Positions 1-64,000 of a DNA stretch of 64,000 nt are shown in pieces. This stretch comes from a bacterium (GTDB lineage Bacteria > UBA8248). The stretch covers positions 352,001-416,000 of the forward strand of contig CBDBBI010000010.1 of NCBI GenBank assembly GCA_965202625.1. Reading direction: 5' to 3'. The notes under the pieces are model-generated. The model saw only the letters and a list, made by a program, of their open reading frames with translations. It did no database searches and was not told where the DNA came from. The stretch's first letter is position 1. Each line of letters starts with the position of its first letter. The position numbers and the translations under genes are program-made.

Positions 1-16
1 GGTGGAATTTTTCCAT
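1..16 (-). CDS. Probable 5' end of the next atp operon gene (likely F0 subunit a), running off the window
   Basis: ATG at 16 starts 3 nt after the atpI stop and reads MEKFH...; identity inferred only from the usual atpZ-atpI-atpB order. Confidence 0.35.
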
Positions 17-19
17 GTG

Positions 20-415
20 TTATGCCCTTGTCGATCCCTGTATTCGCAGAGCGCTGCGCGCCCCATGAACGAAAATGGCCAATGGCAGAATGGATAACCC
101 TATCACCACGCCCACGACGGGAAGACGAACCCAACCTATCGCAAGGGTTACAATCCCAATGAGCGCAACGAATCGCAATACGTATAAAAGATGGTGCCAC
201 CATTTGGGGCATCGCGCGTTCTTCGAAAATATACGTACGAAGTATACATCCATCAGCCGAAAACTTCCAAGTGCGCACGCCCCCCCAATCGCTACTCCAA
301 TAGTCGCCAAGAATTGCCCCAGAATCAGCCCAGCCAAGCTCATGACTGATAGTATTAGCCAGCCGGAGTTCTCGATGCTTCTAAGGTCGAGCGATGGGAG
401 GTCCCATTTTTTCAC
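20..415 (-). CDS. atpI: ATP synthase protein I (AtpI), four-TM accessory protein
   Basis: 131 aa with four hydrophobic segments and a YVLRF motif, directly downstream of an AtpZ-like gene. Confidence 0.7.
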   Translation of the reverse strand: MKKWDLPSLDLRSIENSGWLILSVMSLAGLILGQFLATIGVAIGGACALGSFRLMDVYFVRIFSKNARCPKWWHHLLYVLRFVALIGIVTLAIGWVRLPVVGVVIGLSILPLAIFVHGARSALRIQGSTRA

Positions 416-679
416 CTAACGAACGCCTTTGATGAGATCGATGAAAGCAGAGACGAAGCCCAACAACAACGCTACCACCATCGCCCACGGGTATGAACCG
501 AGGAGCCAGTCTATGCCGTATCCCATCCCACCGCCTACGAGTGGGGCGGTCACAAAGTTCCATCCGAGCGTCGCCAAATGAATGTTTCGCACGCCTTTTC
601 GAATTCTCTCATCGCGTGACCCTGTCGTTTTTCGCGCTGGCGCCTTGCGCCTTGCTCCTAGAGAAGGAGCAGGGGACAT
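416..679 (-). CDS. atpZ: AtpZ/ATPase gene 1 family membrane protein
   Basis: GYGIDWLLGSYPW...LLGFVSAF signature with two TM helices; ATG at 679 has an AGGAGG RBS. Confidence 0.8.
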   Translation of the reverse strand: MSPAPSLGARRKAPARKTTGSRDERIRKGVRNIHLATLGWNFVTAPLVGGGMGYGIDWLLGSYPWAMVVALLLGFVSAFIDLIKGVR

Positions 680-730
680 GCCTTTTTCCCTCCTATGATG
701 AATCCGCGGGGCCATAATTTTACGGGCGGG

Positions 731-759
731 AACATATCAGCATGGCAAGCGGGTGTCAA
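731..759 (-). promoter_or_regulatory. Sigma70-type promoter of the atp operon
   Basis: TTGACA-17 nt-TATGTT with TGn extended -10, about 50 nt upstream of atpZ. Confidence 0.65.
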
Positions 760-1029
760 GAGAGGATGCGAGGACGCACATCCGAGGGGCGACCGCATGG
801 CTGCGCCATTGCGGGGGAGGGGGATGCGTCCGACGCCGGCTGCGGGCTGCGGCCCGGGCGAGAGCGACGGGGCAGGCGTGGGACGCAGGTATACGTCTCT
901 GAGGGCTGCGGATGTCGCTTGAAATCTTGATGATTCCTCCGTCCGCCACTCAGAATGAAATGTGCAGATCACCCCAAAGCACCTTGCTTTTTAGAGGCGT
1001 CGCTTTTCCGCGATCGGGACTCCAAGGTT

Positions 1030-2444
1030 TCACGTCATGAAATCCGGCGACTGTAGCTTGTCGGCATGTATGCGAGCCATTGATGGCAATAAAGATCTGG
1101 AGCCGGAAAATTCCTTCGACGTTTGTTGCATTAGTTGCATTACCCTGTGGTCTGAACAAGGGGGCGCGTCACTCCCTTTTCTCTGCTTGGCTTTTCCCTT
1201 GAGGGATAAGAGAGCACAAAGAGCAGCGACGCGACACCGGACAGGAAGCTGAAAAGGATGGACAGCGTATACGTTGCCGGTCAGGTCGTGTAGCAATCCG
1301 CCGATGAACCCTCCCGTGGCCATCCCTGAACTCGCGCCGGTAATGAAGGTGCCGAACAGGATGCCCACCCTCTTTGGTCCATAGTATTCGCGCGTTATCA
1401 CGGGATACATCGTCCCATGTCCTCCGAGGCCGATGCCTACCATGAGGGCGACGGCGTAGAATGTGAAGGGAGAATCTATCCAGAAAAGCAGAGGTACTGG
1501 CAGCGTTTGCGTCGTAAGCGCAGTGAATAATGCGCGCTTTGCGCCAATACGGTCCGCTAGCATTCCTCCGCTGATTCTGCCGATGAGCGTTCCCAAGCCC
1601 AGGACGCCAACGAGGCTCGACGCCTGCACATGAGATATACCCGCCTCAATGGCGATGGGCACCAGATGAACGATGAGAACCGAGTGGCACATGCAATCCG
1701 TAGTATGGCTCGAAATGATCATCCAAAAGGGCTTGCGCTTTAGAATCTCTCGCATTCCCAAGGACGCCTCAGGAAGTATCTGGAGCGATTCTTCTGGTGT
1801 ATCGGAGAGATTTTTTGAGTTTTCACCCCTCATCCCGCGCTGTTTGTGAGATTTTAGGGCGATTACCGCAGGCGTGGCGACGACGAGAAAAAGGATTCCC
1901 AAGTACAAGTAGGAGGATCGCCATCCGTGAACGCTTATAAGAAAGCCCGTGAGAGGTGCCAGAATCAGTATGCCGAGGCCGGCTCAGGCGCCGGTCAACC
2001 CGGTGGCCAGTCCCCGATTTTTGTTTATGTTGCGCTGTATGAAGGCTTGGACGGGTGTGGCGATGGCGGCGCGCCTAGCCCTGCCAACACGCCCGTCAAC
2101 AGGAGATATTGCCATAAGTTTTGAATGAAAAAGGAGAGGATCAGCGAACCGCCGGCGATTAAAACGCCGGCGAGGAGTACAGGCCTCGTCCCGAATTTAT
2201 CGGAGAGACCGCCGGCGATGATCGAACTGAACGCTATCATGAACATATTGATGGAATATGCGGCTGAGGCTGTGGAACGATTCCAGCTGAATTCACTTAT
2301 TAGGGGGTTTAGGAATATGCCGAAGAGGAAGTTAAGACCCGAGAAAAGTCCCAGAAGCACAAAGGCGGAGACGATGAAAATCCACTGTGTGGGTGGACGG
2401 AAAGAATCGATATGTTCGGTCCAAAGGATTCCTTTCAACGACAT
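1030..2444 (-). pseudogene. MFS transporter (OFA/MCT-like), disrupted
   Basis: MFS motifs GGLSDKFGTR and GMLADRIGAKR lie in different frames; 1-nt frameshift near 2070, in-frame TGA at 1986-1984, further frameshift near 1270. Confidence 0.8.
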
Positions 2445-2741
2445 GCGGGCGGAAAAACGCTCTTAAATGAATTGGGTTTACAAAACCTCTATCCTAGGAT
2501 AAACGCCTGCCCGCCTGCAAGCAATCTGGTCTGTTCTTCGCCTTGCGCTTGAAACCACTACCATGCTTTTGAGGGCGTGGTCCGTTGTAGGAACGGGAAA
2601 TCGACATTGCATGGGGTTCTGGGGCTCTCTGGTTCTCCTGCATGGTTGCCTTTCACGCCTCCTATCGTGTAAGCAGTTCTCCTCAGTCTCTCGGACGCGA
2701 AATTTCCGAGGGAGACGCGGTTCAAAGAGGGAACGTCCAGG

Positions 2742-4154
2742 ATGCCTAAGAGCGAGGCGAAATCCGATCAGGTGAGAATCCCGAAGCCCTGGGGCGGAAG
2801 GTTTCAAGGGGAAACCGATGCGCGTGTGGAGAGGTTTACCGAGAGCGTCTCTTTCGATCATCGCCTAGCGGCGTATGACGTCATCGCCTCTATTGCGCAT
2901 GCGGAAATGCTGGGGGCGCAAGGGGTCATCACGAAAGCGGACGCCATGAAGATAATCTCCGGTCTCAAGGCCATCCTGAGGGACGTGGAGGCGAATCGAT
3001 TCAGGCTCCGGTTAGACCTTGAGGATGTGCATATGAACATTGAGGCGGCGCTCACGGAGCGAATCGGCGCCGTCGGCGGTCGATTGCACACGGCGCGGAG
3101 CCGAAACGATCAGGTGGCCACGTCGCTCAGGCTATGGCTACGAAATCAGATTGATGAGACGCAAGAGGCGCTTTTCGCTCTGAGGCGTGCCTTGCTGATC
3201 CAAGCGGAGTCGCACGTCGATACGGTGATGCCGGGCTACACGCACTTACAGCGCGCGCAGCCCGTTTCCCTCGCGCATCATTTGCTCGCGTATTCCCAGA
3301 TGTTGCGACGCGACGGAGAGCGTTTTGGAGAGGTTCGCACACGAGTCAACGTGTTGCCGCTGGGTGCGGGCGCGCTTGCGGGCACGAGCCACCCGATAGA
3401 CAGAAAAAGCGTGGCGAAAACGCTTGGATTTGACTCCGTAGCGGAGAATAGCATGGATGCGGTGAGCGATCGGGATTTTGCCCTGGAGTTCGCGTCGGCC
3501 GCCTCCATAGCGATGATGCACCTCAGCAGATTGGGAGAGGAGATCGTCCTTTGGGCGAGCGGGGAGTTCGGCTTCGTCGAAATGGCGGATTCCTTCTCCA
3601 CGGGAAGTTCCTTGATGCCACAAAAGAAAAATCCGGACGTAGCTGAAATCGTAAGGGGCAAAAGTGGGCGCGTTTTTGGAGATTTTATCGCTTTGCTCAC
3701 CTTGATGAAGGGATTGCCGTTAACATACAACCGGGACATGCAAGAGGATAAGGAGTCCTTGTTCGACGCTGCTGATACGTTACTGGCTTCTTTGGGAGTC
3801 ATGGCGCCCATGGTCGCATCGATGCGTTTTCAACCACAAAGGATGGCGCGGGCTGCCGAGGGCGGCTACATGACGGCGACGGATCTGGCGGACGCCATGG
3901 CAAGGCGAGGCGTCCCTTTTCGCCAAGCGCACGAGGCGGTGGGGCGAGCTGTGAGAGTTGCCATCGATAAAGGGGTGGCACTGAGCGAGTTGGACGCTTC
4001 GGACTTAAAGCGAGCCGACTCTCATCTCATCGCGGATGATTTGGAGGAGACGTATTTGGAGCGAGCCTTGCGCTCAAGAAACAGTGTAGGCGGCGCCTCA
4101 AGGAGAAGCGTTGCGGCTCAGATACGGGCGGAAAAAAAGCGTTTGGGAATATAG
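2742..4154 (+). CDS. argH: Argininosuccinate lyase
   Basis: [26 protein letters not shown] and [12 protein letters not shown] motifs. Confidence 0.97.
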
Positions 4155-4393
4155 GAGGCAGCGGGAGTTTTCTATGTGTTGGAGACGTCTCGCTCGAGAT
4201 TTCGAATGGACGTTTGGCGTGTTCATCCATCCGTCTATCGGCGTCCTATATCTCTCCACGCCACCTCAAAAGTGTTCTCCCAGGCGTCGTGCGCGAGTTT
4301 GCGTCCACGGGGCGTTATGGTCGTTTCCTTGCGTTTTTCGGATATGCGCGGCAGCGGCGGAGCCATGAAAATCGAGATGGAGTCCACGGGGCG

Positions 4394-4510
4394 ATGAAAA
4401 AAATTCTGCTCGCGATCATCTTGACGACCGCGGTGATGGGGATGGTCGGGGGTTGTGGCGTTAAGGGATCGCCAACCCCTCCCAGGAGTCCGATTATTAA
4501 GGGTTTGTGA
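4394..4510 (+). CDS. lptM: Small lipoprotein, LptM/YifL family
   Basis: 38 aa MKKILLAIILTTAVMGMVGG-CGVKGSPTPP with lipobox and CGxKG motif; typical position upstream of lysA/dapF. Confidence 0.7.
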   Translation: MKKILLAIILTTAVMGMVGGCGVKGSPTPPRSPIIKGL

Positions 4511-4555
4511 GAAAAGCCCCTGCTTTGTGAAAGTGTTGGGAAGAGAGGGTGAAAC

Positions 4556-5833
4556 ATGCGCCATTTTGAATACAAGAACGGTGAATTGTGTGCGGAGGAC
4601 ATATCTCTGACGCAGTTGGCGGAGGAGGTGGGCACGCCTTTTTACGCCTACAGCCATGAGACGCTCTTTCGCCATTTCCGCGTGTTTGAGGAGGCGTTCT
4701 CCTCCGTTCCCCATCTCATTTGCTTCGCCATGAAGAGCAATTCGAACCTGGCGATACTCCGGCTGTTCGGGACCATGGGCGGGGGGCTGGACATCGTTTC
4801 GGGGGGTGAATTGTTTCGCGCGCTCAAGGCCGGAATGCCGACAGAGCGCATCGTGTTTGCGGGCGTCGGCAAGTCGGATGATGAGATTGCCTTCGCTCTC
4901 GAACAAGGCGTGTTGCTCTTTAACGTAGAGAGCGAGGAGGAGTTGGTGAACATCGACGAAGTGGCGAGACGCTTGAGAAAACGCGCGCAAGTCGCCATTC
5001 GGGTCAACCCCGACGTCGACCCCCAGACCCATCCCTACATCGCAACGGGATTGAGGAAGAGTAAGTTTGGCGTCAACATCGACCGGGCGAGGGAGCAATA
5101 CAAGACGGCCGCTAGACTCGAGGGTGTCGAACCCTCTGGAGTGCATTGCCACATTGGAAGCCAGATAACGACGAGCGCGCCCTTCGCCGATGCGGTAGAA
5201 ATTTTGGCGCGCTTGGTGGGCGGGCTGCGCGATGACGGGCGCGACATCCGCTACCTTAACTTGGGTGGTGGCCTCGGGATCACTTACAACGATGAGGCAC
5301 CGCCCCTGCCCAAGGACTATGCGGCGGCCATATTGCCGAAGATAAAGGATTTGGGGTGCACGCTTATTTTTGAGCCCGGGCGCGTCATTACAGGCAACGC
5401 GGGTGTTCTCGTCACGAAGGTGCTGTATGGAAAGAAAAACCCCGACAAGCGCTTCGTGATCGTTGACGCCGGAATGAACGATCTCATCCGCCCTAGTCTT
5501 TATCAAGCGTTTCAAGACGTGTGGCCCTTGGATGAAGGCGTCAAGGAACGGGCGAAGTATCTCACGGATCTGGTCGGCCCCATCTGTGAAAGCGGCGACT
5601 ATCTGGCCAAGGGTCGCGACTTGCCGGAGCTTCAAAGGGACGATTTGGTGGCCGTCATGAGCGCGGGCGCCTATGGGTTTACCATGGCGTCGAACTACAA
5701 TTCCCGCCCCAGGCCGCCTGAGATTCTTGTGCGAGGGAGCACGTATCACGTCATTCGAGAGCGTGAAACCTATGATGACTTGATTCGCGGCGAGCGCATA
5801 CCCGCGTTCATCAAGGAAAGGCGGATTGCGTGA
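4556..5833 (+). CDS. lysA: Diaminopimelate decarboxylase
   Basis: FAMKSN PLP lysine, SKFG, HIGSQ, EPGR, GPICESGD and MASNYN motifs. Confidence 0.97.
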   Translation: MRHFEYKNGELCAEDISLTQLAEEVGTPFYAYSHETLFRHFRVFEEAFSSVPHLICFAMKSNSNLAILRLFGTMGGGLDIVSGGELFRALKAGMPTERIVFAGVGKSDDEIAFALEQGVLLFNVESEEELVNIDEVARRLRKRAQVAIRVNPDVDPQTHPYIATGLRKSKFGVNIDRAREQYKTAARLEGVEPSGVHCHIGSQITTSAPFADAVEILARLVGGLRDDGRDIRYLNLGGGLGITYNDEAPPLPKDYAAAILPKIKDLGCTLIFEPGRVITGNAGVLVTKVLYGKKNPDKRFVIVDAGMNDLIRPSLYQAFQDVWPLDEGVKERAKYLTDLVGPICESGDYLAKGRDLPELQRDDLVAVMSAGAYGFTMASNYNSRPRPPEILVRGSTYHVIRERETYDDLIRGERIPAFIKERRIA

Positions 5834-6654
5834 ATAAAATCCTGTTCACCAAGTTCAGTGGAAGCGGCAACGATTTTATATTTATCGACAACAGGAAATT
5901 GGCGTATCAAGCCGATGAAATGATCGGTTTTATCCAAAAAGTTTGTCGCAGGGGCCAATCCGTGGGTGCCGACGGATTGATGTTTATCGAGCCGAGCGAA
6001 CGGGCCGATTTCAAGTGGCGGTTTTTCAACGCCGACGGCTCGGAGGGCGAGATGTGCGGAAACGGGGGACGCTGCGCCGCGCGTTTCGCGCAGGAGTTGG
6101 GCATCGCGACGGATGCGGTGTCGTTTGAGACCCTGGCAGGCGTCATTGACGCGACGATGAGCGATTCGAGAGTGAAACTGCGAATGACCCCGCCCTTCGA
6201 CTACCGCGCGGGGGTCGCGTTTGACGTCAACGGAAGGAAGGCGCTCCTTGAATACGTGAACACCGGCGTCCCCCATGCCGTGGAATTTGTGGACGATGTC
6301 GAGGCGGTCGATATCGTGGCTGATGGCCGGGCGATTCGGACCCACGACGCGTTTGCGCCGTCGGGGGCGAATGCGAATTTCGCGCGAGTGAGCGGTGCGC
6401 ATTCCCTGATTTTGAGAACCTATGAGCGAGGAGTGGAGGACGAAACCCTCGCCTGCGGCACGGGCGCCGTAGCCGCGGCGATACTGGCCGCGGCCCGTGG
6501 TCTTCTCACCGCGCCCGTGGACGTAGAAGTGCGAAGCGGAGAGATTTTGAAAATCTACTTTGAGGGCGTGGGCGCCGAGGTGCGCGACGTTTATATGGAA
6601 GGGGAGGCCCGGCTCGTTTACGTGGGAGAGATGACGCGAGAAGCGTTGCTTTGA
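5830..6654 (+). CDS. dapF: Diaminopimelate epimerase
   Basis: GSGNDF, EMCGNG, NTGVPH and ERGVEDETLACGTG motifs; GTGA overlap with lysA stop. Confidence 0.96.
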   Translation: MNKILFTKFSGSGNDFIFIDNRKLAYQADEMIGFIQKVCRRGQSVGADGLMFIEPSERADFKWRFFNADGSEGEMCGNGGRCAARFAQELGIATDAVSFETLAGVIDATMSDSRVKLRMTPPFDYRAGVAFDVNGRKALLEYVNTGVPHAVEFVDDVEAVDIVADGRAIRTHDAFAPSGANANFARVSGAHSLILRTYERGVEDETLACGTGAVAAAILAAARGLLTAPVDVEVRSGEILKIYFEGVGAEVRDVYMEGEARLVYVGEMTREALL

Positions 6655-6965
6655 ATGTTTGGATGAAGAAGTGAAAATTGAGCGATGAGCCGCCTTCTCT
6701 CCCGGCTTTTGAATGGCTGGATTTGGGCGGCGTTATTCGTATCGGCCGAATGTGTTCGCGTTCGAAAAATTGTCTCGACAGAGTTCTCGAAGAAGAGCGT
6801 ATACCGCGCCTAGATCTATGATAATGGTGCCCACCAAGGTGAAGTCGAGTAAGTCATAGCCAGCGTATATCTCATCCATCAAAATCCATATGACCTGGTC
6901 CAGGGGTATGCCTGTGGCACGGCGTGAAAAGAAAGCCGCGCCACAGGCGGTCAAAGATGTTCGAT

Positions 6966-7547
6966 TTAGTAGGGCTGGCTACGGCCTCCGGGACCATAGT
7001 GCCCCCTGAACCCGCCTCTCCAGCGAGGATGCTCGTCATTGACTCGCCGCATCAGCTGTTTTCTCTGCTCGGCGCTCAGAATGGATTTTCCTTCCTGGAT
7101 AGCTTTGAGGCGCATAATCCGCAAGTTCACCCGCATATCCGCAATTTTGCGTATCCTCTTCTCTACGTCGACGAAATCGATCTTCTCGGCGTCGAGCGCG
7201 CGCCTGAGGTCAATGCGGCTGGCTTCCATTTCAGCGCGTTCCTTCGTGAATTTCTTGGAGAAGGAGTCTCTGACATCCTTGAGACGGTTGATTTGAGAGT
7301 CGGTGAGCTTGAGTTCCTCATGATTTCTCAGCGCAATGGAAACCAGTGGGCGCGCCGCCAGAGGGAATCTGTGACGCCTTGCGTGACGTCCGCCGAAATG
7401 CGCGTTTCCCTTCATTCTTTCCCGAAAATCCCGTGTGAAGTCTTTTGGCGATTCGTCGCTGTCAGCCAAGGATGCGCCGGCGACGCCGAGGCATAGAGCG
7501 GCGGTGATGATGGTGGTGGACGCGGCACGGCGTTTTCGTAGTTTCAT
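6966..7547 (-). CDS. Periplasmic Spy/CpxP (LTxxQ) family protein
   Basis: Signal peptide ending ASLA; LKLTDSQ and ILSAEQR repeats; GAGGAG RBS 7 nt before ATG 7547. Confidence 0.75.
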   Translation of the reverse strand: MKLRKRRAASTTIITAALCLGVAGASLADSDESPKDFTRDFRERMKGNAHFGGRHARRHRFPLAARPLVSIALRNHEELKLTDSQINRLKDVRDSFSKKFTKERAEMEASRIDLRRALDAEKIDFVDVEKRIRKIADMRVNLRIMRLKAIQEGKSILSAEQRKQLMRRVNDEHPRWRGGFRGHYGPGGRSQPY

Positions 7548-7611
7548 GTTCATTCTCCTCCGATATGGCGATGGTGCTTTGTTTGGCGGCATCACGTCTG
7601 TTGATACGCGT

Positions 7612-8088
7612 TTATTGCCTTTCCAGCGGAACGGCCGAGGCGCCCGGATGACGCCCTCTGAACCTCCCCCGCCTTTTTCTGCGTCTTTCCTCAAAGCTTT
7701 CGACGAGGCGATCAAAAGACACCTTTTGATTGTTATCCAGGAAGGATCGCACGTCTTGGCGTACCTCCCGCATGATCGCGTTGAGCTGAGGTCTCATTTG
7801 GCGTCTGATGTTGCGGATTCGCTCGTAGTGGCGCTCGAGGGCGCCATTCACTTTTACGCGTTGCCTGGGGTCCAGGTTCAGGTCTCGTTCCAGCCAGTGC
7901 ATGAAGCGTCTGCCGTATGCGCCGCCGCGGGAGTGCACCCCGCGCGTGAAGAGGGTTCGCTCATCTTTCAGGAACATATACTGCGCGTGTTTGCGTCCGC
8001 TGACGTAGCCTGTTCCCGCGCCGGCGACGAACACGAAGAGAAGCACCGCCGACGCCTTCATGAACTCTTTCGTGAACCGGATTTTCAT
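7612..8088 (-). CDS. Periplasmic sensor-like helical protein (Spy/CpxP/heavy-metal-sensor-like) with N-terminal TM
   Basis: N-terminal hydrophobic helix (VLLFVFVAGAGTG), LNLDPRQ and LDNNQ motifs; third gene of the ECF operon. Confidence 0.6.
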   Translation of the reverse strand: MKIRFTKEFMKASAVLLFVFVAGAGTGYVSGRKHAQYMFLKDERTLFTRGVHSRGGAYGRRFMHWLERDLNLDPRQRVKVNGALERHYERIRNIRRQMRPQLNAIMREVRQDVRSFLDNNQKVSFDRLVESFEERRRKRRGRFRGRHPGASAVPLERQ

Positions 8089-8093
8089 TGTCT

Positions 8094-8561
8094 CTATCTC
8101 GAAGGTGGGCGATCTGGCGAATCATAGGCGATATATTGAAGTAACTCTTGGCCCGTCTGCGTCTCAAGGCCGTTGCCGATCGCATGAATGGGGTTCATGG
8201 GATTCTCGAAACTGACCATCAAATTCGTTTGAGGGGGCATGAGATTCATACGTCTCTCCGTTCCCAGTCCCCAAAGCAAGCTTGCCGTCAGAAGAAACAC
8301 ACCTAAGGTGGCCATGGCGAGCCTTGGTCCCGTTGATGCCAATGTCGAGACGAAAGATAAGGGGTAATGGTCTTCTGGTTCATGAGCGGCAAGTTGGGGG
8401 TGCAATCTCTCCCAAAGTTTCTCATCAGGGGTGGGGGCGTCATCGCGCGCGGCTTCGAACAAGGCGCGAAGGGCGGATATTGTCTCGTTTCCCGGCCGGG
8501 GGGCATCCCAGTCCCGGGCATTTTGACCTCTTTCAAGTATCCTTTTCCATGAATCCATCAC
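8094..8561 (-). CDS. Putative membrane anti-sigma factor
   Basis: Single central TM helix; ATGA overlap with the ECF sigma stop. Confidence 0.6.
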   Translation of the reverse strand: MMDSWKRILERGQNARDWDAPRPGNETISALRALFEAARDDAPTPDEKLWERLHPQLAAHEPEDHYPLSFVSTLASTGPRLAMATLGVFLLTASLLWGLGTERRMNLMPPQTNLMVSFENPMNPIHAIGNGLETQTGQELLQYIAYDSPDRPPSR

Positions 8562-9184
8562 TTCTTCTCCCGAGCGTTTTCCGCGACCCGCATGATGCGC
8601 GCGCGCGCGCGATTCAGCCTCGAACGCACCGTTCCGGGCTTGATCCGCAGCACATCGCCGATCTCATCGTAGCTCATTCCCTCTAGCTCGCGCATCACCA
8701 GAATGCGGCGATGGGCTTCCGGCAATCGCGACAAGATATTTTCCAGCGCATCGCCGGCGCGCTTCTCTCGCGTCCGCCGAAACTCGTCCCGATGTTTCTC
8801 ATCTTCCGCCGGTGCCACGCTGTCAGCGAGTTGCTCCTCCGCAAACTCCGTTGGCGTTGGTGCACTGCGCTTCAGATAGTCGCGGCAATGGTTGACCGCG
8901 ATGCGGTAGAGCCAGGTCGAGAACTTTGCGTCCCCTCTGAACTTGGGCAAGGCGATGTATGCTTTGAGAAATATCTCTTGCACGACGTCGTCGGCGTCTT
9001 CTCTTCGATCACCGAGCATTCCCCACGCGAGGCGTTGGATTTTTCCGGCGTTTTGACGGACGAGAGGCTCAAAAGCGTCTTTGTCTCCGTTTTGGCAACG
9101 TTTGATCCATGAAGATTCTTCATGCGCGTGAGATGGGGTTTCCAAAAGGCAAAATTCCCATGTCTGGGCTGCGAGAGGTCTCAT
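8558..9184 (-). CDS. ECF RNA polymerase sigma factor (RpoE/SigW-like)
   Basis: Region 2 DVVQEIF...FSTWLYRIAVN; region 4 GMSYDEIG...GTVRSRLNRAR. Confidence 0.92.
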   Translation of the reverse strand: MRPLAAQTWEFCLLETPSHAHEESSWIKRCQNGDKDAFEPLVRQNAGKIQRLAWGMLGDRREDADDVVQEIFLKAYIALPKFRGDAKFSTWLYRIAVNHCRDYLKRSAPTPTEFAEEQLADSVAPAEDEKHRDEFRRTREKRAGDALENILSRLPEAHRRILVMRELEGMSYDEIGDVLRIKPGTVRSRLNRARARIMRVAENAREKK

Positions 9185-9372
9185 GTGTATTGTCCTATAC
9201 TATAAAATCATTCGCTCAAGAACGGGCGTTTATGCGCCTTCGCTTCCTTCTATGATTCATCTTTCTCTCTCTCCCATTATGACGAGGACGGGTTCCCACT
9301 TTAGGGTAAAGCGCATATAATGGGCGATACGCTCAATCTGTTGTTCGTTCTTGGCGAGGAGGGGAGAATCCT

Positions 9373-10170
9373 GTGTCAATGCGAGTCGTCGTGGCTGGAG
9401 CCGGCGGAAGGATGGGGGCCCGTATCATCTACCAAATCGCCTCCTTGAAGGACCTCTCCCTCTCGGGCGCGCTTGAGCGCGAGGGTTTCGATGGATTGGG
9501 TGAGGACGCGGGCCGCCGCGCCGGCGTGGCGGAACTGGGCGTCATCCTCACTTCCGATGCGTCCCTATTGGGCGGCGACGTCCTGATCTCCTTTGCGGTT
9601 CCAGAGGCGAGCATCTCTCACGTGCGGTTGGCGGCTGAAAAAGGGATGACGGCTGTTGTCGGCACCACGGGTTTTAGCGACGCGCAGCGCGAGGAGATCG
9701 CCAGCTTCGGCGAGAAGATCGCCTGTGTCGTCGCGCCCAATATGAGCGTGGGGGTGAACGTCACCTTTCGCCTGATAGAGGAGGCGGCCAGACTCCTCGG
9801 CGGAGGTTACGACATTGAGGTGATGGAGACGCATCACAACCAGAAAGTGGATGCGCCTTCGGGAACGGCGGTGCGCATGGGTGAGATTCTGGCCGAAGCG
9901 ATGGAAAAAAGATATCCCCAAGACGCAATTTTTCACCGCCAGGGGCATACTGGAAGGCGCCCGGAGGGTAGCATCGGCATGCAGACGCTGCGCGGAGGTG
10001 ACGTTCCGGGCGAGCACACGGTGTATTTCTTCGGAATGGGTGAGCGGGTGGAGATCACGCACAGGGCGGGCAGTCGGGATAATTTCGCGGCCGGGGCGAT
10101 TCGCGCGGCCCGATGGGTGGTTAACAAGCCCCCCGGCATATATGGCATGGCGGAAGTGTTGGGGCTTTAA
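9373..10170 (+). CDS. dapB: 4-hydroxy-tetrahydrodipicolinate reductase
   Basis: GAGGRMG, GTTG, APNMSVG and ETHHNQKVDAPSGTA motifs. Confidence 0.97.
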   Translation: MSMRVVVAGAGGRMGARIIYQIASLKDLSLSGALEREGFDGLGEDAGRRAGVAELGVILTSDASLLGGDVLISFAVPEASISHVRLAAEKGMTAVVGTTGFSDAQREEIASFGEKIACVVAPNMSVGVNVTFRLIEEAARLLGGGYDIEVMETHHNQKVDAPSGTAVRMGEILAEAMEKRYPQDAIFHRQGHTGRRPEGSIGMQTLRGGDVPGEHTVYFFGMGERVEITHRAGSRDNFAAGAIRAARWVVNKPPGIYGMAEVLGL

Positions 10171-10233
10171 GGAAATGCGTCAGGTGCTTTTGGAATCGGT
10201 GATATTGTTTGACATTGTGGAGGAGGCGCGTTG

Positions 10234-10755
10234 ATGGCGCAAGAAATCGAAGCGGCGGGCGTCGAATACGTAAGGGCTGCGGACGGCAGGACGCTGGCAC
10301 TGATCGTGAGGAATGATTTTGAGGATTACGCGGCCTTTCCCCCTTATCTGGATTCAGAGGCCGAGCGCGCCCATCTGACCGAGGCCTACTCCGGTGCTGA
10401 TCCGGAAACTGAGAGAAGGACGAAGGCGCACATGACGCCGGATGCAGATCCTCTCCAGATCGTTATGTTGAACAGAAACCCGGGTGCTGTGGTGAACCCG
10501 CACTACCATGAGGTGACCGAGCGGCCCAAGAACGCGACGCGCCATCAAATCATGATCTGCCGCTCCGGAAGAATGCGGATCGGCGTATACGCTAGGGAGG
10601 GGGACCATGTCGCCGAAGTAGATTTAGAGCCTGGCGATTTGATCCTCATGTATGAGGGACACCGCATCGAATTTTTGGAGGAGGGGACCAAGGCCATCGA
10701 GATCAAGGAGGGCCCTTTTCCGGAGACCGATGAGGTGGATAAGGTTGATTTTTAG
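10234..10755 (+). CDS. Cupin-fold protein of unknown function
   Basis: PHYH...GDLILMYEGHRIEF...EIKEGP cupin-like pattern; GGAGG RBS. Confidence 0.6.
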   Translation: MAQEIEAAGVEYVRAADGRTLALIVRNDFEDYAAFPPYLDSEAERAHLTEAYSGADPETERRTKAHMTPDADPLQIVMLNRNPGAVVNPHYHEVTERPKNATRHQIMICRSGRMRIGVYAREGDHVAEVDLEPGDLILMYEGHRIEFLEEGTKAIEIKEGPFPETDEVDKVDF

Positions 10756-10772
10756 CAGGCGTTGTTATTGCG

Positions 10773-11729
10773 CTAGGTGCCCGATTTTATAATGCCGATT
10801 TGATTCGCGAGCATTCTCGCCTCCTCCTGATAGGATTGCTGGAATTCAGGATTTGGCGGAATCGGGTTGTGGTATCGGCCTAGGAAGCGGTTCTCTTTGC
10901 TCCAGATTTCTCGAACCTGAAGAATGGAATCCACCGTTCCATCGCTCTTCTCGTCAACGTACACATGGTAGTAGCGGCTGTATTGGTTCGAGACGTTTGA
11001 GAAGAATTTCTCATTCTTATGATATATCTTCTGAATCGGGCCGGCTGGCGTCTGGAGCCGCAGAGTCCGCCCGCCGAGTATCGAATCCGATACCATGAGT
11101 GTATACCTTTCGTCGTCGATCATTTGGTTGACGGCGTAAATGCCGCCGGAGAGGGTTGGTTTTTTGCTCCCCAGTGCAAAGGCACTCAGCTTTCCATAAA
11201 TGCTGGTGTTGAAGCTTTTGGAGAAATTGTTTGAGATGGCATACACCATGAGTAATATAACCGCCGCCGCCAGGAAAACGAGGACGGTAGATCGCCTTGC
11301 CGCGTCTCCCTCATTTTCCTTACCGCGATTGATAGCGACGTCCCCCCTGAGCTCGGAGAGTTGCTTGTACATGTTCTCTGGTTTGAGTTCCAAAGGCTCG
11401 GGCAGGGGTTCGGGTGCTGTTTTCTTCTTTGCCGGCGCGGCGCCGGATCCAGTGCTGGCCGCCGCAGGCGCGGCGACGGCATCGCTTACGAAGAAATCCG
11501 CGTTCATCTGCGTGTATTTACTCCATTGTGAGGGCAAATCCCCTTCTGCGAAAATGGCGTCAACCGGACAGGCGGGGACGCAAGCCGCGCAATCAATGCA
11601 TTCCACAGGGTTGATATACAACATGGGACTTGAACCATCCGCGGCTTGGTGGATACAGTCCACTGGGCATACATCTACGCATGCTGTATCCTTTGTGCCG
11701 ACGCATGGTTCGGCGATGACGTGGGTCAT
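10773..11729 (-). CDS. 7Fe-type ferredoxin fused to a linker, one TM helix and an unknown C-terminal domain
   Basis: aa 1-80 carry C9-x7-C17-x3-C21P and C44xxC47xxC50xxxC54P; Ala/Pro/Lys linker; TM at about aa 148-166; GAAGGAG RBS. Confidence 0.85.
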   Translation of the reverse strand: MTHVIAEPCVGTKDTACVDVCPVDCIHQAADGSSPMLYINPVECIDCAACVPACPVDAIFAEGDLPSQWSKYTQMNADFFVSDAVAAPAAASTGSGAAPAKKKTAPEPLPEPLELKPENMYKQLSELRGDVAINRGKENEGDAARRSTVLVFLAAAVILLMVYAISNNFSKSFNTSIYGKLSAFALGSKKPTLSGGIYAVNQMIDDERYTLMVSDSILGGRTLRLQTPAGPIQKIYHKNEKFFSNVSNQYSRYYHVYVDEKSDGTVDSILQVREIWSKENRFLGRYHNPIPPNPEFQQSYQEEARMLANQIGIIKSGT

Positions 11730-11866
11730 CGGGACGTAACTCCTTCAGGCTCGTTCATTCAATGGGTATAATTTCGTCACCTCATCAGAGTTTGCAATAA
11801 CGAAAAATATGCTATCATTTTTCTCGCCCGAAACACAAGGGATGCGACGCCATCGGCCAAGTTTTG

Positions 11867-11888
11867 AATGGATAAACAATGGATAAAC
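11867..11888. repeat. Perfect 11-bp tandem direct repeat (AATGGATAAAC x2)
   Basis: Read directly in the intergenic region between the divergent ferredoxin-fusion gene and dapL. Confidence 0.85.
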
Positions 11889-12000
11889 GAGATAAGAAGA
11901 CAAGAGAAATGAAACGCCTGCTGGTGAAACGTTGTTTTTTCGATGAACACAATTAAGTATGAGCCTTTTCGTCTTAAGTCTTGCGCGTGCTGCTGAAACC

Positions 12001-12029
12001 TTGCCGTATCTTTAGCGGCGTGCTAAATT
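12001..12029 (+). promoter_or_regulatory. Sigma70-type promoter for the dapL operon
   Basis: TTGCCG-17 nt-TAAATT with TGn extended -10. Confidence 0.5.
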
Positions 12030-12173
12030 TCACTTTCGCATAAGAGTAGCGCAACCCGGTAGGTTACCTGCGCAATTTTGCTGGTGAAAATCATACATAG
12101 ATACAATCGAAGTTGCGGTCGATGGCCACCATCTCCATTTCTGTCCATCATCATTTTTGAGGAATCTAATCTC

Positions 12174-13349
12174 ATGGTGTCAATCAACATCGAACGTGCT
12201 CACCGCTTGAAGCGTTTACCTCCCTACCTATTTGCAGAAATCGACAGAATGAAACAAGAGGTCGCCGATTCAGGGATGGACATCATCAGTCTGGGCATCG
12301 GCGATCCGGATTTACCAACTCCCGCTCATGTCATCGAAGAACTCCATGTGGCTTCACAGAAAACCTCGAATCACCAATATCCCTCCTACGAGGGTATGCC
12401 GAGCTATCGCAAGGCTTGCGCCGATTGGTATCAGTCGCGATTCGGGGTTTCACTCGACCCGAGCTCCGAGGTGCTATCCTTGATTGGCTCTAAAGAGGGC
12501 ATCGCCCATATGCCTTTGGCTTTTGTGGACCCTGGCGACTATGTGCTCGTTCCGGATCCGGCGTATCCCGTTTATGAAATCGGGACATACTTCGCCGATG
12601 GGAAGGCGCATTTCATGCCGCTCACCTCGGAGAATGATTTTTTGCCGGAGCTGGGCGCGATTCCAACGGATGTAGCGCGACAAAGCAAACTTTTGTTCGT
12701 CAATTATCCGAACAATCCTACTGCTGCTTGCGCGGAGGTAGACTTCTATAACGAACTCGTGGAGTTCGCGCGCTCGTATGATGTCATCGTGTGCAGTGAC
12801 AATGCCTATTCGGAGATGTCTTTTGACGGTTATAAACCCATCAGCTTTTTGAATGCGGATGGCGCGAAGGAGTTGGGCGTCGAGTTCCACTCGTGCTCGA
12901 AGACTTACAACATGACTGGTTGGCGCATCGCGTGCGCGGTGGGGAACGCAGAGGCTCTCGCCGGCTTAGGGGAGGTCAAGACGAACGTAGACTCTGGTGT
13001 ATTCGGCGCGGTTCAGGAAGCGGGAATCAAGGCGATGAGCGCGGATCAAAGCTGCGTCGCCGAAATGCGCGAAATATACCAAGGCAGACGAGACGTAGCG
13101 GTGGATGGCTTGAGAAATCTCGGGCTCGAAGTGTCGAAGCCAAAAGCCACGTTCTACATGTGGGTGAAATGTCCCAAGGGTTTCACGTCCAGCGAGTTTA
13201 CGGCGCATATTCTCAGGAATTGCGGCGTTGTCACGACCCCTGGAAACGGTTTTGGCCCCTCTGGCGAAGGATATGTTCGCATGGCCTTAACGGTTCCAGA
13301 AGATAGGATCAAAGAGGCGCTCGCACGAATCGAGAAGGCGGGCTTTTGA
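12174..13349 (+). CDS. dapL: LL-diaminopimelate aminotransferase
   Basis: LPPYLFAEID, GSKEGIAH, NYPNNPT and SKTYNMTGWR motifs; dap gene context; ATG 12174 follows GAGGA. Confidence 0.88.
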   Translation: MVSINIERAHRLKRLPPYLFAEIDRMKQEVADSGMDIISLGIGDPDLPTPAHVIEELHVASQKTSNHQYPSYEGMPSYRKACADWYQSRFGVSLDPSSEVLSLIGSKEGIAHMPLAFVDPGDYVLVPDPAYPVYEIGTYFADGKAHFMPLTSENDFLPELGAIPTDVARQSKLLFVNYPNNPTAACAEVDFYNELVEFARSYDVIVCSDNAYSEMSFDGYKPISFLNADGAKELGVEFHSCSKTYNMTGWRIACAVGNAEALAGLGEVKTNVDSGVFGAVQEAGIKAMSADQSCVAEMREIYQGRRDVAVDGLRNLGLEVSKPKATFYMWVKCPKGFTSSEFTAHILRNCGVVTTPGNGFGPSGEGYVRMALTVPEDRIKEALARIEKAGF

Positions 13350-13852
13350 GCCGCGGGGCGCGTGCTTTTATCAGTGCGGGTGCCAACCTGGATGAGCCGA
13401 TTCGACAAGTCCAAAGAGCGATGGATGCGCTGAGGGAAGCCTCAGGGGTGAGGCTTCTAGGCGCGTCATCTTTTTATCGCACACAACCTGTGGGCCCTGT
13501 CGTCCAACCTCCCTTTATCAATGCCGTTTTCGCGTTCGAGTGTGGAATCCGTCCCACGGAGCTTCTCGATCTTTTATTGAGGGTCGAGCGAAAAATGGGG
13601 CGTGTGCGAAAAGAACGTTGGGGGCCTCGGGTAATCGATCTGGATCTGCTCCTCTACGGCAAGGCTATCATCCATGAGGAGAGCCTGAAAGTGCCGCACC
13701 CGCGTCTCCATGAGAGGCGCTTTGCGCTCGCTCCCTTGGCTGAGATGGCGCCCGACGTTGTTCATCCGGTCATCAAAAAATCCGCTTTCGATTTGTTGAC
13801 CGCCCTTCCTCTGGGCGGTCCATGGGTGGAAAAATTACAACGAGAGAAATGA
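13346..13852 (+). CDS. folK: 2-amino-4-hydroxy-6-hydroxymethyldihydropteridine diphosphokinase
   Basis: GANL, RWGPRVIDLDLL and VPHPRLHERRF motifs. Confidence 0.95.
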   Translation: MSRGARAFISAGANLDEPIRQVQRAMDALREASGVRLLGASSFYRTQPVGPVVQPPFINAVFAFECGIRPTELLDLLLRVERKMGRVRKERWGPRVIDLDLLLYGKAIIHEESLKVPHPRLHERRFALAPLAEMAPDVVHPVIKKSAFDLLTALPLGGPWVEKLQREK

Positions 13853-13985
13853 ATAAGGGGTTTGCCGTCGGCGACCAAAGCGACGACTCATCTTTTTCGT
13901 CCTTGTCTTTTCCGCTGGAAATTTGAGATGATTTCTTATATTTATGTGCTTTGGTGCCCGCCTTTCGTTTTCCCAGAGATTTCGC

Positions 13986-14840
13986 ATGAAAGTTGTCGAT
14001 ACGCCTCAAAAAATGCGTGAATTCGCGGAAATTCTCAGGCGAGATAAAGCGCCGCTCGGCCTTGTTCCGACGATGGGCGCGCTGCATAAAGGGCACACAA
14101 GTCTGATCGCTCGGGCGATGAATGATTGTGGTGCCGTCGTCGTGAGCGTTTTCGTGAATCCGGCGCAATTCTCTGCTGGCGAGGATTACCAGACCTACCC
14201 CCGAACCTTTGAGGTTGACCTGCGAGTTTGCCGACAGATGGGAGTTTGTTCTGTCTATGCGCCGAAGGTGCATTGCATGTATTCCGACGGATACGACACA
14301 TGGGTGGACGTGCCTGGCTTGGGCGCGTTTCTTTGCGGAGGCCATCGACCGGGGCATTTCCGGGGCGTGGCCACCGTCGTGCTTAAATTGTTCTGCGCGT
14401 GTCTTCCACATCGGGCGTATTTTGGCGAAAAAGATTATCAGCAACTCGTTTTGATCGAGCGGATGGCGCGCGACTTGGATGTCGGTGTGGAGATTGTGCC
14501 TTGCCCAATAGTTCGAGACCGGGATAGGTTGGCCTTGAGCAGTAGGAACGCTTATCTATCGGAGGAGGAGCGTTTGCGGGCGCGTTCTATTAGCAGTGCT
14601 TTGTTCGACGCGAAGAAGAGGGTGGCGGCCGGAGAGCGACTTTGCGCACCTTTAATTCAAGAGTGCATGGATGAATTGGAGAAAGCGGAAGTGAAGGTGG
14701 ATTACGTGCAAATCGTGAATCCGGTGACGCTTGAGAAGATAGAAAAAATCAACGGCGCCGCTCGAATGGCCATCGCAGCCCATATCGGTAGAACCCGACT
14801 TATCGACAACATCTCCTTGGTGTCTGGCGATGAGACATAG
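13986..14840 (+). CDS. panC: Pantoate--beta-alanine ligase
   Basis: VPTMGALHKGH, FVNPAQF, RPGHFRGV, FGEKDYQQ and RLIDN motifs. Confidence 0.96.
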   Translation: MKVVDTPQKMREFAEILRRDKAPLGLVPTMGALHKGHTSLIARAMNDCGAVVVSVFVNPAQFSAGEDYQTYPRTFEVDLRVCRQMGVCSVYAPKVHCMYSDGYDTWVDVPGLGAFLCGGHRPGHFRGVATVVLKLFCACLPHRAYFGEKDYQQLVLIERMARDLDVGVEIVPCPIVRDRDRLALSSRNAYLSEEERLRARSISSALFDAKKRVAAGERLCAPLIQECMDELEKAEVKVDYVQIVNPVTLEKIEKINGAARMAIAAHIGRTRLIDNISLVSGDET

Positions 14841-17493
14841 TATTTTCTCCGTCGTGGCGTTCGTTCTTCTGGGGTTTGTCTTCCTTCCATTCCCCTTGGC
14901 CCAAGGGCAGCTGAGCGTGCGCGCGCAGGCCCACCTCGAATTTGGATTAAAGGCCTATCGGGATGAGTTTTTTGAACCTGCAATAGACTCTTTTAGAGCT
15001 TACCTCAAGAGGGCGGGTGGAAGTCCCGAGGCCCCGCGCGTTCATTATTTGCTCGCCGAGGCGCTGCGCCGAGACGATCGGCTCAAAGAGGCGATTGCGG
15101 CGTATCAATTATTCTTGGAGCGATATCCTGGGCATGAAAGGGCCGATGCGGTTCGATTTCGCGTCGGAGAACTTTCGGAGAGAAGCGGGAATAGACAAGA
15201 GGCGATAAGCGCCTATGCTTCCGTCCAGCCCGGAATCTACCGAACGGAGGCCGTCTACCGGATTGCCGCCCTGCGGCTGGCGGCGCGTGCATGGACGGGC
15301 GCAGTCGGTGCGCTTGATGAGTTCATTGAATCCGCCCCGAAAGACCCACGGGTGGAAAACGCGCTCTTCGAGCGCGCCGTCGCCCTGGAGCGCATACCGA
15401 GAATGCGCGCGGCTGAGAGAGCCTATGCACTTGCGATACGCCGTTTCCCCCAAAATCCCCGGTCGCATGCTTTTGCTGTGCGGCTTGCGAAAATACAGTT
15501 GCGACTCAAGAAGTTTGCCGAGTCGGAGAAAACGCTCGACTCTTTATTTCGCCAACACCCAGAAGACGCAAAGCGCGCTGGCTTGAAGCTAGGGCAAGCC
15601 ACGAGTTTTTTCGCGCAACAGAAATACGCGAAGGCGAGCGAGGCGTTCGAAGCCGCTTTGGGCATGGATCTCGCAAAGTCGCAGCGCATGATGGCCGAGC
15701 GAGGTTTAGCGTTTTCTTGGTGGCACGCGGGCAAATACGCGAGAGCTGCTAAAGCCTACCAACGACTCATTCGCGAGCCAGCGAAGGACGGCTCTTATCT
15801 CCTGTATTTTTTGCAGAGTGTGAAAAAAGCGGGAGCTTGTCGGGAGGGGGGCAAAGAGTATCTCATTTTCGCGCTTGACGTAATTGGCAAAGGCGCGCTG
15901 CTTCCTGCTTCCGCTAGGTTTCAGATGGCGGATTGTCTGTTTGACGCGGGTTTACGAAAAGAGGCGGTAACCCAGTATCACGAACTGATTCGGCGCGCAC
16001 CGAATGCGCGTGAGGCGGTATGGTCGGAGCTACGCCTGGTGGGTATGTTGGAGGAGGACGAGGAGCGAAACAGGGAAGAAATTTTGAAGCGCTATGGGCG
16101 GATATGGGAGTCGTTCAACGGGCTCAGAAAATCGGCGGGGAGTGTCGATCCCGAGCTGGCGCAATCCGTATATCAAGGCATCTTGCGCGCGGCGTCTCTG
16201 CACAGCGCTCGAAAAGATTGCGCCCAGGCTGTTCGTTTGGTGAAAACGGTTCCCAATGAATATGTCCCCGAACCCCTGCGAGCGGAAGTGGCGTTTCTCA
16301 GAGCAGAGTGCGCATGGGAAAAGGAGAAGCTCGATGAAGCGGAACATTACTTCTCCCAGGTGATTGCTGGCGCAAATCGCCCCGCGCTCGCCGCTCGGGC
16401 GCGGTATCGCTTGGGTGAGGCGGCGCAGAGGCGCGGCGACAGGAAAGAGGCGTTAAAACGTTTTCAGGGTGCGCTGCCGTTTCTCTCTGAGGAATTCAAG
16501 CGCGAAGCGCGCTTGAAAATTGGCGGTCTTTATCGTGAGGAGGGCGATTTTCAAAAGGCGCGAGCGTTTCTCTTGCCGCTTGCGAACGATGCGAAGGTGA
16601 GCGATGCGAGGAGACGTTCCATCTGGTATTTCCTAGCGCGTAATTCAGCCAGAGAGAGCGATTGGAAGAGCGCGGACGAGGCGCTCTCGTCTTGGGACGC
16701 GCTCATGCCGCTCGAATCTGCGGAGGGTCTCAGGCTGTGGGCGTTCGTGTTGTTTCAGCGAAAAGACTGTGGGAGCGCGGTGAAAATATCAGGGCGGGCG
16801 CTGGAGTTGACGAGTTTGAAAAATGAGAGGTTGGCGCTATATCGGCTTCGGGCGTCGTGTTTTTTTCAAGTGAAGGACTTGAAAGAATTCTCAAGGGCAC
16901 TACGCCAAGTTTTGACTTTGGACCCCCGAGACGCCGAGGCGGCTTTCGGGTTGGGGGAAGTTTTTGAAAATATGGGAGACTTTGACCAAGCTGCTCGTGC
17001 CTATGCTCGTTTTTTAAGCGAATTCCCCCAAAATCGCAGGGCGGACGCCGTGGCCTTGAGGTTGGGAATGCTCGAAATGACAAGAGAGAGGCCGGAGGAG
17101 GCGGAAGCAGCGTTTAGGGCGGCTTCGAAATCTAGCGATGCGCGTATCTCTGGCCCCGCGCTCTTTCAAATCGCGGCGCAGCTTGAGAGAGATGGCAAGA
17201 GGTCCGAGGCACTTGAAATTTTTGAATCTTTGTTGCGCCCCGGAATGGGGTGTGGGGAATGGCTGCGCTCAGCGGCTTGGCGCGCAGCGGCGATTCGCGA
17301 ATCGCGCAAAGAGTGGGGGAGGGCCGTTCGTTATTATCAGAGCATTCTGGCGCTTGAAAAACCAGGCGTCTCTCTTCGCATAAAGGAGGAGATCAAGCAG
17401 GCTAAAATGAGAATCCGCCAGCTGGAGTCCTACCTGGCCGCGGTCAAAGAGCGTGAATTCAAAATGAAAAATCGCGAACTACTGCTTCGATGA
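14830..17493 (+). CDS. Large exported TPR-repeat protein (CpoB/BamD-like repeats)
   Basis: Signal peptide ending PLAQ; many TPR-like repeats (AYQLFLERYPGHE, AYARFLSEFPQN); 887 aa. Confidence 0.8.
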   Translation: MRHSIFSVVAFVLLGFVFLPFPLAQGQLSVRAQAHLEFGLKAYRDEFFEPAIDSFRAYLKRAGGSPEAPRVHYLLAEALRRDDRLKEAIAAYQLFLERYPGHERADAVRFRVGELSERSGNRQEAISAYASVQPGIYRTEAVYRIAALRLAARAWTGAVGALDEFIESAPKDPRVENALFERAVALERIPRMRAAERAYALAIRRFPQNPRSHAFAVRLAKIQLRLKKFAESEKTLDSLFRQHPEDAKRAGLKLGQATSFFAQQKYAKASEAFEAALGMDLAKSQRMMAERGLAFSWWHAGKYARAAKAYQRLIREPAKDGSYLLYFLQSVKKAGACREGGKEYLIFALDVIGKGALLPASARFQMADCLFDAGLRKEAVTQYHELIRRAPNAREAVWSELRLVGMLEEDEERNREEILKRYGRIWESFNGLRKSAGSVDPELAQSVYQGILRAASLHSARKDCAQAVRLVKTVPNEYVPEPLRAEVAFLRAECAWEKEKLDEAEHYFSQVIAGANRPALAARARYRLGEAAQRRGDRKEALKRFQGALPFLSEEFKREARLKIGGLYREEGDFQKARAFLLPLANDAKVSDARRRSIWYFLARNSARESDWKSADEALSSWDALMPLESAEGLRLWAFVLFQRKDCGSAVKISGRALELTSLKNERLALYRLRASCFFQVKDLKEFSRALRQVLTLDPRDAEAAFGLGEVFENMGDFDQAARAYARFLSEFPQNRRADAVALRLGMLEMTRERPEEAEAAFRAASKSSDARISGPALFQIAAQLERDGKRSEALEIFESLLRPGMGCGEWLRSAAWRAAAIRESRKEWGRAVRYYQSILALEKPGVSLRIKEEIKQAKMRIRQLESYLAAVKEREFKMKNRELLLR

Positions 17494-17508
17494 TAGGAGA
17501 GGAAAAGA

Positions 17509-20500
17509 ATGCGATTTCGCGCGTTTGATTTTGGATTTAGGTTTCTCTTGGGCTTGATGGTTGTATCCTGCACCTGTTTCGGGAGCGCGACTGCCATACG
17601 AGCTCAGGATGGCGGCTCGGCGAAGGGGAAGCGGCTATCAATCTCCTTGCCGGAAATCGTGGTGGAGTCGCCAAACATTGAGCATCTCATCGGTTCTCGT
17701 TTGCGTCCCATACCACCGAAGCGACTAGGTGTTCACCTTCCCGCCGTTTTCGTAGAGCTGGAAAATCCGCCCATTCGCTTACCCATGCGCCCGATTCCGC
17801 CTGATAAGGCGCTAAATCCGGGCCAAACACGCTTGTTCGGCGGTTTGTTGGGTGATTTTATTGATGAGAGTGAACAATTCGGCGCGGCGCTCACCTATTT
17901 GCGAAAGGACGCGCCCATAGAGGCGCTCTCCCTGTTTGATGGGTTGGCGAAAAAAACAGAACTTCATTTCTGGCGCGCGGCAGCTCTTTTCTGGGCGGGG
18001 GAGACGCTTTTGCAAATGAGAAAGGCGGAAGAAGCCCGGTCGCGAAGAAAGAAGTTGTTGCGGTTGCTTTTGACCGATGGCTTTCGCTACGTGGCGGCCG
18101 CAAGATACGCCTTGGCACAGGAACGCTTCGAGGCGCGCGACTACCAAGGATGTCTCGCTCTGCTGGAAGGACAAACGTGGGTTCAAGGAACGTTCGCCTA
18201 TGAGGAGGCGATTTTTCTGAAAGGTTGGGCCCAGGCGAAAACAGGTTCTGTGCATAAGGCGATCGACGCATGGACGACGCTTGCGAATGCCCGGGGGCGG
18301 CTAGCGCTTCGGGCGCTCGTCGTTCTCGGGAACTTCCATCTAAAGAGAGGGGATTACGTTGAGGCGCAAAAACGCTATGCGGCGGCTGAGGCGCTCGGGT
18401 CAAGGAGAGGCGGTTTTGATGACACGCTTCGCGGAGAAGCGCATCACGGCATGGGCTGGGCGCGATTGTTTTTGGGCCAGGTTGAGGGGGCAAAGCGCGC
18501 TTTTTCGAGTTTCGCGCGTCGGCGCCTAGTGCATCCGCTCAGAGTTTCCGTCCAAGCGGGTTTGCTTTCCGCTGATGTAGAATCCATACGAACTCCTCGT
18601 GAAAACCTCGACAAATTAAAGGCTCGCATTCTGAAATTCTCGACTGCCAACCGTCCCAATATGCTCGTTGGCGCCTTGCGTCTTCAGTTGGCCTGGAAAT
18701 TGTTCCGAATCGGCGCGTATGAGGAAGCGTCGCTTCTGGCGGGAAGGGTAAGCGATGAATTTCCGCTCGGTAGAATCTATCGCATAGCGAGAATCGTGGA
18801 GGGTCTCTCTCAATATCATCTCGATAAAGTGAAGCGCGCCTATGGTATTTTGCGTTTAGGCGCCGACTCCCCACCCGATTCCATTCATCGCCTGGCGGAG
18901 CGGAGTGCGGCTCGTTCCGCAGCGATGGCGACCGCTTTTGCTGCATTTCGACTCAAGGATTTCCGCGGCGCGCGGGATTTACTCAAGCATTGGGTTTTCC
19001 CGCCGGGCGGCGCTTCTACGATCTCCAAAGATGGTTTGGCGATCCTGTGGTATGGAGAGGCGGCCTTTGAATTGGGAAATCTTGATGATGCCGAGCGCGC
19101 TTTTCGGGCGGTTCCTGATGATGCGCCCGAGTTTTACCGCGCTTTGGGGGGGATTGCTTGGGTTCAATATAGGAAAAAAAACTGGAGAGAAGCCGCACTC
19201 GCCTTCGACCGCGTTTTCGAGTACGAACCGAGTGGCGCATTGGCGGCGGAGGCACTCGCCCGTTCCGGAGAAGCGCGCTTCAACCTAAGAGACTACGATG
19301 GCGCCTTGCAGTCTTTCGAAAGGGTGGAGAAAAAATACAGGGGAAGTGGCGTCGCGCGCGAGGTGCTGTATCAAAAGGCGAAGTTATTATTCAGACGCAG
19401 CCGTTTTGATGCGGCGGAGGAGAACTTTCACGCCTTTTTGAGTCGCTATCCCAAAAGCGAGGCGGCTCCTGAAATCAAGTACCTCCTGGCACTGATTCCT
19501 TTTCGCAGAGGTCATTACTCCCTAGCGCGGGAGAAACTTCACCCCTTCCTTAAAGCACATAAAGATTCATCCTTTGCGGGTGATGGTTATTTACGACTGG
19601 CCGATTCCTCCTACAACGAGGGACGCTACAGAGAGGCGAGCCGTCTATACCGGCGCATGATGAGCCAATATCCTTCTCATCCCAAATTCTCGGAAGCTGT
19701 CTATGGCCTTTTGCTCAGCCAGCTTCACCTCAGCGAGTATGCGCGCTTCCTGGCGGGCGCGCGCGAGTATATTGACCTGTATCCAGAGAGTAACCTAAGC
19801 ATTTCCCTGGCTTTTCAAATCGGCGAGGTGTTGTTCACCCGGAGAAAGTTGGAGGGGGCCCTAAAAGCGTATTCAGACGTCATCGCCCGCTATCCGGATA
19901 ATGCTCTGGCTACGCACGCCATGTTGCGAATTGCGGGCATCCATCGGAGCAGAAAAGATATTGATAAGGCTCTTGATGCGTATGAGATTTTGCTGACTCG
20001 GTATCCGACGAGCAGTCTCCATGCGAATGGGCTTTTTGGAGTCGGTGAGACCTTGGCCAGCATCGGCCGGTGCACGGAAGCGAAAAAGAATCTCGCGGAA
20101 TTTTTGGAATCATACCCGGGACATGCTTATGAAACGCTGGCCCGGTTGACGCTGGGGCACTGTCTGGTTCGGTTGCTCGAATACGATGCCGCCTTGCCCC
20201 ATCTTGTGATGGTCATGAGCGATGCGCTCACCGCAGGCGCTGATTTGCGCAGCCAATCTGCATTCCTGGCGGCTGGAATTTACGTGAAGCGAAAAAGATA
20301 TACTGATGCAGAGCGTGCCTTGGAGTTGACGGTCGAATTCGGGGAGCCGGAGCTGGCGGCGGCGGCGTTCTTTGAGCGCGCGCGTATATTTTCTGAGCGC
20401 GGAGAGCCGAAAGCGGCGGCGGAGTATTTGAAGTTGACCTATCGCTATCCAGATCAGAATATATGGGTGGCGCGCGCGTTAAAGAGTGCAGGCGAACTCT

Positions 20501-20649
20501 ATGAAAAACAGGGCAAGCACCTCATCGCCCTTAGGGTCTATCAAAAGATGGGGAAGGTTGCGAGAGGCGCCACATTTCAGAGAGAGGCGCGGATCGCGAT
20601 TAAGCGAATTACGCAACAAATGAAAGGTCGTGCTAGTGATGAGAATTGA
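17509..20649 (+). CDS. Large exported TPR-repeat protein
   Basis: Signal peptide, Pro-rich segment, then tandem TPR repeats (FLSRYPKS, VIARYPDN, YLKLTYRYP); 1046 aa. Confidence 0.8.
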   Translation: MRFRAFDFGFRFLLGLMVVSCTCFGSATAIRAQDGGSAKGKRLSISLPEIVVESPNIEHLIGSRLRPIPPKRLGVHLPAVFVELENPPIRLPMRPIPPDKALNPGQTRLFGGLLGDFIDESEQFGAALTYLRKDAPIEALSLFDGLAKKTELHFWRAAALFWAGETLLQMRKAEEARSRRKKLLRLLLTDGFRYVAAARYALAQERFEARDYQGCLALLEGQTWVQGTFAYEEAIFLKGWAQAKTGSVHKAIDAWTTLANARGRLALRALVVLGNFHLKRGDYVEAQKRYAAAEALGSRRGGFDDTLRGEAHHGMGWARLFLGQVEGAKRAFSSFARRRLVHPLRVSVQAGLLSADVESIRTPRENLDKLKARILKFSTANRPNMLVGALRLQLAWKLFRIGAYEEASLLAGRVSDEFPLGRIYRIARIVEGLSQYHLDKVKRAYGILRLGADSPPDSIHRLAERSAARSAAMATAFAAFRLKDFRGARDLLKHWVFPPGGASTISKDGLAILWYGEAAFELGNLDDAERAFRAVPDDAPEFYRALGGIAWVQYRKKNWREAALAFDRVFEYEPSGALAAEALARSGEARFNLRDYDGALQSFERVEKKYRGSGVAREVLYQKAKLLFRRSRFDAAEENFHAFLSRYPKSEAAPEIKYLLALIPFRRGHYSLAREKLHPFLKAHKDSSFAGDGYLRLADSSYNEGRYREASRLYRRMMSQYPSHPKFSEAVYGLLLSQLHLSEYARFLAGAREYIDLYPESNLSISLAFQIGEVLFTRRKLEGALKAYSDVIARYPDNALATHAMLRIAGIHRSRKDIDKALDAYEILLTRYPTSSLHANGLFGVGETLASIGRCTEAKKNLAEFLESYPGHAYETLARLTLGHCLVRLLEYDAALPHLVMVMSDALTAGADLRSQSAFLAAGIYVKRKRYTDAERALELTVEFGEPELAAAAFFERARIFSERGEPKAAAEYLKLTYRYPDQNIWVARALKSAGELYEKQGKHLIALRVYQKMGKVARGATFQREARIAIKRITQQMKGRASDEN

Positions 20650-20678
20650 GAATTCCCATTTTATGAAGGTATTTGCTG

Positions 20679-21278
20679 ATGTTTGAGTTTTTGACCAAAG
20701 GCGGAGTGTTGATGGTTCCGCTGGGCGTGTGCTCCATTTTCGCCGTTGCCATCATCTTGGAGCGAACGCTGAATCTGCGCACCAGGAAAATCATTCAATT
20801 CGACGTCCTCCAGCAGGTCAGGGACTTGGTCGCGGGCAACCGCGTTTCTGACGCCATGACGTTGTGCCGGCGCTATCCTTCCGTGATGGGCAGGGTCCTG
20901 CTCATGGCGATAGCGAATCACAACAGGCAGTGGGGTGAACTTCGATCCATCGTGGAGGACGCGGGCAGGCAGGAGGTCACCGCTCTCGATAAGAACTTGG
21001 GCGCCTTGGGCACGATTGCCGCCATCGCGCCGTTGCTGGGCCTCACTGGGACGGTTTTTGGTATGATTCGAACCTTCGCCATCATTAGCGAGAAGGGAAT
21101 CGCTCACCCCAGCCAACTCGCCGGCGGAATCAGCGAGGCGCTCATCACTACGGCGACCGGCCTCGTCATCGCGATACCCGCGCTCATTTTTTACAACTAT
21201 TTCACGAATAAGGCGGGCCGCCTCCTTCTGGAAATAGAAAAACACTCCTACCGAGTCATTGAAACGCTGAAGCGGTGA
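20679..21278 (+). CDS. exbB: MotA/TolQ/ExbB proton channel protein
   Basis: APLLGLTGTVFGMI and GISEALITTATGLVIAIP motifs. Confidence 0.9.
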   Translation: MFEFLTKGGVLMVPLGVCSIFAVAIILERTLNLRTRKIIQFDVLQQVRDLVAGNRVSDAMTLCRRYPSVMGRVLLMAIANHNRQWGELRSIVEDAGRQEVTALDKNLGALGTIAAIAPLLGLTGTVFGMIRTFAIISEKGIAHPSQLAGGISEALITTATGLVIAIPALIFYNYFTNKAGRLLLEIEKHSYRVIETLKR

Positions 21279-21285
21279 AGATAAA

Positions 21286-21711
21286 GTGAGCTTTCAAGAG
21301 ACTAGGCGCGTGCGGGCAGAACCCGGTATGACCGCCATGATCGATATTATCTTTTTGTTACTCTTATTCTTTGTCCTGAGTTCTTCATTTGTTCTGCAAC
21401 CGGGTGTCAAAGTGGAGTTGCCGAGGACCGTCACGCAGGAGCATTACGTGCGCAAGGATTTGATCCTCATAATAGCGCGCGACAAAAGAATTTTTTTGGA
21501 CAACGAGCAAGTGCCTCTCGAAGCTCTCTGGGGTCGTTTGATAGAGGAGCTCAAGGTGCAGCGCGAGGGTGTAATCATCATCCGGGCTGACAGGGACGTG
21601 CCTCATGGCTTGGTGGTGAAAGTCATGGATATTGCCAAGCAAGCAGGAGCGTTGCGGATGTCGATTGCGACGGCGCCGATAAAGCGGGTGGAGAAGAATA
21701 CGACGAAATAG
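21286..21711 (+). CDS. exbD: ExbD/TolR family protein
   Basis: MIDIIFLLLLFF with the conserved Asp; IIRADRDV...VVKVMD. Confidence 0.9.
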   Translation: MSFQETRRVRAEPGMTAMIDIIFLLLLFFVLSSSFVLQPGVKVELPRTVTQEHYVRKDLILIIARDKRIFLDNEQVPLEALWGRLIEELKVQREGVIIIRADRDVPHGLVVKVMDIAKQAGALRMSIATAPIKRVEKNTTK

Positions 21712-21738
21712 CCCGAAGGAGAGGACGGCTCGGAGATC

Positions 21739-22575
21739 ATGAGCTTTTCGTTAATATTCACTTTATTGATTTCCATCGTTCTTCACGTGGGATTGGTTCT
21801 GCTCGGTCCTGCCATCAAACTCTCACCGATATTCGCTAAGCAGCCTGATAGAACGGAAGTGGACCTTGTGCGCCGCAGGGTACCGATACCGGAAGCCCTG
21901 CGGCCGAAGCCATTGCCCCAAGTTCCCTTGCCCAAACCATTGGATTTGAAGCGCTTGCTGCAAAGAAAGACGGCGAATGAGCGCACCTTGAACCTTGCTG
22001 TGAAGCCGAAATTTCAGGCGCCTGAGCCCGGGGCGTTGCCCAAGAGCAAACAGCTGCCTGCACCTCCCTCGTTCAATATGCCGAAACCCGTGCTCGGGCC
22101 CGGAAAGATACCCCCACCCAAGATCCTGGAAGGGGTAGAAGCGATAGGGGAAATCGTTTTGCCGGCGGACACAGCGGGAGAATCAAAAGGCTTGGAGGGC
22201 GGGAAAAAAGCGTCGTTCCTAGATTCCAGAACAGATCAGAGCATATTGGGTGAATTATGGCGATCGAGTTCCTCGCGCGCCTCTCGGACGAGGAGAGGAA
22301 CCTTCATCAAAGGACCTGCGGCGCAGCGGAGAATCCTGTTTCGGCCAAAGCCGCCCAAACTGGAGAGACTCGAAAGCACTGCGGAGGTCGTCCTGAAATT
22401 TTGGGTGTTGGCCGATGGCGCCGTTGGCCGCGTAATTCCGATTAGAAAGGCGAACGCATACCTAGAGGGTTTGGCTTCGAATCACGTCAAGCGCTGGCGT
22501 TTTAGCCCACTTCCTCCAGGCGCTGACGACACGGAGCAGTGGGGCGAAATCACTTTCCGCTTCGTTTTGCGCTGA
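21739..22575 (+). CDS. TonB/TolA-like energy transducer
   Basis: N-terminal TM with SxxxH (SIVLH), Pro/Lys-rich linker, TonB C-terminal domain (RWRFSP...ITFRF). Confidence 0.8.
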   Translation: MSFSLIFTLLISIVLHVGLVLLGPAIKLSPIFAKQPDRTEVDLVRRRVPIPEALRPKPLPQVPLPKPLDLKRLLQRKTANERTLNLAVKPKFQAPEPGALPKSKQLPAPPSFNMPKPVLGPGKIPPPKILEGVEAIGEIVLPADTAGESKGLEGGKKASFLDSRTDQSILGELWRSSSSRASRTRRGTFIKGPAAQRRILFRPKPPKLERLESTAEVVLKFWVLADGAVGRVIPIRKANAYLEGLASNHVKRWRFSPLPPGADDTEQWGEITFRFVLR

Positions 22576-22584
22576 GGGGGTGCT

Positions 22585-23049
22585 TTGGAATACAGAGCGA
22601 CGGGCTTGTTTTACGAGGAATTTGAAGAGGGCAGGTCGTGGAAGACCGCCGCGAGAACGATAGGGGAGTCCGATGTGAACGCCTTTTCCGCTTTGACGGG
22701 CGATTACACTTATCTACATACCGACGCCGAAGCAGCGGCCAAAACGCCTTTCGGGCAAAGGGTGGCGCATGGATTGCTTGGCCTCTCCTTTCTCATCGGG
22801 CTGGTGACGAGGCTGGGAATCATTGAGGGAACCGTCGAGGCGTTTTTGGGGTTGGAGTGGTGCTTCCGCGGTCCGATTCTCTTCGGAGATACGATTTATG
22901 GAGAGGTCGCAGTGAAATCCAGGCGTATCTCCAGTAAAGAGCAGGGGCTGGTGACGCTCGCTCTGCGGCTCGTGAATCAAAGAAAAGAGATCATACACGA
23001 GGGAGATGTCACCATTATGGTGGAGAGGAAAGATAAGAGCGTGGAATAG
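22585..23049 (+). CDS. MaoC-family (R)-enoyl-CoA hydratase/dehydratase
   Basis: FSALTGDxxxLHTD and FGQRVAHG hydratase-2 motifs. Confidence 0.88.
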   Translation: MEYRATGLFYEEFEEGRSWKTAARTIGESDVNAFSALTGDYTYLHTDAEAAAKTPFGQRVAHGLLGLSFLIGLVTRLGIIEGTVEAFLGLEWCFRGPILFGDTIYGEVAVKSRRISSKEQGLVTLALRLVNQRKEIIHEGDVTIMVERKDKSVE

Positions 23050-23072
23050 TGCCTCTTATGTTCTTCGCCTGA

Positions 23073-23315
23073 TTATCCGCCTACAATCGGCGGAAACACG
23101 CAAATCTCCGCTCCATCTGGTATCAGGGCGGATTTTTTCGCATGTCGCCCATCCAGCAAGACGATATAGGCCTCCTCATGAGGTATTTCAAAGAGATCAA
23201 GCACGTCACACACCCTTGTGGTATCCGGCAGCGCAATTTCGGCCACGCCGTTTGCATCCTGCTCAGGGGGCATTTTCTTCGAAAAATCGGCAAACAGCTT
23301 GAGGCGGATTTTCAC
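23073..23315 (-). CDS. MoaD/ThiS-family ubiquitin-like sulfur carrier
   Basis: 80 aa, IRLKLFA start and C-terminal FPPIVGG; GTGA overlap with larC stop. Confidence 0.88.
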   Translation of the reverse strand: MKIRLKLFADFSKKMPPEQDANGVAEIALPDTTRVCDVLDLFEIPHEEAYIVLLDGRHAKKSALIPDGAEICVFPPIVGG

Positions 23316-24544
23316 GACCGACTCCCTTGCGTTTCTCTGGCGCGTGAGGCGGCTGCTTCCATCACTTGCTTGAGGGGAACGCCGTTTTCTTCCGCCAATC
23401 GCTTGCAGTCTTCATACTCCGGCGCGAGATTAATGAGTTTGCCCTCAAACGTTCCTTTTTTGACGCGTACTTGACCCCACGGAAGCGTGACGTTCATCCA
23501 TTGTCGCTCGGCTATGGAGCGATGCATCGTGCGGTGGCGAACGCCGAGCGTTGACGTCTCTTGAAACACGAACCGGGTGAGCGCTTCTTTTTTAGACACG
23601 GGACTCAGGATGGTGAACAATTGCGCGGGCCTTCCCTTTTTGCCTACAATGGGGGTGGAAAACGCGTCAAGCGCGCCCGCCTTTAATGCGCCTTTTATGA
23701 GATAGGGAAAAAACTCTGGACTCATGTCATCAATGTTGGTTTCGAGCACGGCGATGATGGCGGGAGGATGGTTGTCGTTGCGGCTCGGTTGGCTCTCCCC
23801 CAAAAGAGCGCGAACGACGTTGGGCATGTTTTTCTGGTCTTTCTCGCCCGCCCCATAGCCTACTTTTGTTATTTTCATTTCAGGGATAGGTCCGAAAGAT
23901 TCCGCGCTCTCGCTCAACAGTAAAGCACCTGTGGGCGTCAGTACCTCGCCCTTAAGACCGTTGTCCATCACGGGAACGCCTTCAAGCAGCTTCGCGGTGG
24001 CGGGAGCGGGAATGGGCATCCGCCCGTGCGCGCATTCTACGTATCCGCGCCCTACCGGCAGCGGGGACGACACGACCCGTTCGATTCCCAACATGTGGAG
24101 ACCCAAAAAATAGCCCGTTATGTCAATGATGGAATCAACCGCGCCGACCTCGTGGAAATGAACGGATTCGATGTCAACGCCGTGGATTCTGGCCTCCACC
24201 ACCCCGAGGCGATGGAACGCGGAGACGGCGCGATTTTTAGGGACGTTGGGAATGGATGCGCTTTCGAGAATTTCTCTAATGCGTGCGTAGGAGCGCCCAT
24301 GTGGAGTGGTGGAATGCATCCTCCCGTGGTGTTGATACTGCGTTTTTTTTGTGAGGGTCACGTCGAATTTTTGAGACGTAACGTTTTGTTTAACAAGTCT
24401 TCTTGTAGAGATTGCATAATCCGCGATCGAGAGTTTTCTCAATTCGCCTTCAAGTGCGGAGAAATCAAGGCCGACATCAAGCAAAGCACCCAGGAGCATG
24501 TCGCCGGCAGCGCCCGCGAAGCAGTCAAAATAGATCGTTTTCAC
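23312..24544 (-). CDS. larC: Nickel insertion protein LarC (single uninterrupted ORF)
   Basis: YFDCFAGAAGDM, His-rich loop, HFHEVGAVDSIID, TPTGA, ETNIDD and PEYEDC motifs; GTG start at 24544 overlaps larB stop. Confidence 0.93.
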   Translation of the reverse strand: MKTIYFDCFAGAAGDMLLGALLDVGLDFSALEGELRKLSIADYAISTRRLVKQNVTSQKFDVTLTKKTQYQHHGRMHSTTPHGRSYARIREILESASIPNVPKNRAVSAFHRLGVVEARIHGVDIESVHFHEVGAVDSIIDITGYFLGLHMLGIERVVSSPLPVGRGYVECAHGRMPIPAPATAKLLEGVPVMDNGLKGEVLTPTGALLLSESAESFGPIPEMKITKVGYGAGEKDQKNMPNVVRALLGESQPSRNDNHPPAIIAVLETNIDDMSPEFFPYLIKGALKAGALDAFSTPIVGKKGRPAQLFTILSPVSKKEALTRFVFQETSTLGVRHRTMHRSIAERQWMNVTLPWGQVRVKKGTFEGKLINLAPEYEDCKRLAEENGVPLKQVMEAAASRARETQGSRS

Positions 24545-25299
24545 GAAGCGGTCGTTTGCTTGTTGATGAGGTGACCTTGGCAAGCCGCTCCAAAGCCGTT
24601 GTCGATGTTCACTACGCTGAGTCCAGAGGCGCAGGAGTTTAGCATCGCGAACAGTGCTGTCATCCCACCTAGGTTGGCACCATAGCCTATCGACGTGGGC
24701 ACCGCGATGACGGGACAAGCCACGAGACCGGCGACTACGGAGGGGAGAGCGCCCTCCATGCCCGCCACTGCGATGATGACGTTGGCGTTGCACAGGGTTT
24801 TCATTTCGGCGAGGAGGCGGTGCAGGCCCGCCACCCCCACATCATAGATGCGCCGCACTTGCGATCCCAAAATTCGCGCCGTCACGGCCGCTTCTTCAGC
24901 CACGGGGAGATCCGACGTGCCAGCGCAAAGCACCGTGAGACAGCCAATGGGAGCAGGCGGTTTTTTTGATGGTATTTCTACGATGCGCGCTATTTCGTGG
25001 TGATTCGCATGGGGGGATAATTCTAGCAGGGCCTCGGCGTGCTCCGCTTTCGCGTGCGTGAGAAAAACTGTTTGCTCTTTTGCCAGCAAACTTTTGGCGA
25101 TTTCAACAACCTGCTCTTTGGTTTTTCCAGTCCCGAAAACGACCTCGGGAAACCCGTTTCTCAGAGCGCGGTGATGGTCCACCCGCGTGTGGCCCAGATT
25201 TTCGAACGGCAACTCTCGAAGGCGTGCGAGGGCACCGTCCGGAGCGAGTCGGCCTTCTCTCACCCGCTCAAGGAGTTCGAGTATCAGGTCAGGGTTCAT
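24541..25299 (-). CDS. larB: Nickel-pincer cofactor biosynthesis protein LarB
   Basis: GFPEVV, AGTSDLPVAEEA, DVGVAGLHRL, AGMEGALPS and VVNIDNGFGAA motifs. Confidence 0.95.
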   Translation of the reverse strand: MNPDLILELLERVREGRLAPDGALARLRELPFENLGHTRVDHHRALRNGFPEVVFGTGKTKEQVVEIAKSLLAKEQTVFLTHAKAEHAEALLELSPHANHHEIARIVEIPSKKPPAPIGCLTVLCAGTSDLPVAEEAAVTARILGSQVRRIYDVGVAGLHRLLAEMKTLCNANVIIAVAGMEGALPSVVAGLVACPVIAVPTSIGYGANLGGMTALFAMLNSCASGLSVVNIDNGFGAACQGHLINKQTTAS

Positions 25300-26162
25300 A
25301 GGAGGACGAGAAGATCGGACATACGCTCGGATTTGAGGGTTTCGTTCATGCTGCCCGAACGGAATCCTTCCAGGTCGATGGTCACATACGTGAAGCCGGC
25401 CTCTTTTATGCCATGAATCACCTTCTCAGAGAGCTCCTCGCGTATCAAGCGCGAGATATCTCCCTTTGGGACTTCAATTCTTGCGACGGCGTCGTGGTGG
25501 CGCACCCTCAGTTGCCCAAACCCCAATTTACGCAAGGCACTTTCCGCTTTTTCTACTTGGGCGATTTTCTCGGGGGTGATACGATCCCCATAGGGAAATC
25601 GGCTCGACAAACAGGCTTGCGCCGGTTTGTTCCAGTTAGGAAGGTCCAGTGATTGAGAGTGCGCGCGAATGTCTTCTTTCGTCATTCCCACTTCCATGAG
25701 TGGGCTTCTCACGCCCAGTTCTCGCGCCGCCTGCATTCCGGGGCGATGATCCCCCACGTCATCGGCGTTTGAGCCATCGACGATAACGGCCATCCCCTCT
25801 TTAGACGCCACGCGACCCAGAATCGAATACAGCTCGTTTTTGCAAAAATAACAACGATTCGGTGGGTTGTTTCCAAAGGATTCGTCGGCGATCTCATTTG
25901 TGTCCACGATGACGTGCCGAATTCCGATCTGACTTGCGAGTGCGCTTGATGCTCGCAACTCCGACGCGGCGAGGGTGACAGAGCGGCCCGTGGCGGCAAG
26001 GGAGCGCGCACCTAGGACCTGGTACGCTACTTTGGCCAAAAAGGTGCTGTCCACGCCGGCAGAGAAAGCGACAAGAACGCTCCCCATCTCTCTCAGAATT
26101 CGTTCAAGGTCCTTCAGTTTTCTGTCCAGCTTCGCATCGCTCAAAATATATCTCCGTTCCAT
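25296..26162 (-). CDS. larE: ATP-dependent sulfur transferase LarE, CxxC-C ([4Fe-4S]) type
   Basis: PP-loop SAGVDS, RCYFCK, HRPG, ACLSSRFPYG and GFRSGSMN motifs. Confidence 0.94.
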   Translation of the reverse strand: MERRYILSDAKLDRKLKDLERILREMGSVLVAFSAGVDSTFLAKVAYQVLGARSLAATGRSVTLAASELRASSALASQIGIRHVIVDTNEIADESFGNNPPNRCYFCKNELYSILGRVASKEGMAVIVDGSNADDVGDHRPGMQAARELGVRSPLMEVGMTKEDIRAHSQSLDLPNWNKPAQACLSSRFPYGDRITPEKIAQVEKAESALRKLGFGQLRVRHHDAVARIEVPKGDISRLIREELSEKVIHGIKEAGFTYVTIDLEGFRSGSMNETLKSERMSDLLVLL

Positions 26163-26414
26163 GAATAATTTTCACTTATTCTAATCCATCCGATGCTCCG
26201 GGGGCAACGCATCGACATTCCAGGTTCCATAGCGTATTACAATGTCGAGCTTTTCGATAATGCGTAGTTGTTCCCATGCTCGGATAGATAGTTGTGAGAA
26301 TGCAGGGTTTTCTACGCTCCTCAAGAGCACACGGTTCGCTCCATCGCGCTTAAGCCAAATGGCACTGAACGAGACGTATGCGCGTCGTTTAAGGAGCGCT
26401 AAACAGAAGGGAGG

Positions 26415-27512
26415 GTGAATCCTTTGAACGTAGAGAGCCTCTTGAGGAAGGGCGTCTCGTCCCTTCACGCTTATGTTCCGGGTCGTTCCATCGAAGACGT
26501 GGCCGCCGAGTATGGGGTGAGCGAAATCATTAAGCTCGCTAGCAACGAGAATGCACTCGGACCCACGCCCCAAGCGATTGAGGCGATTCGGAGTGCGTTG
26601 GACGCCCTGCATCGCTATCCAGATGGAGGGGCGAAGGCGTTGCTTAGATGCCTGTCCAAAAAACTGGGTGTGGCGACGTCACAGGTGTTCGTGGGCAACG
26701 GGGGGGATGATGTGCTCTCCGTTTTGGGTAGAACTTTTCTAAACGATGGAGATGAAGTCGTGATACCCCGACTGACCTTCAGTCCCTATGCGCATGTGAG
26801 CCAAGTGATGGGTGCCCATGTTATTTTTTCGCCCTTACAGGATATGAAAATAGATTTAAGCGATGTCCTCGCCAGAATTTCCGGGCGTACGAAACTCATC
26901 TTTTTGTGCTCTCCGAATAATCCCACGGGCGGTATAATAACTGAGGATGAACTGGTTTTGTTTTTGAGAAAATTGCCACGGGACATATTGGTTCTCCTGG
27001 ATGAGGCCTATGGCGATTTTGTGGACGCTCCGTCCTATCCCGATAGCCTGTCCTTGGTAGAGCGTTTCCCGCTCATCGTTTTGCGTTCGTTTTCCAAGAT
27101 TTACGGACTTGCGGGTCTTCGCGTGGGATTTGGCGTTAGCCGGACTGAGGTGGTGCAATATATGAACCGTGTTCGTGAGCCGTTTAATGTGAATCAACTC
27201 GCGCAAGCGGCGGCTTCGGCCGCACTGGAGGATGACGATTATAAAGAGAGGGCCATTGCCCTGGTTCGAGAGGGGAGAGAAACGCTCTACCAAGCGTTCG
27301 ATGTCATGGGGCTCGAATACCTCGAGAGCCATGCGAATTTTGTTTTTGTGCGCGTAGGCGACGGGGATGGGACGATGAGGAAGCTAATGGAGAGGGGCGT
27401 CATCGTTCGGCCGGGTAACGTGTTCGAGTGTCCCGAATGGATTCGCGTAACAGTTGGACTCCCAGAGGAAAATAAACGCTTCCTCCAAAAGCTCAAGGCC
27501 GCTCTTGCCTGA
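26415..27512 (+). CDS. hisC: Histidinol-phosphate aminotransferase
   Basis: KLASNEN, PNNPTG, DEAY and RSFSKIYGLAGLRVG motifs. Confidence 0.93.
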   Translation: MNPLNVESLLRKGVSSLHAYVPGRSIEDVAAEYGVSEIIKLASNENALGPTPQAIEAIRSALDALHRYPDGGAKALLRCLSKKLGVATSQVFVGNGGDDVLSVLGRTFLNDGDEVVIPRLTFSPYAHVSQVMGAHVIFSPLQDMKIDLSDVLARISGRTKLIFLCSPNNPTGGIITEDELVLFLRKLPRDILVLLDEAYGDFVDAPSYPDSLSLVERFPLIVLRSFSKIYGLAGLRVGFGVSRTEVVQYMNRVREPFNVNQLAQAAASAALEDDDYKERAIALVREGRETLYQAFDVMGLEYLESHANFVFVRVGDGDGTMRKLMERGVIVRPGNVFECPEWIRVTVGLPEENKRFLQKLKAALA

Positions 27513-27596
27513 AGCAACTTCTGGGCGAGATAAAGCTTTTCAAGGGTTGCGAGCAGGGCCCGCTCTCGGGAGAGACCGCACTCCCTTCAGGGAAGC

Positions 27597-27872
27597 CTAT
27601 CCGTTGAGTGCGTCTTTCAGTTTTTTTCCGGGAGAGAACTTGGGGGTTTTGTTGGCCTTGATCTGGATTTGCTCGCCCGTTCGCGGGTTGCGTCCCATAC
27701 GCGCGGCCCGTGCCGAGACGGAAAACGTGCCGAAGCCGACGAGTGAGACGCGATTTCCTTTTTTCAGTGTCTGTGTGATGGAGCCAAGCAGAGAGTCGAT
27801 TGCCCGACCTGCCGCGGCTTTGGAAATACCCGCATCTTCCGTTATTTTTTCCACCAGATCAGATTTTTGCAT
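27597..27872 (-). CDS. hup: DNA-binding protein HU
   Basis: [10 protein letters not shown]...LVGFGTF...GRNPRTGE...PKFSPGK; 91 aa. Confidence 0.95.
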
Positions 27873-27966
27873 TTGATAGGGTCCCTTTGAAATTTGAGCG
27901 AATATATTGTTCCTTGTTGGTGAGGTCAAGGGGAGTTTTTTTAAGACGCGGGGACCGACCTCGAGG

Positions 27967-29679
27967 CTAGCGAAGCGACAAGCCGGTCCGGCGCGGCATT
28001 TTGCGAAGGCGGTCGTAGCGTGCGACGATGGGCTGGTTGCGCAGGGGCTTGGGTTCATCCTCAAGGTTTTGTTGATGGACGTCGTCTGAAAAACCTTGAA
28101 TGCCGACTCTGGGTAGAGCCTTGCCGATGAAGCGTTCGATATTTTTTACAGGTGTGATTTCGCCGGGCGACATGAGTGTCATCGCGTAACCGATGCGGCC
28201 CGCGCGAGCCGTCCTGCCGGCTCGGTGCACATAGTCCTCTGGATATTCGGGCGCATCATAGTTGATGACGTGCGAGATGCCCGTCACGTCGATGCCTCGT
28301 GAGACGATGTCCGTCGCCACGAGAACGCGATGCTTCCCTTGCCGAAATCCTGACAACGCACTCTCTCTTTGACGTTGACTTCTGTCAGAGTGAATCTTGG
28401 CGACGGAAATTTCCTCTTTCTCTAGAAAGCGGCAAAGCTGATCAGCACCCGTCTTGGTTCGCGTGAAAATGAGGACGCTCGTAGCTTCGTATTTCTCGAT
28501 AATGCTTAGCACGCTTCGGGGTTTGTTCGCCATGCTGATGGGGTAGACGCCGTGGTGAATGCCCTCGGCCGGAGTCGATGGCGGTGAGATGTTGATTTGT
28601 ATGGGGTTGTCCACCGCCCGATTCGCTAGTTCCTGGATTTTAGATGGCATGGTGGCGGAGAAGAGCATGGTTTGCCGTTTTTTGGGCAAACGTTTCAAGA
28701 TTTCCGTAATTTCTTCGGCAAAGCCCATGTCCATCATACGGTCGGCCTCGTCAATGATGAGTATCTCCAGTTTCTTGAAATTAACGGATTTTCGGTTCAA
28801 ATGGTCGAGCAGCCTGCCGGGCGTCGCCACAACGACGTCTACGTCGTCTCGGAATACCCGAAACTGTGGCTCATAATCCACGCCGCCGTAAATGACGGCG
28901 CACGAGGTTTTAAGGTGCTTTCCGAGTTTATGAAATTGTTCTGAGACCTGAATGGCCAGCTCGCGCGTGGGCGTGAGGACGAGACACCGAGTGCCTGAGT
29001 CCGCCTGTAGGCGTTCGAGCGTTGGCAGAGCGAACGAAGCCGTTTTCCCTGTCCCGGTCTGAGCGCAGCCGATGATGTCTTCACCTTTGCGCGCGAAGGG
29101 GATCACTTTTTTTTGAATGGGAGTCGGCGCACCGAATCCCATTGTGTGAATCCCTCTGAGCAACTCTGGCCTCAACCCGAGTTCCCTAAAACCCTCGGGC
29201 GCCTGGTTGACGTCGAAGTCACCCATTCCTAATTCGGTTGCTTCTTTGTGGTAGGTGACGCCATTGTAGGAGGTATTAGTGGTTTCCCGGTGGTTTTGGC
29301 GCTTTGCTTCAGGCTCCAACGCGTCGGTTTTCTTTTTTCGGCGCCTTCCCCTTCTGTGGGGCTTCGATTGGTTGTCCTCGTTTTTTTGTTTGTCGGCTTT
29401 TGCGGCCACTTCGTTTTGCTTATGCAAAGGTTCTCCGTTACTTTGTTTTTTTCTTGGGCGTCTGCGCCGGCGGCGCGGGTTCTTGACGTTCGGGTTGACT
29501 TTTTCCGGTTGGGATTCACCATGAGTGCGTTTGGAGGCGGAACCGTGATCGCTCTGGCCAGCGTGATTTCCTGACGGCGCAGATGCAAGGTCCCTCACCT
29601 TATGGGGTGAATGGTTCTCAGGAGTTTCTTTTTTGTTTTTGGAGCGCAGGGTGCTCACTAGGTATTTAATAATCCTCAC
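27967..29679 (-). CDS. DEAD-box RNA helicase (RhlE-like) with a long basic N-terminal extension
   Basis: [26 protein letters not shown] and HRAGRTAR motifs. Confidence 0.93.
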
Positions 29680-29758
29680 GGTGAACGTTTATAGGGAAGA
29701 CGTTCGCGTCTGTCAAGCGGAAAATCCCAAGAACTTGCTATTCGAGGAGAGTTGATTC

Positions 29759-30760
29759 ATGGCGAAAAAGGGGGTCGTTTTGTGGCGTCAGGAGAGCATT
29801 GATGCGAGGGATATTCCGCAATTCGCCAAATGGTGCGAGGATGCGGGCATGGACTCGTTGTGGTTTCCCGAAACCTGGGTGCGCGACGCCAGTGTTCACA
29901 TTGCCATGGCGGCGCAAGCGGTCGATAAAATGAAACTGGGCTCTGCGGTATTCAACGTTTATGGGAGAAGCCCGGGCCTTATGGCGCAAACGGCGGCGGA
30001 GCTGGACATTTTAAGTGATGGCCGCTTCCACTTGGGCATTGGCTCAAGTGGTCGCGCGGTGATCGAGCACTGGCACGGAATTCCATTCGGAAGTCCCCTT
30101 AAGCGCTCTCGGGAGATGGTGGACGCGCTGCGCCAGGCGTTCAGGGGGGAGAGGGTGGAACTGAATGGCGAGGTCTACAAGATGAGCGGTTTTAAGCTGA
30201 GACGAAAGCCGATTCAAGAGCGGCTGCCCATCTATCTGGGGGCAAACGGCCCTAATTATACGAAATTAACCGGAGAGATTGCCGATGGTTGGATTCCTTT
30301 CTGTATACCATTTTCTAGAACGTGGGACGCGCTGAAAATGTTGGAAGAGGGCGCAAAATCGGCCGACAGGGCACTCTTTGAAATTGATGTCGCCCCCTTC
30401 ATCTACGCGGTGCCCTTCGATGACGTTAAGCGCGCTCGCGCCCTCGTGAAGCCGGAGCTGGGTTTCTACATAGGCGCGATGGGCGATTACTACCATGCCC
30501 AGCTCACGCGCTGGGGCTATGGCAAAGATGCGGACAATATTCGGGCAGCCTGGAGGAGAGGAGGTCGGAGGGTGGTCGGAGAGGCTCTCTCGGATGATCT
30601 GGTGGACGAACTTGGTATTTGCGGTCCCAAATCAAGGTGTAACGAGGCTCTTGCGGCTCTGCGGGAGGTGGGCGTCACGCAGCCGCTTTTCCGGGTGCCA
30701 GATGAAATGGGGGAAGAAGACGTGAGGCGCGCGATCCAAATCCTAGGAGAACTCGACTGA
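29759..30760 (+). CDS. LLM-class flavin/F420-dependent oxidoreductase
   Basis: LSDGRFHLGIG, PIYLGANGP and GEIADGW luciferase-like motifs. Confidence 0.87.
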   Translation: MAKKGVVLWRQESIDARDIPQFAKWCEDAGMDSLWFPETWVRDASVHIAMAAQAVDKMKLGSAVFNVYGRSPGLMAQTAAELDILSDGRFHLGIGSSGRAVIEHWHGIPFGSPLKRSREMVDALRQAFRGERVELNGEVYKMSGFKLRRKPIQERLPIYLGANGPNYTKLTGEIADGWIPFCIPFSRTWDALKMLEEGAKSADRALFEIDVAPFIYAVPFDDVKRARALVKPELGFYIGAMGDYYHAQLTRWGYGKDADNIRAAWRRGGRRVVGEALSDDLVDELGICGPKSRCNEALAALREVGVTQPLFRVPDEMGEEDVRRAIQILGELD

Positions 30761-30764
30761 AATC

Positions 30765-31285
30765 CTATTTTGGATATCGTCCCCAGCCTGCGATATGGCT
30801 CCTCAGGTAGTAAATTTGTCCCATGTGAGAGAGATGGTCGCCGAAGTATCGGCCCAATGCCAAGCCAATCTTGATGCGCTCTGCGCCGGCGAAATCGGTT
30901 TTTCCCTCATCGAGGTCCGCCGCGCGTAATTCCAATAGGCAGGCGAGCGTTTTCTCGCGTAGGTACTCAAAGTAGCCCCGCAAATTTGTTGACTGTGAGT
31001 GCTAAGACCTGCTCGAGCGTGTCGCCCATGCCGTCTCGGTTAGGCTCTGGCGCCATGACGAAGCGCTCGTGCCATCTCGCCGCTATCCAAATCTGCGAGG
31101 TTTCGCTGATAAATGAGAATGTTCTGTCCTCAAAGCGTTTCATATGTCAGATGAGCCAGCCCATGGTGTTGTCGTTTGTCCGGGTTGAATCGTGAAGTCC
31201 GTGCGTCCCTGACGTCTTCCACCGCTTCTCGAAGCCTTATGCCATAGACGTTCAGGCGTTGGGAAATGAGTGTGGGGGCGTCCAT
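30765..31285 (-). pseudogene. DinB/YfiT-family protein, disrupted
   Basis: NTMGWLI*HMKRFED (Trp codon replaced by TGA at 31149-31147), WHERF and HLSHMGQIYYLR pieces spread over several frames. Confidence 0.75.
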
Positions 31286-31362
31286 CCGGGTTTTCCTTCG
31301 CGTATGATGCAGACAAAAGCGCGTGCGCCTCTCAGGGGAGCGTTTTTTGGCAGTTGACTTCG

Positions 31363-32055
31363 CTAGATCGCTGTGCTAGCGTGAGCGGTGAATATGTTGT
31401 GCTCCATTTTGGGCTTGCCCTCGAACGCAGGGTCCTCGTTCACCATCTTGGCCAGATATTCATCGACGTGCTCGGCGTTTGACCAAGTGCATTTGTAGGC
31501 CACTTTCTCGTCTTTGCCGATCAGCCAGACGGTGTTCGGAAGGTCTCCGAGCATGGCGTGGACCTTTTGATCCATCTCATCGACCAGGACGTTGGTTTTC
31601 ATTTTTTTGATATAGACTAACTCTTTGGCATAGATCAGCTTATGCTCATAGGATTCATGATTTCTGATCTCGGGGAATCCACGCTCGCCCGCGTGAGGTT
31701 CCCTGACGTAGAGATTGAATACGACGACATCGCGCTCCGCGTATTTTTCCTGCATTTTTTCATAAAACGGCACCTGCCGCCGGTAGGGAGGTCACGTAAT
31801 GGCACCCGTGGTGACCACCATGTATTTTTTGCCCAAATAATCCCCCATACAGTGGAGGTTGCCGTGAATGTCCTTGAGAGCGAAATGGGGAAAAGTACTG
31901 CCCGGAGGAAGAAGGTCTGGAAATTTGCCGTAGAAACTTTTCACCCGCTTACTCGTGACGAGTTTGATAGTTTTCCAAAGGTTCAGATATTGCCAGGACC
32001 AAAAACCCGCCATCGGTCCCCATGGTTTTGAGGCGAAGTCGTTGGCTGGTCGCAT
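31363..32055 (-). CDS. Deiodinase-like thioredoxin-fold selenoprotein (Sec88)
   Basis: ORFs 31792-32142 and 31363-31773 are in frame across one TGA (31794-31792), reading TGAIT-U-PPY; YVREPH and VDEMD motifs; AAGGAG RBS before ATG 32055; SECIS-like hairpin follows the TGA. Confidence 0.85.
31766..31781 (-). promoter_or_regulatory. Bacterial SECIS element candidate
   Basis: GGCGGC-AGGU-GCCGUU stem-loop starting 10 nt after the UGA, loop beginning after 16 nt; GCAGGU resembles the E. coli fdhF SECIS apex. Confidence 0.7.
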
Positions 32056-32584
32056 AGCGAGGAACTCCTTTAAGAGAGACGCTGGGTTAGTAGGAATGAT
32101 GTACGTTCCATTTTTTCTACCCAATCCCGACGTGAAAGACAACCCCAGGGGATGTGCGTTTCATCCTCAGGCGTGTGAAGGAATGGATTTGTATCCTGAG
32201 TTTCCATAGCGTTTTGCTTGAAGCATACAACGTCCTTGGGAAATCGAATACCAGTTGGCGTTTCGCCTGAAAGTTGAAGCGTCTTTGGGGGGGGGGAGGT
32301 TCCGACCTTTGGTTTCTCTCGCTTCAAGACGGCGCGTTGGTTTTTTCTTTTTGCTTGTTTCGCCTCGGTTTTTTTCGGCTCTTCGTTTCACTGGCGGCTT
32401 TGGGCAGTGAATCGTCCGGCAGCTCGAGTGCGCTCGACGAAGGCCATCGCGATCTTTTTGTCTCTGGCGGGCTATTGTCTATGATTGAGTCTCGAAGGTT
32501 TTGGGGGCGAACTGAGCGCTCGTTCTGCGCCCGTGCATCAAAGACCGCGTTCTCAAGCGCCGCTTTTAAGTCCTTGGGCTTCCT

Positions 32585-33095
32585 CTAGGCTGCTTTTCTC
32601 GTCAAAGGTTGTTCTTCGCCTTTCATGCGCATGGGTTTGGTTTTCAGGTCATCAATGCGGCGATAAAAGCCTGGGCTATGGGGCGTGGACGGTATTCCGA
32701 GTAGTTTCCTGTCGATGTGGTTCATGAGTTCATGCATGAGGGTATCGAGAAACGTTTTGCCTGCGACGAATTGTTTCCGCACGGCCGTCAAGGTTGGCGA
32801 TTCCAATCGTCCCGCTTTCAAAGTAATAGACGCCATGTTCATTATACGTGAGCTTCCCCGCGCGCAGCTTGTGGAGTTGTCGTCCATCCAGTACGCGCAA
32901 GCACGCGGGTTGAATTTTAATGGCGCGACAAATGTCGTTGAGTAGTTTTTGTCCCAAAGCTTCGCGCTCCTACGTGTCCCTAGACACGATAAACCTCCCG
33001 ACAAGTTCGCAGGTTTGCGCTGATGGTTGATATTTTAGGGAGAATAGTTTGTTGGAACGGATGAAATCCGGCGTATCGTGGCGACGCTTGCCCAT
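32585..33095 (-). pseudogene. Zincin/SprT-like metallopeptidase-family protein, disrupted
   Basis: In-frame TAG at 32972-32970, frameshift near 32790, HExxH eroded to HELMN followed by PHSPGFY. Confidence 0.55.
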
Positions 33096-33211
33096 TTGGA
33101 GGAGCCGCTTCTGAGGGAGAAGGCAGGCGGAACGGGCCTTGAATGCTCAATGGGCGGTTAATTAGCATCATATAAGAAGCGAACGCTCATAGCGAGAGTC
33201 GTCCTTCGGGT

Positions 33212-34249
33212 CTAATCCGTCTCCAATATTTCCTCAATCGTCACTATCCTCCTCTCGGCGTTGCTTTTCAGCATCGCTCGCATGATGGCGAGCGCTCGAA
33301 CACCGTGGCGTCCGGTAACTTCTGGGTCTCTGTCTTCTTGAATGGCTCCGACCAAATCGTCGAATTGCTCCCGGTTGGCCAGGAGCCTCCCCTCCACCAA
33401 ATCGTGGTCGAACGCTACGGTTTGCGTCTCCACGCCGCCCATCATGTCGACTGGTCGCTTGAGAGTCGGGTTTTCGGTTGCCGAAAGGCTTAGGTTCGCT
33501 TGCGTGCCTTGGACCTCAAAAGCGAAATGGAATGGAGCGAGGTAACTTCCGGAGATGGTTCCTAGAAGTCCGCTTTTGAACCGTAAAATAGCAGCGGCGG
33601 CATCCTCTTGGGGGTTGGGGCCGCCTACTTTGGCACATGAGGCGCTCAAATCGGCCACTTCGCCGAACAAGTATTCCATCACGTCCCCGAGATGGATGGT
33701 ATAGCTGTAAAGTGGCCCGCCCGGGTTCTCCGTGGCGTCCCATCTCATGCTTTTGGGGCCTGCAGTGAAGCCGTGGTTGTTGGAAAACGTGGCGACCGTG
33801 TAGTTCACCAACCCCAAATCTCCGTTTTCCACAATTTCTTTCGTTTTCCGAAACATCGGCCAGCGCCTGAAATTCTGCCCTATATGGAGTTTTACGCCAC
33901 AATCCCCGCAGACCCGCTCGATGGTTTGCGCATCAGAGACGCTCAGCGCCATAGGTTTTTCTAAGTGAATGTGTTTGCCTGCGCGCGCGGCTGCTATGGC
34001 AATTTTTTTGTGTGCGGAGTTCGCCGTGGCGATGACGACGGCAGACGTGTCCCCATCTAAGAACACCTCATCAAGAGAGGCAAAATTTTTGCCGCCATAT
34101 TTAGAGACAAACTCTTCCCGTGAGGAGAGTGTGCGCGCGAAGCCCCCGGTCACTTTCACTTTCCCTGAGGCGAGGGCGGCGTCCGCTAGGACGGCGCCCC
34201 ACCAGCCCAGCCCGATGAAGGCCATGCCGATTTTAGGGAGATCGCTCAT
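33212..34249 (-). CDS. Gfo/Idh/MocA family oxidoreductase
   Basis: IGLGWWG and GKHIHLEKPMA motifs. Confidence 0.9.
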   Translation of the reverse strand: MSDLPKIGMAFIGLGWWGAVLADAALASGKVKVTGGFARTLSSREEFVSKYGGKNFASLDEVFLDGDTSAVVIATANSAHKKIAIAAARAGKHIHLEKPMALSVSDAQTIERVCGDCGVKLHIGQNFRRWPMFRKTKEIVENGDLGLVNYTVATFSNNHGFTAGPKSMRWDATENPGGPLYSYTIHLGDVMEYLFGEVADLSASCAKVGGPNPQEDAAAAILRFKSGLLGTISGSYLAPFHFAFEVQGTQANLSLSATENPTLKRPVDMMGGVETQTVAFDHDLVEGRLLANREQFDDLVGAIQEDRDPEVTGRHGVRALAIMRAMLKSNAERRIVTIEEILETD

Positions 34250-34300
34250 CCTATTGGCTCCTTCTCATATTCAAAGCGGGCGGGAAGGCGTATGCACACT

Positions 34301-35072
34301 CTAGCGGCTACGCCAGTTGGGTTTTCTTTTTTCCCTAAAGGCTGCCAAACCCTCTCGCGTGTATTCGGATGTCTGAAGACGATGGCTGATGAGTTTGGCC
34401 ATGCTGATGCCCTCGCGCCAGTCGGGCGTTTGCAAACCTTTGAGCAGTGCCTCTTTTGTGGTCGAACCGCCAAGGTCGCATTTTCGTTGATGAGGGTGGC
34501 CATGGCGCGCGCCTCGTCCATCAAAGTCTCATGGGGTGCATTTTTGTTCACCATGCCCCAGCGCACGGCCTCCTCCGCAGGGATGTTTCTACCGGTCAGC
34601 ATGAATTCCATGGCGATGCCAGGAGGTATGGTTTTGGGCAGATACTGGTGTCCCCCCCCCCCAGATTCATCGCGCCATATTTGGGTTGCGGGTGACCGAA
34701 AGTGGCGGTTTCTGAGGCGATTCTGAGATCGCACGAGAGTACCAGCGAACATCCCTCGCCAAAGGCGTAGCCGTTCACCGCGGCGATGGTAGGTTTATAA
34801 ATCTCGAGTTCTCCATGCCACATCGTGGGCGAATCATGATCTTTATATTGGCCTTCGCCCTCCACGATCATGGAGGGGTCGTGGCTCGAACAAAACGCGC
34901 GATCGCCGGCTCCGATGACAATGGCCGTCCACGCCTCGTCGTCTTTGGCGAATTTTTGCCAGGGGTCATATAGTTCACCCACTATTTCTTCGTTGTAGGC
35001 GTTGAGTTTCTCGAGCCGTTTTAGGGTGATGGTGGTGATTTTATCTTTCACCTCATAGATGATGATGCCCAT
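34301..35072 (-). pseudogene. Enoyl-CoA hydratase/isomerase (crotonase), disrupted
   Basis: KPTIAAVNGYAFG, CDLRIASE and REGLAAFREKRKPNW in three segments; frameshift at a G11 run (34652-34662) and a 1-nt deletion near 34462; eroded AFCSSHD motif. Confidence 0.85.
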
Positions 35073-35423
35073 CAGTGATTCTCCAGGCTCGATTTGGCAG
35101 GCGTGATCGATTATGTTCATTGGGCCGAAAGTAGCGATGCCGGAGCTTTAAGTCAAATGTTTAAGGATGATATTCCTCTGGCCCCTTGGTTTTTGATGGT
35201 AAGCGGGGAGGGTGCCTTCTTCTCATGGATTTCACCGGAGGGTTCAGAAAGCGGACTCTGATCGCGCGACGATATGGCACTTCACTTTGTGTGCTGTCCA
35301 TTCGGCGTTTTCTTGACAAGTTTTAGCCTGGGTACTAGCGTCGCCTTGAAAATTCGATCTTTTAATCTATTTAGAAATACTTGACATTTTTTGTTTATAA
35401 CTTTTTTTAAGGAGAAATACCCC

Positions 35424-36662
35424 ATGACGAATTATCCCACGTGGGCGCGCGGCTCGATGATGGTCGATTGGGAACACCGAATCGACATGGAGCGCATGCG
35501 CAGAGAGCGCATTGAGAAGACTCAGGCGGCGATGAGGAATGAGGGCATTGATGCCCTCGTTCTTTGGAAGGATGAAAACGTGCGTTACCTGACCAGCGCG
35601 CGAGTCATCATGATTCAGTACCGCTCTTCCACCACATATGGCGTGCTGCTCAGGCAGGAGGGCACCCCGACGCTCTTAGCTTCAAGCGGCGAGGCGCACC
35701 GGATAGAGGAGTGTATGCCCTGGATCGACGATTATGTGCCCATCGGTATTCTGGAGGAACCGGGTCTGGTCGAGCACACGGTGCGGGAGGACATCAAAAA
35801 GCGATTTGATGACTGGGGGGTGTCGAACGGCACAATTGGCCTTGACGGCCATACATTCGTCCAGCGAGAGATGATAGAAAAATACTTTCCGGAAGCCACG
35901 TTCGTGGATGGCGAGCAGTTCATGTACATGAGCAGGGTTCAGAAGACGCCAGATGAAGTCGCTTGTCTTCAACAGGCGTGCGCTATTGCGGACGCCGTGA
36001 CCATAACGGCGCTAAACCACGCCGTGCCGGGCGTGCGCGAGTTTGACGTGGCAGCTGAAGCCATGAAGACGCTTTTCACTCATGGTGGGGAGTTCGGGCA
36101 TCTGGCGTCTCCGTTCGTGGCCTCGGGCGAGCACATGGCGCCTCCGACGCGCTTTCCCACTGACAAGATCATCCGAAACGGCGACATCGTATTCATCGAC
36201 ATTGGTGCTTGCTGGAACGGGTATTTTGGCGATTGTGGGCGTGCAAAGGTCGCGGGCGCTCCACCTCATCCCATGCAGCGAAAGGTGTATACGACTGTTT
36301 ACAAGGCGCTCAAGGCGGGAATCGACAAAATGCGCCCTGGATACACGAACGATGATTCGGCGGCGGAATTCTTGGAAGTCGCTCGCTCCGCGGGTCTGGA
36401 AGATAATTTCATCAAACTTTTTATTGGGCATGGCTGCGGCATATCGCCCAACGAGCCGCCCTACATAGGCGAGGTGATGCCCGGGGCCAGCAGCGTGGAT
36501 TTCTTGCCGGGGATGACATTCGCCGTCGAACCCCTAATATTCGTGCCGGGCGTTCCTGGTGGAGCTGGCGTGCGCATTGAGGATCATATTCTGATCACCG
36601 AGGATGGGCCCGTCTACATGACGCGCGCTCCCTATTGCGAGGAATTGATCGTTCAGGATTAG
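35424..36662 (+). CDS. M24 family (Xaa-Pro peptidase/creatinase-like) metallohydrolase
   Basis: FIDIG...GDCGR, GHGCG, AVEP and VRIEDH metal ligands; AAGGAG RBS. Confidence 0.88.
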   Translation: MTNYPTWARGSMMVDWEHRIDMERMRRERIEKTQAAMRNEGIDALVLWKDENVRYLTSARVIMIQYRSSTTYGVLLRQEGTPTLLASSGEAHRIEECMPWIDDYVPIGILEEPGLVEHTVREDIKKRFDDWGVSNGTIGLDGHTFVQREMIEKYFPEATFVDGEQFMYMSRVQKTPDEVACLQQACAIADAVTITALNHAVPGVREFDVAAEAMKTLFTHGGEFGHLASPFVASGEHMAPPTRFPTDKIIRNGDIVFIDIGACWNGYFGDCGRAKVAGAPPHPMQRKVYTTVYKALKAGIDKMRPGYTNDDSAAEFLEVARSAGLEDNFIKLFIGHGCGISPNEPPYIGEVMPGASSVDFLPGMTFAVEPLIFVPGVPGGAGVRIEDHILITEDGPVYMTRAPYCEELIVQD

Positions 36663-36733
36663 GCGAGCGTTGGTTCGCAACGGCGTCCCTCTCCGCGCCG
36701 GATTCAGTATGCTTTTCGTTGTGATATGAGGCA

Positions 36734-37425
36734 GTGCTGACGGAAATTCCCTTGGCTGTTGCGGCGTCCGCCTGTTTTTCATGATCTGTGTATTCTCGCG
36801 CTTGGCGAGCTCATATCGTCCGGCACGGGGACACTGTTTTATTTGCCTTGGACATTGGCGCGAGTGCCGATGAGCGCTTTCTCTAGTTCGAATCTGTTCT
36901 GGCTTGTAGAAATTGGCATACTCATCCTTGGTGCGGCTCCTGTGGGGAGCCTGCGTGGCGTTGCCCGCTTTTATCCCGCACGCTTGCCGTCGCTGGAGTC
37001 CCCTATGGCTTTGCCGCGACGCTCATATAGGTGACACGCGCGACCTCATTATTCGCTACACCTCGCCCAGCTTGCCCTACAAGACGCTGGCGACTTTTGT
37101 GATAGCGATGATCTCCAGCGTTGTCATGTCCTCTTTTTGTGTGAACTCCAAATCCGGCCACCACACGTCTACGAAAAAGAAAAAGGGATATTCTATTTCA
37201 CACTTGGCGGAATCGCCAGTTTTCTGTTTTCTGCGCTGACGGTCCTGGTTTTGGCGCTTGAGCAGGGCAGCGTCGTCGTTGTGACGCCTATCGTCTCCAC
37301 CCAGCCATCGTTCGTGCTGCTTTCTTCGCGGCTTCTACTTTGAGGGATGGAGACGCTGACGCCGCCGATGATCTTAGGCGCTGCGTTCATTGTATCGGGG
37401 GCGCGCTGATTGGCCTTGGTGATTC
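36734..37425 (+). pseudogene. EamA/DMT transporter, heavily disrupted
   Basis: ALEQGSVVVVTPIVSTQPSFVLL*GMETLT...GAAFIVSG C-terminal DMT pattern with multiple stops and frameshifts; boundaries approximate. Confidence 0.7.
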
Positions 37426-37426
37426 A

Positions 37427-38482
37427 TCAGACGAGTTTGTCGTCGAGGCCGAGTTGCTCAGCCAGCTCTCGCAATCGCTTGATAAGGGGCGGTGCGACGG
37501 GGACGCCGTGTTGGCGCATCTCCTCTTTTCTTTGCTCTAGCCCCTCGCCAGGAACGCGAATGGGGCCTCCGCCTTCCATGGATGTAGAATTTTTGATTTC
37601 TCGGAGTTTTACGTCCATTTCACCCTTGAAATCGTCCAGATTCCGGAAAATATCCGGGCGCATGACGAAAAATGCCTGTCCCGTATTCGTGGGCGTCTGA
37701 AAATCCTTATTGAAGTCCACGACGCTTGAGCCGAAAGCCGCCCCGTTGAGCACGCCGGCGAGTGCGCCGATCATCATGTTCAGCCCATAGCCCTTATGAC
37801 CTCCGATGGGGAGCAAAAAACCCTCCTCGGCGCGCGAGGCATCCGTGAGAGGCTTCCCGTCCTTGGTCATCATCCAGCCCTCGGGCATCGGTTTTCCTTC
37901 CTGGGCGTAGATTTTCACTTTTCCATAAGAGGTCTCGGTGGTGGCCATGTCGAGAACGAAAGGTGCTTCCTCTCCCGCGGGAACGGCATAGGCGATCGGG
38001 TTGGTGCTGAGGAGCATGTCGGTACCGCCCCAGGGAGGCATGTGATTGGCGTTGGCGACCGCCATGTACATCCCGATCATGTCATGCGCAAGGGGCATCG
38101 CGGCGTAGACTCCCGCGGCGCCGGCATGGTTGCTGTGATGAATACCGATCCATGCCAAGCCATTTTCTTTTGCCTTTTGAATGGCGATCTCGGCCGCGAA
38201 CGTCACGACCACCTGTCCAAGGCCGTTGTCTCCGTTGACCAACGCGCTTACAGGGGTCTCGCGCTCAGCGCGTATGTGGGGCCTCAGGTTGTATCCGCCT
38301 TCTCGTATTCTGCGGCAATAAGGAGGAAGTCTAAAAATACCGTGTCCGCGCATTCCGTGGAGGTCTGCTTCAATCATCCGAGCGGCGCAGATGCGTGCAT
38401 GCTCCTCTAAGACGTCATGTGCCGTCAATGCGGTGCGAATGAAGTTCTCCAGGCGTTCGACGGGATAGCGTAGCACTGACAT
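37427..38482 (-). CDS. Ldh_2 family (malate/L-lactate/sulfolactate-type) dehydrogenase
   Basis: GHGIFRL, SNHAGA, TNPIAYAVP, LDMATT and GGHKGYGL motifs. Confidence 0.92.
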   Translation of the reverse strand: MSVLRYPVERLENFIRTALTAHDVLEEHARICAARMIEADLHGMRGHGIFRLPPYCRRIREGGYNLRPHIRAERETPVSALVNGDNGLGQVVVTFAAEIAIQKAKENGLAWIGIHHSNHAGAAGVYAAMPLAHDMIGMYMAVANANHMPPWGGTDMLLSTNPIAYAVPAGEEAPFVLDMATTETSYGKVKIYAQEGKPMPEGWMMTKDGKPLTDASRAEEGFLLPIGGHKGYGLNMMIGALAGVLNGAAFGSSVVDFNKDFQTPTNTGQAFFVMRPDIFRNLDDFKGEMDVKLREIKNSTSMEGGGPIRVPGEGLEQRKEEMRQHGVPVAPPLIKRLRELAEQLGLDDKLV

Positions 38483-38730
38483 TTCATCTCCTCGTTCGGA
38501 TGAAGGTTTTGAGAGTTCCAGGGGGCGTGCGCGCAGTTCATGCGGCCAACCGTTGCCAGTTTGTCTGTAAAGATTCCTTAAAGTTCGCCTCTCTGTGCGA
38601 TTTCACGAGCTCGATATGATATGTTTTTATACGTCTTTATTAAAAGTGGTTTTGCGTAATTGAGAAAGATTTGACCTGCGCGTTGGGGAGGATGAACGCG
38701 GCTTCAGCATTTCACTCAAAAGGGGGTACG

Positions 38731-39735
38731 ATGAATTTTATCAAAAAACCCGAATGGTCGATACCTGAGTGCGAGGCGACGTCGGAGTCCGCATTTTTAA
38801 GTCGTCGCACTTTCATGGCGGGTGGCTTGAGCGTGATGTTGAGCCAAATGCTGACGCCTCCCTACTGGCCCGAGCGCGACGGTCCGATCACCTTGGCCCA
38901 AGCGAAGAAAGGGGAGGCGCACCTTAAAGATCAGACGGTGAATCTCTACCCGGCGCGCCGGAATCCCGCGTTTACTCTGGATCGGCCTTTGACGGATGAA
39001 AAAGTGGCCGCCGAGTACAATAATTTCTACGAATTCGGCGGTTCCAAGTCTATCGCCTGGCTTGCCAGGCGCATGGAGACGCGTCCTTGGCAAGTGGAGA
39101 TTAGAGGGCACGTCAAAAAGCCAAAAACCTATGACATTGATGATTTGATCAAGGGCATGACGCTTGAGGAGCGGCTTTACCGTTTCCGATGCGTGGAAGC
39201 ATGGGCGATGGCCGTTCCATGGACGGGTTTTAAGGTTTCAGAGTTGATCAAAAAAGTAGAGCCTACGAGCAAGGCGAAGTACGTCAAGTTCACCACTTTC
39301 TTGAACCGCAAGGTGGCACTAGGGCAGCTCCAAGTCTGGTACCCGTGGCCGTATGTAGAGGGCCTCACCATGAAGGAGGCCATGAACGAGCTGGCGATTA
39401 TGGGGACGGGCATTTATGGGCGTCCTCTGCCGCAGCAACATGGCGCACCTTTGCGATTGGTGGCGCCCTGGAAGTATGGATTCAAAAACGTGAAGTCCAT
39501 CGTCTCCATCGAATTTACCGACGAGCGACCCCGCACGTTTTGGGAGCGAGCGGCACCCAGCGATTATGGTTTTTGGGCGAATATCAACCCAAAATTTCAT
39601 CACCCTAGATGGTCCCAGGCCACTGAACGCATGCTCGGAACGAACGAGAGAAGGCCGACGCTCTTGTTTAACGGCTATGCAAAATGGGTGGGGGGTATGT
39701 ATCCGGATATGAACGACCGGAAGTATTTCATGTAA
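38731..39735 (+). CDS. msrP: Periplasmic methionine sulfoxide reductase catalytic subunit MsrP
   Basis: Tat motif SRRTFM; YNNFYEFG, RFRCVEAW, PWKYGFK and HPRWSQATE motifs. Confidence 0.93.
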   Translation: MNFIKKPEWSIPECEATSESAFLSRRTFMAGGLSVMLSQMLTPPYWPERDGPITLAQAKKGEAHLKDQTVNLYPARRNPAFTLDRPLTDEKVAAEYNNFYEFGGSKSIAWLARRMETRPWQVEIRGHVKKPKTYDIDDLIKGMTLEERLYRFRCVEAWAMAVPWTGFKVSELIKKVEPTSKAKYVKFTTFLNRKVALGQLQVWYPWPYVEGLTMKEAMNELAIMGTGIYGRPLPQQHGAPLRLVAPWKYGFKNVKSIVSIEFTDERPRTFWERAAPSDYGFWANINPKFHHPRWSQATERMLGTNERRPTLLFNGYAKWVGGMYPDMNDRKYFM

Positions 39736-39748
39736 GCGTGGGTCTGAG

Positions 39749-39799
39749 AAGAAAAACCATCGTCTGGCATGCCAAGGGATCGGGGGATGGTTTTTTCTT
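39749..39799. terminator. Probable bidirectional terminator between convergent msrP and the lyase gene
   Basis: Inverted repeat AAGAAAAACCATC...GATGGTTTTTTCTT with A/T tails. Confidence 0.45.
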
Positions 39800-39810
39800 G
39801 CCAATAGGAA

Positions 39811-40986
39811 TTACGCTTTGAGCGCCCGATCGATATCCTCGAGCAAATCATCGGCGTCTTCAATCCCCACCGATAGCCGGATGAGCGTATCGCCGATGCC
39901 GAGCGCTTTTCTGCTTTCTTCGGTCAGAGAGGCGTGGGTCATAATGGCAGGGTGTTCCACCAAGGACTCCGTGCCTCCGAGGCTCTCCGCCAAGGTGAAC
40001 AGGCGAACGTTTTCCAGAAACTTCCTCGCGTTGGGCAAACCTCCTTTGATATAAAACGCCAGCATCCCCCCAAAACCGCTCATTTGCATTTTGGCCAATT
40101 TGTGCTGGGGGTGGGACGCAAGCCCGGGATAGAGCACTCTTTCCACATTCGCGCACCCCTCTAGAAACTTGGCGATTTTCATAGCGTTCTCTTGGTGTTT
40201 TTCCATCCGCACCGGAAGAGTGTCGATGCCCCGCATGGTCATGTAGCAATCGAAAGGAGAGGGAATCGCTCCAAGCGCGTTCTGGTAGTGTTTGATCCGC
40301 TCATGGAGCACTTCGTTCTTCGTCACGAGGGCACCGCCCACGACGTCGCTGTGTCCGCCGATGTATTTCGTCGTGCTATGAACGGCAATATCCGCGCCCA
40401 AGGCGAGCGGCCTTTGAAAGTAGGGACTCATAAAGGTATTGTCCACGGCGATGATGACGCCATCACTCCCAAACGTGGAGGCGATGCTCTGGATGTCCGC
40501 CATCTTCAAGAGCGGGTTCGTGGGGGTCTCTATCCAGATGAGTTTCGTATTCTCTCTGATTTTGCCGGCTAGGGACTCCTCATCGGACATATCGACATAG
40601 TCGCACTCGACTCCGAATTTTTCAAAACCCCTCAAATCTTTGCCTGTGATAAGGCGAAATGTTCCGCCGTACACGTCATCAGAGCAGAGCATGTGAGCGC
40701 CATGGGCCAGAAGAGCAAAAAGTATCGTGGTGCTAGTGCCCAGCCCTGAGGAAAATGCAAGGCCACGGCACTCCGCCTCTCCCTCCTCTGGACTCTCCAA
40801 ACTGGCGATATTTCGCTCCAGGGCTTGTCGCGTCGGGTTGTCCGAGCGCGAGTATTCGAAGTCGCCGACGGGCTCACCCGGCGTCCTTTGCTTGAACGTG
40901 CTGCTCATGGAGATGTCTGGCTTCACGGCGCCTGTGAGCGCGTTTGGCTCTTTTCCGACGTGGACTGCCCTCGTGGATATTTTCAT
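39811..40986 (-). CDS. Cystathionine gamma-lyase/synthase (Cys/Met metabolism PLP enzyme)
   Basis: YSRSDNPT, ETPTNP, VDNTF, HSTTKYIGGHSD and LAESLGG motifs. Confidence 0.92.
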   Translation of the reverse strand: MKISTRAVHVGKEPNALTGAVKPDISMSSTFKQRTPGEPVGDFEYSRSDNPTRQALERNIASLESPEEGEAECRGLAFSSGLGTSTTILFALLAHGAHMLCSDDVYGGTFRLITGKDLRGFEKFGVECDYVDMSDEESLAGKIRENTKLIWIETPTNPLLKMADIQSIASTFGSDGVIIAVDNTFMSPYFQRPLALGADIAVHSTTKYIGGHSDVVGGALVTKNEVLHERIKHYQNALGAIPSPFDCYMTMRGIDTLPVRMEKHQENAMKIAKFLEGCANVERVLYPGLASHPQHKLAKMQMSGFGGMLAFYIKGGLPNARKFLENVRLFTLAESLGGTESLVEHPAIMTHASLTEESRKALGIGDTLIRLSVGIEDADDLLEDIDRALKA

Positions 40987-41068
40987 TTTGCTCCGAGTCG
41001 GTGTGTATGACCCTTGCGTTCTTTTTGGTGTTTTCCTTGTAGTGGAAATTCCACTAGGTCTCGGTCGT

Positions 41069-42064
41069 TTAATTTGCCGGCGTCCCCACAGTCTCTTTGT
41101 CGTCTAAAAACGAATTGGCTGCCATCCATTCGTCAGAGAATATCTTACTGAGATAAAACATGCCGGAATCAGGCAACAAGGTGATGATTTTCTCAGGTTT
41201 GTCGAGGGATCGCGCGTATTTAAGAGCACCCATGACCGCTCCACCCGCCGATCCACCTGCCAGGATGCCTTCTTCTCTCGATAGCTTTCGCGCCATCAAG
41301 AGCGATTCCTTGTCGGTGACCTGTACGACTTCGTCGACGTTGTCAAAACTAAGTGTCTTGGGTTTGAAACTTTCCCCAATTCCCTCCGTCTTGTAGGATT
41401 CAGCCTTGGGATCTATTTCGCCATGGAATAGACCGTATAGAATCGAGCCGATGGGGTCCACGCCGATAATTTTGACGCGAGGATTTAGTTCTTTTAAGAA
41501 TTTTCCGATGCCCGAGATGGTGCCGCCGGTGCCTAGACCGGTGACGAAAGCGTCAAAATCGCCTCCCGTTTGCTTCCAAATCTCGGGGCCCGTCGTGCGG
41601 TAGTGGGACTCCGGGTTGTTGGGGTTGTTGTATTGGTTCGCCAAAATGGAATTGGGTGTCTCTTCCACAATTCCGCGCGCGACACAGTAATGGCTTCTCG
41701 GGTCGTCTAGAGCTACCGTCGGTGTTACGATAACTTGTGCGCCATATGCGCGTAGCCTGTCGATTTTCTCCTGACTCATCTTGTCGGGCATCACGAAAAT
41801 GCACTTATAGCCTTTGACGGCTGCAACCATGGCGAGTCCGGCACCCGTGTTTCCGGAGGTGGCCTCGACGATCGTTCCGCCTGGTTTGAGTTCCCCTTTG
41901 CTCTCTGCGTCTTGGACGATCAGCGGCGCGATACGATCTTTTACCGATAATCCGGGGTTCATATATTCCACTTTGACGAACATTTTTGATTTCACGTCAG
42001 AGCCGATTGCGTTGAGCCTTACGATTGGCGTGTCGCCAATGGTTTCTAAAATGTTTCTCTTCAT
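41069..42064 (-). CDS. Cystathionine beta-synthase/cysteine synthase family protein without C-terminal CBS domains
   Basis: NPGLSVKDR, EATSGNTG, MPDKMSQEK, GTGGT and TEGIG motifs; paired with the gamma-lyase. Confidence 0.9.
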   Translation of the reverse strand: MKRNILETIGDTPIVRLNAIGSDVKSKMFVKVEYMNPGLSVKDRIAPLIVQDAESKGELKPGGTIVEATSGNTGAGLAMVAAVKGYKCIFVMPDKMSQEKIDRLRAYGAQVIVTPTVALDDPRSHYCVARGIVEETPNSILANQYNNPNNPESHYRTTGPEIWKQTGGDFDAFVTGLGTGGTISGIGKFLKELNPRVKIIGVDPIGSILYGLFHGEIDPKAESYKTEGIGESFKPKTLSFDNVDEVVQVTDKESLLMARKLSREEGILAGGSAGGAVMGALKYARSLDKPEKIITLLPDSGMFYLSKIFSDEWMAANSFLDDKETVGTPAN

Positions 42065-42145
42065 GGAGTTGACCCCCTAAAGCCAGTTTGGGACCCGAAA
42101 CCCTAGAGACTGAGAGGAGATTATCCGATACTACACCGGATTCGC

Positions 42146-43371
42146 CTATAAATCATCTAAAATCTCGATGGGCTGAAACGATTTTCCTTCCATGAATTCA
42201 AGGCTTGCGCCACCATCCGTGCTCACATGTCTTACCCGATCGCTCAGCCCGAACATTTCGATGGCCGCCACGCTGTCGCCGCCGACGATGGTGGCTCTGT
42301 TTTGCGTCGCTTGCATGAGGGCGTCTGCGACAGAAAACGTACCCGCGCCAAACGGCTTGACCTCGAAAACGCTCATAGTACCGTTCCAGACGATGGTTCT
42401 TGCTTCTGAAATCACTTTCGAGAACTGACGCGTAGATTCCGGGCCAATGTCGAGATCCATCAAGCCATCCGGAATATCCTTATGGAAAATCTCGTATTTC
42501 ACCCTCTTTTTGAGCGCGCGTGAGGCACGAATATCTCGGGGTAAAAGGAGTTTATCTCCCCTTATGGATTGTAGACGCCTGGCCACATCAAGTTTGTCTT
42601 CCTCCACGAGGCTTGCGCCCATGCTTTGGCCGCTCACCCTCATGAACGTAAAAGCCATGGCGCCTCCTATGAGCACTCGATCTCATTTACCCAAAAGCGC
42701 CTCAATGAGCATCATTTTGTTGGACACTTTCTTTCCCCCGATAATGGCGACGAAAGGCCTTTTCGGTTCGTTCAACGCATCGCTAAGGTATTGAAGTTCT
42801 CTGGTCAGCAAAAATCCTGCGACGCGAGGCTTGTTGGTTATCGTTTTGGGGACGGCGAGCATGCTCGCGTTATCGCGATGGCAGGCGCCGAAGGCGTCGT
42901 TGACGTAAATATCGGCCAATGACGCCAGCCCTCGCGCAAAAGCGTCTTTCTTTTGTCTTTTCGTTTCATCGTGATTTTATCCTTGATCTGCTCTGCCTCG
43001 TGGAAGCGCAGGTTTTCAAGGAGACAGCGCTCCCCATTCGCTAGCGCCGCCGCCGTGTTCTCAGCCGCAGACCCCACGCAGCTTTCTGAAAAAGAGACGG
43101 TTTTGCCGAGCAGTTCCTCTAAACGCTTGGCTATGGGACTGAGCGTCCATTTTCTATCGGCTTGCGCACTTTTTCCTTTTGGGCGACCTAGGTGGCTGAT
43201 GAGAATGAGGCGGCCGCCTTCGTCCAATATGTGGTGGATCGTGGGAAGTGCCATACGGATTCTGCGATCGTCAGTGATGAGACCGTTCGCATCTTGGGGC
43301 ACGTTGAAATTCACCCGCATGAGCACGCGCTTACCGCGCTCATCCAGGCTCAATATACTTTTCTTCGCCAT
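42146..43371 (-). pseudogene. pgk: Phosphoglycerate kinase, disrupted
   Basis: SHLGRP, LLENLRF, NDAFG and HVST motifs; frameshift near 42960, in-frame TGA at 42685-42683, many substitutions in invariant motifs. Confidence 0.9.
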
Positions 43372-43601
43372 ACGATTCCGCGCATTTTTTGAAATTGAAA
43401 GATAAGAAAGAGATAAGTGATATATGGAAAGTTGTGATAAAAATCCAGGGCTGAGGCCAACGGTTCTCGACGCCGACATATTGGTTTGCACCTGGGCGAG
43501 GGTTTCCGTCTTGGTCTTCAAGATGGATGTGCGTGCCTCCAGGTAAGAAGTCGACAGGAGCGTGGAGATGGGGACGTTTGAGGAAATAGGGGAGGAGAAT
43601 T

Positions 43602-44396
43602 ATGATTGCCATAGATTTGAGTGAAAAAATCGCCATCGTGACGGGAGCGAGTCAGGGAATCGGGCAAGCGTGTGCCAAGGTGCTGGCGCGCGCGGGAGCT
43701 TCCGTCGCGCTTGCTGCCCGGAATGATGAGAATTTGGCGCGGACTGCCTCTGAAATTATCGCTGCCGGGGGACTGGCGGAGGTGATGGCAGGCGATCTCA
43801 CTCTCCCGGGAGAAACCGAGAGCGTGGTCGAGGGTACCTGCGCTCGCCTGGGGGGCATTGATTTTTTGATAAACGCCGCAGGCGTGAGTAGGCGCTCCGA
43901 CCCGATTGAGACGACGGATGATGATATAGATCTCTCCATCGACTTGAAACTCCGCGCCAGCATCCGTTTGACGAAAGCCGCGATTCCGCAAATCAGAAGG
44001 CGAGGTGGGGGAAGCATCGTCTATTTCTCGGGCTTGAGCCATGTGCACACCTCAGAATATCACGGCTCGGGTTGTATAGCGAACGCTGGTCTGTCCGCTT
44101 ATAAGCATCAGCTCGCTCGGAGGCTGGCGCCGGAGAACATCCGCGTCAACCTTATCAATCCCGGAACGACCGATACGCCAAGGTATGTAAGGCAGACGGC
44201 CGGAATCGCGGAGCTGACAAATCGCACGTATGAAGAAGTGGATGCGGAAAGACGCGCTGAATTGCCCATGGGACGTCTCACGCGGGCCGAGGATTGCGCG
44301 AATGCGGCGCTGTTCCTGGTATCTGATTTGGCTTCTAACATCACAGGCGAATCAATCAATGTGGATGGCGGGCGGTGCGATGTGGTCAGACCTTAG
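43602..44396 (+). CDS. SDR family oxidoreductase with atypical active site
   Basis: TGASQGIG, INAAG and ITGESINVDGG motifs; YxxxK is absent. Confidence 0.88.
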   Translation: MIAIDLSEKIAIVTGASQGIGQACAKVLARAGASVALAARNDENLARTASEIIAAGGLAEVMAGDLTLPGETESVVEGTCARLGGIDFLINAAGVSRRSDPIETTDDDIDLSIDLKLRASIRLTKAAIPQIRRRGGGSIVYFSGLSHVHTSEYHGSGCIANAGLSAYKHQLARRLAPENIRVNLINPGTTDTPRYVRQTAGIAELTNRTYEEVDAERRAELPMGRLTRAEDCANAALFLVSDLASNITGESINVDGGRCDVVRP

Positions 44397-45172
44397 AAGG
44401 CTTGAGAGCCGCCGTCCAAATATATCGTTTGTCCCGTCATGTAGTCGCTTTGAGAGCCGCAGAGATAGACGGCCAGGGCGCGTATTTCTTCCGGGTCGCC
44501 GTAGCGGTTCATGGGGACGAAGCGGAGAAACGCCTCGCTTTCCTGCAGGTCGGCGATGCGCTCGGCCGTCATCGGCGTATGGAAACGGCCCGGTGCGATG
44601 CAGTTGACCTGAATGTTTCTCCCGGCAAATTCAACGGCAAGCGCTTCGGTAAATCCCTTAACACCTGCTTTGGATGCGGCGTAAGCTACCTGATTGGAAC
44701 GGCCTCGACTACCGGCACTTGAGCCGATATTGATGATCTTGCCTTCTTCCGCCTTGAGCATAAAGTGGGCTGCGGCGCGGCAGCAGTAAAACATGCCGCT
44801 CAGATTCAAGTCGATGGTGTCTTGCCAAATCTCATCCCTCATCTCAAGAATCGGGCTGGGAAGCGATACGCCCGCGCTGTTGATGAGAATGTGCGGACCG
44901 CCTAATTCTTTGTTGATTTGCTCAAACAGGGCGTTCACGCGAGTCGAATCTGTGACGTCGCAAACAGCAGGTCTGGCCTGAACGCCAAATTTTTCACATT
45001 CTCCGGCAACCTCTACCATCGGGTCTGGTCTTCTGCCAACGAGAACGACGTCTGCGCCCGCCTCTGCTAAGCCTATGGCCATCGAGGCGCCGAGTCCCTG
45101 CCCGCCGCCTGTAATGCAGGCCTTTTTGCCGCTTAAATCCACGCCGGGTGACGTCATATTTTCCGCGACCAA
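44393..45172 (-). CDS. Classical SDR oxidoreductase (FabG/KduD-like)
   Basis: TGGGQGLG, NSAG, YAASK and VNCIAPG motifs. Confidence 0.9.
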   Translation of the reverse strand: MVAENMTSPGVDLSGKKACITGGGQGLGASMAIGLAEAGADVVLVGRRPDPMVEVAGECEKFGVQARPAVCDVTDSTRVNALFEQINKELGGPHILINSAGVSLPSPILEMRDEIWQDTIDLNLSGMFYCCRAAAHFMLKAEEGKIINIGSSAGSRGRSNQVAYAASKAGVKGFTEALAVEFAGRNIQVNCIAPGRFHTPMTAERIADLQESEAFLRFVPMNRYGDPEEIRALAVYLCGSQSDYMTGQTIYLDGGSQAF

Positions 45173-45344
45173 AATTTCGTGAAATGAATCTTCGTTTTGC
45201 CGCTTTGCGCGTCAAAGCCGCTAAGAAGCTTTACTATCATACGCACCTAGGGTAGATAAAGTATAGTTCCGACGCGAAATCATGAAAAATTCGTTTTCCC
45301 TATATTGGCGGGAGAAGCAAGGGGGCCCATTCTGTGAGAGCGTC

Positions 45345-46586
45345 ATGAGCCGCGCGCAAGCGCCGGGAGTTATCAGTACTGAAAACGTGGAGCTGGTCGG
45401 TTATCACGACTTGGGAGACCGCCCCGCTTTCAAAACAGCGATTCAGGAAGTGGATGGACGCTTTTATCTGTATCTATCGCATTTTTGGGTGAGCGGCTGG
45501 AGCATTTTAGACGTAACAGAAACCCGGGACCCTAGGCTCCTGAAGTTTATTGAAGGGCCGGACAACACGTGGACCTTACAAGTCCAGGTGGCGGATGGCT
45601 TGCTCCTCACTTCTTTGGAGAAAATTCCGCGGGGTTGGGGGCCGAGGCCGGAAGATCCGCCAGAAGCCGAGGGCGTCTATATCTGGGACGTGGAAAAAGA
45701 GCCTGCGGCGCCGAAACTTCTCTCGCACTGGCGAACGGGGGCCGATGGCACACACAGAAATTTTTATAATGGCGGCCGCTACGCCCACCTGTCCGCTTAT
45801 GCGCCTGGCTATGAAGGGAACATTTACCGTATCTTGGATGTAGAAGATCCCCGAAACCCGAAAGAAGCGGGCCGCTTCTCGCTGCCTGAACAGATGGGAT
45901 GCGGTGCTGAGGCGACGGGTGACTGGAGCGAGGGTATGCGCGTTTTCCAGCATGGGCCTGCTCATGCGGAAAACGGAAGAGCCTATCTGCCCTATGCGCG
46001 TGGCGGGTTCGTCATCGCGGATATAGAGGACGTATCCAACCCCAAACTCATCAGCCGCTTCAACGTCTACCCGCCTCTGGGCAGCGCGATTGCCGTGCAC
46101 ACGGCGTATCCTTATCTGGGGCGAGGCTTCGCGATCATCAACAGCGAGGCTCTCAAGGAGAATTGCGATGAGCCGCTCAACTATGCGGCGATCGTCGACA
46201 TCAAAGACGAAGTGGACCCGAGGCTCATGTCGCTCTTCCCGACCCCCGAACCCCCACCTGGCTACTCTCACAGCAGCTTTTGTGAGCGAGGAGGACGGTT
46301 CGGCCCGCACAATCAACACCATTCCCAAGGGCTCGATTGTCTGGAGCAAAGGGAGGACCGCGTTTATCTGACGTATTTTAATGCGGGTCTTCGCGTTTAT
46401 GATATTTCCGAGCCGCTTCATCCACGCGAGGTCGCGCACTACATTCCGGCGGACCCAACGAGGCGGCTTGGTATGTTGCCGAAAACCCTCGTCACGCAGA
46501 GTGAGGACGTCATTGTGGATAGGCGTGGGGTAATTTATGTGACAGATAAAAACCATGGACTGCATATACTGCGTTGCACCGCCTAG
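45345..46586 (+). CDS. LVIVD-repeat beta-propeller protein
   Basis: Repeated ILDV/IWDV/IVDI/VYDI..P units; RFGPHNQH and YFNAGLRVYDI motifs. Confidence 0.75.
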   Translation: MSRAQAPGVISTENVELVGYHDLGDRPAFKTAIQEVDGRFYLYLSHFWVSGWSILDVTETRDPRLLKFIEGPDNTWTLQVQVADGLLLTSLEKIPRGWGPRPEDPPEAEGVYIWDVEKEPAAPKLLSHWRTGADGTHRNFYNGGRYAHLSAYAPGYEGNIYRILDVEDPRNPKEAGRFSLPEQMGCGAEATGDWSEGMRVFQHGPAHAENGRAYLPYARGGFVIADIEDVSNPKLISRFNVYPPLGSAIAVHTAYPYLGRGFAIINSEALKENCDEPLNYAAIVDIKDEVDPRLMSLFPTPEPPPGYSHSSFCERGGRFGPHNQHHSQGLDCLEQREDRVYLTYFNAGLRVYDISEPLHPREVAHYIPADPTRRLGMLPKTLVTQSEDVIVDRRGVIYVTDKNHGLHILRCTA

Positions 46587-46606
46587 ACAAAAAAGGAGAA
46601 AACTTT

Positions 46607-47296
46607 ATGCCCACTATCGTTGATCTCGCGCGAGAAATTTATCATCGAACGCCCGCGTATCCGGGGCAGCCGCCCATCCTGTATGCCGAGTGGAAAAACC
46701 ATGAAGATGCTTTTAGGGACTCTGGCAACGTTTGGGGCAATGCCCTGAACTTCGTCACTATGCCCGAGCACGGCTCTACGCACCTCGACGCTCCACGCCA
46801 TTTTCACGAAGATGCGACGCCTATGAACGAGTACCCGCTTGAGAACTGCATCGTTCGTGGCATCTGCATTGATTTGCGGCATATCGCGCCTAGGGCGGAA
46901 ATCAGCCCTGATGATCTCGATGAGGCGGTGAAAAAGACGGGCCTCGCCATTCCCGAGGGAGGGACGGTTTTGCTTTGCACGGGTCATCATGTGCGCACTT
47001 TTCCGACCAAGGCGTATGGAACGGATAATCCAGGCGTCAACGTAGAAGCTACCGAGTGGCTCGCCGATCAGGGACTCGTTCACTTTGGAATCGATTCTAT
47101 GCGTCCCGGACCTGAGGGAGATGTCAACGCCTTGGTGCACAAAACCTGTTGGGAGAGGGGAATTACCCATCTGGAGAGTCTGTGCAATCTTGAAGTGCTG
47201 CTAGGCAAAGGAGAATTCCAATTTATTTGCTTGCCCTTGAAATTCCGTGAAGGGACTGGGAGCCCTGTCCGTACGGTGGCGGTTCTTGACGATTAG
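46607..47296 (+). CDS. Cyclase family (kynurenine formamidase-like) metal hydrolase
   Basis: EHGSTHLDAPRH, GIDS and GSPVR motifs; AAGGAG RBS. Confidence 0.9.
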   Translation: MPTIVDLAREIYHRTPAYPGQPPILYAEWKNHEDAFRDSGNVWGNALNFVTMPEHGSTHLDAPRHFHEDATPMNEYPLENCIVRGICIDLRHIAPRAEISPDDLDEAVKKTGLAIPEGGTVLLCTGHHVRTFPTKAYGTDNPGVNVEATEWLADQGLVHFGIDSMRPGPEGDVNALVHKTCWERGITHLESLCNLEVLLGKGEFQFICLPLKFREGTGSPVRTVAVLDD

Positions 47297-47410
47297 TTCA
47301 CTTTTTCGCGACCAAGCGCTCTCTTTTCTATGGTGATGAAAATGCTATGGGAAAAGTGTATCAACGATATTCGCCTTGAGGAAGGGAATTTGCAGATTTC
47401 GGCAAAGCCT

Positions 47411-47640
47411 ATGTTTCACTCTACCGAATCTCGACTTGAGTATGCCTTTGAGCTGGGTCGTTGCATCAAGCGCACGCGTGAGCACAAGGGATTAAACCGC
47501 AATGAACTGGCGCGCGGCACGGGATTACATGGGCGAACCTCACCCAGTATGAGCACGTAGAAAGCGAACCAGGCGCGAGTGAACTTTTGAGATAACCGAA
47601 GTGCTCGGCGTGTTCGGCGACTGGTTTTCGGGTCGAAGCG
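47411..47640 (+). pseudogene. XRE-family HTH regulator remnant
   Basis: LGRCIKRTREHKGLNRNELARGTGL, then a frameshift to NLTQYE...EP and a stop; end approximate. Confidence 0.5.
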
Positions 47641-47972
47641 AAGCGCAAGAAATTACGGGTGCCGGACCCTTGGACATCGCCTTGCGCATGAGTGATAGAT
47701 TTGAGATGCGTAGGAATATACGCTCATCCACGATTCTCAGATTGCTAGGCGCGGCGATCTGGTTTTCGGTCAGGGTGGACAGAAAAATGGGGCGAAACAT
47801 GGTACCTGTAATACAGCCGGGTGCCGTTGTTGTCATTGAGCACCGTCTATGACTGGTGCCCGAGAATCGGTAGGAGGGCACGCACATCAATCTGGGTGGG
47901 GGTAGAGGAACCTGCCGATCGAATTGTGTGAGGGGGGCGTCGTGTGGGCCTACCAGCTGCTCGTCTGAAAAA

Positions 47973-48965
47973 TCAAGAATCCATCAATTCTTTGAACTTC
48001 TGCGTCAGGGCGGGGATGATTTTTTTATAATCTCCTACGATCCCGTAGCGCGCGCGCTGGAATATGGGTGCATCGGCGTCCGTGTTGATGGCTACGATGT
48101 TTTTACTCGGGCCGGCGCCGACCATGTGCTGCATGGCGCCCGAAATGCCAACGGCAATATAGAGATTCGGACTCACGATCTTGCCCGTTTGCCCCACTTG
48201 CATGGGCGTGGGTGCCCAGCCGGCGTCAACGGCGGCGCGGCTCGCGCCCACGGCCGCTTTCAGAACTTTGGCGAGTTCTTGGAGATATTCAAAATTCTCT
48301 GGTCCCCCGAGGCCGCGGCCCCCGCTCACGACAATTTCCGCATCCTCTAGGCGGACGCCCTCCGCCTCCACTTTTTTCGCCTCCACAAAATTCATTCTCA
48401 TTTCCTCGGCGCCTACCGAAACCCTAATTTCTACGAACTCGCCCCCGCGGCCCTCTTGGATATCGGCTTGGGGCAGAGCTTTCGCGCGTGTTGAAGCGAT
48501 GGAGAGAGAGTCTGTTTTTGAACGAACATGGCTGATCGCGTTGCCTCCATGAACCGGGCGAACGGCGGCGAGTTTTCCATCCTCAAGCATGAGGTCTATG
48601 CAATCATGCGCATAGCTGGCGCCATTTCGGAAGGCGAGCCTAGGCGCGACGTCTCGCCCCACCGAAGTATTGGCGACTAGGAATATGGCTGGCTTCTCCT
48701 CCCCGATGACGGCGTCAATTACTTTCAAATACGCCCCATTGGTATAGCCGTCCAAAAGATCAGCCTCGGCCGCCAAAATCTTGTCGGCTCCCAAGGCGAT
48801 GAGTCCTTTCGCCAACTCCTGGGTCCCGGAGCCGCCGAGGAGGAGGGCGACTAAGGAGCCCTTTTTTTCATCGGCGATTTTTCGCCCGATTCCACAAATT
48901 TCGCTGCTCACGAGCGCGAGCTTATCCCCCGCGCGCTCAGCGAGAACGAGGACGTCATTCGACAT
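47973..48965 (-). CDS. etfA: Electron transfer flavoprotein alpha subunit
   Basis: [17 protein letters not shown] and QVGQTGK...GISGAMQH motifs. Confidence 0.95.
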
Positions 48966-48983
48966 GGCTTCGCTCTTTCTCCC

Positions 48984-49784
48984 TCAAATAATTTTGTCTT
49001 CACGAAGACGGAGTGCCAAAACGCCAGCGGCTTCCTCGAGTGATTCGCCCTCGATGAATTCACAATTTCCGTCGAATACGGGCTGGTATAATTTGGTGAT
49101 TTCGAAGGTGGTCGCTTCTTTTCCCACCAAGCAGCGGTCTATTCCTATATCTTCTGCGCCCCAGACCGGTATTTGCTTGCGCGACGCCATCAATATGCCT
49201 TTGACTGAAGGCAGGCGAGGCGTGTTGATCTCGTTGCTGGCGGTCAGCAGACACGGGGTTGCGACCTCAATGACTTCCAGCCCGTCTTCCAGTACCCGTT
49301 CGCACCGCAGACCTGTGTCCGTTTTTTCCGCTTTTTGAAGCTGGCTCACGCTGGGAACCTCAAGCGCTTCGGCGAGGGCGAGAGCAGTGGTGCCGTAGCT
49401 CCAGTCGCTGCTCAACCTGCCGCAGAGAACGACGTCGAAACTGTCCAGTTTTTGAATGGCGCTCGCCAGAATTCGTGCCGTGCCGAAGGCGTCGGAACCA
49501 TCAAAGGCATCATCCATAAGCAGTATGGCGTCATCGCACCCCATGGCCAGACATTTTTTCAGACCGTCTCGGGCTTTCTTATCGCCGACCGTCATGACGG
49601 TGATTTTTCCGCCGTGTTTTTCTTTGAGGTGGATGGCCGCTTCAACGGCGTTTTCGCAAAAACCGTTGATGACTGGTGAGACGTTCACGGGTGGAATGAC
49701 GTCCATCCTCTCCTCGTCAACCTTAAAATCGCGGGGAGGAATATCCGGGTCTTGTACCTGCTTGATGCAGACGATGATGTCCAA
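48984..49784 (-). CDS. etfB: Electron transfer flavoprotein beta subunit
   Basis: IIVCIKQV, LAMGCD and INTPRLPS motifs; TTG start at 49784 after a GAGGAG RBS. Confidence 0.93.
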   Translation of the reverse strand: MDIIVCIKQVQDPDIPPRDFKVDEERMDVIPPVNVSPVINGFCENAVEAAIHLKEKHGGKITVMTVGDKKARDGLKKCLAMGCDDAILLMDDAFDGSDAFGTARILASAIQKLDSFDVVLCGRLSSDWSYGTTALALAEALEVPSVSQLQKAEKTDTGLRCERVLEDGLEVIEVATPCLLTASNEINTPRLPSVKGILMASRKQIPVWGAEDIGIDRCLVGKEATTFEITKLYQPVFDGNCEFIEGESLEEAAGVLALRLREDKII

Positions 49785-49878
49785 AGGTTTTACTCTCCTC
49801 CGTGTTGGCTGGCATAAATCCATCGTGGTCGCCCGGGACGCGTGGACATGTTCTGCACCCACACAAGGAGACAGCCTA

Positions 49879-49907
49879 AAAATAATGAGATGCAGATAAT
49901 ACGTCAA
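49879..49907 (-). promoter_or_regulatory. Sigma70-type promoter for etfBA
   Basis: TTGACG-17 nt-TATTTT preceded by an A-tract. Confidence 0.5.
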
Positions 49908-49981
49908 CCGGAGACGGCGTTTTTTTTTCGTTTTGCGCTCGCTCCTCGAAAGGGTCGAAAGGGAGCGCGCGCTTTTCTCGT

Positions 49982-50011
49982 TTGACAATAGAAAAATTCA
50001 GACGATAAGAT
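49982..50011 (+). promoter_or_regulatory. Sigma70-type promoter for mrp
   Basis: TTGACA-18 nt-TAAGAT. Confidence 0.5.
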
Positions 50012-50087
50012 GAGATAGAAAGCGAGGCAGTGCGCTGAGAAGCGATTTTCGAGTGAATTTCCCATTTTGGGCGAAAGGATCCCGTCA

Positions 50088-51179
50088 ATGTCCGAGGTAA
50101 CGGAAGCCCAGGTCTTGGAGGCTTTGAGAAGCGTGCGAGATCCTGAAATTGGAGAAGATCTCGTGAGCCTGAACATGATCAAGGATGTGCAGGTTTGTGG
50201 GGACGCAGTCGCCTTTTCGCTGGAATTGACCACTCCCGCGCATCCGCGCAAGGAGGAATTTGAGGATGAGTGCAAGCTGGCCGTCGGCGCCTTGGAGAAG
50301 GTGAATACGGTAAATGTCCGGGTGATGAGTCGTGTCTCCGCAAGACCCTCAATCGCTGGAAAGATGAACGTCGAGGGCGTGAAGAACATGGTTGCCGTGG
50401 CCAGCGGAAAAGGCGGCGTAGGCAAGTCGACCGTGGCGGTGAATATCGCGCTGTCCTTAAGGGGGGAAGGCGCGAAGGTGGGAATTTTGGACGCTGATAT
50501 TTACGGGCCGAGCCAGCCACTGATGCTGGGAATTCCCAAGGCGCAGCCCATCGCCGAGGGGGAAAATAAAATACGACCTTTGGAGGCGCACGGCGTGAAG
50601 GTCATGTCGATGGGCTTTCTGGTTGATGAGGACAGCCCCGTCATCTGGCGTGGCCCCATGGTCATGCGGGCACTGGTGCAATTCTTGAGCGAGACGATTT
50701 GGGGGGAGCTGGATTATCTCATTCTGGATTTGCCGCCCGGAACGGGTGACGCGCAATTGACCATTGTTCAACAAGTCTCTCTGGCGGGCGCCGTTATCGT
50801 CACCACCCCTCAGGACATCGCGTTGCTTGACGCGCGCAAGGGGCTGCAGATGTTCAGAAAGACGGACGTGCCTATCCTCGGTATCATTGAAAACATGAGC
50901 TACTACGAGTGTCCTGCATGTGGGCGCCGCGAAGATATCTTTGATACGGGTGGCGGCGAGAAAGCGGCTGAGCGCTACGATGTCCCTTTTTTGGGTGCCA
51001 TTCCACTCGACGTCAAGGTGAGGGCGGGAGGAGACCTTGGCGTGCCCATCGTGGCCGAAGAGCCAGGGCATCCCACGGCCATGGCGTTTCGCGTGGCCGC
51101 TAGAAGGGTGGCTGAGCAAGTGTCCATCGCCAATGCGTCGGGACCGATAGCTGCGCCAGAGTTGAAGATTATCGGGTGA
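50088..51179 (+). CDS. apbC: Mrp/ApbC/NBP35 Fe-S carrier ATPase with N-terminal DUF59-like domain
   Basis: SGKGGVGKST, DADIYGPS, WRGPM, DLPPGTGD and ENMSxxxCxxC motifs. Confidence 0.95.
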   Translation: MSEVTEAQVLEALRSVRDPEIGEDLVSLNMIKDVQVCGDAVAFSLELTTPAHPRKEEFEDECKLAVGALEKVNTVNVRVMSRVSARPSIAGKMNVEGVKNMVAVASGKGGVGKSTVAVNIALSLRGEGAKVGILDADIYGPSQPLMLGIPKAQPIAEGENKIRPLEAHGVKVMSMGFLVDEDSPVIWRGPMVMRALVQFLSETIWGELDYLILDLPPGTGDAQLTIVQQVSLAGAVIVTTPQDIALLDARKGLQMFRKTDVPILGIIENMSYYECPACGRREDIFDTGGGEKAAERYDVPFLGAIPLDVKVRAGGDLGVPIVAEEPGHPTAMAFRVAARRVAEQVSIANASGPIAAPELKIIG

Positions 51180-51348
51180 ATATAGAAATAGAAATAAGAA
51201 ATAAAAACTATTCTCTCGCCGGGATACGGGCAGGTATTGATCTTAATTCAGCATAGCATAATGAATCGCCCATGAGGCGCTTTCATGAGCATGTGTGGTT
51301 CCTCGGATCGGTGAGATGCGCGGGCTATTTATGAATGGAGTTTGAACG

Positions 51349-52296
51349 ATGGCTAAAGTCGTGTTGATCGATCCACTTTATGCGACTCCTGAATGGCGCG
51401 TGACTTCCGATTGGCTGGGTGCTGAACATGAGGTGATCGCACCGGATGCGTTTACTCCGGTAGCGATAGAACCGTTGTTGCCGGATGCGGAAGGCATACT
51501 CACGGTGTTTCGGTCCGTCTCGCGCGAGATGATAGCCATGGTGCCTAATCTGAAGGTTGTGGCCAAGCCAGGCGCCGGAGTGGACAATATCGACCTCCGT
51601 GCGGCGACCGAACGCGGTGTCATGGTGTGCAACGTCGAGGGCATTCGAGGTCGAGCTGTGGCGGAGCATTCTTTTTTCATGGCGTTGTATTTGGCGCGCC
51701 ACGCCTGGATGAGGGGTGATCAAGAGAAATGGGAACACGTGCCGGCGGTGCAATTGGGTGGCAAATCGCTCGGTATCGTGGGCCTTGGCGACATTGGTCG
51801 GAGAGCGGCCCGCATCGGCCATGGTTTTGGAATGGAGTTGCTCGTCAATACGCGGACAGAGGCTCCCTCCTACGTGCCTGAGGCGAATCTCGAGTTCGTG
51901 TCCTTTGACGCGCTTTTGTCGCGATCCGATTTCCTGATTTTATGCATGCCCTTGTCGCCCGAGATGAGAGGAATCCTCAATAAGAAAAATTTACTAAAAA
52001 TGAAGCCGGACGCTATTTTGATCAACGTTTCGAGAGGCCCTGCCGTGGTGAGCGACGATCTGCTGGAAGTGATGCGCGACGGGCACCTTGGCGGCGCAGG
52101 GCTTGACGTCACAGACCCTGAGCCCTTGCCGAAAGACCACGGTTTGTGGGGCTTGGAAAACATCATTATTAGCCCTCACCATGCCTCTCGAACGCCAGAG
52201 ACGCAAACGGCCGCAATGGCTCGCACTGCGGAGAATGTGTGTATGGCGTTGTCTGGCGAGAAGCCCATAAACATCGTCAATCTAGAGGTGCTCTAG
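51349..52296 (+). CDS. D-isomer-specific 2-hydroxyacid dehydrogenase
   Basis: GAGVDNID, GLGDIG, INVSRG, DVTDPEP and SPHHA motifs. Confidence 0.9.
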   Translation: MAKVVLIDPLYATPEWRVTSDWLGAEHEVIAPDAFTPVAIEPLLPDAEGILTVFRSVSREMIAMVPNLKVVAKPGAGVDNIDLRAATERGVMVCNVEGIRGRAVAEHSFFMALYLARHAWMRGDQEKWEHVPAVQLGGKSLGIVGLGDIGRRAARIGHGFGMELLVNTRTEAPSYVPEANLEFVSFDALLSRSDFLILCMPLSPEMRGILNKKNLLKMKPDAILINVSRGPAVVSDDLLEVMRDGHLGGAGLDVTDPEPLPKDHGLWGLENIIISPHHASRTPETQTAAMARTAENVCMALSGEKPINIVNLEVL

Positions 52297-52355
52297 TCCT
52301 CGTCCATCTTTTCCCATGCCGAACAGATTAATATGCAGTCTGGGGCGGAGCCTGA

Positions 52356-53213
52356 ATGCCGTTTGAAGTGGTTGCCTTGAGTCCAGCCTTTTGGTTTTCC
52401 CTTTCAAGCATCATGACCAGAAGAGGGCTGGAGGGCAGTACGCCGCATACGGGGAGTCTGATTGTCCTCTTCATGCAGCTTTTCTTCTTCTCACTTTGCT
52501 TGGTGATGGTGGATTTTGACAACATATCGCTTTCGATCTACTGGCTTGCCTTTCTTGCAGCGGGGCTTTCCTCGCCTGCATTGGCTTTATTGTTTCTGTT
52601 TCGCTCCATCGAAAGAATCGGCGTGGCTCCCACAAGCGCCATCTCGAATACACATGCCATTTTGGGGGCGTTTTGGGCTTTCCTTCTCCTTGGGGAACGT
52701 CCACCCGTCGTGGTGTGGCTTGGCATCCTCTTTGTCGTGGCTGGGATTTCCTGGATGTCGAGCGGGGGAGGCCCGCTCGCAAGAGGGCGGGTGTTGCTCC
52801 TGCCCTTCATGTCCGCTGCTTGTTTTGGGTTCGCACATATGCTCAGAAAAGTGGGACTCGGTGGGATGGACTCGCTCGTTTTCGGGGGATTTTTGCAATC
52901 GCTCGCAGCGTGCACCATTGGGCCGCTGTTTTTAAAGGCGAGCGCGGGATGGCGTCCATTCGTGTTCAACAAACCATCGTGCAGGAATTTTTTCTGGGCA
53001 GGCCTTGCGATGTCGGCCGCTCAGTTGAGTTTGCTGGCCGCCCTGAGTATGGGGGAGGTCTCTCGCGTCTCGCCCTTGGTCGCGACGGTGCCACTTTTCA
53101 CGCTTGTGCTGGCGCCCTTGATTCTAGGGAACAGGGAAAAAATTACCTCGCGCATCGTCGTGGGCGCGCTTTTTACTGTCACCGGCGTGATTTTGGTGAC
53201 TTCGCTTCGGTAG
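52356..53213 (+). CDS. EamA/DMT family transporter
   Basis: About 10 TM helices in two repeats (LLGERP, LGNREKIT). Confidence 0.88.
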   Translation: MPFEVVALSPAFWFSLSSIMTRRGLEGSTPHTGSLIVLFMQLFFFSLCLVMVDFDNISLSIYWLAFLAAGLSSPALALLFLFRSIERIGVAPTSAISNTHAILGAFWAFLLLGERPPVVVWLGILFVVAGISWMSSGGGPLARGRVLLLPFMSAACFGFAHMLRKVGLGGMDSLVFGGFLQSLAACTIGPLFLKASAGWRPFVFNKPSCRNFFWAGLAMSAAQLSLLAALSMGEVSRVSPLVATVPLFTLVLAPLILGNREKITSRIVVGALFTVTGVILVTSLR

Positions 53214-53440
53214 GGACGAATTCATCTCGTCCATGACGCGCGAAAGATATCGCCAGCGTGTTTCCGAAGCTATAAAAAGTAGTTGACAGAATGTGCCGTG
53301 AGCGTTTATTCAGAACTTATGAGTGATTTAAGTAGTTGGGCCGATTCTCCTTGCGATTTCAGAGGCCGCGGGCGTGCCGCGAATCGGGCGCGTATCGCGT
53401 CTGAGAGTCCCCTCTTGATTCGCTCCAGGAGGATGGGGCG

Positions 53441-53797
53441 ATGAGGTCGTCTTCAGCCAAAAATCCTTCCGCTGCGTCTCGCGCCGGTGATATCCTCCGT
53501 CATATTTTTGGAAATCTCGAGTACGGCCTCAACTTTCGCATGTGGGATGGCTCGGCGTTGGCGGTGGGACAAGAAGTGCTCCCCGTCACCGTGGTTTTCA
53601 CGTCGCTTGCCTCTTTCAAGCGCGTTTTGCTCAATCCCCAAGCGGACGGCTTTGCGGAAGCATATTGCGACGGAGAAATCGAATTTGAGGGCGATTTGTT
53701 TGAAGGCATGAAAGTGGCCGATAGTCTTGATAAGATTCAACTGACGATGACGTATAAACTCACGTTCGCTTTGCGCATATGGAAGCTGTCTGAATGA
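53441..53797 (+). CDS. Stand-alone N-terminal domain of a cyclopropane-fatty-acid-synthase-like enzyme
   Basis: FRMWDGS and FAEAYCDGEIEFEGDL match the Cfa N-terminal domain pattern; AGGAGG RBS; ATGA overlap with the next gene. Confidence 0.7.
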   Translation: MRSSSAKNPSAASRAGDILRHIFGNLEYGLNFRMWDGSALAVGQEVLPVTVVFTSLASFKRVLLNPQADGFAEAYCDGEIEFEGDLFEGMKVADSLDKIQLTMTYKLTFALRIWKLSE

Positions 53798-54906
53798 GCA
53801 CTTGGGATGTTCTCATCGTTGGAGGCGGTCCGGGGGGCAGCACGGCTGGCTGGGAGTTGGCAAAGCGGGGCCGGCGCGTGCTGCTCCTTGACGCAGCGAC
53901 TTTTCCACGCGTGAAGCTTTGCGCGGGCTGGGTGACGAAGCAGGTCTTATCAGACCTTGAACTCGCGCCAAATGCATATCCTCATACGATACAGCCGTTT
54001 CAAAGCGTGTTCGTGGGCTATGACGACAAGCTCCTCGAGACGAAATGGAGCGAGCCTGCGAGTTATGGAATCGTCAGGAGCCAATTCGACTCCTATCTTC
54101 TGAGGCGCGCGCGGGAAGAGGGCGTTGAGGTGCAAGAGGGCGTGCGGATACGGGGCGTTGAGAAAACGTCTCGGGGAATGCAAGTGGATACCGGGGATGC
54201 GAAAATAGAGGCTTCTCTCGTCATTGGAGCGGGAGGACATACGTGTCCTGTCGCCAGAGCTTTTGGCGGCGTCTCGCAAAAAGAATCCGTTGTTTTGACG
54301 CAAGAGAGCGAAACGAACGTAGGAGCGGATACGTTGCGCTCCTTGGCGCCTAACTATGGCTTGCCCGAGTTGTTCGCGGAACCCGATTTCAAGGGTTACG
54401 CCTGGTATTTCACCAAGGGAGATTTTTTGAATATCGGCGTGGGCTGTATTGGCAAGCGACCGAGCGTTCATGAGCGACTGGAGACTCTGCTGGACAAATT
54501 TCGCCAAACGGGCAGGCTATCCGCGAAACTCGAACTGACGAAATTCCGCGGCCATGCCTATTCGATCTATCGTCGGCATCTTCGGAGGCCGGCGGGAGAC
54601 ACGTTCGTTTTGATTGGCGACGCTGCCGGACTGGCCAAGGATTTTAGTGGAGAGGGCATTGGTCCCGCCGTCCGTAGTGCGAAAATGGCGGCGGAAGCGG
54701 CGGATGCGTATTTAGAGACAGGGGAGAGTCTCTTTGCGTATGGCGAGGCGATTTCTGCGAAATATGGAAGCGGCGGGGAAGGTATGTTCGACAGGTTAAT
54801 TGACAAGGTTCCGGATAGTGTTCTTTTGGGTGTGGCCAGGTTTATTTGCGGCAATGCCTGGCTGAGGCGCCGATTGGTTTTAGAGGGTGCGTTCGGAATC
54901 GGTTAA
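53794..54906 (+). CDS. Geranylgeranyl-reductase-family FAD oxidoreductase
   Basis: DVLIVGGGPGG, FPRVKLCAG, RSQFD, GYAWYF and GDAAG...GEGI motifs. Confidence 0.85.
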   Translation: MSTWDVLIVGGGPGGSTAGWELAKRGRRVLLLDAATFPRVKLCAGWVTKQVLSDLELAPNAYPHTIQPFQSVFVGYDDKLLETKWSEPASYGIVRSQFDSYLLRRAREEGVEVQEGVRIRGVEKTSRGMQVDTGDAKIEASLVIGAGGHTCPVARAFGGVSQKESVVLTQESETNVGADTLRSLAPNYGLPELFAEPDFKGYAWYFTKGDFLNIGVGCIGKRPSVHERLETLLDKFRQTGRLSAKLELTKFRGHAYSIYRRHLRRPAGDTFVLIGDAAGLAKDFSGEGIGPAVRSAKMAAEAADAYLETGESLFAYGEAISAKYGSGGEGMFDRLIDKVPDSVLLGVARFICGNAWLRRRLVLEGAFGIG

Positions 54907-54925
54907 TCAAAGGTTTGAGGCGACA

Positions 54926-55843
54926 ATGGTGAAAGAGAGAACGAAAGATTTCGACGCCGAGGCGATATCGCATCACTACGATGTGTCCAATACGTTTTAC
55001 GAACAATTCCTCTGCGAAAACATGCTCTACACGTGTGCCTACTACCGTGAGCCCGACGGCGATCTCACCCAGGCCCAGCGTGACAAGATGGACCTTGTTT
55101 GCCAGAAACTCCGACTGTCCCCCGGAGATGATTATCTCGACATTGGCTGTGGGTGGGGCTCTTTAGCGATATGGGCGGCGAAGCGCTACGGCGTGAACGC
55201 AACCGGCGTGACGCTCTCGCGCGAGCAGGCGAAATGGGGCCAGGATTGGGTGCGTCGAGAGGGTCTCGAAGGTAGGTGCGAAATACATCACCTAGATTAC
55301 CGGGATTTTCCGGAGGAGAGGACTTTCAAGAAAATTTCCGCCATCGGAATCATTGAGCACATCGGCATTGCGAACTATCCGAGCTATTTCGCTTCCGTGA
55401 GGAAGCGTCTGCGCGATGGGGGTTTGTTCCTGAATCATGGAATTACGGCGAATAAATTTTGGAACCGCACGAGCCAATTTGACTTTCTGTTGCGCAACGT
55501 TTTTCCCAACGGCGAATTGGACAACATCTCTCATATTCAGGATGTGATGGAACTCGCGCGTTGGGAGATTCTGGACGTGGAGAGTCTAAGGCTTCACTAT
55601 GCGCGCACATGCAAGCAATGGTATGAGAAATTTGAAAAAAATACGCAAAGAATCAAAGAGTTAGTTGGTGAGCGCACCTATCGGATTTATCGAATCTGGC
55701 TTATTTGTTCGGCTAGCGCGTTTTTTTCAAATTCCTTGGGGCTCTATCAAGTTTTGGCGCAAAAATATAAAAGAACCTATTGTCAGGATGCCCCCACGAA
55801 TCGCGAGGATATATATAAAGCGCTTTTTGCCCTAGATGGTTAG
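54926..55843 (+). CDS. Cfa-family SAM-dependent lipid methyltransferase, catalytic domain only
   Basis: ISHHYDVSN, YTCAY, LDIGCGWG, TLSREQ, EHIG, LNHGI and HYART motifs. Confidence 0.9.
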   Translation: MVKERTKDFDAEAISHHYDVSNTFYEQFLCENMLYTCAYYREPDGDLTQAQRDKMDLVCQKLRLSPGDDYLDIGCGWGSLAIWAAKRYGVNATGVTLSREQAKWGQDWVRREGLEGRCEIHHLDYRDFPEERTFKKISAIGIIEHIGIANYPSYFASVRKRLRDGGLFLNHGITANKFWNRTSQFDFLLRNVFPNGELDNISHIQDVMELARWEILDVESLRLHYARTCKQWYEKFEKNTQRIKELVGERTYRIYRIWLICSASAFFSNSLGLYQVLAQKYKRTYCQDAPTNREDIYKALFALDG

Positions 55844-55867
55844 CTCTCGTTTGCGGAACCATGTGGC

Positions 55868-56860
55868 ATGAGTTCTCATAATTCCTTGGGTGTCCCCTCA
55901 TTCTCCCCCGCTTGGTATTGCTTGGGCCCTCACCTTCAAAGCGTATGGGGGTATTTTTTTCGAAAACATCCTCAAATCCCTTGGCGGCGGGAGCGTTGGG
56001 ACACGCCTGACGGCGATTTCCTCGACATTGATTTTCTGGATACGGGCGCGTCGGACGCTCCGACCTTGCTCGTTCTCCATGGGCTGGAAGGATCTTCCGG
56101 CTCGCATTACGTGCGCGGCACGGCCGAGAAGGCGAATGTGCTTGGCTGGAGGACGGCGGCATTGAACTTCCGCTCATGCAGCGGCGTCGAGAATCGAAAG
56201 CCTCGATTCTACCATTGCGGGGAGACGGGAGATTTGGATTTCGTGGTGAATCGCATTCTCGAGAGATTTCATGGGCCTCTGGCGTTGGTGGGATTCTCTC
56301 TCGGGGGGAGCGTCCTGTTGAAATGGCTGGGAGAACATGGAGAGACGGTTTCATCGCGGATATGTGGGGCTGTGGGAATTTCCGTCAGTTTCGCTCCTGC
56401 TGCGTGCGCTCGGGTTCTGGATTCCTTGCGAGGCTACTTGTTCAGATGGCATTTACTCACTATGGCAAAGCGAAAAGCCTATCGTCTTTACGAATCGTAC
56501 CCCCGACTCTTCGAGATAGACAAAGTGAGGGGTGCGCGGACTTTCCATGAATTCGATCGCCTGCTCATCGCGCCCTTGTATGGTTTTCGCGATGAGATAG
56601 ATTATTATGAAAAAGCCGACTCCTCCCCATATTTGCCCCGTGTGTGCGTGAGAACACTCATCCTCTCATCGGAGGATGACCCCATCGTTCCGTCCCATGT
56701 TTTTCCCCGAAAGCAAATAGAGGAATCGAGGTGGCTCAAGGGTATTTTGTTGAAAAAAGGGGGGCACGTGGGTTTTGTGTCGGGGCGGGACGTCCGCTCG
56801 CCGATTTACTGGGGTGAGAATCGCGCGCTGGAATTTCTGGAAACCTGCCTGAAATCATGA
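55868..56860 (+). CDS. YheT/ABHD-family alpha/beta hydrolase
   Basis: HGLEGSS, GFSLGG nucleophile elbow, DDP and GGHVGF motifs. Confidence 0.9.
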   Translation: MSSHNSLGVPSFSPAWYCLGPHLQSVWGYFFRKHPQIPWRRERWDTPDGDFLDIDFLDTGASDAPTLLVLHGLEGSSGSHYVRGTAEKANVLGWRTAALNFRSCSGVENRKPRFYHCGETGDLDFVVNRILERFHGPLALVGFSLGGSVLLKWLGEHGETVSSRICGAVGISVSFAPAACARVLDSLRGYLFRWHLLTMAKRKAYRLYESYPRLFEIDKVRGARTFHEFDRLLIAPLYGFRDEIDYYEKADSSPYLPRVCVRTLILSSEDDPIVPSHVFPRKQIEESRWLKGILLKKGGHVGFVSGRDVRSPIYWGENRALEFLETCLKS

Positions 56861-56909
56861 TTTGTGAAGCCCACGAGGGGAGCCAGAGGGGCTTTCGTCG
56901 TCGAGTGCG

Positions 56910-57983
56910 TTAAACTTTTCTGCTGTGCTCTCTCGCACCTAATCGCTTGTGGCGTTCTATCGCGCAGTGGATGAGCCGATCCAGCATTTCCGCGTAGGGG
57001 ACGCCAGTTGCCTGTATCATTCGGGGGTATCCGCTCAGTCGTGTGAACCCGGGGAGCGTGTTCACTTCGTTGATATAGATTTCACCCGTTTTTTCGCGGT
57101 AAAAGAAATCCACGCGGGCGAGTCCCGAACAACCTAAAACCCGGAACGCGCTCCGCGCGTAGGAGCGGGCATTATTGGCGACCGACTTTTCTAAGGGCGC
57201 GGGAATCCGCAATTCGGCGTGCCCTTCTTCGTATTTTGCCTCATAGTCGTACCAGCCGGATTTTGTCTTGATTTCCATGAGCGGGCTGGTGATGAGGCCG
57301 CTTGTCGATGGCCCCTCAAGCACGGCGCATTCCAGCTCTTGGCCCCGAGCGTGTTCTTCAATCAAGACTTTGTGGTCAAATCTTAGAGCGTCGCGCACGG
57401 CGTCATAGAGCTCCTGCGGGCTTTCCACCTGGTGAACGCCAACGCTGCTGCCTGAGGAGGAGGGTTTGACGAATAACGGATAGCCGATTTTGGATGCCGT
57501 TTCCTCCTGAATGGAATTTTGGTTCTTCTCCCATGTCTCTGCATACAAGGTAATCGCTGGCAAAACGGGCAGCCCCGCCGCGTGCAGAACCGCCTTGGCC
57601 ACAGCTTTGTCCATCGATATTGCGGATGACGCGCATCCAGAACCCACGAATGGAACCTCCGCCAACTCGAACAACCCTTGGAGGGTGCCGTCCTCCCCGA
57701 AAGCGCCGTGAATGATGGGAAAGAATACGGCGATATTGAGGCTTTCATTGTTCGAGGCGTATCGAAGTGCTTTTCCATTTGGAGTGCCTGAAAAAAGTAC
57801 CTCCTCACCCGCCTCGGCCGGCGCATTCTGGCTGGGAAGGGAGAACCATGCGCCTGATTTCGTGATGAATATGGGGTGGATGTCATATTTTTGGGGGTCC
57901 AACTCCGCCATAATGGCTTTGCCCGAGTTGAGGCTCACCTCGTGCTCCGTGGATCGGCCGCCGAATATCACGCCGACTTTCAT
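56910..57983 (-). CDS. ddl: D-alanine--D-alanine ligase
   Basis: GGRSTEHEVS, HGAFGEDG, GSSVG, YDYEAKY and NEVNTLPG motifs. Confidence 0.95.
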   Translation of the reverse strand: MKVGVIFGGRSTEHEVSLNSGKAIMAELDPQKYDIHPIFITKSGAWFSLPSQNAPAEAGEEVLFSGTPNGKALRYASNNESLNIAVFFPIIHGAFGEDGTLQGLFELAEVPFVGSGCASSAISMDKAVAKAVLHAAGLPVLPAITLYAETWEKNQNSIQEETASKIGYPLFVKPSSSGSSVGVHQVESPQELYDAVRDALRFDHKVLIEEHARGQELECAVLEGPSTSGLITSPLMEIKTKSGWYDYEAKYEEGHAELRIPAPLEKSVANNARSYARSAFRVLGCSGLARVDFFYREKTGEIYINEVNTLPGFTRLSGYPRMIQATGVPYAEMLDRLIHCAIERHKRLGAREHSRKV

Positions 57984-58057
57984 TTTGCCTGAGCATGGCC
58001 TCATAGTGGGAATATCCTGAGCGTGGACGATGTATGTGACCCTCTTTGATAGGGTAG

Positions 58058-58630
58058 TCAGCGTATCAGTTGCGAGAGGAATTTGAAGTCCCCCGTGCCG
58101 GCCACTTGCAGCAAGTCGAACAGTGCCTGTTCGGTCGTGGTGGGAACGGCACCGGCGCGTTCAAGGGTTAATAATCCTGTACGCCAGTTTAGCTTCGAGC
58201 GTGAGCAGAGCGCATCGGCCACCACATGAACGATAAAGCCGTTTTCCAATAAATCGAGTGCCGTTTGATAACAACAGACATGTGTCTCCGCTCCGGTGAG
58301 CAGTATTTTTGTTTTTCCAGATGCGCGCAGGCGCGGCAAAAATGTCTTCTCCCCGCAACAGCTGAACGAAATTTTTGCGATCGGTGAGAATCCGGGTATT
58401 GTCGTTTTGACTTCATCGACCGTGGGGCCGAGTCCCTTGGGGTATTGCTCGGTGACGAAAACTGGAAAATCAAGCCGAGCCGCCGCTCCGGCCAGTGTCT
58501 GAATACGAGCGATGACCTGGGCGCGAACGTTTTCTCTCATGGCGGCCATGAGTCTTTCTTGCGCGTCGACAACGAGCAATAGACATTCTTCTGGCCTCAG
58601 CCGAAATGCGTCAACGCTTGGGCTTGGCAT
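58058..58630 (-). CDS. Isochorismatase-family hydrolase (YcaC/ISOC-like)
   Basis: VDAQERL, TEQYPKGLG and GAETHVCCYQT motifs. Confidence 0.9.
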   Translation of the reverse strand: MPSPSVDAFRLRPEECLLLVVDAQERLMAAMRENVRAQVIARIQTLAGAAARLDFPVFVTEQYPKGLGPTVDEVKTTIPGFSPIAKISFSCCGEKTFLPRLRASGKTKILLTGAETHVCCYQTALDLLENGFIVHVVADALCSRSKLNWRTGLLTLERAGAVPTTTEQALFDLLQVAGTGDFKFLSQLIR

Positions 58631-58785
58631 ACGCTCTCCGCAACAGAAGGTATCCTGCAGGCGAGTATAGCGTTTCTACAGGGGCTTGAGGAATGGGCGT
58701 AAAGCCTTGATTCCCATATTTATGTAGGATAGCATCGCTCAGCAAAATCCTTAGCTATCGCCTATGTGCGCAAAAGGAGGAAACC

Positions 58786-59775
58786 ATGCATGGGAAGGCG
58801 AAAGTTGTCCTCACCGATTACGTTTGGGAATCTTTGGACGTGGAGAACAGGATTTTAGGAGATATGGCCGAGATTGTCGCCTTGCAGGCGAAGGCGCCAG
58901 CGGAATTTTTGTCCGAGGCTGCTGATTGTGACGCCATACTGAACACCTATGCCGGTCCGATCACGAAAGAGGATATGGCGAAAATGCCGAATTGCAAGAT
59001 TATCGCGAGATACGGCATTGGGGTGGATACGATCGACTTGGACGCCGCTACGGAGGCGGGCATCATCGTCACGAATAATCCTGCTTATTGCATTGAAGAG
59101 GTTGCGGAGCACACAATGGCACTCTTGCTCGCATCGGCGAGAAAGGTTGTTTTTTATGACAGGCAGGCGCGCGCGGGCAAATGGGAGGTGCCGCCAGGTA
59201 AGCCGATGTTCCGACTGACAGGCGCCACTCTTGGGCTTGTGGGTTTTGGGAATATCGCCCGGATGGTGGCCGCTCGCGCCGCCTCATTCGGAATGAACGT
59301 TTTATTTAGCGATCCTTTCGTGGAGGAGGGGCGGTTTGATGCGCCGGGCAAGCGGCTGGAACTGACCGAAACGCTTGCGCAGTCTGACTTTGTCTCCATT
59401 CACCCGCCGCTTATACCTCAAACGCGTGGAATGATGAACGATGAGGCTTTCTCACAGATGAAAAACACCGCTTTTCTCATCAATTGCTCTCGCGGACCCA
59501 TAGTTGACACAGACGCCCTAGTCCGCGCGTTGGATGCAGGCGAGATCGCCGGGTGCTCTCTGGATACAACCGACCCGGAACCTCTGCCCGATCCGCACCC
59601 TCTGCGTGGCCGTGAGAACGTGATCATCAACCCGCACGTAGCCTGGTACAGTGAGCAATCAATGGTAGGGCTCCAGCAGGGCGCACCCAATGAGGTCAGG
59701 CGCGTTTTGTTGGATGAATGGCCTGTGAACGTGGTAAATAAAGACGTTAGGGGAAGGAGCAGAATTGGCCTGTAG
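58786..59775 (+). CDS. D-2-hydroxyacid dehydrogenase, CtBP-like subgroup
   Basis: RYGIGVD, GFGNIA, NCSRG and PHVAWYS motifs. Confidence 0.9.
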   Translation: MHGKAKVVLTDYVWESLDVENRILGDMAEIVALQAKAPAEFLSEAADCDAILNTYAGPITKEDMAKMPNCKIIARYGIGVDTIDLDAATEAGIIVTNNPAYCIEEVAEHTMALLLASARKVVFYDRQARAGKWEVPPGKPMFRLTGATLGLVGFGNIARMVAARAASFGMNVLFSDPFVEEGRFDAPGKRLELTETLAQSDFVSIHPPLIPQTRGMMNDEAFSQMKNTAFLINCSRGPIVDTDALVRALDAGEIAGCSLDTTDPEPLPDPHPLRGRENVIINPHVAWYSEQSMVGLQQGAPNEVRRVLLDEWPVNVVNKDVRGRSRIGL

Positions 59776-60192
59776 CGACACGGAGCATGGAGGTTTTGAG
59801 AAAGTATGCGACAATGGAAGTCGCCTCTTCGCCATTACACAATTCGATATTTCATTGATAAATTGAGCTTTCGATAAACGTTGCTCTTGAGGGGAACGAA
59901 GTGCTTCGCCCGTGCGAACTATGGAGGAGGAGTTCGCCCCCGTGTATGTCCTTCATGGGTTCAGAAACAGGAGAAGAGAAACCCTCCTCTGGGTCTTGAC
60001 ATGAGGTGATTTCGCCCGTAATAAAGTCCATTAATTATGATGTTTCCATATGGTCTTGGCGTCCGACGAGATCATGCGTCGCCCATGGTAAAGTCGAATG
60101 AATAGGTTTCGTTGTTCGTAATTTTTATGAATCGTGTATCTGTGGAAAGGTGAATTCTCGGATGAGCGTGAGAACAGGAGCCTAACGTCCTC

Positions 60193-60747
60193 ATGGACAC
60201 TCGTTTGAAATCTCCTCAGGTGAAGTTGCCCGCTGATTATGAGGCAGAGGCGAAACAGAACAAAGGGTTTATCGACCGCAGACGGTTTATGAACTACACC
60301 GGATGGCTGGGTATCCTGGGCAGCCTCCAAATCGCGCTGCTGGGGTTTTTGAGATTTATGTTCCCGCGCGTTTTATTCGAACCCCCCACCGAATTCAAGG
60401 CGGGTAATCCCGGAGACTACGCTGTGGGCGTGGTGGATACCCGATATGTGAACAGTGAGCGCGTATGGATTATTCGAGAGCAGGAGGGGTTTTACGCGTT
60501 GAGTGCAATATGTACGCATTTGGGGTGTACTCCGAAATATCTGGGTTCTGAGGATAAGTTCAAGTGTCCGTGCCACGGAAGCGGATTTCGCAGGAGCGGC
60601 GTGAATTTTGAGGGTCCCGCTCCGAGGCCGCTAGAGAGGCTGAAAATCGGTCTGGCCGAGGACGGGCAGCTACTCATTGATAAGGGCAAAATTTTTCGCC
60701 ATGAAAAAGGGGAATGGGAGAATCCGAGCTCTTTTCTCTTTATCTAA
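60193..60747 (+). CDS. qcrA: Rieske Fe-S subunit of a cytochrome bc complex
   Basis: Tat-type DRRRFM plus TM helix; CTHLGC and CPCHGS boxes; GPAPRPL. Confidence 0.93.
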   Translation: MDTRLKSPQVKLPADYEAEAKQNKGFIDRRRFMNYTGWLGILGSLQIALLGFLRFMFPRVLFEPPTEFKAGNPGDYAVGVVDTRYVNSERVWIIREQEGFYALSAICTHLGCTPKYLGSEDKFKCPCHGSGFRRSGVNFEGPAPRPLERLKIGLAEDGQLLIDKGKIFRHEKGEWENPSSFLFI

Positions 60748-60789
60748 AGATTATCTGTTCGTTTGATGGCGAGCGGGTGGAGGTACTAG

Positions 60790-61578
60790 ATGTCCAGTTT
60801 GAAAGAACGCTTCAACCTAGAGCAGGTGAAAAGAAACGTTCTCGACTCCCAGGTGTGGAGATCGATGTTCCGGCATGGGTATGAAGATACTCCGAGGAAC
60901 CGTGTTCTCATGGTCGTGGATAATCTATGGCTGCACCTCCATCCCACGAAAATTAGGCGTCACGCCATTCGAATTCGTTTCACGTGGTGCATGGGTGGTG
61001 TGACGTTCTTGCTGTTCTTGTACCTTGTCGTCACCGGCGTTGTATTGATGTTTTACTATCGGCCAGTGGGCGAATACGCCTATGCCGACATTAAATTCCT
61101 AGAGTTTGACGCCCCCTTCGGCATGTTTATGCGCAACATGCATAGATGGGCGGCACACGCCATGGTCATCGCCGTGTGGCTGCACATGCTGCGCGTATTT
61201 ATGACGGGTTCCTACAAGCCGCCTCGTGAGTTCAACTGGGTGATCGGGGTGTTGTTGCTGACGCTCACCCTCTTGCTCAGCTTCACAGGCTATTTGCTTC
61301 CTTGGGATCAGTTGGCCATCTGGGCAGTTACGGTCGGAACCAACATGGCGCGTGCCACCCCCCTATTGGGGCATGAGGGCCCGTTTGCGGATATTGTGGG
61401 TGTTACACCCCGTTTTGACGCGCGCTCGGTTCTTCTCGGAGGAACCATCGTTGGCCCGCCCACGCTTCTGCGTTTCTACGTGCTACATTGCATTGTGGTT
61501 CCTTTAATAGCGTCGATTTTGATGATGGTGCATTTTTGGAGAATCCGCAAGGACGGGGGCATCTCCGGGCCTTTGTAA
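60790..61578 (+). CDS. qcrB: Cytochrome b6-like N-terminal subunit
   Basis: WCMGG heme ci Cys, [25 protein letters not shown] and YVLH...VHF motifs. Confidence 0.93.
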
Positions 61579-61599
61579 ATTTCCGCACATTGAGGAAAG

Positions 61600-62388
61600 G
61601 TGAGGACATTGGCCAAGGAAGACAAGGTGGTCGGATCTGCCGACGACATGGCAAAAACGAGCTGGGAGCGGGTGAACGACAAGGTTCACGTGTGGCCCTA
61701 TCTAACGCGTCTGGAGTTTATGTGCGCAATCATCATCACGTTGTTTTTGGTGGTTTGGTCCATCGTTATCGACGCGCCGCTGGAGGAGCCGGCGAATCCT
61801 TCCGTCACGCCCAACCCGTCGAAAGCCCCATGGTATTTTTTGGGACTACAGGAGATGCTCGTGTATTTCGACCCTTGGATGGCGGGCGTCGTCCTCCCCA
61901 CGCTCATCATCGTGGGCTTGATGGCCATTCCCTATATTGACGTGAACCCCAAGGGGAACGGCTATTACACCTTTCATGAGCGCAGATTCGCCATCATCAC
62001 CTTCTTGTTCGGTTTTTTGGTCTTGTGGGTGTGGATGGTGGTGCAGGGGACTTTTCTGCGGGGTCCCGGCTGGAACTTCTTTATGCCCTGGGAGTATTGG
62101 GACCCCCATAAAGTCGTGGCGCTGACGAACGTAGATTTACCCTATATGATAGGCTTCAGAAGCTACTGGGGCCAAGCAGCGGCGGGCACTGCGATGGTCG
62201 TCCTTTGGTACGCCACCATTCCGGCATACTATATTTGGCGGCGAGATAGGATGGCGAATGTAGGTCTCGTCCGATATGGACTGAAAGCGTTTTTGTATAT
62301 GACGATGATGGGACTGGTCGCGAAAATGACGCTGCGCATCGGACTTAATGTGAAATACGTTCTTGTGACTCCATGGTTTAATATCTAG
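61600..62388 (+). CDS. Cytochrome b subunit IV-like protein
   Basis: VWP...EF and ANPSVTPNPSKAPWYFLGLQE (PWY variant of PEWY); extra C-terminal TM helices. Confidence 0.85.
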   Translation: MRTLAKEDKVVGSADDMAKTSWERVNDKVHVWPYLTRLEFMCAIIITLFLVVWSIVIDAPLEEPANPSVTPNPSKAPWYFLGLQEMLVYFDPWMAGVVLPTLIIVGLMAIPYIDVNPKGNGYYTFHERRFAIITFLFGFLVLWVWMVVQGTFLRGPGWNFFMPWEYWDPHKVVALTNVDLPYMIGFRSYWGQAAAGTAMVVLWYATIPAYYIWRRDRMANVGLVRYGLKAFLYMTMMGLVAKMTLRIGLNVKYVLVTPWFNI

Positions 62389-62563
62389 GGTTCACGGGGC
62401 TTCGGACGGAGAATATGGTTCAGGTTCAAGATAGGCAGAGAAAGCACCTGTGGTGGGATGCTTGCGGCGTAAAATTGGGTGCCGTCGCCCTGCTGATCGC
62501 GTCTGGAGTGATATGCCTCTTGGCCTAATGAGTTTGAAAACGTATCACCCCCTTTTGGGGAGG

Positions 62564-63073
62564 TTAACCCGAGGGCCAGGCCATGCCGTGGTTATGCAGG
62601 AGCTCTCGAAGTTTCGAGACGTTAATCAATTCCATTGGAGCACCCTCTGAGTATTTTTGCACCTCTTCCGTAAAATACCCTGTCGATATGAGGATTCCCT
62701 TCAGTGCCCTTTCGGCGCGCACGGTGTCGGATAGGCCGATTACCCGTATCGAGTTCACGAAATCTCCCTCGGCCACCAATATACCATGGACAATGTAGTC
62801 GCCGCCGATAAGGGGGGCGGGGTTATGTGCAAGGATGTCGATTTCCTCGCCATTGACCCAGTGAACCTCAACGATGCGCATGTTGATATTTTCGAGCAAG
62901 TCGACGAGCATGTGCTCGAATGCATCTGGCGATAGCCGGCGTAGGGAATCGATTTCAGAGTCGTTTCGGATTTCTTCCGCATCCGCTTCAAGCGCGATGT
63001 TCGATGTTGTTCTCTTGACGAATAGTATGGTGATGAACCCCAGGACGAGCGCGAAGAAGATGAGTTCTAGCAT
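62564..63073 (-). CDS. Membrane-anchored Mrr-like (restriction-endonuclease-fold) protein, probably inactive
   Basis: N-terminal TM; LSPDAFEH...IDI...KGILISTGYFT...ELIN Mrr_cat pattern; QxK replaced by HGI. Confidence 0.7.
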   Translation of the reverse strand: MLELIFFALVLGFITILFVKRTTSNIALEADAEEIRNDSEIDSLRRLSPDAFEHMLVDLLENINMRIVEVHWVNGEEIDILAHNPAPLIGGDYIVHGILVAEGDFVNSIRVIGLSDTVRAERALKGILISTGYFTEEVQKYSEGAPMELINVSKLRELLHNHGMAWPSG

Positions 63074-63195
63074 GTGGATACCCAAAGATTTGCAAAGATA
63101 GAACGCATCGCCGCGCTTCGGTGATTCGTCAAGGGTTCGAGGCTCCAGAATGGACGCGTCCGAAGAGACATGCGCTCGGGCGCACTAGAGAGCAG

Positions 63196-63363
63196 CTATC
63201 GAATCATCTCGTCATATACGTCGTCTTTTTTCCCTTTTTCGATGAGTTTGTCGTGTCTGAGACCTTGCGATATCGCCAACCAGACGAAATACCCCACTAA
63301 GGGGATCATGAACGCGATAGGTATGTTGTCAGGTTTCGTTAGAATGGCCAAAAAATTTTCCAT
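63196..63363 (-). CDS. 55-aa single-TM protein with a KPDNIPI motif, possibly bc-complex associated
   Basis: MENFLAILTKPDNIPIAFMIPLVGYFVWLAISQGLRHD; GAGG RBS. Confidence 0.6.
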   Translation of the reverse strand: MENFLAILTKPDNIPIAFMIPLVGYFVWLAISQGLRHDKLIEKGKKDDVYDEMIR

Positions 63364-63619
63364 CTCAGATCCTCTACGTATGCCTGGGCGGTTAGTGATA
63401 GAAGCAATACCCTTATTCTGGCGGAAATGGAAGCGGGGGGCAAGAGAATTAGAAGTTTCGCTCTGGGATGGGAGCCAGCCGCTCGGCAATGCGTCTTGAC
63501 AACTGCGGCGCGGAATGGATATATCTTTGATGTGCGAGAGATATATTGTCGGGTTCTAGTGTGCGCCCGGCGAGTTGCCCTTTGGCAAGGGAATCCGGCA
63601 AGAGAAAGAGGCTATAGAA

Positions 63620-64000
63620 ATGCCCCACTTTATCTTTGACGCCTGTATTGGATGTTCTGTGTGCGAGCCCGTTTGTCCGACCAAGGCTATCACAGGCGAG
63701 CCTCGGGAGATATACAAAATTGACCCCACGCTTTGTATTGATTGCGGCGTGTGCGGCAAGTATTGTCCTGCGTTTGCGATTCAAGATGATACAGGAGATG
63801 TGATCCGCAACATCAAGCATAAGGAGATGCCGAAGGCGTATGTCCTGGAGGAGAACTGCACGGGTTGCGTCTGGTGCGTGGACGTTTGTCCCTTTGATTG
63901 TATTCGCATGTCTCCCTCATCGGTGGAGCGAGATCATAGCGCTGTGGCCGTGGTGGATCAGTCTACGTGCGTCGGCTGTCGTCTGTGTGAGGAAATTTGT
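63620..64000 (+). CDS. Polyferredoxin with at least four [4Fe-4S] motifs, truncated by the window end
   Basis: CIGCSVCEPVCP, CIDCGVCGKYCP, CTGCVWCVDVCP and CVGCRLCEEIC; not in the ORF track because there is no stop. Confidence 0.88.
   Translation, partial: MPHFIFDACIGCSVCEPVCPTKAITGEPREIYKIDPTLCIDCGVCGKYCPAFAIQDDTGDVIRNIKHKEMPKAYVLEENCTGCVWCVDVCPFDCIRMSPSSVERDHSAVAVVDQSTCVGCRLCEEIC

Follow-up and report, generated by a model that had tools for sequence, protein, structure and literature searches.

Two short open reading frames on the minus strand of a bacterial contig meet at a single TGA, which raises the question of whether they form one selenoprotein gene and, if so, which reaction its product would catalyze. 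The locus lies in a stretch of 64,000 nucleotides (the window, to which all positions refer unless a genome is named). An earlier note, made from the sequence alone, had joined the two frames across the TGA at 31794-31792, and its coordinates, frame and motifs were confirmed. The ordinary genetic code splits the gene (31363..32055, minus strand) into open reading frames of 87 and 136 amino acids. The read-through frame runs from an ATG at 32055 to a TAG at 31365-31363, holds this one in-frame TGA, and encodes 230 amino acids with the motifs TGAIT-U-PPY, YVREPH and VDEMD...LPNTVWLI...VAYK. An AAGGAG ribosome-binding site (32065..32070, minus strand) is visible 5' of the ATG, and a GGAG/GAGG-type site precedes the same Met in most homologs. 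No sigma-70-like promoter was found on the strand of the gene, and searches of the window with Rfam (at gathering thresholds) and ARAGORN found nothing.

A contig from RNA-library run X1 of another study, which covers 31714-31973, is identical to the window, and a run X8 contig agrees with it at the TGA. The TGA is therefore not an assembly error. Pieces of the gene are present among the contigs of all three RNA runs, but the broken neighbour is covered as well, so these contigs cannot show transcription. The same interruption is evident in the protein collections, where 35 of 36 near-length matches are C-terminal pieces of 127-137 residues, and 54 of 66 short proteins (a set that includes C-terminal pieces) have as their last residues GA(I/V/L)T or GS(I/V/L)T, which directly precedes the TGA. 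The split gene call recurs across the phylum, and annotation by read-through corrects it. One short family fragment in these collections is labelled candidate division NC10.

The TGA (31792..31794, minus strand) corresponds to residue 88 and aligns with the catalytic Sec of Dio2 and Dio3. Among the genome loci (L001-L082), 55 distinct matches cover this residue and 54 of them have TGA, the lone exception being a GAC at 24% identity; two partial matches lie outside the site. In metagenomes, 36 of 37 loci cover the residue, with TGA in 34 (38-83% identity) and Cys in 2 (27-32% identity). Of 150 distant proteins that were aligned, 127 cover the site and 114 of these have Cys. A stop at the catalytic position is always TGA and in frame, down to about 38% identity. 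The earlier note had expected Cys or Sec here, and the homologs agree, with TGA in nearly all close loci and mostly Cys in distant relatives; replacement by a non-Cys residue did not occur among the close loci, the divergent GAC locus aside. Purifying selection is similar in the two halves of the gene (dN 0.06-0.13 versus dS 0.7-1.8, seven pairs), and the gene itself is unbroken in a genome where both flanking genes are frameshifted. In a quick tree the 33 Sec rows fall on one side of a branch with a support of 99; the tree is silent on the direction of transfer because its rows were picked by similarity and animal deiodinases were left out.

The genome (3.09 Mb, 99.7% complete) carries selA, selB, selD and a 97-base tRNA-Sec, and thus the complete sel set that the earlier note had called for. 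Its selD holds one in-frame TGA itself. The genome is not recoded, since it has RF2 and TGA is its commonest ordinary stop, at the end of 574 of 1,140 long frames. Across the phylum selA was found in 49 of 51 genomes, the two misses being 79% and 67% complete.

The hairpin GGCGGC-AGGU-GCCGUU begins 10 nt 3' of the TGA, where the earlier note had placed it, and forms the six-pair upper stem-loop of a bacterial SECIS element (31766..31781, minus strand) with an AGGU loop, that is, a stem-loop just 3' of the UGA with a G in a small apical loop. Folded as a single sequence it has no stability beyond that of shuffles (z +0.74, +0.17 and +0.90 at three lengths), so its weight rests on conservation. 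Over 49 distinct 45-base stretches, 91.8% of 294 cells are paired and 14 double changes occur; none of 500 shuffles scored as high, although kin among the 49 stretches are not independent. A control slid by +1 pairs only 55.8% of the cells, yet its covariation score is alike (0.226 versus 0.213).

The choice of codons agrees with this conservation. Of 54 genes, all 54 have CAG for Gln94 (background 74%) and none has CGC for Arg93 (41%); Leu95 is TTG in 13 of 13 (12%) and Val95 is GTG in 40 of 41 (43%). Synonymous divergence, compared over 223 windows of codons, is lowest at codons 93-97 (0.08, median 0.33). A second dip, 0.098 and thus close to this minimum, lies at codons 174-178 (about 31522-31536).

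In the metagenome genes, scored in a fixed register, the stem has at least five pairs in 21 of 34, three pairs in 7 and one pair in 6; these last six, judged by eye, form a six-pair stem with a five-base loop. As a chance control, 94,503 TGA triplets were collected from the six frames of the genome, and four of them are followed, at this register, by a stem of at least five pairs that carries an AG(G/T)T loop. Three of the four are the selenoprotein gene, its paralog and a UxxC thioredoxin, of which only the thioredoxin counts as an independent match because the loop motif was defined from the family itself. This unrelated thioredoxin (G000:C10:2008438-2008836, plus strand) has a W-U-S-T-C site with the same SECIS stem, loop and distance, and its N-terminus resembles a signal peptide. 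The hairpin is conserved among the UGA-bearing homologs, and the contrary result, a lack of such conservation, did not occur. UGA88 is almost certainly read as selenocysteine, judging from these comparisons, and would be translated by means of the hairpin 10 nt downstream and SelA, SelB, SelC and SelD. The earlier proposal that gene callers had broken up one intact Sec gene is thereby supported.

The read-through protein passes the Pfam cut-offs for the deiodinase family PF00837 (36.2 bits, cut-off 27), AhpC-TSA (31.3 bits) and Redoxin (33 bits); the first two are the profiles that the earlier note had pointed to. A paralog scores 59.7 bits against PF00837. The best NCBIfam match is NF038285, "deiodinase family protein", at 56.1 bits, far under its cut-off of 250; all 118 aligned rows match this model of 347 positions at E <= 0.001. 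The predicted structure is confident throughout (pLDDT 95.7, pTM 0.92), and the two halves form one domain. When the family profile was compared with solved structures, mouse Dio3 (E 4e-15) and Dio2 (1.5e-13) were the two best matches. Dio3 was also top in the structural comparison (Z 17.1, rmsd 3.1, 166 aligned), where the Z values of Dio3, disulfide isomerase, DsbE and Bcp all lie within 1 unit (17.1-16.1). Dio2 and Dio3 have the highest query TM-scores among the matches listed (0.58-0.59), and ResA comes first in the Foldseek ranking by E-value. The deiodinase-like fold claimed before is upheld by these profile and structural matches. The animal enzymes Dio1-3 (PDB 4tr3/4tr4, 9h48) share with the clade the Trx fold, a Prx-like N-terminal module and a His-containing insertion, whereas the clade SECIS lies inside the coding region, unlike that of animal Dio.

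Active-site residues were mapped with alignments to Dio structures and a published account (PMC11592359), and their conservation was counted over 33 Sec rows. The deiodinase-type insertion (residues 116-133, 31657..31710, minus strand; Y116, E119, H121, F127, H133) aligns to the Dio3 loop, is five residues shorter, and has its Tyr, Glu and two His in 33/33. Six residues are named for the proton relay of Dio2 (PMC11592359); five of them (Thr, Tyr, Glu, His, His) are invariant here (33/33), and the sixth, the Ser three before Sec (Ser127 equivalent), is Ala in 32/33. Sec is followed by Pro-Pro in both the clade and the Dio enzymes, and the next residue is Y in 24 rows, F in 6 and A, T or S in 3, which gives the clade motif UPP(Y/F). 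A Dio1-like Pro is found at 173 where the others have Phe224/258, and the equivalent of Pro173 in Dio1 opens the cleft (PMC11592359). There is no Cys at -2 nor at the position of Dio3 Cys239, and a second Cys is not conserved, with Cys in 2 and 8 of the 33 rows at the other columns where it occurs. Most of 85 more distant relatives, mainly of the Cys type, have the same Thr/Tyr/Glu/His/Pro-Asn/Trp set; it thus predates the Sec clade and is no mark of deiodination as such.

The Trp-rich N-terminal extension, described as unusual in the earlier note, is a clade-specific module. Residues 1-49 (31909..32055, minus strand) are rich in Trp and other aromatic residues and basic (net charge +6, hydropathy maximum 0.31), with predicted helices at 14-23, 26-34 and 36-47. 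P11 and F45 are invariant and W19, S20 and Y23 are at least 90% conserved in the 33 rows. The animal Dio have an N-terminal transmembrane helix and the clade protein does not, since the highest 19-residue hydropathy is 0.57 here and at most 1.09 across the 33 rows. A profile of residues 1-49 matches clade members only among the proteins fetched, and no homology was detected to the extensions that Cys-type relatives have at the N- or C-terminus (hhalign probability <1%). A subfamily is thereby outlined that has one Sec, no resolving Cys, its own N-terminal module and at least three paralog groups.

The earlier note remarked that selenoproteins of this deiodinase-like kind had been noted in bacteria before, and they have been catalogued since 2005. 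They were described in that year with a suggested redox role (PMC1088965), counted in 2008 in a table without a motif (PMC2398784), and entered in review tables of 2022 and 2026 with the motif UxxC and an uncharacterised function (PMC9312934, PMC13188914). The present clade has in common with this prokaryotic "deiodinase-like protein" family PF00837, the in-frame UGA at the catalytic site, the bacterial SECIS and Cys homologs. It differs from the tabulated motif, to which the comparison is confined, by UPP(Y/F) without a conserved second Cys. Some sequences of the 2005 family may belong to the UPP(Y/F) clade. In BSepDB, three of the top ten genomes, with 48-54 selenoprotein genes, are from UBA8248 (PMC13326102), and one UBA8248 genome named there has a homolog that is 73% identical (L024). 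The word "deiodinase" occurs 0 times in the main text of the BSepDB paper (PMC13326102) and deiodinase goes unmentioned in deep-Sep. Our literature search yielded no description of the UPP(Y/F) clade, although figures, BSepDB entries and most of the BSepDB supplement may hold one. In the open-licence literature we found no paper that assays a bacterial deiodinase-like protein.

The product would be a soluble or membrane-surface enzyme of the thioredoxin fold with one redox residue. By analogy with the animal deiodinases, we tentatively favour a deiodinase-type dehalogenase of a small halophenol-type compound. The selenolate would attack the halogen of an activated aryl halide, and the Thr87-Tyr116-Glu119-His121-His133 network would protonate the ring. 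As no second Cys is conserved, the selenium would be re-reduced by an outside thiol or by a partner of the thioredoxin or AhpD type. The basic Trp-rich N-terminal helices may take the place of the membrane anchor of deiodinases or form a cap over the pocket. Dio3 and Dio2 as the best solved relatives, the five invariant relay residues, the Dio1-like Pro173 and the absence of the rival motifs argue for this reading. We found no precedent in the literature for a thioredoxin-like debrominase, and no consistent dehalogenation or aromatic-degradation neighbour genes among the loci compared. In 2 of 25 genome loci a gene resembling haloalkane dehalogenases, with a score under its cut-off, is found immediately upstream, probably as one event since the two neighbourhoods are near-identical.

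Possible reductants were considered in the same genome. Among genes for low-molecular-weight thiols, gshB and mshC are under cut-off, bshC was not found in the genome, and one gene of the glutamate-cysteine ligase family is present. A broad scan of the genome for UxxC/CxxU with a hairpin gave 226 matches, mostly chance and usable as a lead only. They include several AhpD-like CxxU candidates, four or five with a common GGTC loop, as well as DsbA-like and Prx-like UxxC candidates (G000:C10, e.g. 851711, 1628544, 1312554, 1150619, 777208, 499912), which may be reductants.

The same Sec protein could instead be a one-Sec peroxidase or a general thiol/sulfur oxidoreductase at the membrane surface, acting on lipid hydroperoxides, mixed disulfides or sulfenyl adducts, a reading that we consider a serious one though short of probable. 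A redox role was the proposal of the 2005 paper (PMC1088965). The AhpC-TSA and Redoxin scores over their cut-offs fit such an enzyme, as do the structural near-tie with Bcp, DsbE and ResA and the occurrence of the family in several copies, phylum-wide and without pathway context. TlpA/ResA/DsbE oxidoreductases and BCP peroxiredoxins have the same fold (Z 16-17), but the clade lacks the CxxC (UxxC) pair of the former and has an extra Glu/His insertion for which these enzymes have no need. The Pro at the usual thioredoxin position is shared with these enzymes. There is also no Arg at 174/175, which we take to be the place of the peroxiredoxin catalytic Arg. The peroxiredoxin motif PxxxTxxC/U (PMC13188914) is likewise absent, with Val at -7 and the same Ala at -3.

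A true iodothyronine or halotyrosine deiodinase that acts on host amino-acid derivatives is improbable. UPP(Y/F) agrees with the active site of Dio2 and Dio3, and mouse Dio2 shares RQLP after it. The Glu-Arg pair is conserved in all three Dio isoforms (PMC11592359), but Glu225-Arg226 is lost in 33/33, with Asn or Thr and a non-basic residue in its place (N174 in 31/33). The position of Dio Arg275/Lys241 is Trp (W191) in 33/33, as placed by counting three residues beyond the end of the alignment; the loop is shorter and the transmembrane helix is absent. Halotyrosines are disfavoured because these Glu-Arg and Arg/Lys equivalents are replaced by Asn-hydrophobic and Trp; as substrates, halogenated amino acids are less likely than small, hydrophobic compounds of the halophenol type. 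It is hardly credible that the locus is a pseudogene or consists of two small genes, of 87 and 136 aa, separated by a terminator-like hairpin: both flanking genes are frameshifted, a terminator scan flags the hairpin with a T-run and the databases hold the halves separately, but the T-run is lost in more distant homologs, the in-frame TGA persists at the catalytic position to about 38% identity, like purifying selection acts on halves that form one confident predicted domain, and the genome is not recoded.

The profile of the family has 1-4 matches in each of 49 of the 51 genomes of the phylum (probably UBA8248), among them 29 of 29 of high quality. UBA8248 has been proposed as Spongiamicota and is reported to be most abundant in sponge metagenomes, including those of Aplysina aerophoba (PMC11920076), and sponges make brominated metabolites (PMC12203066), which fits the dehalogenase reading. 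A wider form of the dehalogenase reading, which we regard as doubtful, is that phylum-wide, multi-copy, soluble one-Sec dehalogenases strip Br or I from natural halophenols without cobalamin or flavin in this abundant, sponge-associated and marine lineage. Presence in nearly every genome of the phylum is easier to reconcile with housekeeping than with host chemistry. In favour of the dehalogenase reading, 10 of 51 phylum genomes have corrinoid-type reductive dehalogenases that score over cut-off; against it, 0 of 22 genomes of the genus have them. The two genomes without a family match, G038 (99% complete) and G062 (90%, 740 contigs), both carry them, G038 the most; this is a weak hint, as eight genomes have both and G062 is fragmented. 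If the dehalogenase reading is true, deiodinase chemistry would be demonstrated for the first time in a bacterial enzyme, the marine halogen cycle would gain a route, and the protein could serve as a model for the ancestor of thyroid-hormone deiodinases, with a bearing on deiodinase origin. The protein is in any case a small, soluble and confidently modelled candidate for the old question of what bacterial deiodinase-like proteins do.

No conserved operon was found, and neighbours vary between families and paralogs. At 16 of 25 genome loci the selenoprotein gene is followed by a DinB/mycothiol-transferase-like gene in the form of a single unbroken match. In the window the DinB-like gene (30765-31285, minus strand) is in three frames with two frameshifts, and its decay looks real because the contigs are free of gaps there. 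Luciferase-like oxidoreductases often lie nearby, at the window locus on the opposite strand. Upstream, a conserved unknown gene (32240-33095, minus strand) has no Pfam or NCBIfam match and one frameshift in this genome; it has a HELMHH-type motif, which we take to suggest a zinc site. An enoyl-CoA hydratase-like gene (34246-35120, minus strand) apparently consists of two overlapping frames and is a single 255-aa frame in relatives.

A second paralog in the same genome, L032 (G000:C10:982684-983298, minus strand), is 41% identical, 212 aa long, has the same TGA and hairpin, and lies between GNAT and MFS genes. In family f4 (L029, L063, L066, L081) the gene adjoins selB-selA, tail to tail, and in G042 some 1.4 kb of other sequence interrupts the f4 gene. 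L082 (G030:C4:369292-370395) comprises two distant paralogs in tandem (about 25% identity); one has an in-frame TGA, and in the other an Asp aligns to the catalytic site.

Follow-up and report, generated by a model that had tools for sequence, protein, structure and literature searches.

A Cfa-like methyltransferase split at its domain junction by a GGR-family reductase gene: a candidate route to methyl-branched fatty acids

A SPLIT ENZYME WITH A GENE IN BETWEEN

Why should a flavoprotein gene lie exactly between the two domains of a Cfa-like methyltransferase, and what might the three proteins make together? The question is raised by one locus in the window, by which is meant the whole 64,000-nucleotide stretch analyzed here (positions 352,001 to 416,000 of contig CBDBBI010000010.1, assembly GCA_965202625.1). 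It matters for lipid biology, where 10-methyl-16:0 and other mid-chain methyl-branched fatty acids serve as biomarkers of sulfate reducers and Methylomirabilis-type methane oxidizers. Outside the actinomycetes, their genetic basis comes from a single study, and the reductase step never worked there. A first-pass annotation of the DNA had proposed a methyl-branched lipid synthase assisted by a neighboring hydrolase. Its account of the split, the domain junction, the conservation across phyla, and the TmpBA precedent has stood, while the membership of the hydrolase is doubtful.

GENE LAYOUT

Four co-oriented open reading frames occupy positions 53441 to 56860 of the plus strand, and all lack internal stops, bearing out the earlier description of four intact genes. 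The first (53441 to 53797) encodes a stand-alone Cfa N-terminal domain protein (DUF7884) of 118 aa, identified from its reading frame, PF25371, and the CfaB profile. As had been claimed, it has its own ribosome-binding site, a Shine-Dalgarno-like AGGAGG at 53427 to 53432 that can be read directly from the sequence 8 nt ahead of the ATG, and it is coupled to the next gene by an ATGA at 53794 to 53797, in which its TGA overlaps the following ATG. That second gene (53794 to 54906) encodes a TmpA-like FAD reductase of the GGR family (370 aa), above the cut-off of TIGR02032. The third (54926 to 55843) encodes a Cfa/CMAS catalytic domain protein of 305 aa, recognized by PF02353 and the CfaB profile, and the fourth (55868 to 56860) a YheT-like alpha/beta hydrolase of 330 aa (PRK10985, Abhydrolase_1), whose membership in the system is doubtful.

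Where does the catalytic gene begin? The frame is also open from a GTG at 54887, giving 318 aa (54887 to 55843). The true start is most likely the ATG at 54926 (MVKERTKDF..., 305 aa), since homologues in most loci begin there and a GAGG lies 5 nt upstream. Between 52200 and 58200, a promoter scan gave 0 sigma-70-like sites against 3.0 expected, and there were 7 terminator-like sites against 8.3 expected; both counts are uninformative. Neither the Rfam scan nor the tRNA scan found anything in the window.

TWO PROTEINS THAT TILE ONE CFA

The 118-aa protein scores 27.9 bits against Pfam DUF7884 (PF25371; cut-off, 27) and corresponds to positions 5 to 83 of the 393-position NCBIfam CfaB profile. 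Its AlphaFold model has a mean pLDDT of 88.9; among solved structures, the model is closest to two Cfa synthases, 7qos (E 4.5e-4) and 5z9o. The proposed identity as a Cfa N-domain is upheld by all three. A search for proteins of similar length listed 26, counting the window's own; 25 are 117 to 119 aa long and one has 93 aa. PF25371 was found in every one, and the homologues align to the query with 52 to 76% identity. Judged by these relatives and by the structure model, the protein is more than a chance open reading frame. Stand-alone versions occur elsewhere as well: 46 of the best 150 representatives are complete-looking DUF7884 proteins of at most 135 aa, falling into many clusters, and Nitrospinota and Methylomirabilota have reported Atlas clusters of 107 to 118 aa. 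Fused relatives were found by profile search and in a Planctomycetaceae locus (L029), to the N-terminal part of whose protein the small protein is 36% identical over 84 aa; a set of 286 candidates for longer fused relatives, of which none was scored, is weak evidence.

The catalytic protein takes up where the small one leaves off. It matches Pfam CMAS (PF02353) with 295.3 bits over profile positions 4 to 273 of 273 and covers positions 93 to 393 of 393 in the CfaB profile, and therefore the two proteins together tile one Cfa. Its best solved relatives are 7qos (residues 110 to 379), then 5z9o and 6bqc. The cut-offs of the NCBIfam equivalogs for characterized cyclopropane synthases are missed, with 247.4 bits of 400 required for NF008686, 322.1 of 650 for NF040703, and 224.6 of 600 for NF053839. 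The single-chain Cfa architecture of DUF7884 followed by a catalytic domain is replaced by separate reading frames with a 370-aa gene between them. In the alignment to 7qos, the N-domain profile falls on residues 40 to 82 and the catalytic protein starts from residue 110, so that the break evidently sits in the interdomain linker and the split is at the domain junction, just as first described. According to PMC9851988, residues 100 to 120 of E. coli Cfa form a disordered linker, and its N and C domains co-purify when made as separate polypeptides. Could the break be a frameshift or an assembly error? This was rejected: a complete 370-aa gene separates the halves, and the layout occurs in 26 other assemblies.

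THE REDUCTASE

The 370-aa protein matches TIGR02032, the GGR family model, with 172.7 bits (cut-off, 158.8) across profile positions 1 to 297 of 297, and this is the sole curated cut-off that it passes. Its best solved relatives are the Sulfolobus and Thermoplasma GGRs. Across 28 reductase sequences, C43, Y202-x-W204-x-F206, G215-x-G217, and G286-E287-G288 are invariant. C43 aligns with the active-site cysteine of SaGGR (Cys47, defined in PMC6309074), and the other GGR motifs, defined in PMC6309074 and PMC12004948, are likewise present. The YxWxFPx7-8GxG motif reads Y202-A-W204-Y-F206-T207, then seven residues, then G215-V-G217, with Thr in place of Pro. G286-E287-G288 is the GEG variant of the GGG/GEG motif, known from photosynthetic-organism GGRs and reported for those of Rhodobacter, Synechocystis, and Arabidopsis (PMC6309074). 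With the cut-off passed and the motifs kept, the earlier assignment of a GGR-family reductase at the junction is secure.

Homologues of the reductase are very widespread at 53 to 58% identity (4650 of 8000 scored candidates at E<=1e-10), which counts against a TmpBA-type reading. The best 120 matches include no protein named from Desulfobacter, Marinobacter, or Thiohalospira, and tblastn against plasmids gave no match to the reductase.

CONSERVATION OF THE GENE ORDER

Is the split peculiar to this assembly? Synteny confirms the expectation that it is not. Of 29 related loci, 26 (from Nitrospinota, Tectomicrobia, and Rokubacteria/Methylomirabilota) have intact genes for N-domain, reductase, and catalytic domain in that order; the three exceptions are one cut by a contig end (L013), one with the same order and frame breaks (L025), and the fused Planctomycetaceae locus L029. 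The junctions are tight. In every one of the 23 Nitrospinota/Tectomicrobia loci, the N-domain stop and the reductase start share 4 nt. In all five Rokubacteria/Methylomirabilota loci they lie 1 nt apart, and in the four intact loci of this group the reductase stop and catalytic start overlap by 4 nt. Across the loci of these phyla, N-domain identity drops to 35 to 40%. The triad is intact despite broken upstream synteny in two loci, where it lies about 5.4 kb (L011) and 3.8 kb (L012) from EamA. In a tree, a branch with 100/99 support separates the 27 split catalytic domains from 11 fused ones. Among the five Rokubacteria/Methylomirabilota loci, L027 carries the phylum name that includes Ca. 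Methylomirabilis.

COMPARISON WITH KNOWN SYSTEMS

The closest precedent is TmpBA, which had been cited in the first reading as using a GGR-like reductase, correctly so by PMC7791843. There, the Cfa-like TmpB is encoded beside TmpA, a flavoprotein similar to the geranylgeranyl reductases of archaea, in Desulfobacter, Desulfobacula, Marinobacter, and Thiohalospira. Four of five tmpBA operons gave 10-methylenepalmitate in E. coli; 5/5 listed 10Me16-producing bacteria carry the tmp operon, against 0/4 non-producers; and the relatives characterized with this gene pairing methylate C14 to C18 monounsaturated fatty acids (PMC7791843). The same paper detected no reductase activity of TmpA in either E. 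coli or yeast, which leaves the reduction step inferred even for the prototype. Literature searches for tmpBA found nothing beyond PMC7791843.

How close is the window to this system? By the definition in that paper, the likeness is the adjacency of a Cfa homologue and a co-oriented gene for a GGR-like flavoprotein. The differences are that the methyltransferase is two polypeptides in the order N-A-C rather than TmpBA's single-chain B-A, and that the described host phyla are unlike those of window-type loci. Unlike the window, L029 has the single-chain feature: a fused DUF7884+CMAS protein is followed by a reductase 37% identical to the window's, in the B-then-A order of the published tmpBA layout (PMC7791843). 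Compared by eye only, in excerpts of the Desulfobacter sequences, TmpA shares CAGW, GAGG..CPV, GYAWY, and GDAAGL..GEGI with the window reductase, and TmpB looks more like E. coli-type Cfa than does the window catalytic domain; the window methyltransferase may therefore be no TmpB orthologue.

E. coli Cfa has the same two domains, and the natural break corresponds to its disordered linker (residues 100 to 120), where a cut chain still yields an associated complex. It differs in being one chain, making a cyclopropane product, and having no partner reductase, and its model gives the window catalytic domain 247 bits against a cut-off of 400. The actinomycete BfaAB/TmsAB systems, which make 10-methylstearate (tuberculostearic acid), resemble the proposed pathway in Cfa-like methylenation followed by flavin-dependent reduction, and differ in their A-B gene order and NADPH use. 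BfaA also belongs to another flavoprotein family than the GGR-type window reductase, a contrast drawn by family and not by alignment; BfaA and TmpA are described as different families with no meaningful homology (PMC7791843). Finally, the archaeal and bacterial GGRs (SaGGR, 3atq/4opc; TaGGR, 3oz2) share the FAD-binding fold, active-site cysteine, YxWxF...GxG, and GEG with the window reductase. The solved GGRs match it with only about 60 bits, are 397 to 453 aa long rather than 370, and have Pro in YxWxFP where it has Thr; the predicted substrate also differs, being a methylene-branched acyl chain rather than a polyprenyl chain.

WHAT THE TRIAD MAY DO

Taken together with the precedent, the triad is probably a fissioned TmpBA-type route to mid-chain methyl-branched fatty acids, likely in a Nitrospinota genome; this reading is held with moderate confidence. 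The three genes would be translated as a coupled unit. The 118-aa N-domain and the 305-aa catalytic protein would come together, without a covalent link, as a two-domain Cfa-like enzyme of the ordinary kind, which would use S-adenosylmethionine to add one carbon to a phospholipid acyl chain at a cis double bond. The product would be a methylene (or methyl-alkene) intermediate, whose C=C the GGR-family flavoprotein would reduce to a saturated methyl branch, as in 10-methyl-16:0. Complex prediction for the N-domain, catalytic protein, and reductase, with the reductase as the scored partner and no controls, gave no answer (0.00 against a mark of 0.32) and is silent on binding.

What of the lipids themselves? 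Counting against the pathway if the strain carries the operon, cultured Nitrospina gracilis reportedly contains mainly straight-chain 14:0 and 16:1 and no methyl-branched fatty acids (Lipski et al. 2001). Full-text searches found no literature linking Nitrospina to 10-methyl or cyclopropane fatty acids. In favor of the pathway, 10-methylhexadecanoic acid is described as a typical membrane lipid of Ca. Methylomirabilis (PMC6581649), the genus within the phylum name that L027 carries; no gene assignment for such lipids in Methylomirabilis was found in the literature.

Could the N-domain instead serve both enzymes? In a three-protein metabolon, fission would have freed an SCP2-like domain as a common presenter that hands the acyl chain to the methyltransferase and then to an oxygen- or donor-sensitive reductase; the reactive methylene would never be released, and the gene order would assemble the machine. 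This reading we regard as unlikely, both as a complex and as an account of the fission. SCP2 and UbiJ-SCP2 lipid-binding proteins do follow the Cfa synthases among the fold matches of the N-domain model (E 0.01 to 0.1), but the similarity is weak and the TM-scores low (0.32 to 0.44). A shared N-domain would also fit the many clusters of stand-alone DUF7884 proteins and the placement of the reductase gene, which lies between the halves and is coupled to the N-domain gene in all 23 Nitrospinota/Tectomicrobia loci. However, the E. coli N-domain remains bound to its own catalytic domain (PMC9851988), and both L029 and TmpB as published tie the N-domain covalently to the methyltransferase, yet have the same reductase type. 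An N-domain that stays bound to its catalytic domain is a simpler reading than shuttling.

About equally improbable, in our estimate, is that the enzyme is split but otherwise an ordinary cyclopropane synthase, with an unrelated reductase (for example, one acting on quinones or polyprenyl chains) trapped between its halves. Among both NCBIfam families and solved structures, the catalytic domain matches bona fide cyclopropane synthases best, which counts against a TmpBA-type pathway; we know of no validated sequence discriminator between methylene-forming and cyclopropane-forming methyltransferases. The reductase, for its part, gives partial matches to the MenJ and BchP models, and the known substrates of the GGR family are isoprenoids, quinones, and sterols (PMC6309074, PMC12004948). 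Nevertheless, all of the equivalog models (MenJ, BchP/ChlP, and DGGGPL reductase) fall far under their cut-offs. One would hardly expect an unrelated gene to persist between the halves across phyla with overlapping or near-abutting junctions, when the N-domain itself drops to 35 to 40% identity, and the same pairing recurs with a fused Cfa in L029 and in tmpBA as published.

Might the substrate be something other than a fatty acid? An isoprenoid-type double bond could be methylated and then reduced, compare sterol C-24 methylation and reduction; in Myxococcota, GGR homologues act on sterol side chains and reduce their double bonds (PMC12004948), and CMAS-fold enzymes methylate diverse olefins. 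We give this little credence: both pieces match Cfa models for fatty-acyl phospholipids at full length, N-domain included, and, as mentioned, the relatives described with this pairing act on C14 to C18 monounsaturated fatty acids. It is highly improbable that the flavoprotein instead desaturates or oxygenates the methylated chain, as reportedly happens in Rhodobacter furan fatty acid synthesis, where a Cfa-like methylase is followed by flavin-dependent steps; the reductase has weak matches to flavin monooxygenase and halogenase families, but the GGR cut-off is the only curated one that it passes, the GGR catalytic motifs are kept, and no further oxygenase gene was found conserved beside the triad in related loci.

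On the preferred TmpBA-type reading, the conserved and readily spotted three-gene signature of Nitrospinota, Tectomicrobia, and Rokubacteria/Methylomirabilota could serve as a genome marker for predicting producers, and its loci would supply fresh reductases for testing. If the shared-presenter account were true, Nitrospinota would be a source of 10-methyl-type fatty acid biomarkers in the sea that has gone unrecognized. The arrangement also mirrors in nature the E. coli Cfa split in the laboratory, here with a partner gene sitting where the halves part, and is thus a tidy case for studying gene fission and operon-encoded assembly.

THE HYDROLASE NEIGHBOR

Does the hydrolase belong? It aligns to PRK10985 (YheT type) over residues 11 to 329 and profile positions 4 to 323 of 326 (E 2.7e-61; 207.7 bits against a cut-off of 267) and also matches Abhydrolase_1 of Pfam. 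In all 20 Nitrospinota/Tectomicrobia loci where this can be assessed, its gene comes next after the catalytic gene, but there the synteny is general: Ddl and an isochorismatase-family gene keep their places too wherever the flank extends to them (18 loci), as does the upstream 2HADH-EamA pair in 11. In all five Rokubacteria/Methylomirabilota loci and in the fused Planctomycetaceae locus, it is absent. The proposed role in the system is thus weakly founded, because the hydrolase is kept only where the whole neighborhood is syntenic. Eight loci have a repeat-bearing spacer of 258 to 599 nt between the catalytic and hydrolase genes.

Gene Content and Layout of the Split Locus

Four intact, closely spaced open reading frames occupy 53441-56860 of the window, all on the + strand. 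The first (53441-53797) encodes a 118-aa protein that matches Pfam DUF7884 at 27.9 bits (cut-off, 27) and aligns to the NCBIfam CfaB model (393 positions) at 5-83. The second (53794-54906) encodes a 370-aa reductase of the geranylgeranyl reductase (GGR) family (TIGR02032, 172.7 bits; cut-off, 158.8), for which the equivalog-level models for BchP/ChlP, DGGGPL reductase, and MenJ all score far under their respective cut-offs. The third encodes the Cfa/CMAS catalytic protein, which covers the entire Pfam CMAS profile (295 bits) and positions 93-393 of CfaB. The fourth (55868-56860) encodes a 330-aa YheT-like hydrolase that aligns end to end with YheT-type PRK10985 (E 2.7e-61), at a score under the model cut-off. 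The first-pass annotation, which described a Cfa enzyme split in two with a reductase gene between the halves, is thus borne out.

Where does the catalytic protein begin? Its reading frame is open further 5', from a GTG at 54887. Because the homologues in most of the related loci start at the Met of MVKERTKDF, and because a GAGG lies 5 nt 5' of the ATG at 54926, the start is placed at that ATG, giving 305 aa. At the other junctions, an AGGAGG stands 8 nt 5' of the small gene, the TGA of the small gene overlaps the ATG of the reductase gene, and 19 nt lie between the second gene and the third and 24 nt between the third and the fourth, an arrangement that fits an operon.

The Small Protein Is a Cfa N-Terminal Domain

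A near-length search with the 118-aa protein gave 26 proteins, the window's own counted. All 26 carry PF25371, 25 are 117-119 aa long, and in alignment they are 52-76% identical to the window protein, with a C-terminal ...RIWKLSE that is almost invariant. A profile built from them aligns with the N-terminal region of 7qos, a Cfa synthase from Aquifex, at residues 40-82 (E 0.0028). Among solved structures, the fold predicted by AlphaFold (mean pLDDT, 88.9) is closest to the same enzyme (E 4.5e-4) and next to 5z9o; of 433 fold matches at E<=10, 7qos_A is the sole one at E<=0.001, and lipid-binding domains of the SCP2 and UbiJ-SCP2 kind match less well (TM 0.32-0.44). The small protein is therefore a real Cfa N-domain, the identity first proposed for it, as the DUF7884 and CfaB matches and the profile and fold matches to 7qos all agree.

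The alignment of the catalytic protein to 7qos begins at residue 110, so that the split point falls in the interdomain linker. In E. coli Cfa, PMC9851988 describes residues 100-120 as a disordered linker and, citing Hari et al. 2018, notes that separately expressed N and C domains stayed associated throughout affinity purification. A natural fission at the linker is therefore structurally plausible.

Stand-alone N-domains are common. A search of the N-domain profile against 1.84 billion representative proteins returned 276 matches at E<=1e-3, of which 33 reach E<=1e-10, the highest ranked being nearly all 105-130 aa long. Classification of the best 150 of the 276 gave 46 complete-looking proteins of <=135 aa that extend to the domain end, 22 short proteins with the domain partly covered, 12 full-length fused enzymes, 26 fragments with a partial catalytic domain, 43 longer proteins without a catalytic-domain match, and 1 odd fragment. 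This last protein, P0096 (182 aa), matches the N-domain profile at residues 36-104 and an interior stretch of the reductase profile at residues 100-180, perhaps because the gene call is chimeric or frame-shifted. In the Atlas, DUF7884-only clusters of 107-118 aa are drawn most often from Nitrospinota and Methylomirabilota; an unnamed 116-aa cluster is labelled Pseudomonadota.

Conservation of the Three-Gene Order

Is the split peculiar to one assembly? A scan with one genome per species gave 29 related loci (L001 to L029), which were compared with the window by protein and translated searches, and 26 of them carry the same order of N-domain, reductase, and catalytic genes intact, so the split is not unique. 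Twenty-one of the 26 are from Nitrospinota/Nitrospinaceae or lack a taxon label (L001-L012, L014-L020, L022, and L023), one (L021) is from Tectomicrobia, and four (L024 and L026-L028) are from Rokubacteria/Methylomirabilota. As for the remaining three, L013 contains just 43 codons of the reductase gene before the locus ends, and L025 (7335-9367) keeps the order with one frame shift each in the reductase and catalytic genes, which could be pseudogenization or assembly indel errors. The third, L029 (Planctomycetaceae), has a single 451-aa reading frame combining DUF7884 and CMAS, followed by a reductase 37% identical to that of the window.

The junctions differ by lineage. In Nitrospinota/Tectomicrobia, the N-domain stop and reductase start overlap by 4 nt (23/23) and a short gap (19 nt in the window) precedes the catalytic gene, whereas in Rokubacteria/Methylomirabilota a 1-nt gap follows the N-domain gene (5/5) and the reductase and catalytic genes overlap by 4 nt (four intact loci). 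In the latter group the order is kept even though the N-domain is 36-40% identical to that of the window, the reductase 49-51%, and the catalytic domain 53-57%. The triad is intact in L011 and L012 as well, where about 5.4 kb and 3.8 kb separate it from the upstream neighbors.

In a maximum-likelihood tree built from catalytic domains, a branch with 100/99 support parts 27 split from 11 fused sequences, the latter being 14 candidates minus P0106 and P0122 (partial catalytic domains) and P0142 (no catalytic match). The tree is compatible with a single origin of the split; as its root is arbitrary and its fused sequences were picked by N-domain similarity, it is no proof of one. In Rokubacteria loci, luciferase-like monooxygenase genes immediately precede the N-domain gene (L024:5869-6876, L026:5792-6799, and L026:2854-3951). 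Upstream of the fused Cfa-like gene in L029, at a distance of about 1.1 kb and on the opposite strand, is an archaeal-type S-adenosylmethionine synthetase gene (4263-5468, - strand; PF01941, 482 bits).

Likely Function

GGRs usually saturate methyl-substituted C=C bonds, and their substrates are chemically similar to an acyl chain bearing a methylene or methyl-alkene branch. The window reductase retains the catalytic hallmarks given for GGRs in PMC6309074 and PMC12004948. C43 aligns with the active-site cysteine of SaGGR, the Sulfolobus enzyme; Y202-x-W204-x-F206 is followed by G215-x-G217, with Thr where the motif has Pro; and G286-E287-G288 is the GEG variant. Across 28 sequences all these residues are invariant, except for F206, which is nearly so.

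What, then, does the locus make? The sole paper found on tmpBA-type systems is PMC7791843. The tmpBA operon it describes encodes a Cfa homologue, TmpB, and then TmpA, a flavoprotein akin to the geranylgeranyl reductases of archaea. Four of five tmpBA operons yielded 10-methylenepalmitate in E. coli. TmpA had no activity in E. coli or yeast, for which the authors propose oxygen sensitivity or an absent electron carrier; the reduction step is putative even in this prototype. The operon was found in 5/5 listed bacteria that make 10Me16 and in 0/4 nonmakers. By eye, Desulfobacter TmpA shares CAGW, GAGG..CPV, GYAWY, and GDAAGL..GEGI with the window reductase. Given this precedent, the retained GGR motifs, and the likeness of the branched acyl chain to GGR substrates, the locus is most likely, by analogy, a fissioned TmpBA-type pathway in which the N-domain and catalytic domain would reconstitute the methyltransferase and the GGR-type reductase would complete the methyl branch. 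PMC6581649 names 10-methylhexadecanoic acid as typical among the lipids of Ca. Methylomirabilis, in keeping with the phylum label of L027. Counting against a methyl branch, the closest characterized relatives of the catalytic domain are cyclopropane synthases; by eye, Desulfobacter TmpB is closer to E. coli-type Cfa than the window protein is. Nitrospina gracilis, moreover, is reported to have a fatty acid profile that lacks methyl-branched acids. Further caution comes from reductase homologues with 53-58% identity in Deltaproteobacteria, Thermodesulfobacteriota, Binatia, and Limnocylindria.

The first-pass annotation went further and suggested that the free N-domain may shuttle substrate between methylase and reductase. 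The fold bears a weak likeness to SCP2 and N-domains often stand alone, which leaves some room for such a role, but the behavior of split E. coli Cfa and the fused relatives partnered with the same reductase favor simple reconstitution, and shuttling seems improbable.

The chemistry and gene pairing are already known from TmpBA, and the N-domain is in Pfam as DUF7884. The conserved fission with a reductase gene at the break has no mention in the openly accessible papers found by topic searches. The triad is both a neat natural case of gene fission and a clear genomic marker, one that brings testable predictions about methyl-branched lipid biomarkers in nitrite oxidizers and their relatives.

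Genes for the alpha and beta subunits of an electron transfer flavoprotein (ETF) and for an Mrp/NUBPL Fe-S cluster ATPase lie 2-5 kb upstream of the triad (47973-49988, - strand; 50067-51179, + strand) and are syntenic in eight related loci (L002, L004, L008, L009, and L019-L022). Judged by gene proximity alone, the ETF is a conceivable electron donor for a GGR-type reductase.

The Hydrolase and the Wider Neighborhood

Does the hydrolase belong to the system, as the suggestion that it remodels lipids implied? In all 20 Nitrospinota/Tectomicrobia loci that can be assessed, it comes next after the catalytic gene (L005 and L010 break off before this can be judged). The same loci keep the flanking Ddl and isochorismatase-family genes wherever the flank extends that far (18 loci), and fewer keep the second 2-hydroxyacid dehydrogenase gene (17), the upstream 2HADH-EamA pair (11), and ETF plus Mrp (8). 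The hydrolase is missing from 5/5 Rokubacteria/Methylomirabilota loci and from L029. Its distance from the catalytic gene is 7-28 nt in 10 loci versus 258-599 nt of repeat-bearing DNA in 8 (L007:9404-9923, L011:9404-9894, L012:7535-8029, L014:9404-9993, L015:9404-9803, L016:9404-9809, L017:9404-9661, and L018:9404-10002). These spacers have short repeated segments in common, in both orientations and at 74-100% identity, pointing to small insertions, repetitive or mobile in nature. With co-conserved flanks, absence elsewhere, and such spacers, the adjacency is best explained by shared ancestry of the neighborhood, and the hydrolase is not counted in the system.

Paralogous D-2-hydroxyacid dehydrogenase genes (51349-52296 and 58786-59775, + strand; about 35% mutual identity) bracket the region, and both are kept in related loci. 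At 60193-62388 (+ strand), a Rieske gene is followed by a split cytochrome b, N-terminal (b6-like) and then C-terminal (subunit IV-like); together they encode a b6f-type complex III. No tRNA genes or Rfam families above threshold were found in window positions 1-64000. Divided into 32 segments of 2 kb, the 64 kb show a positive GC skew in 30.
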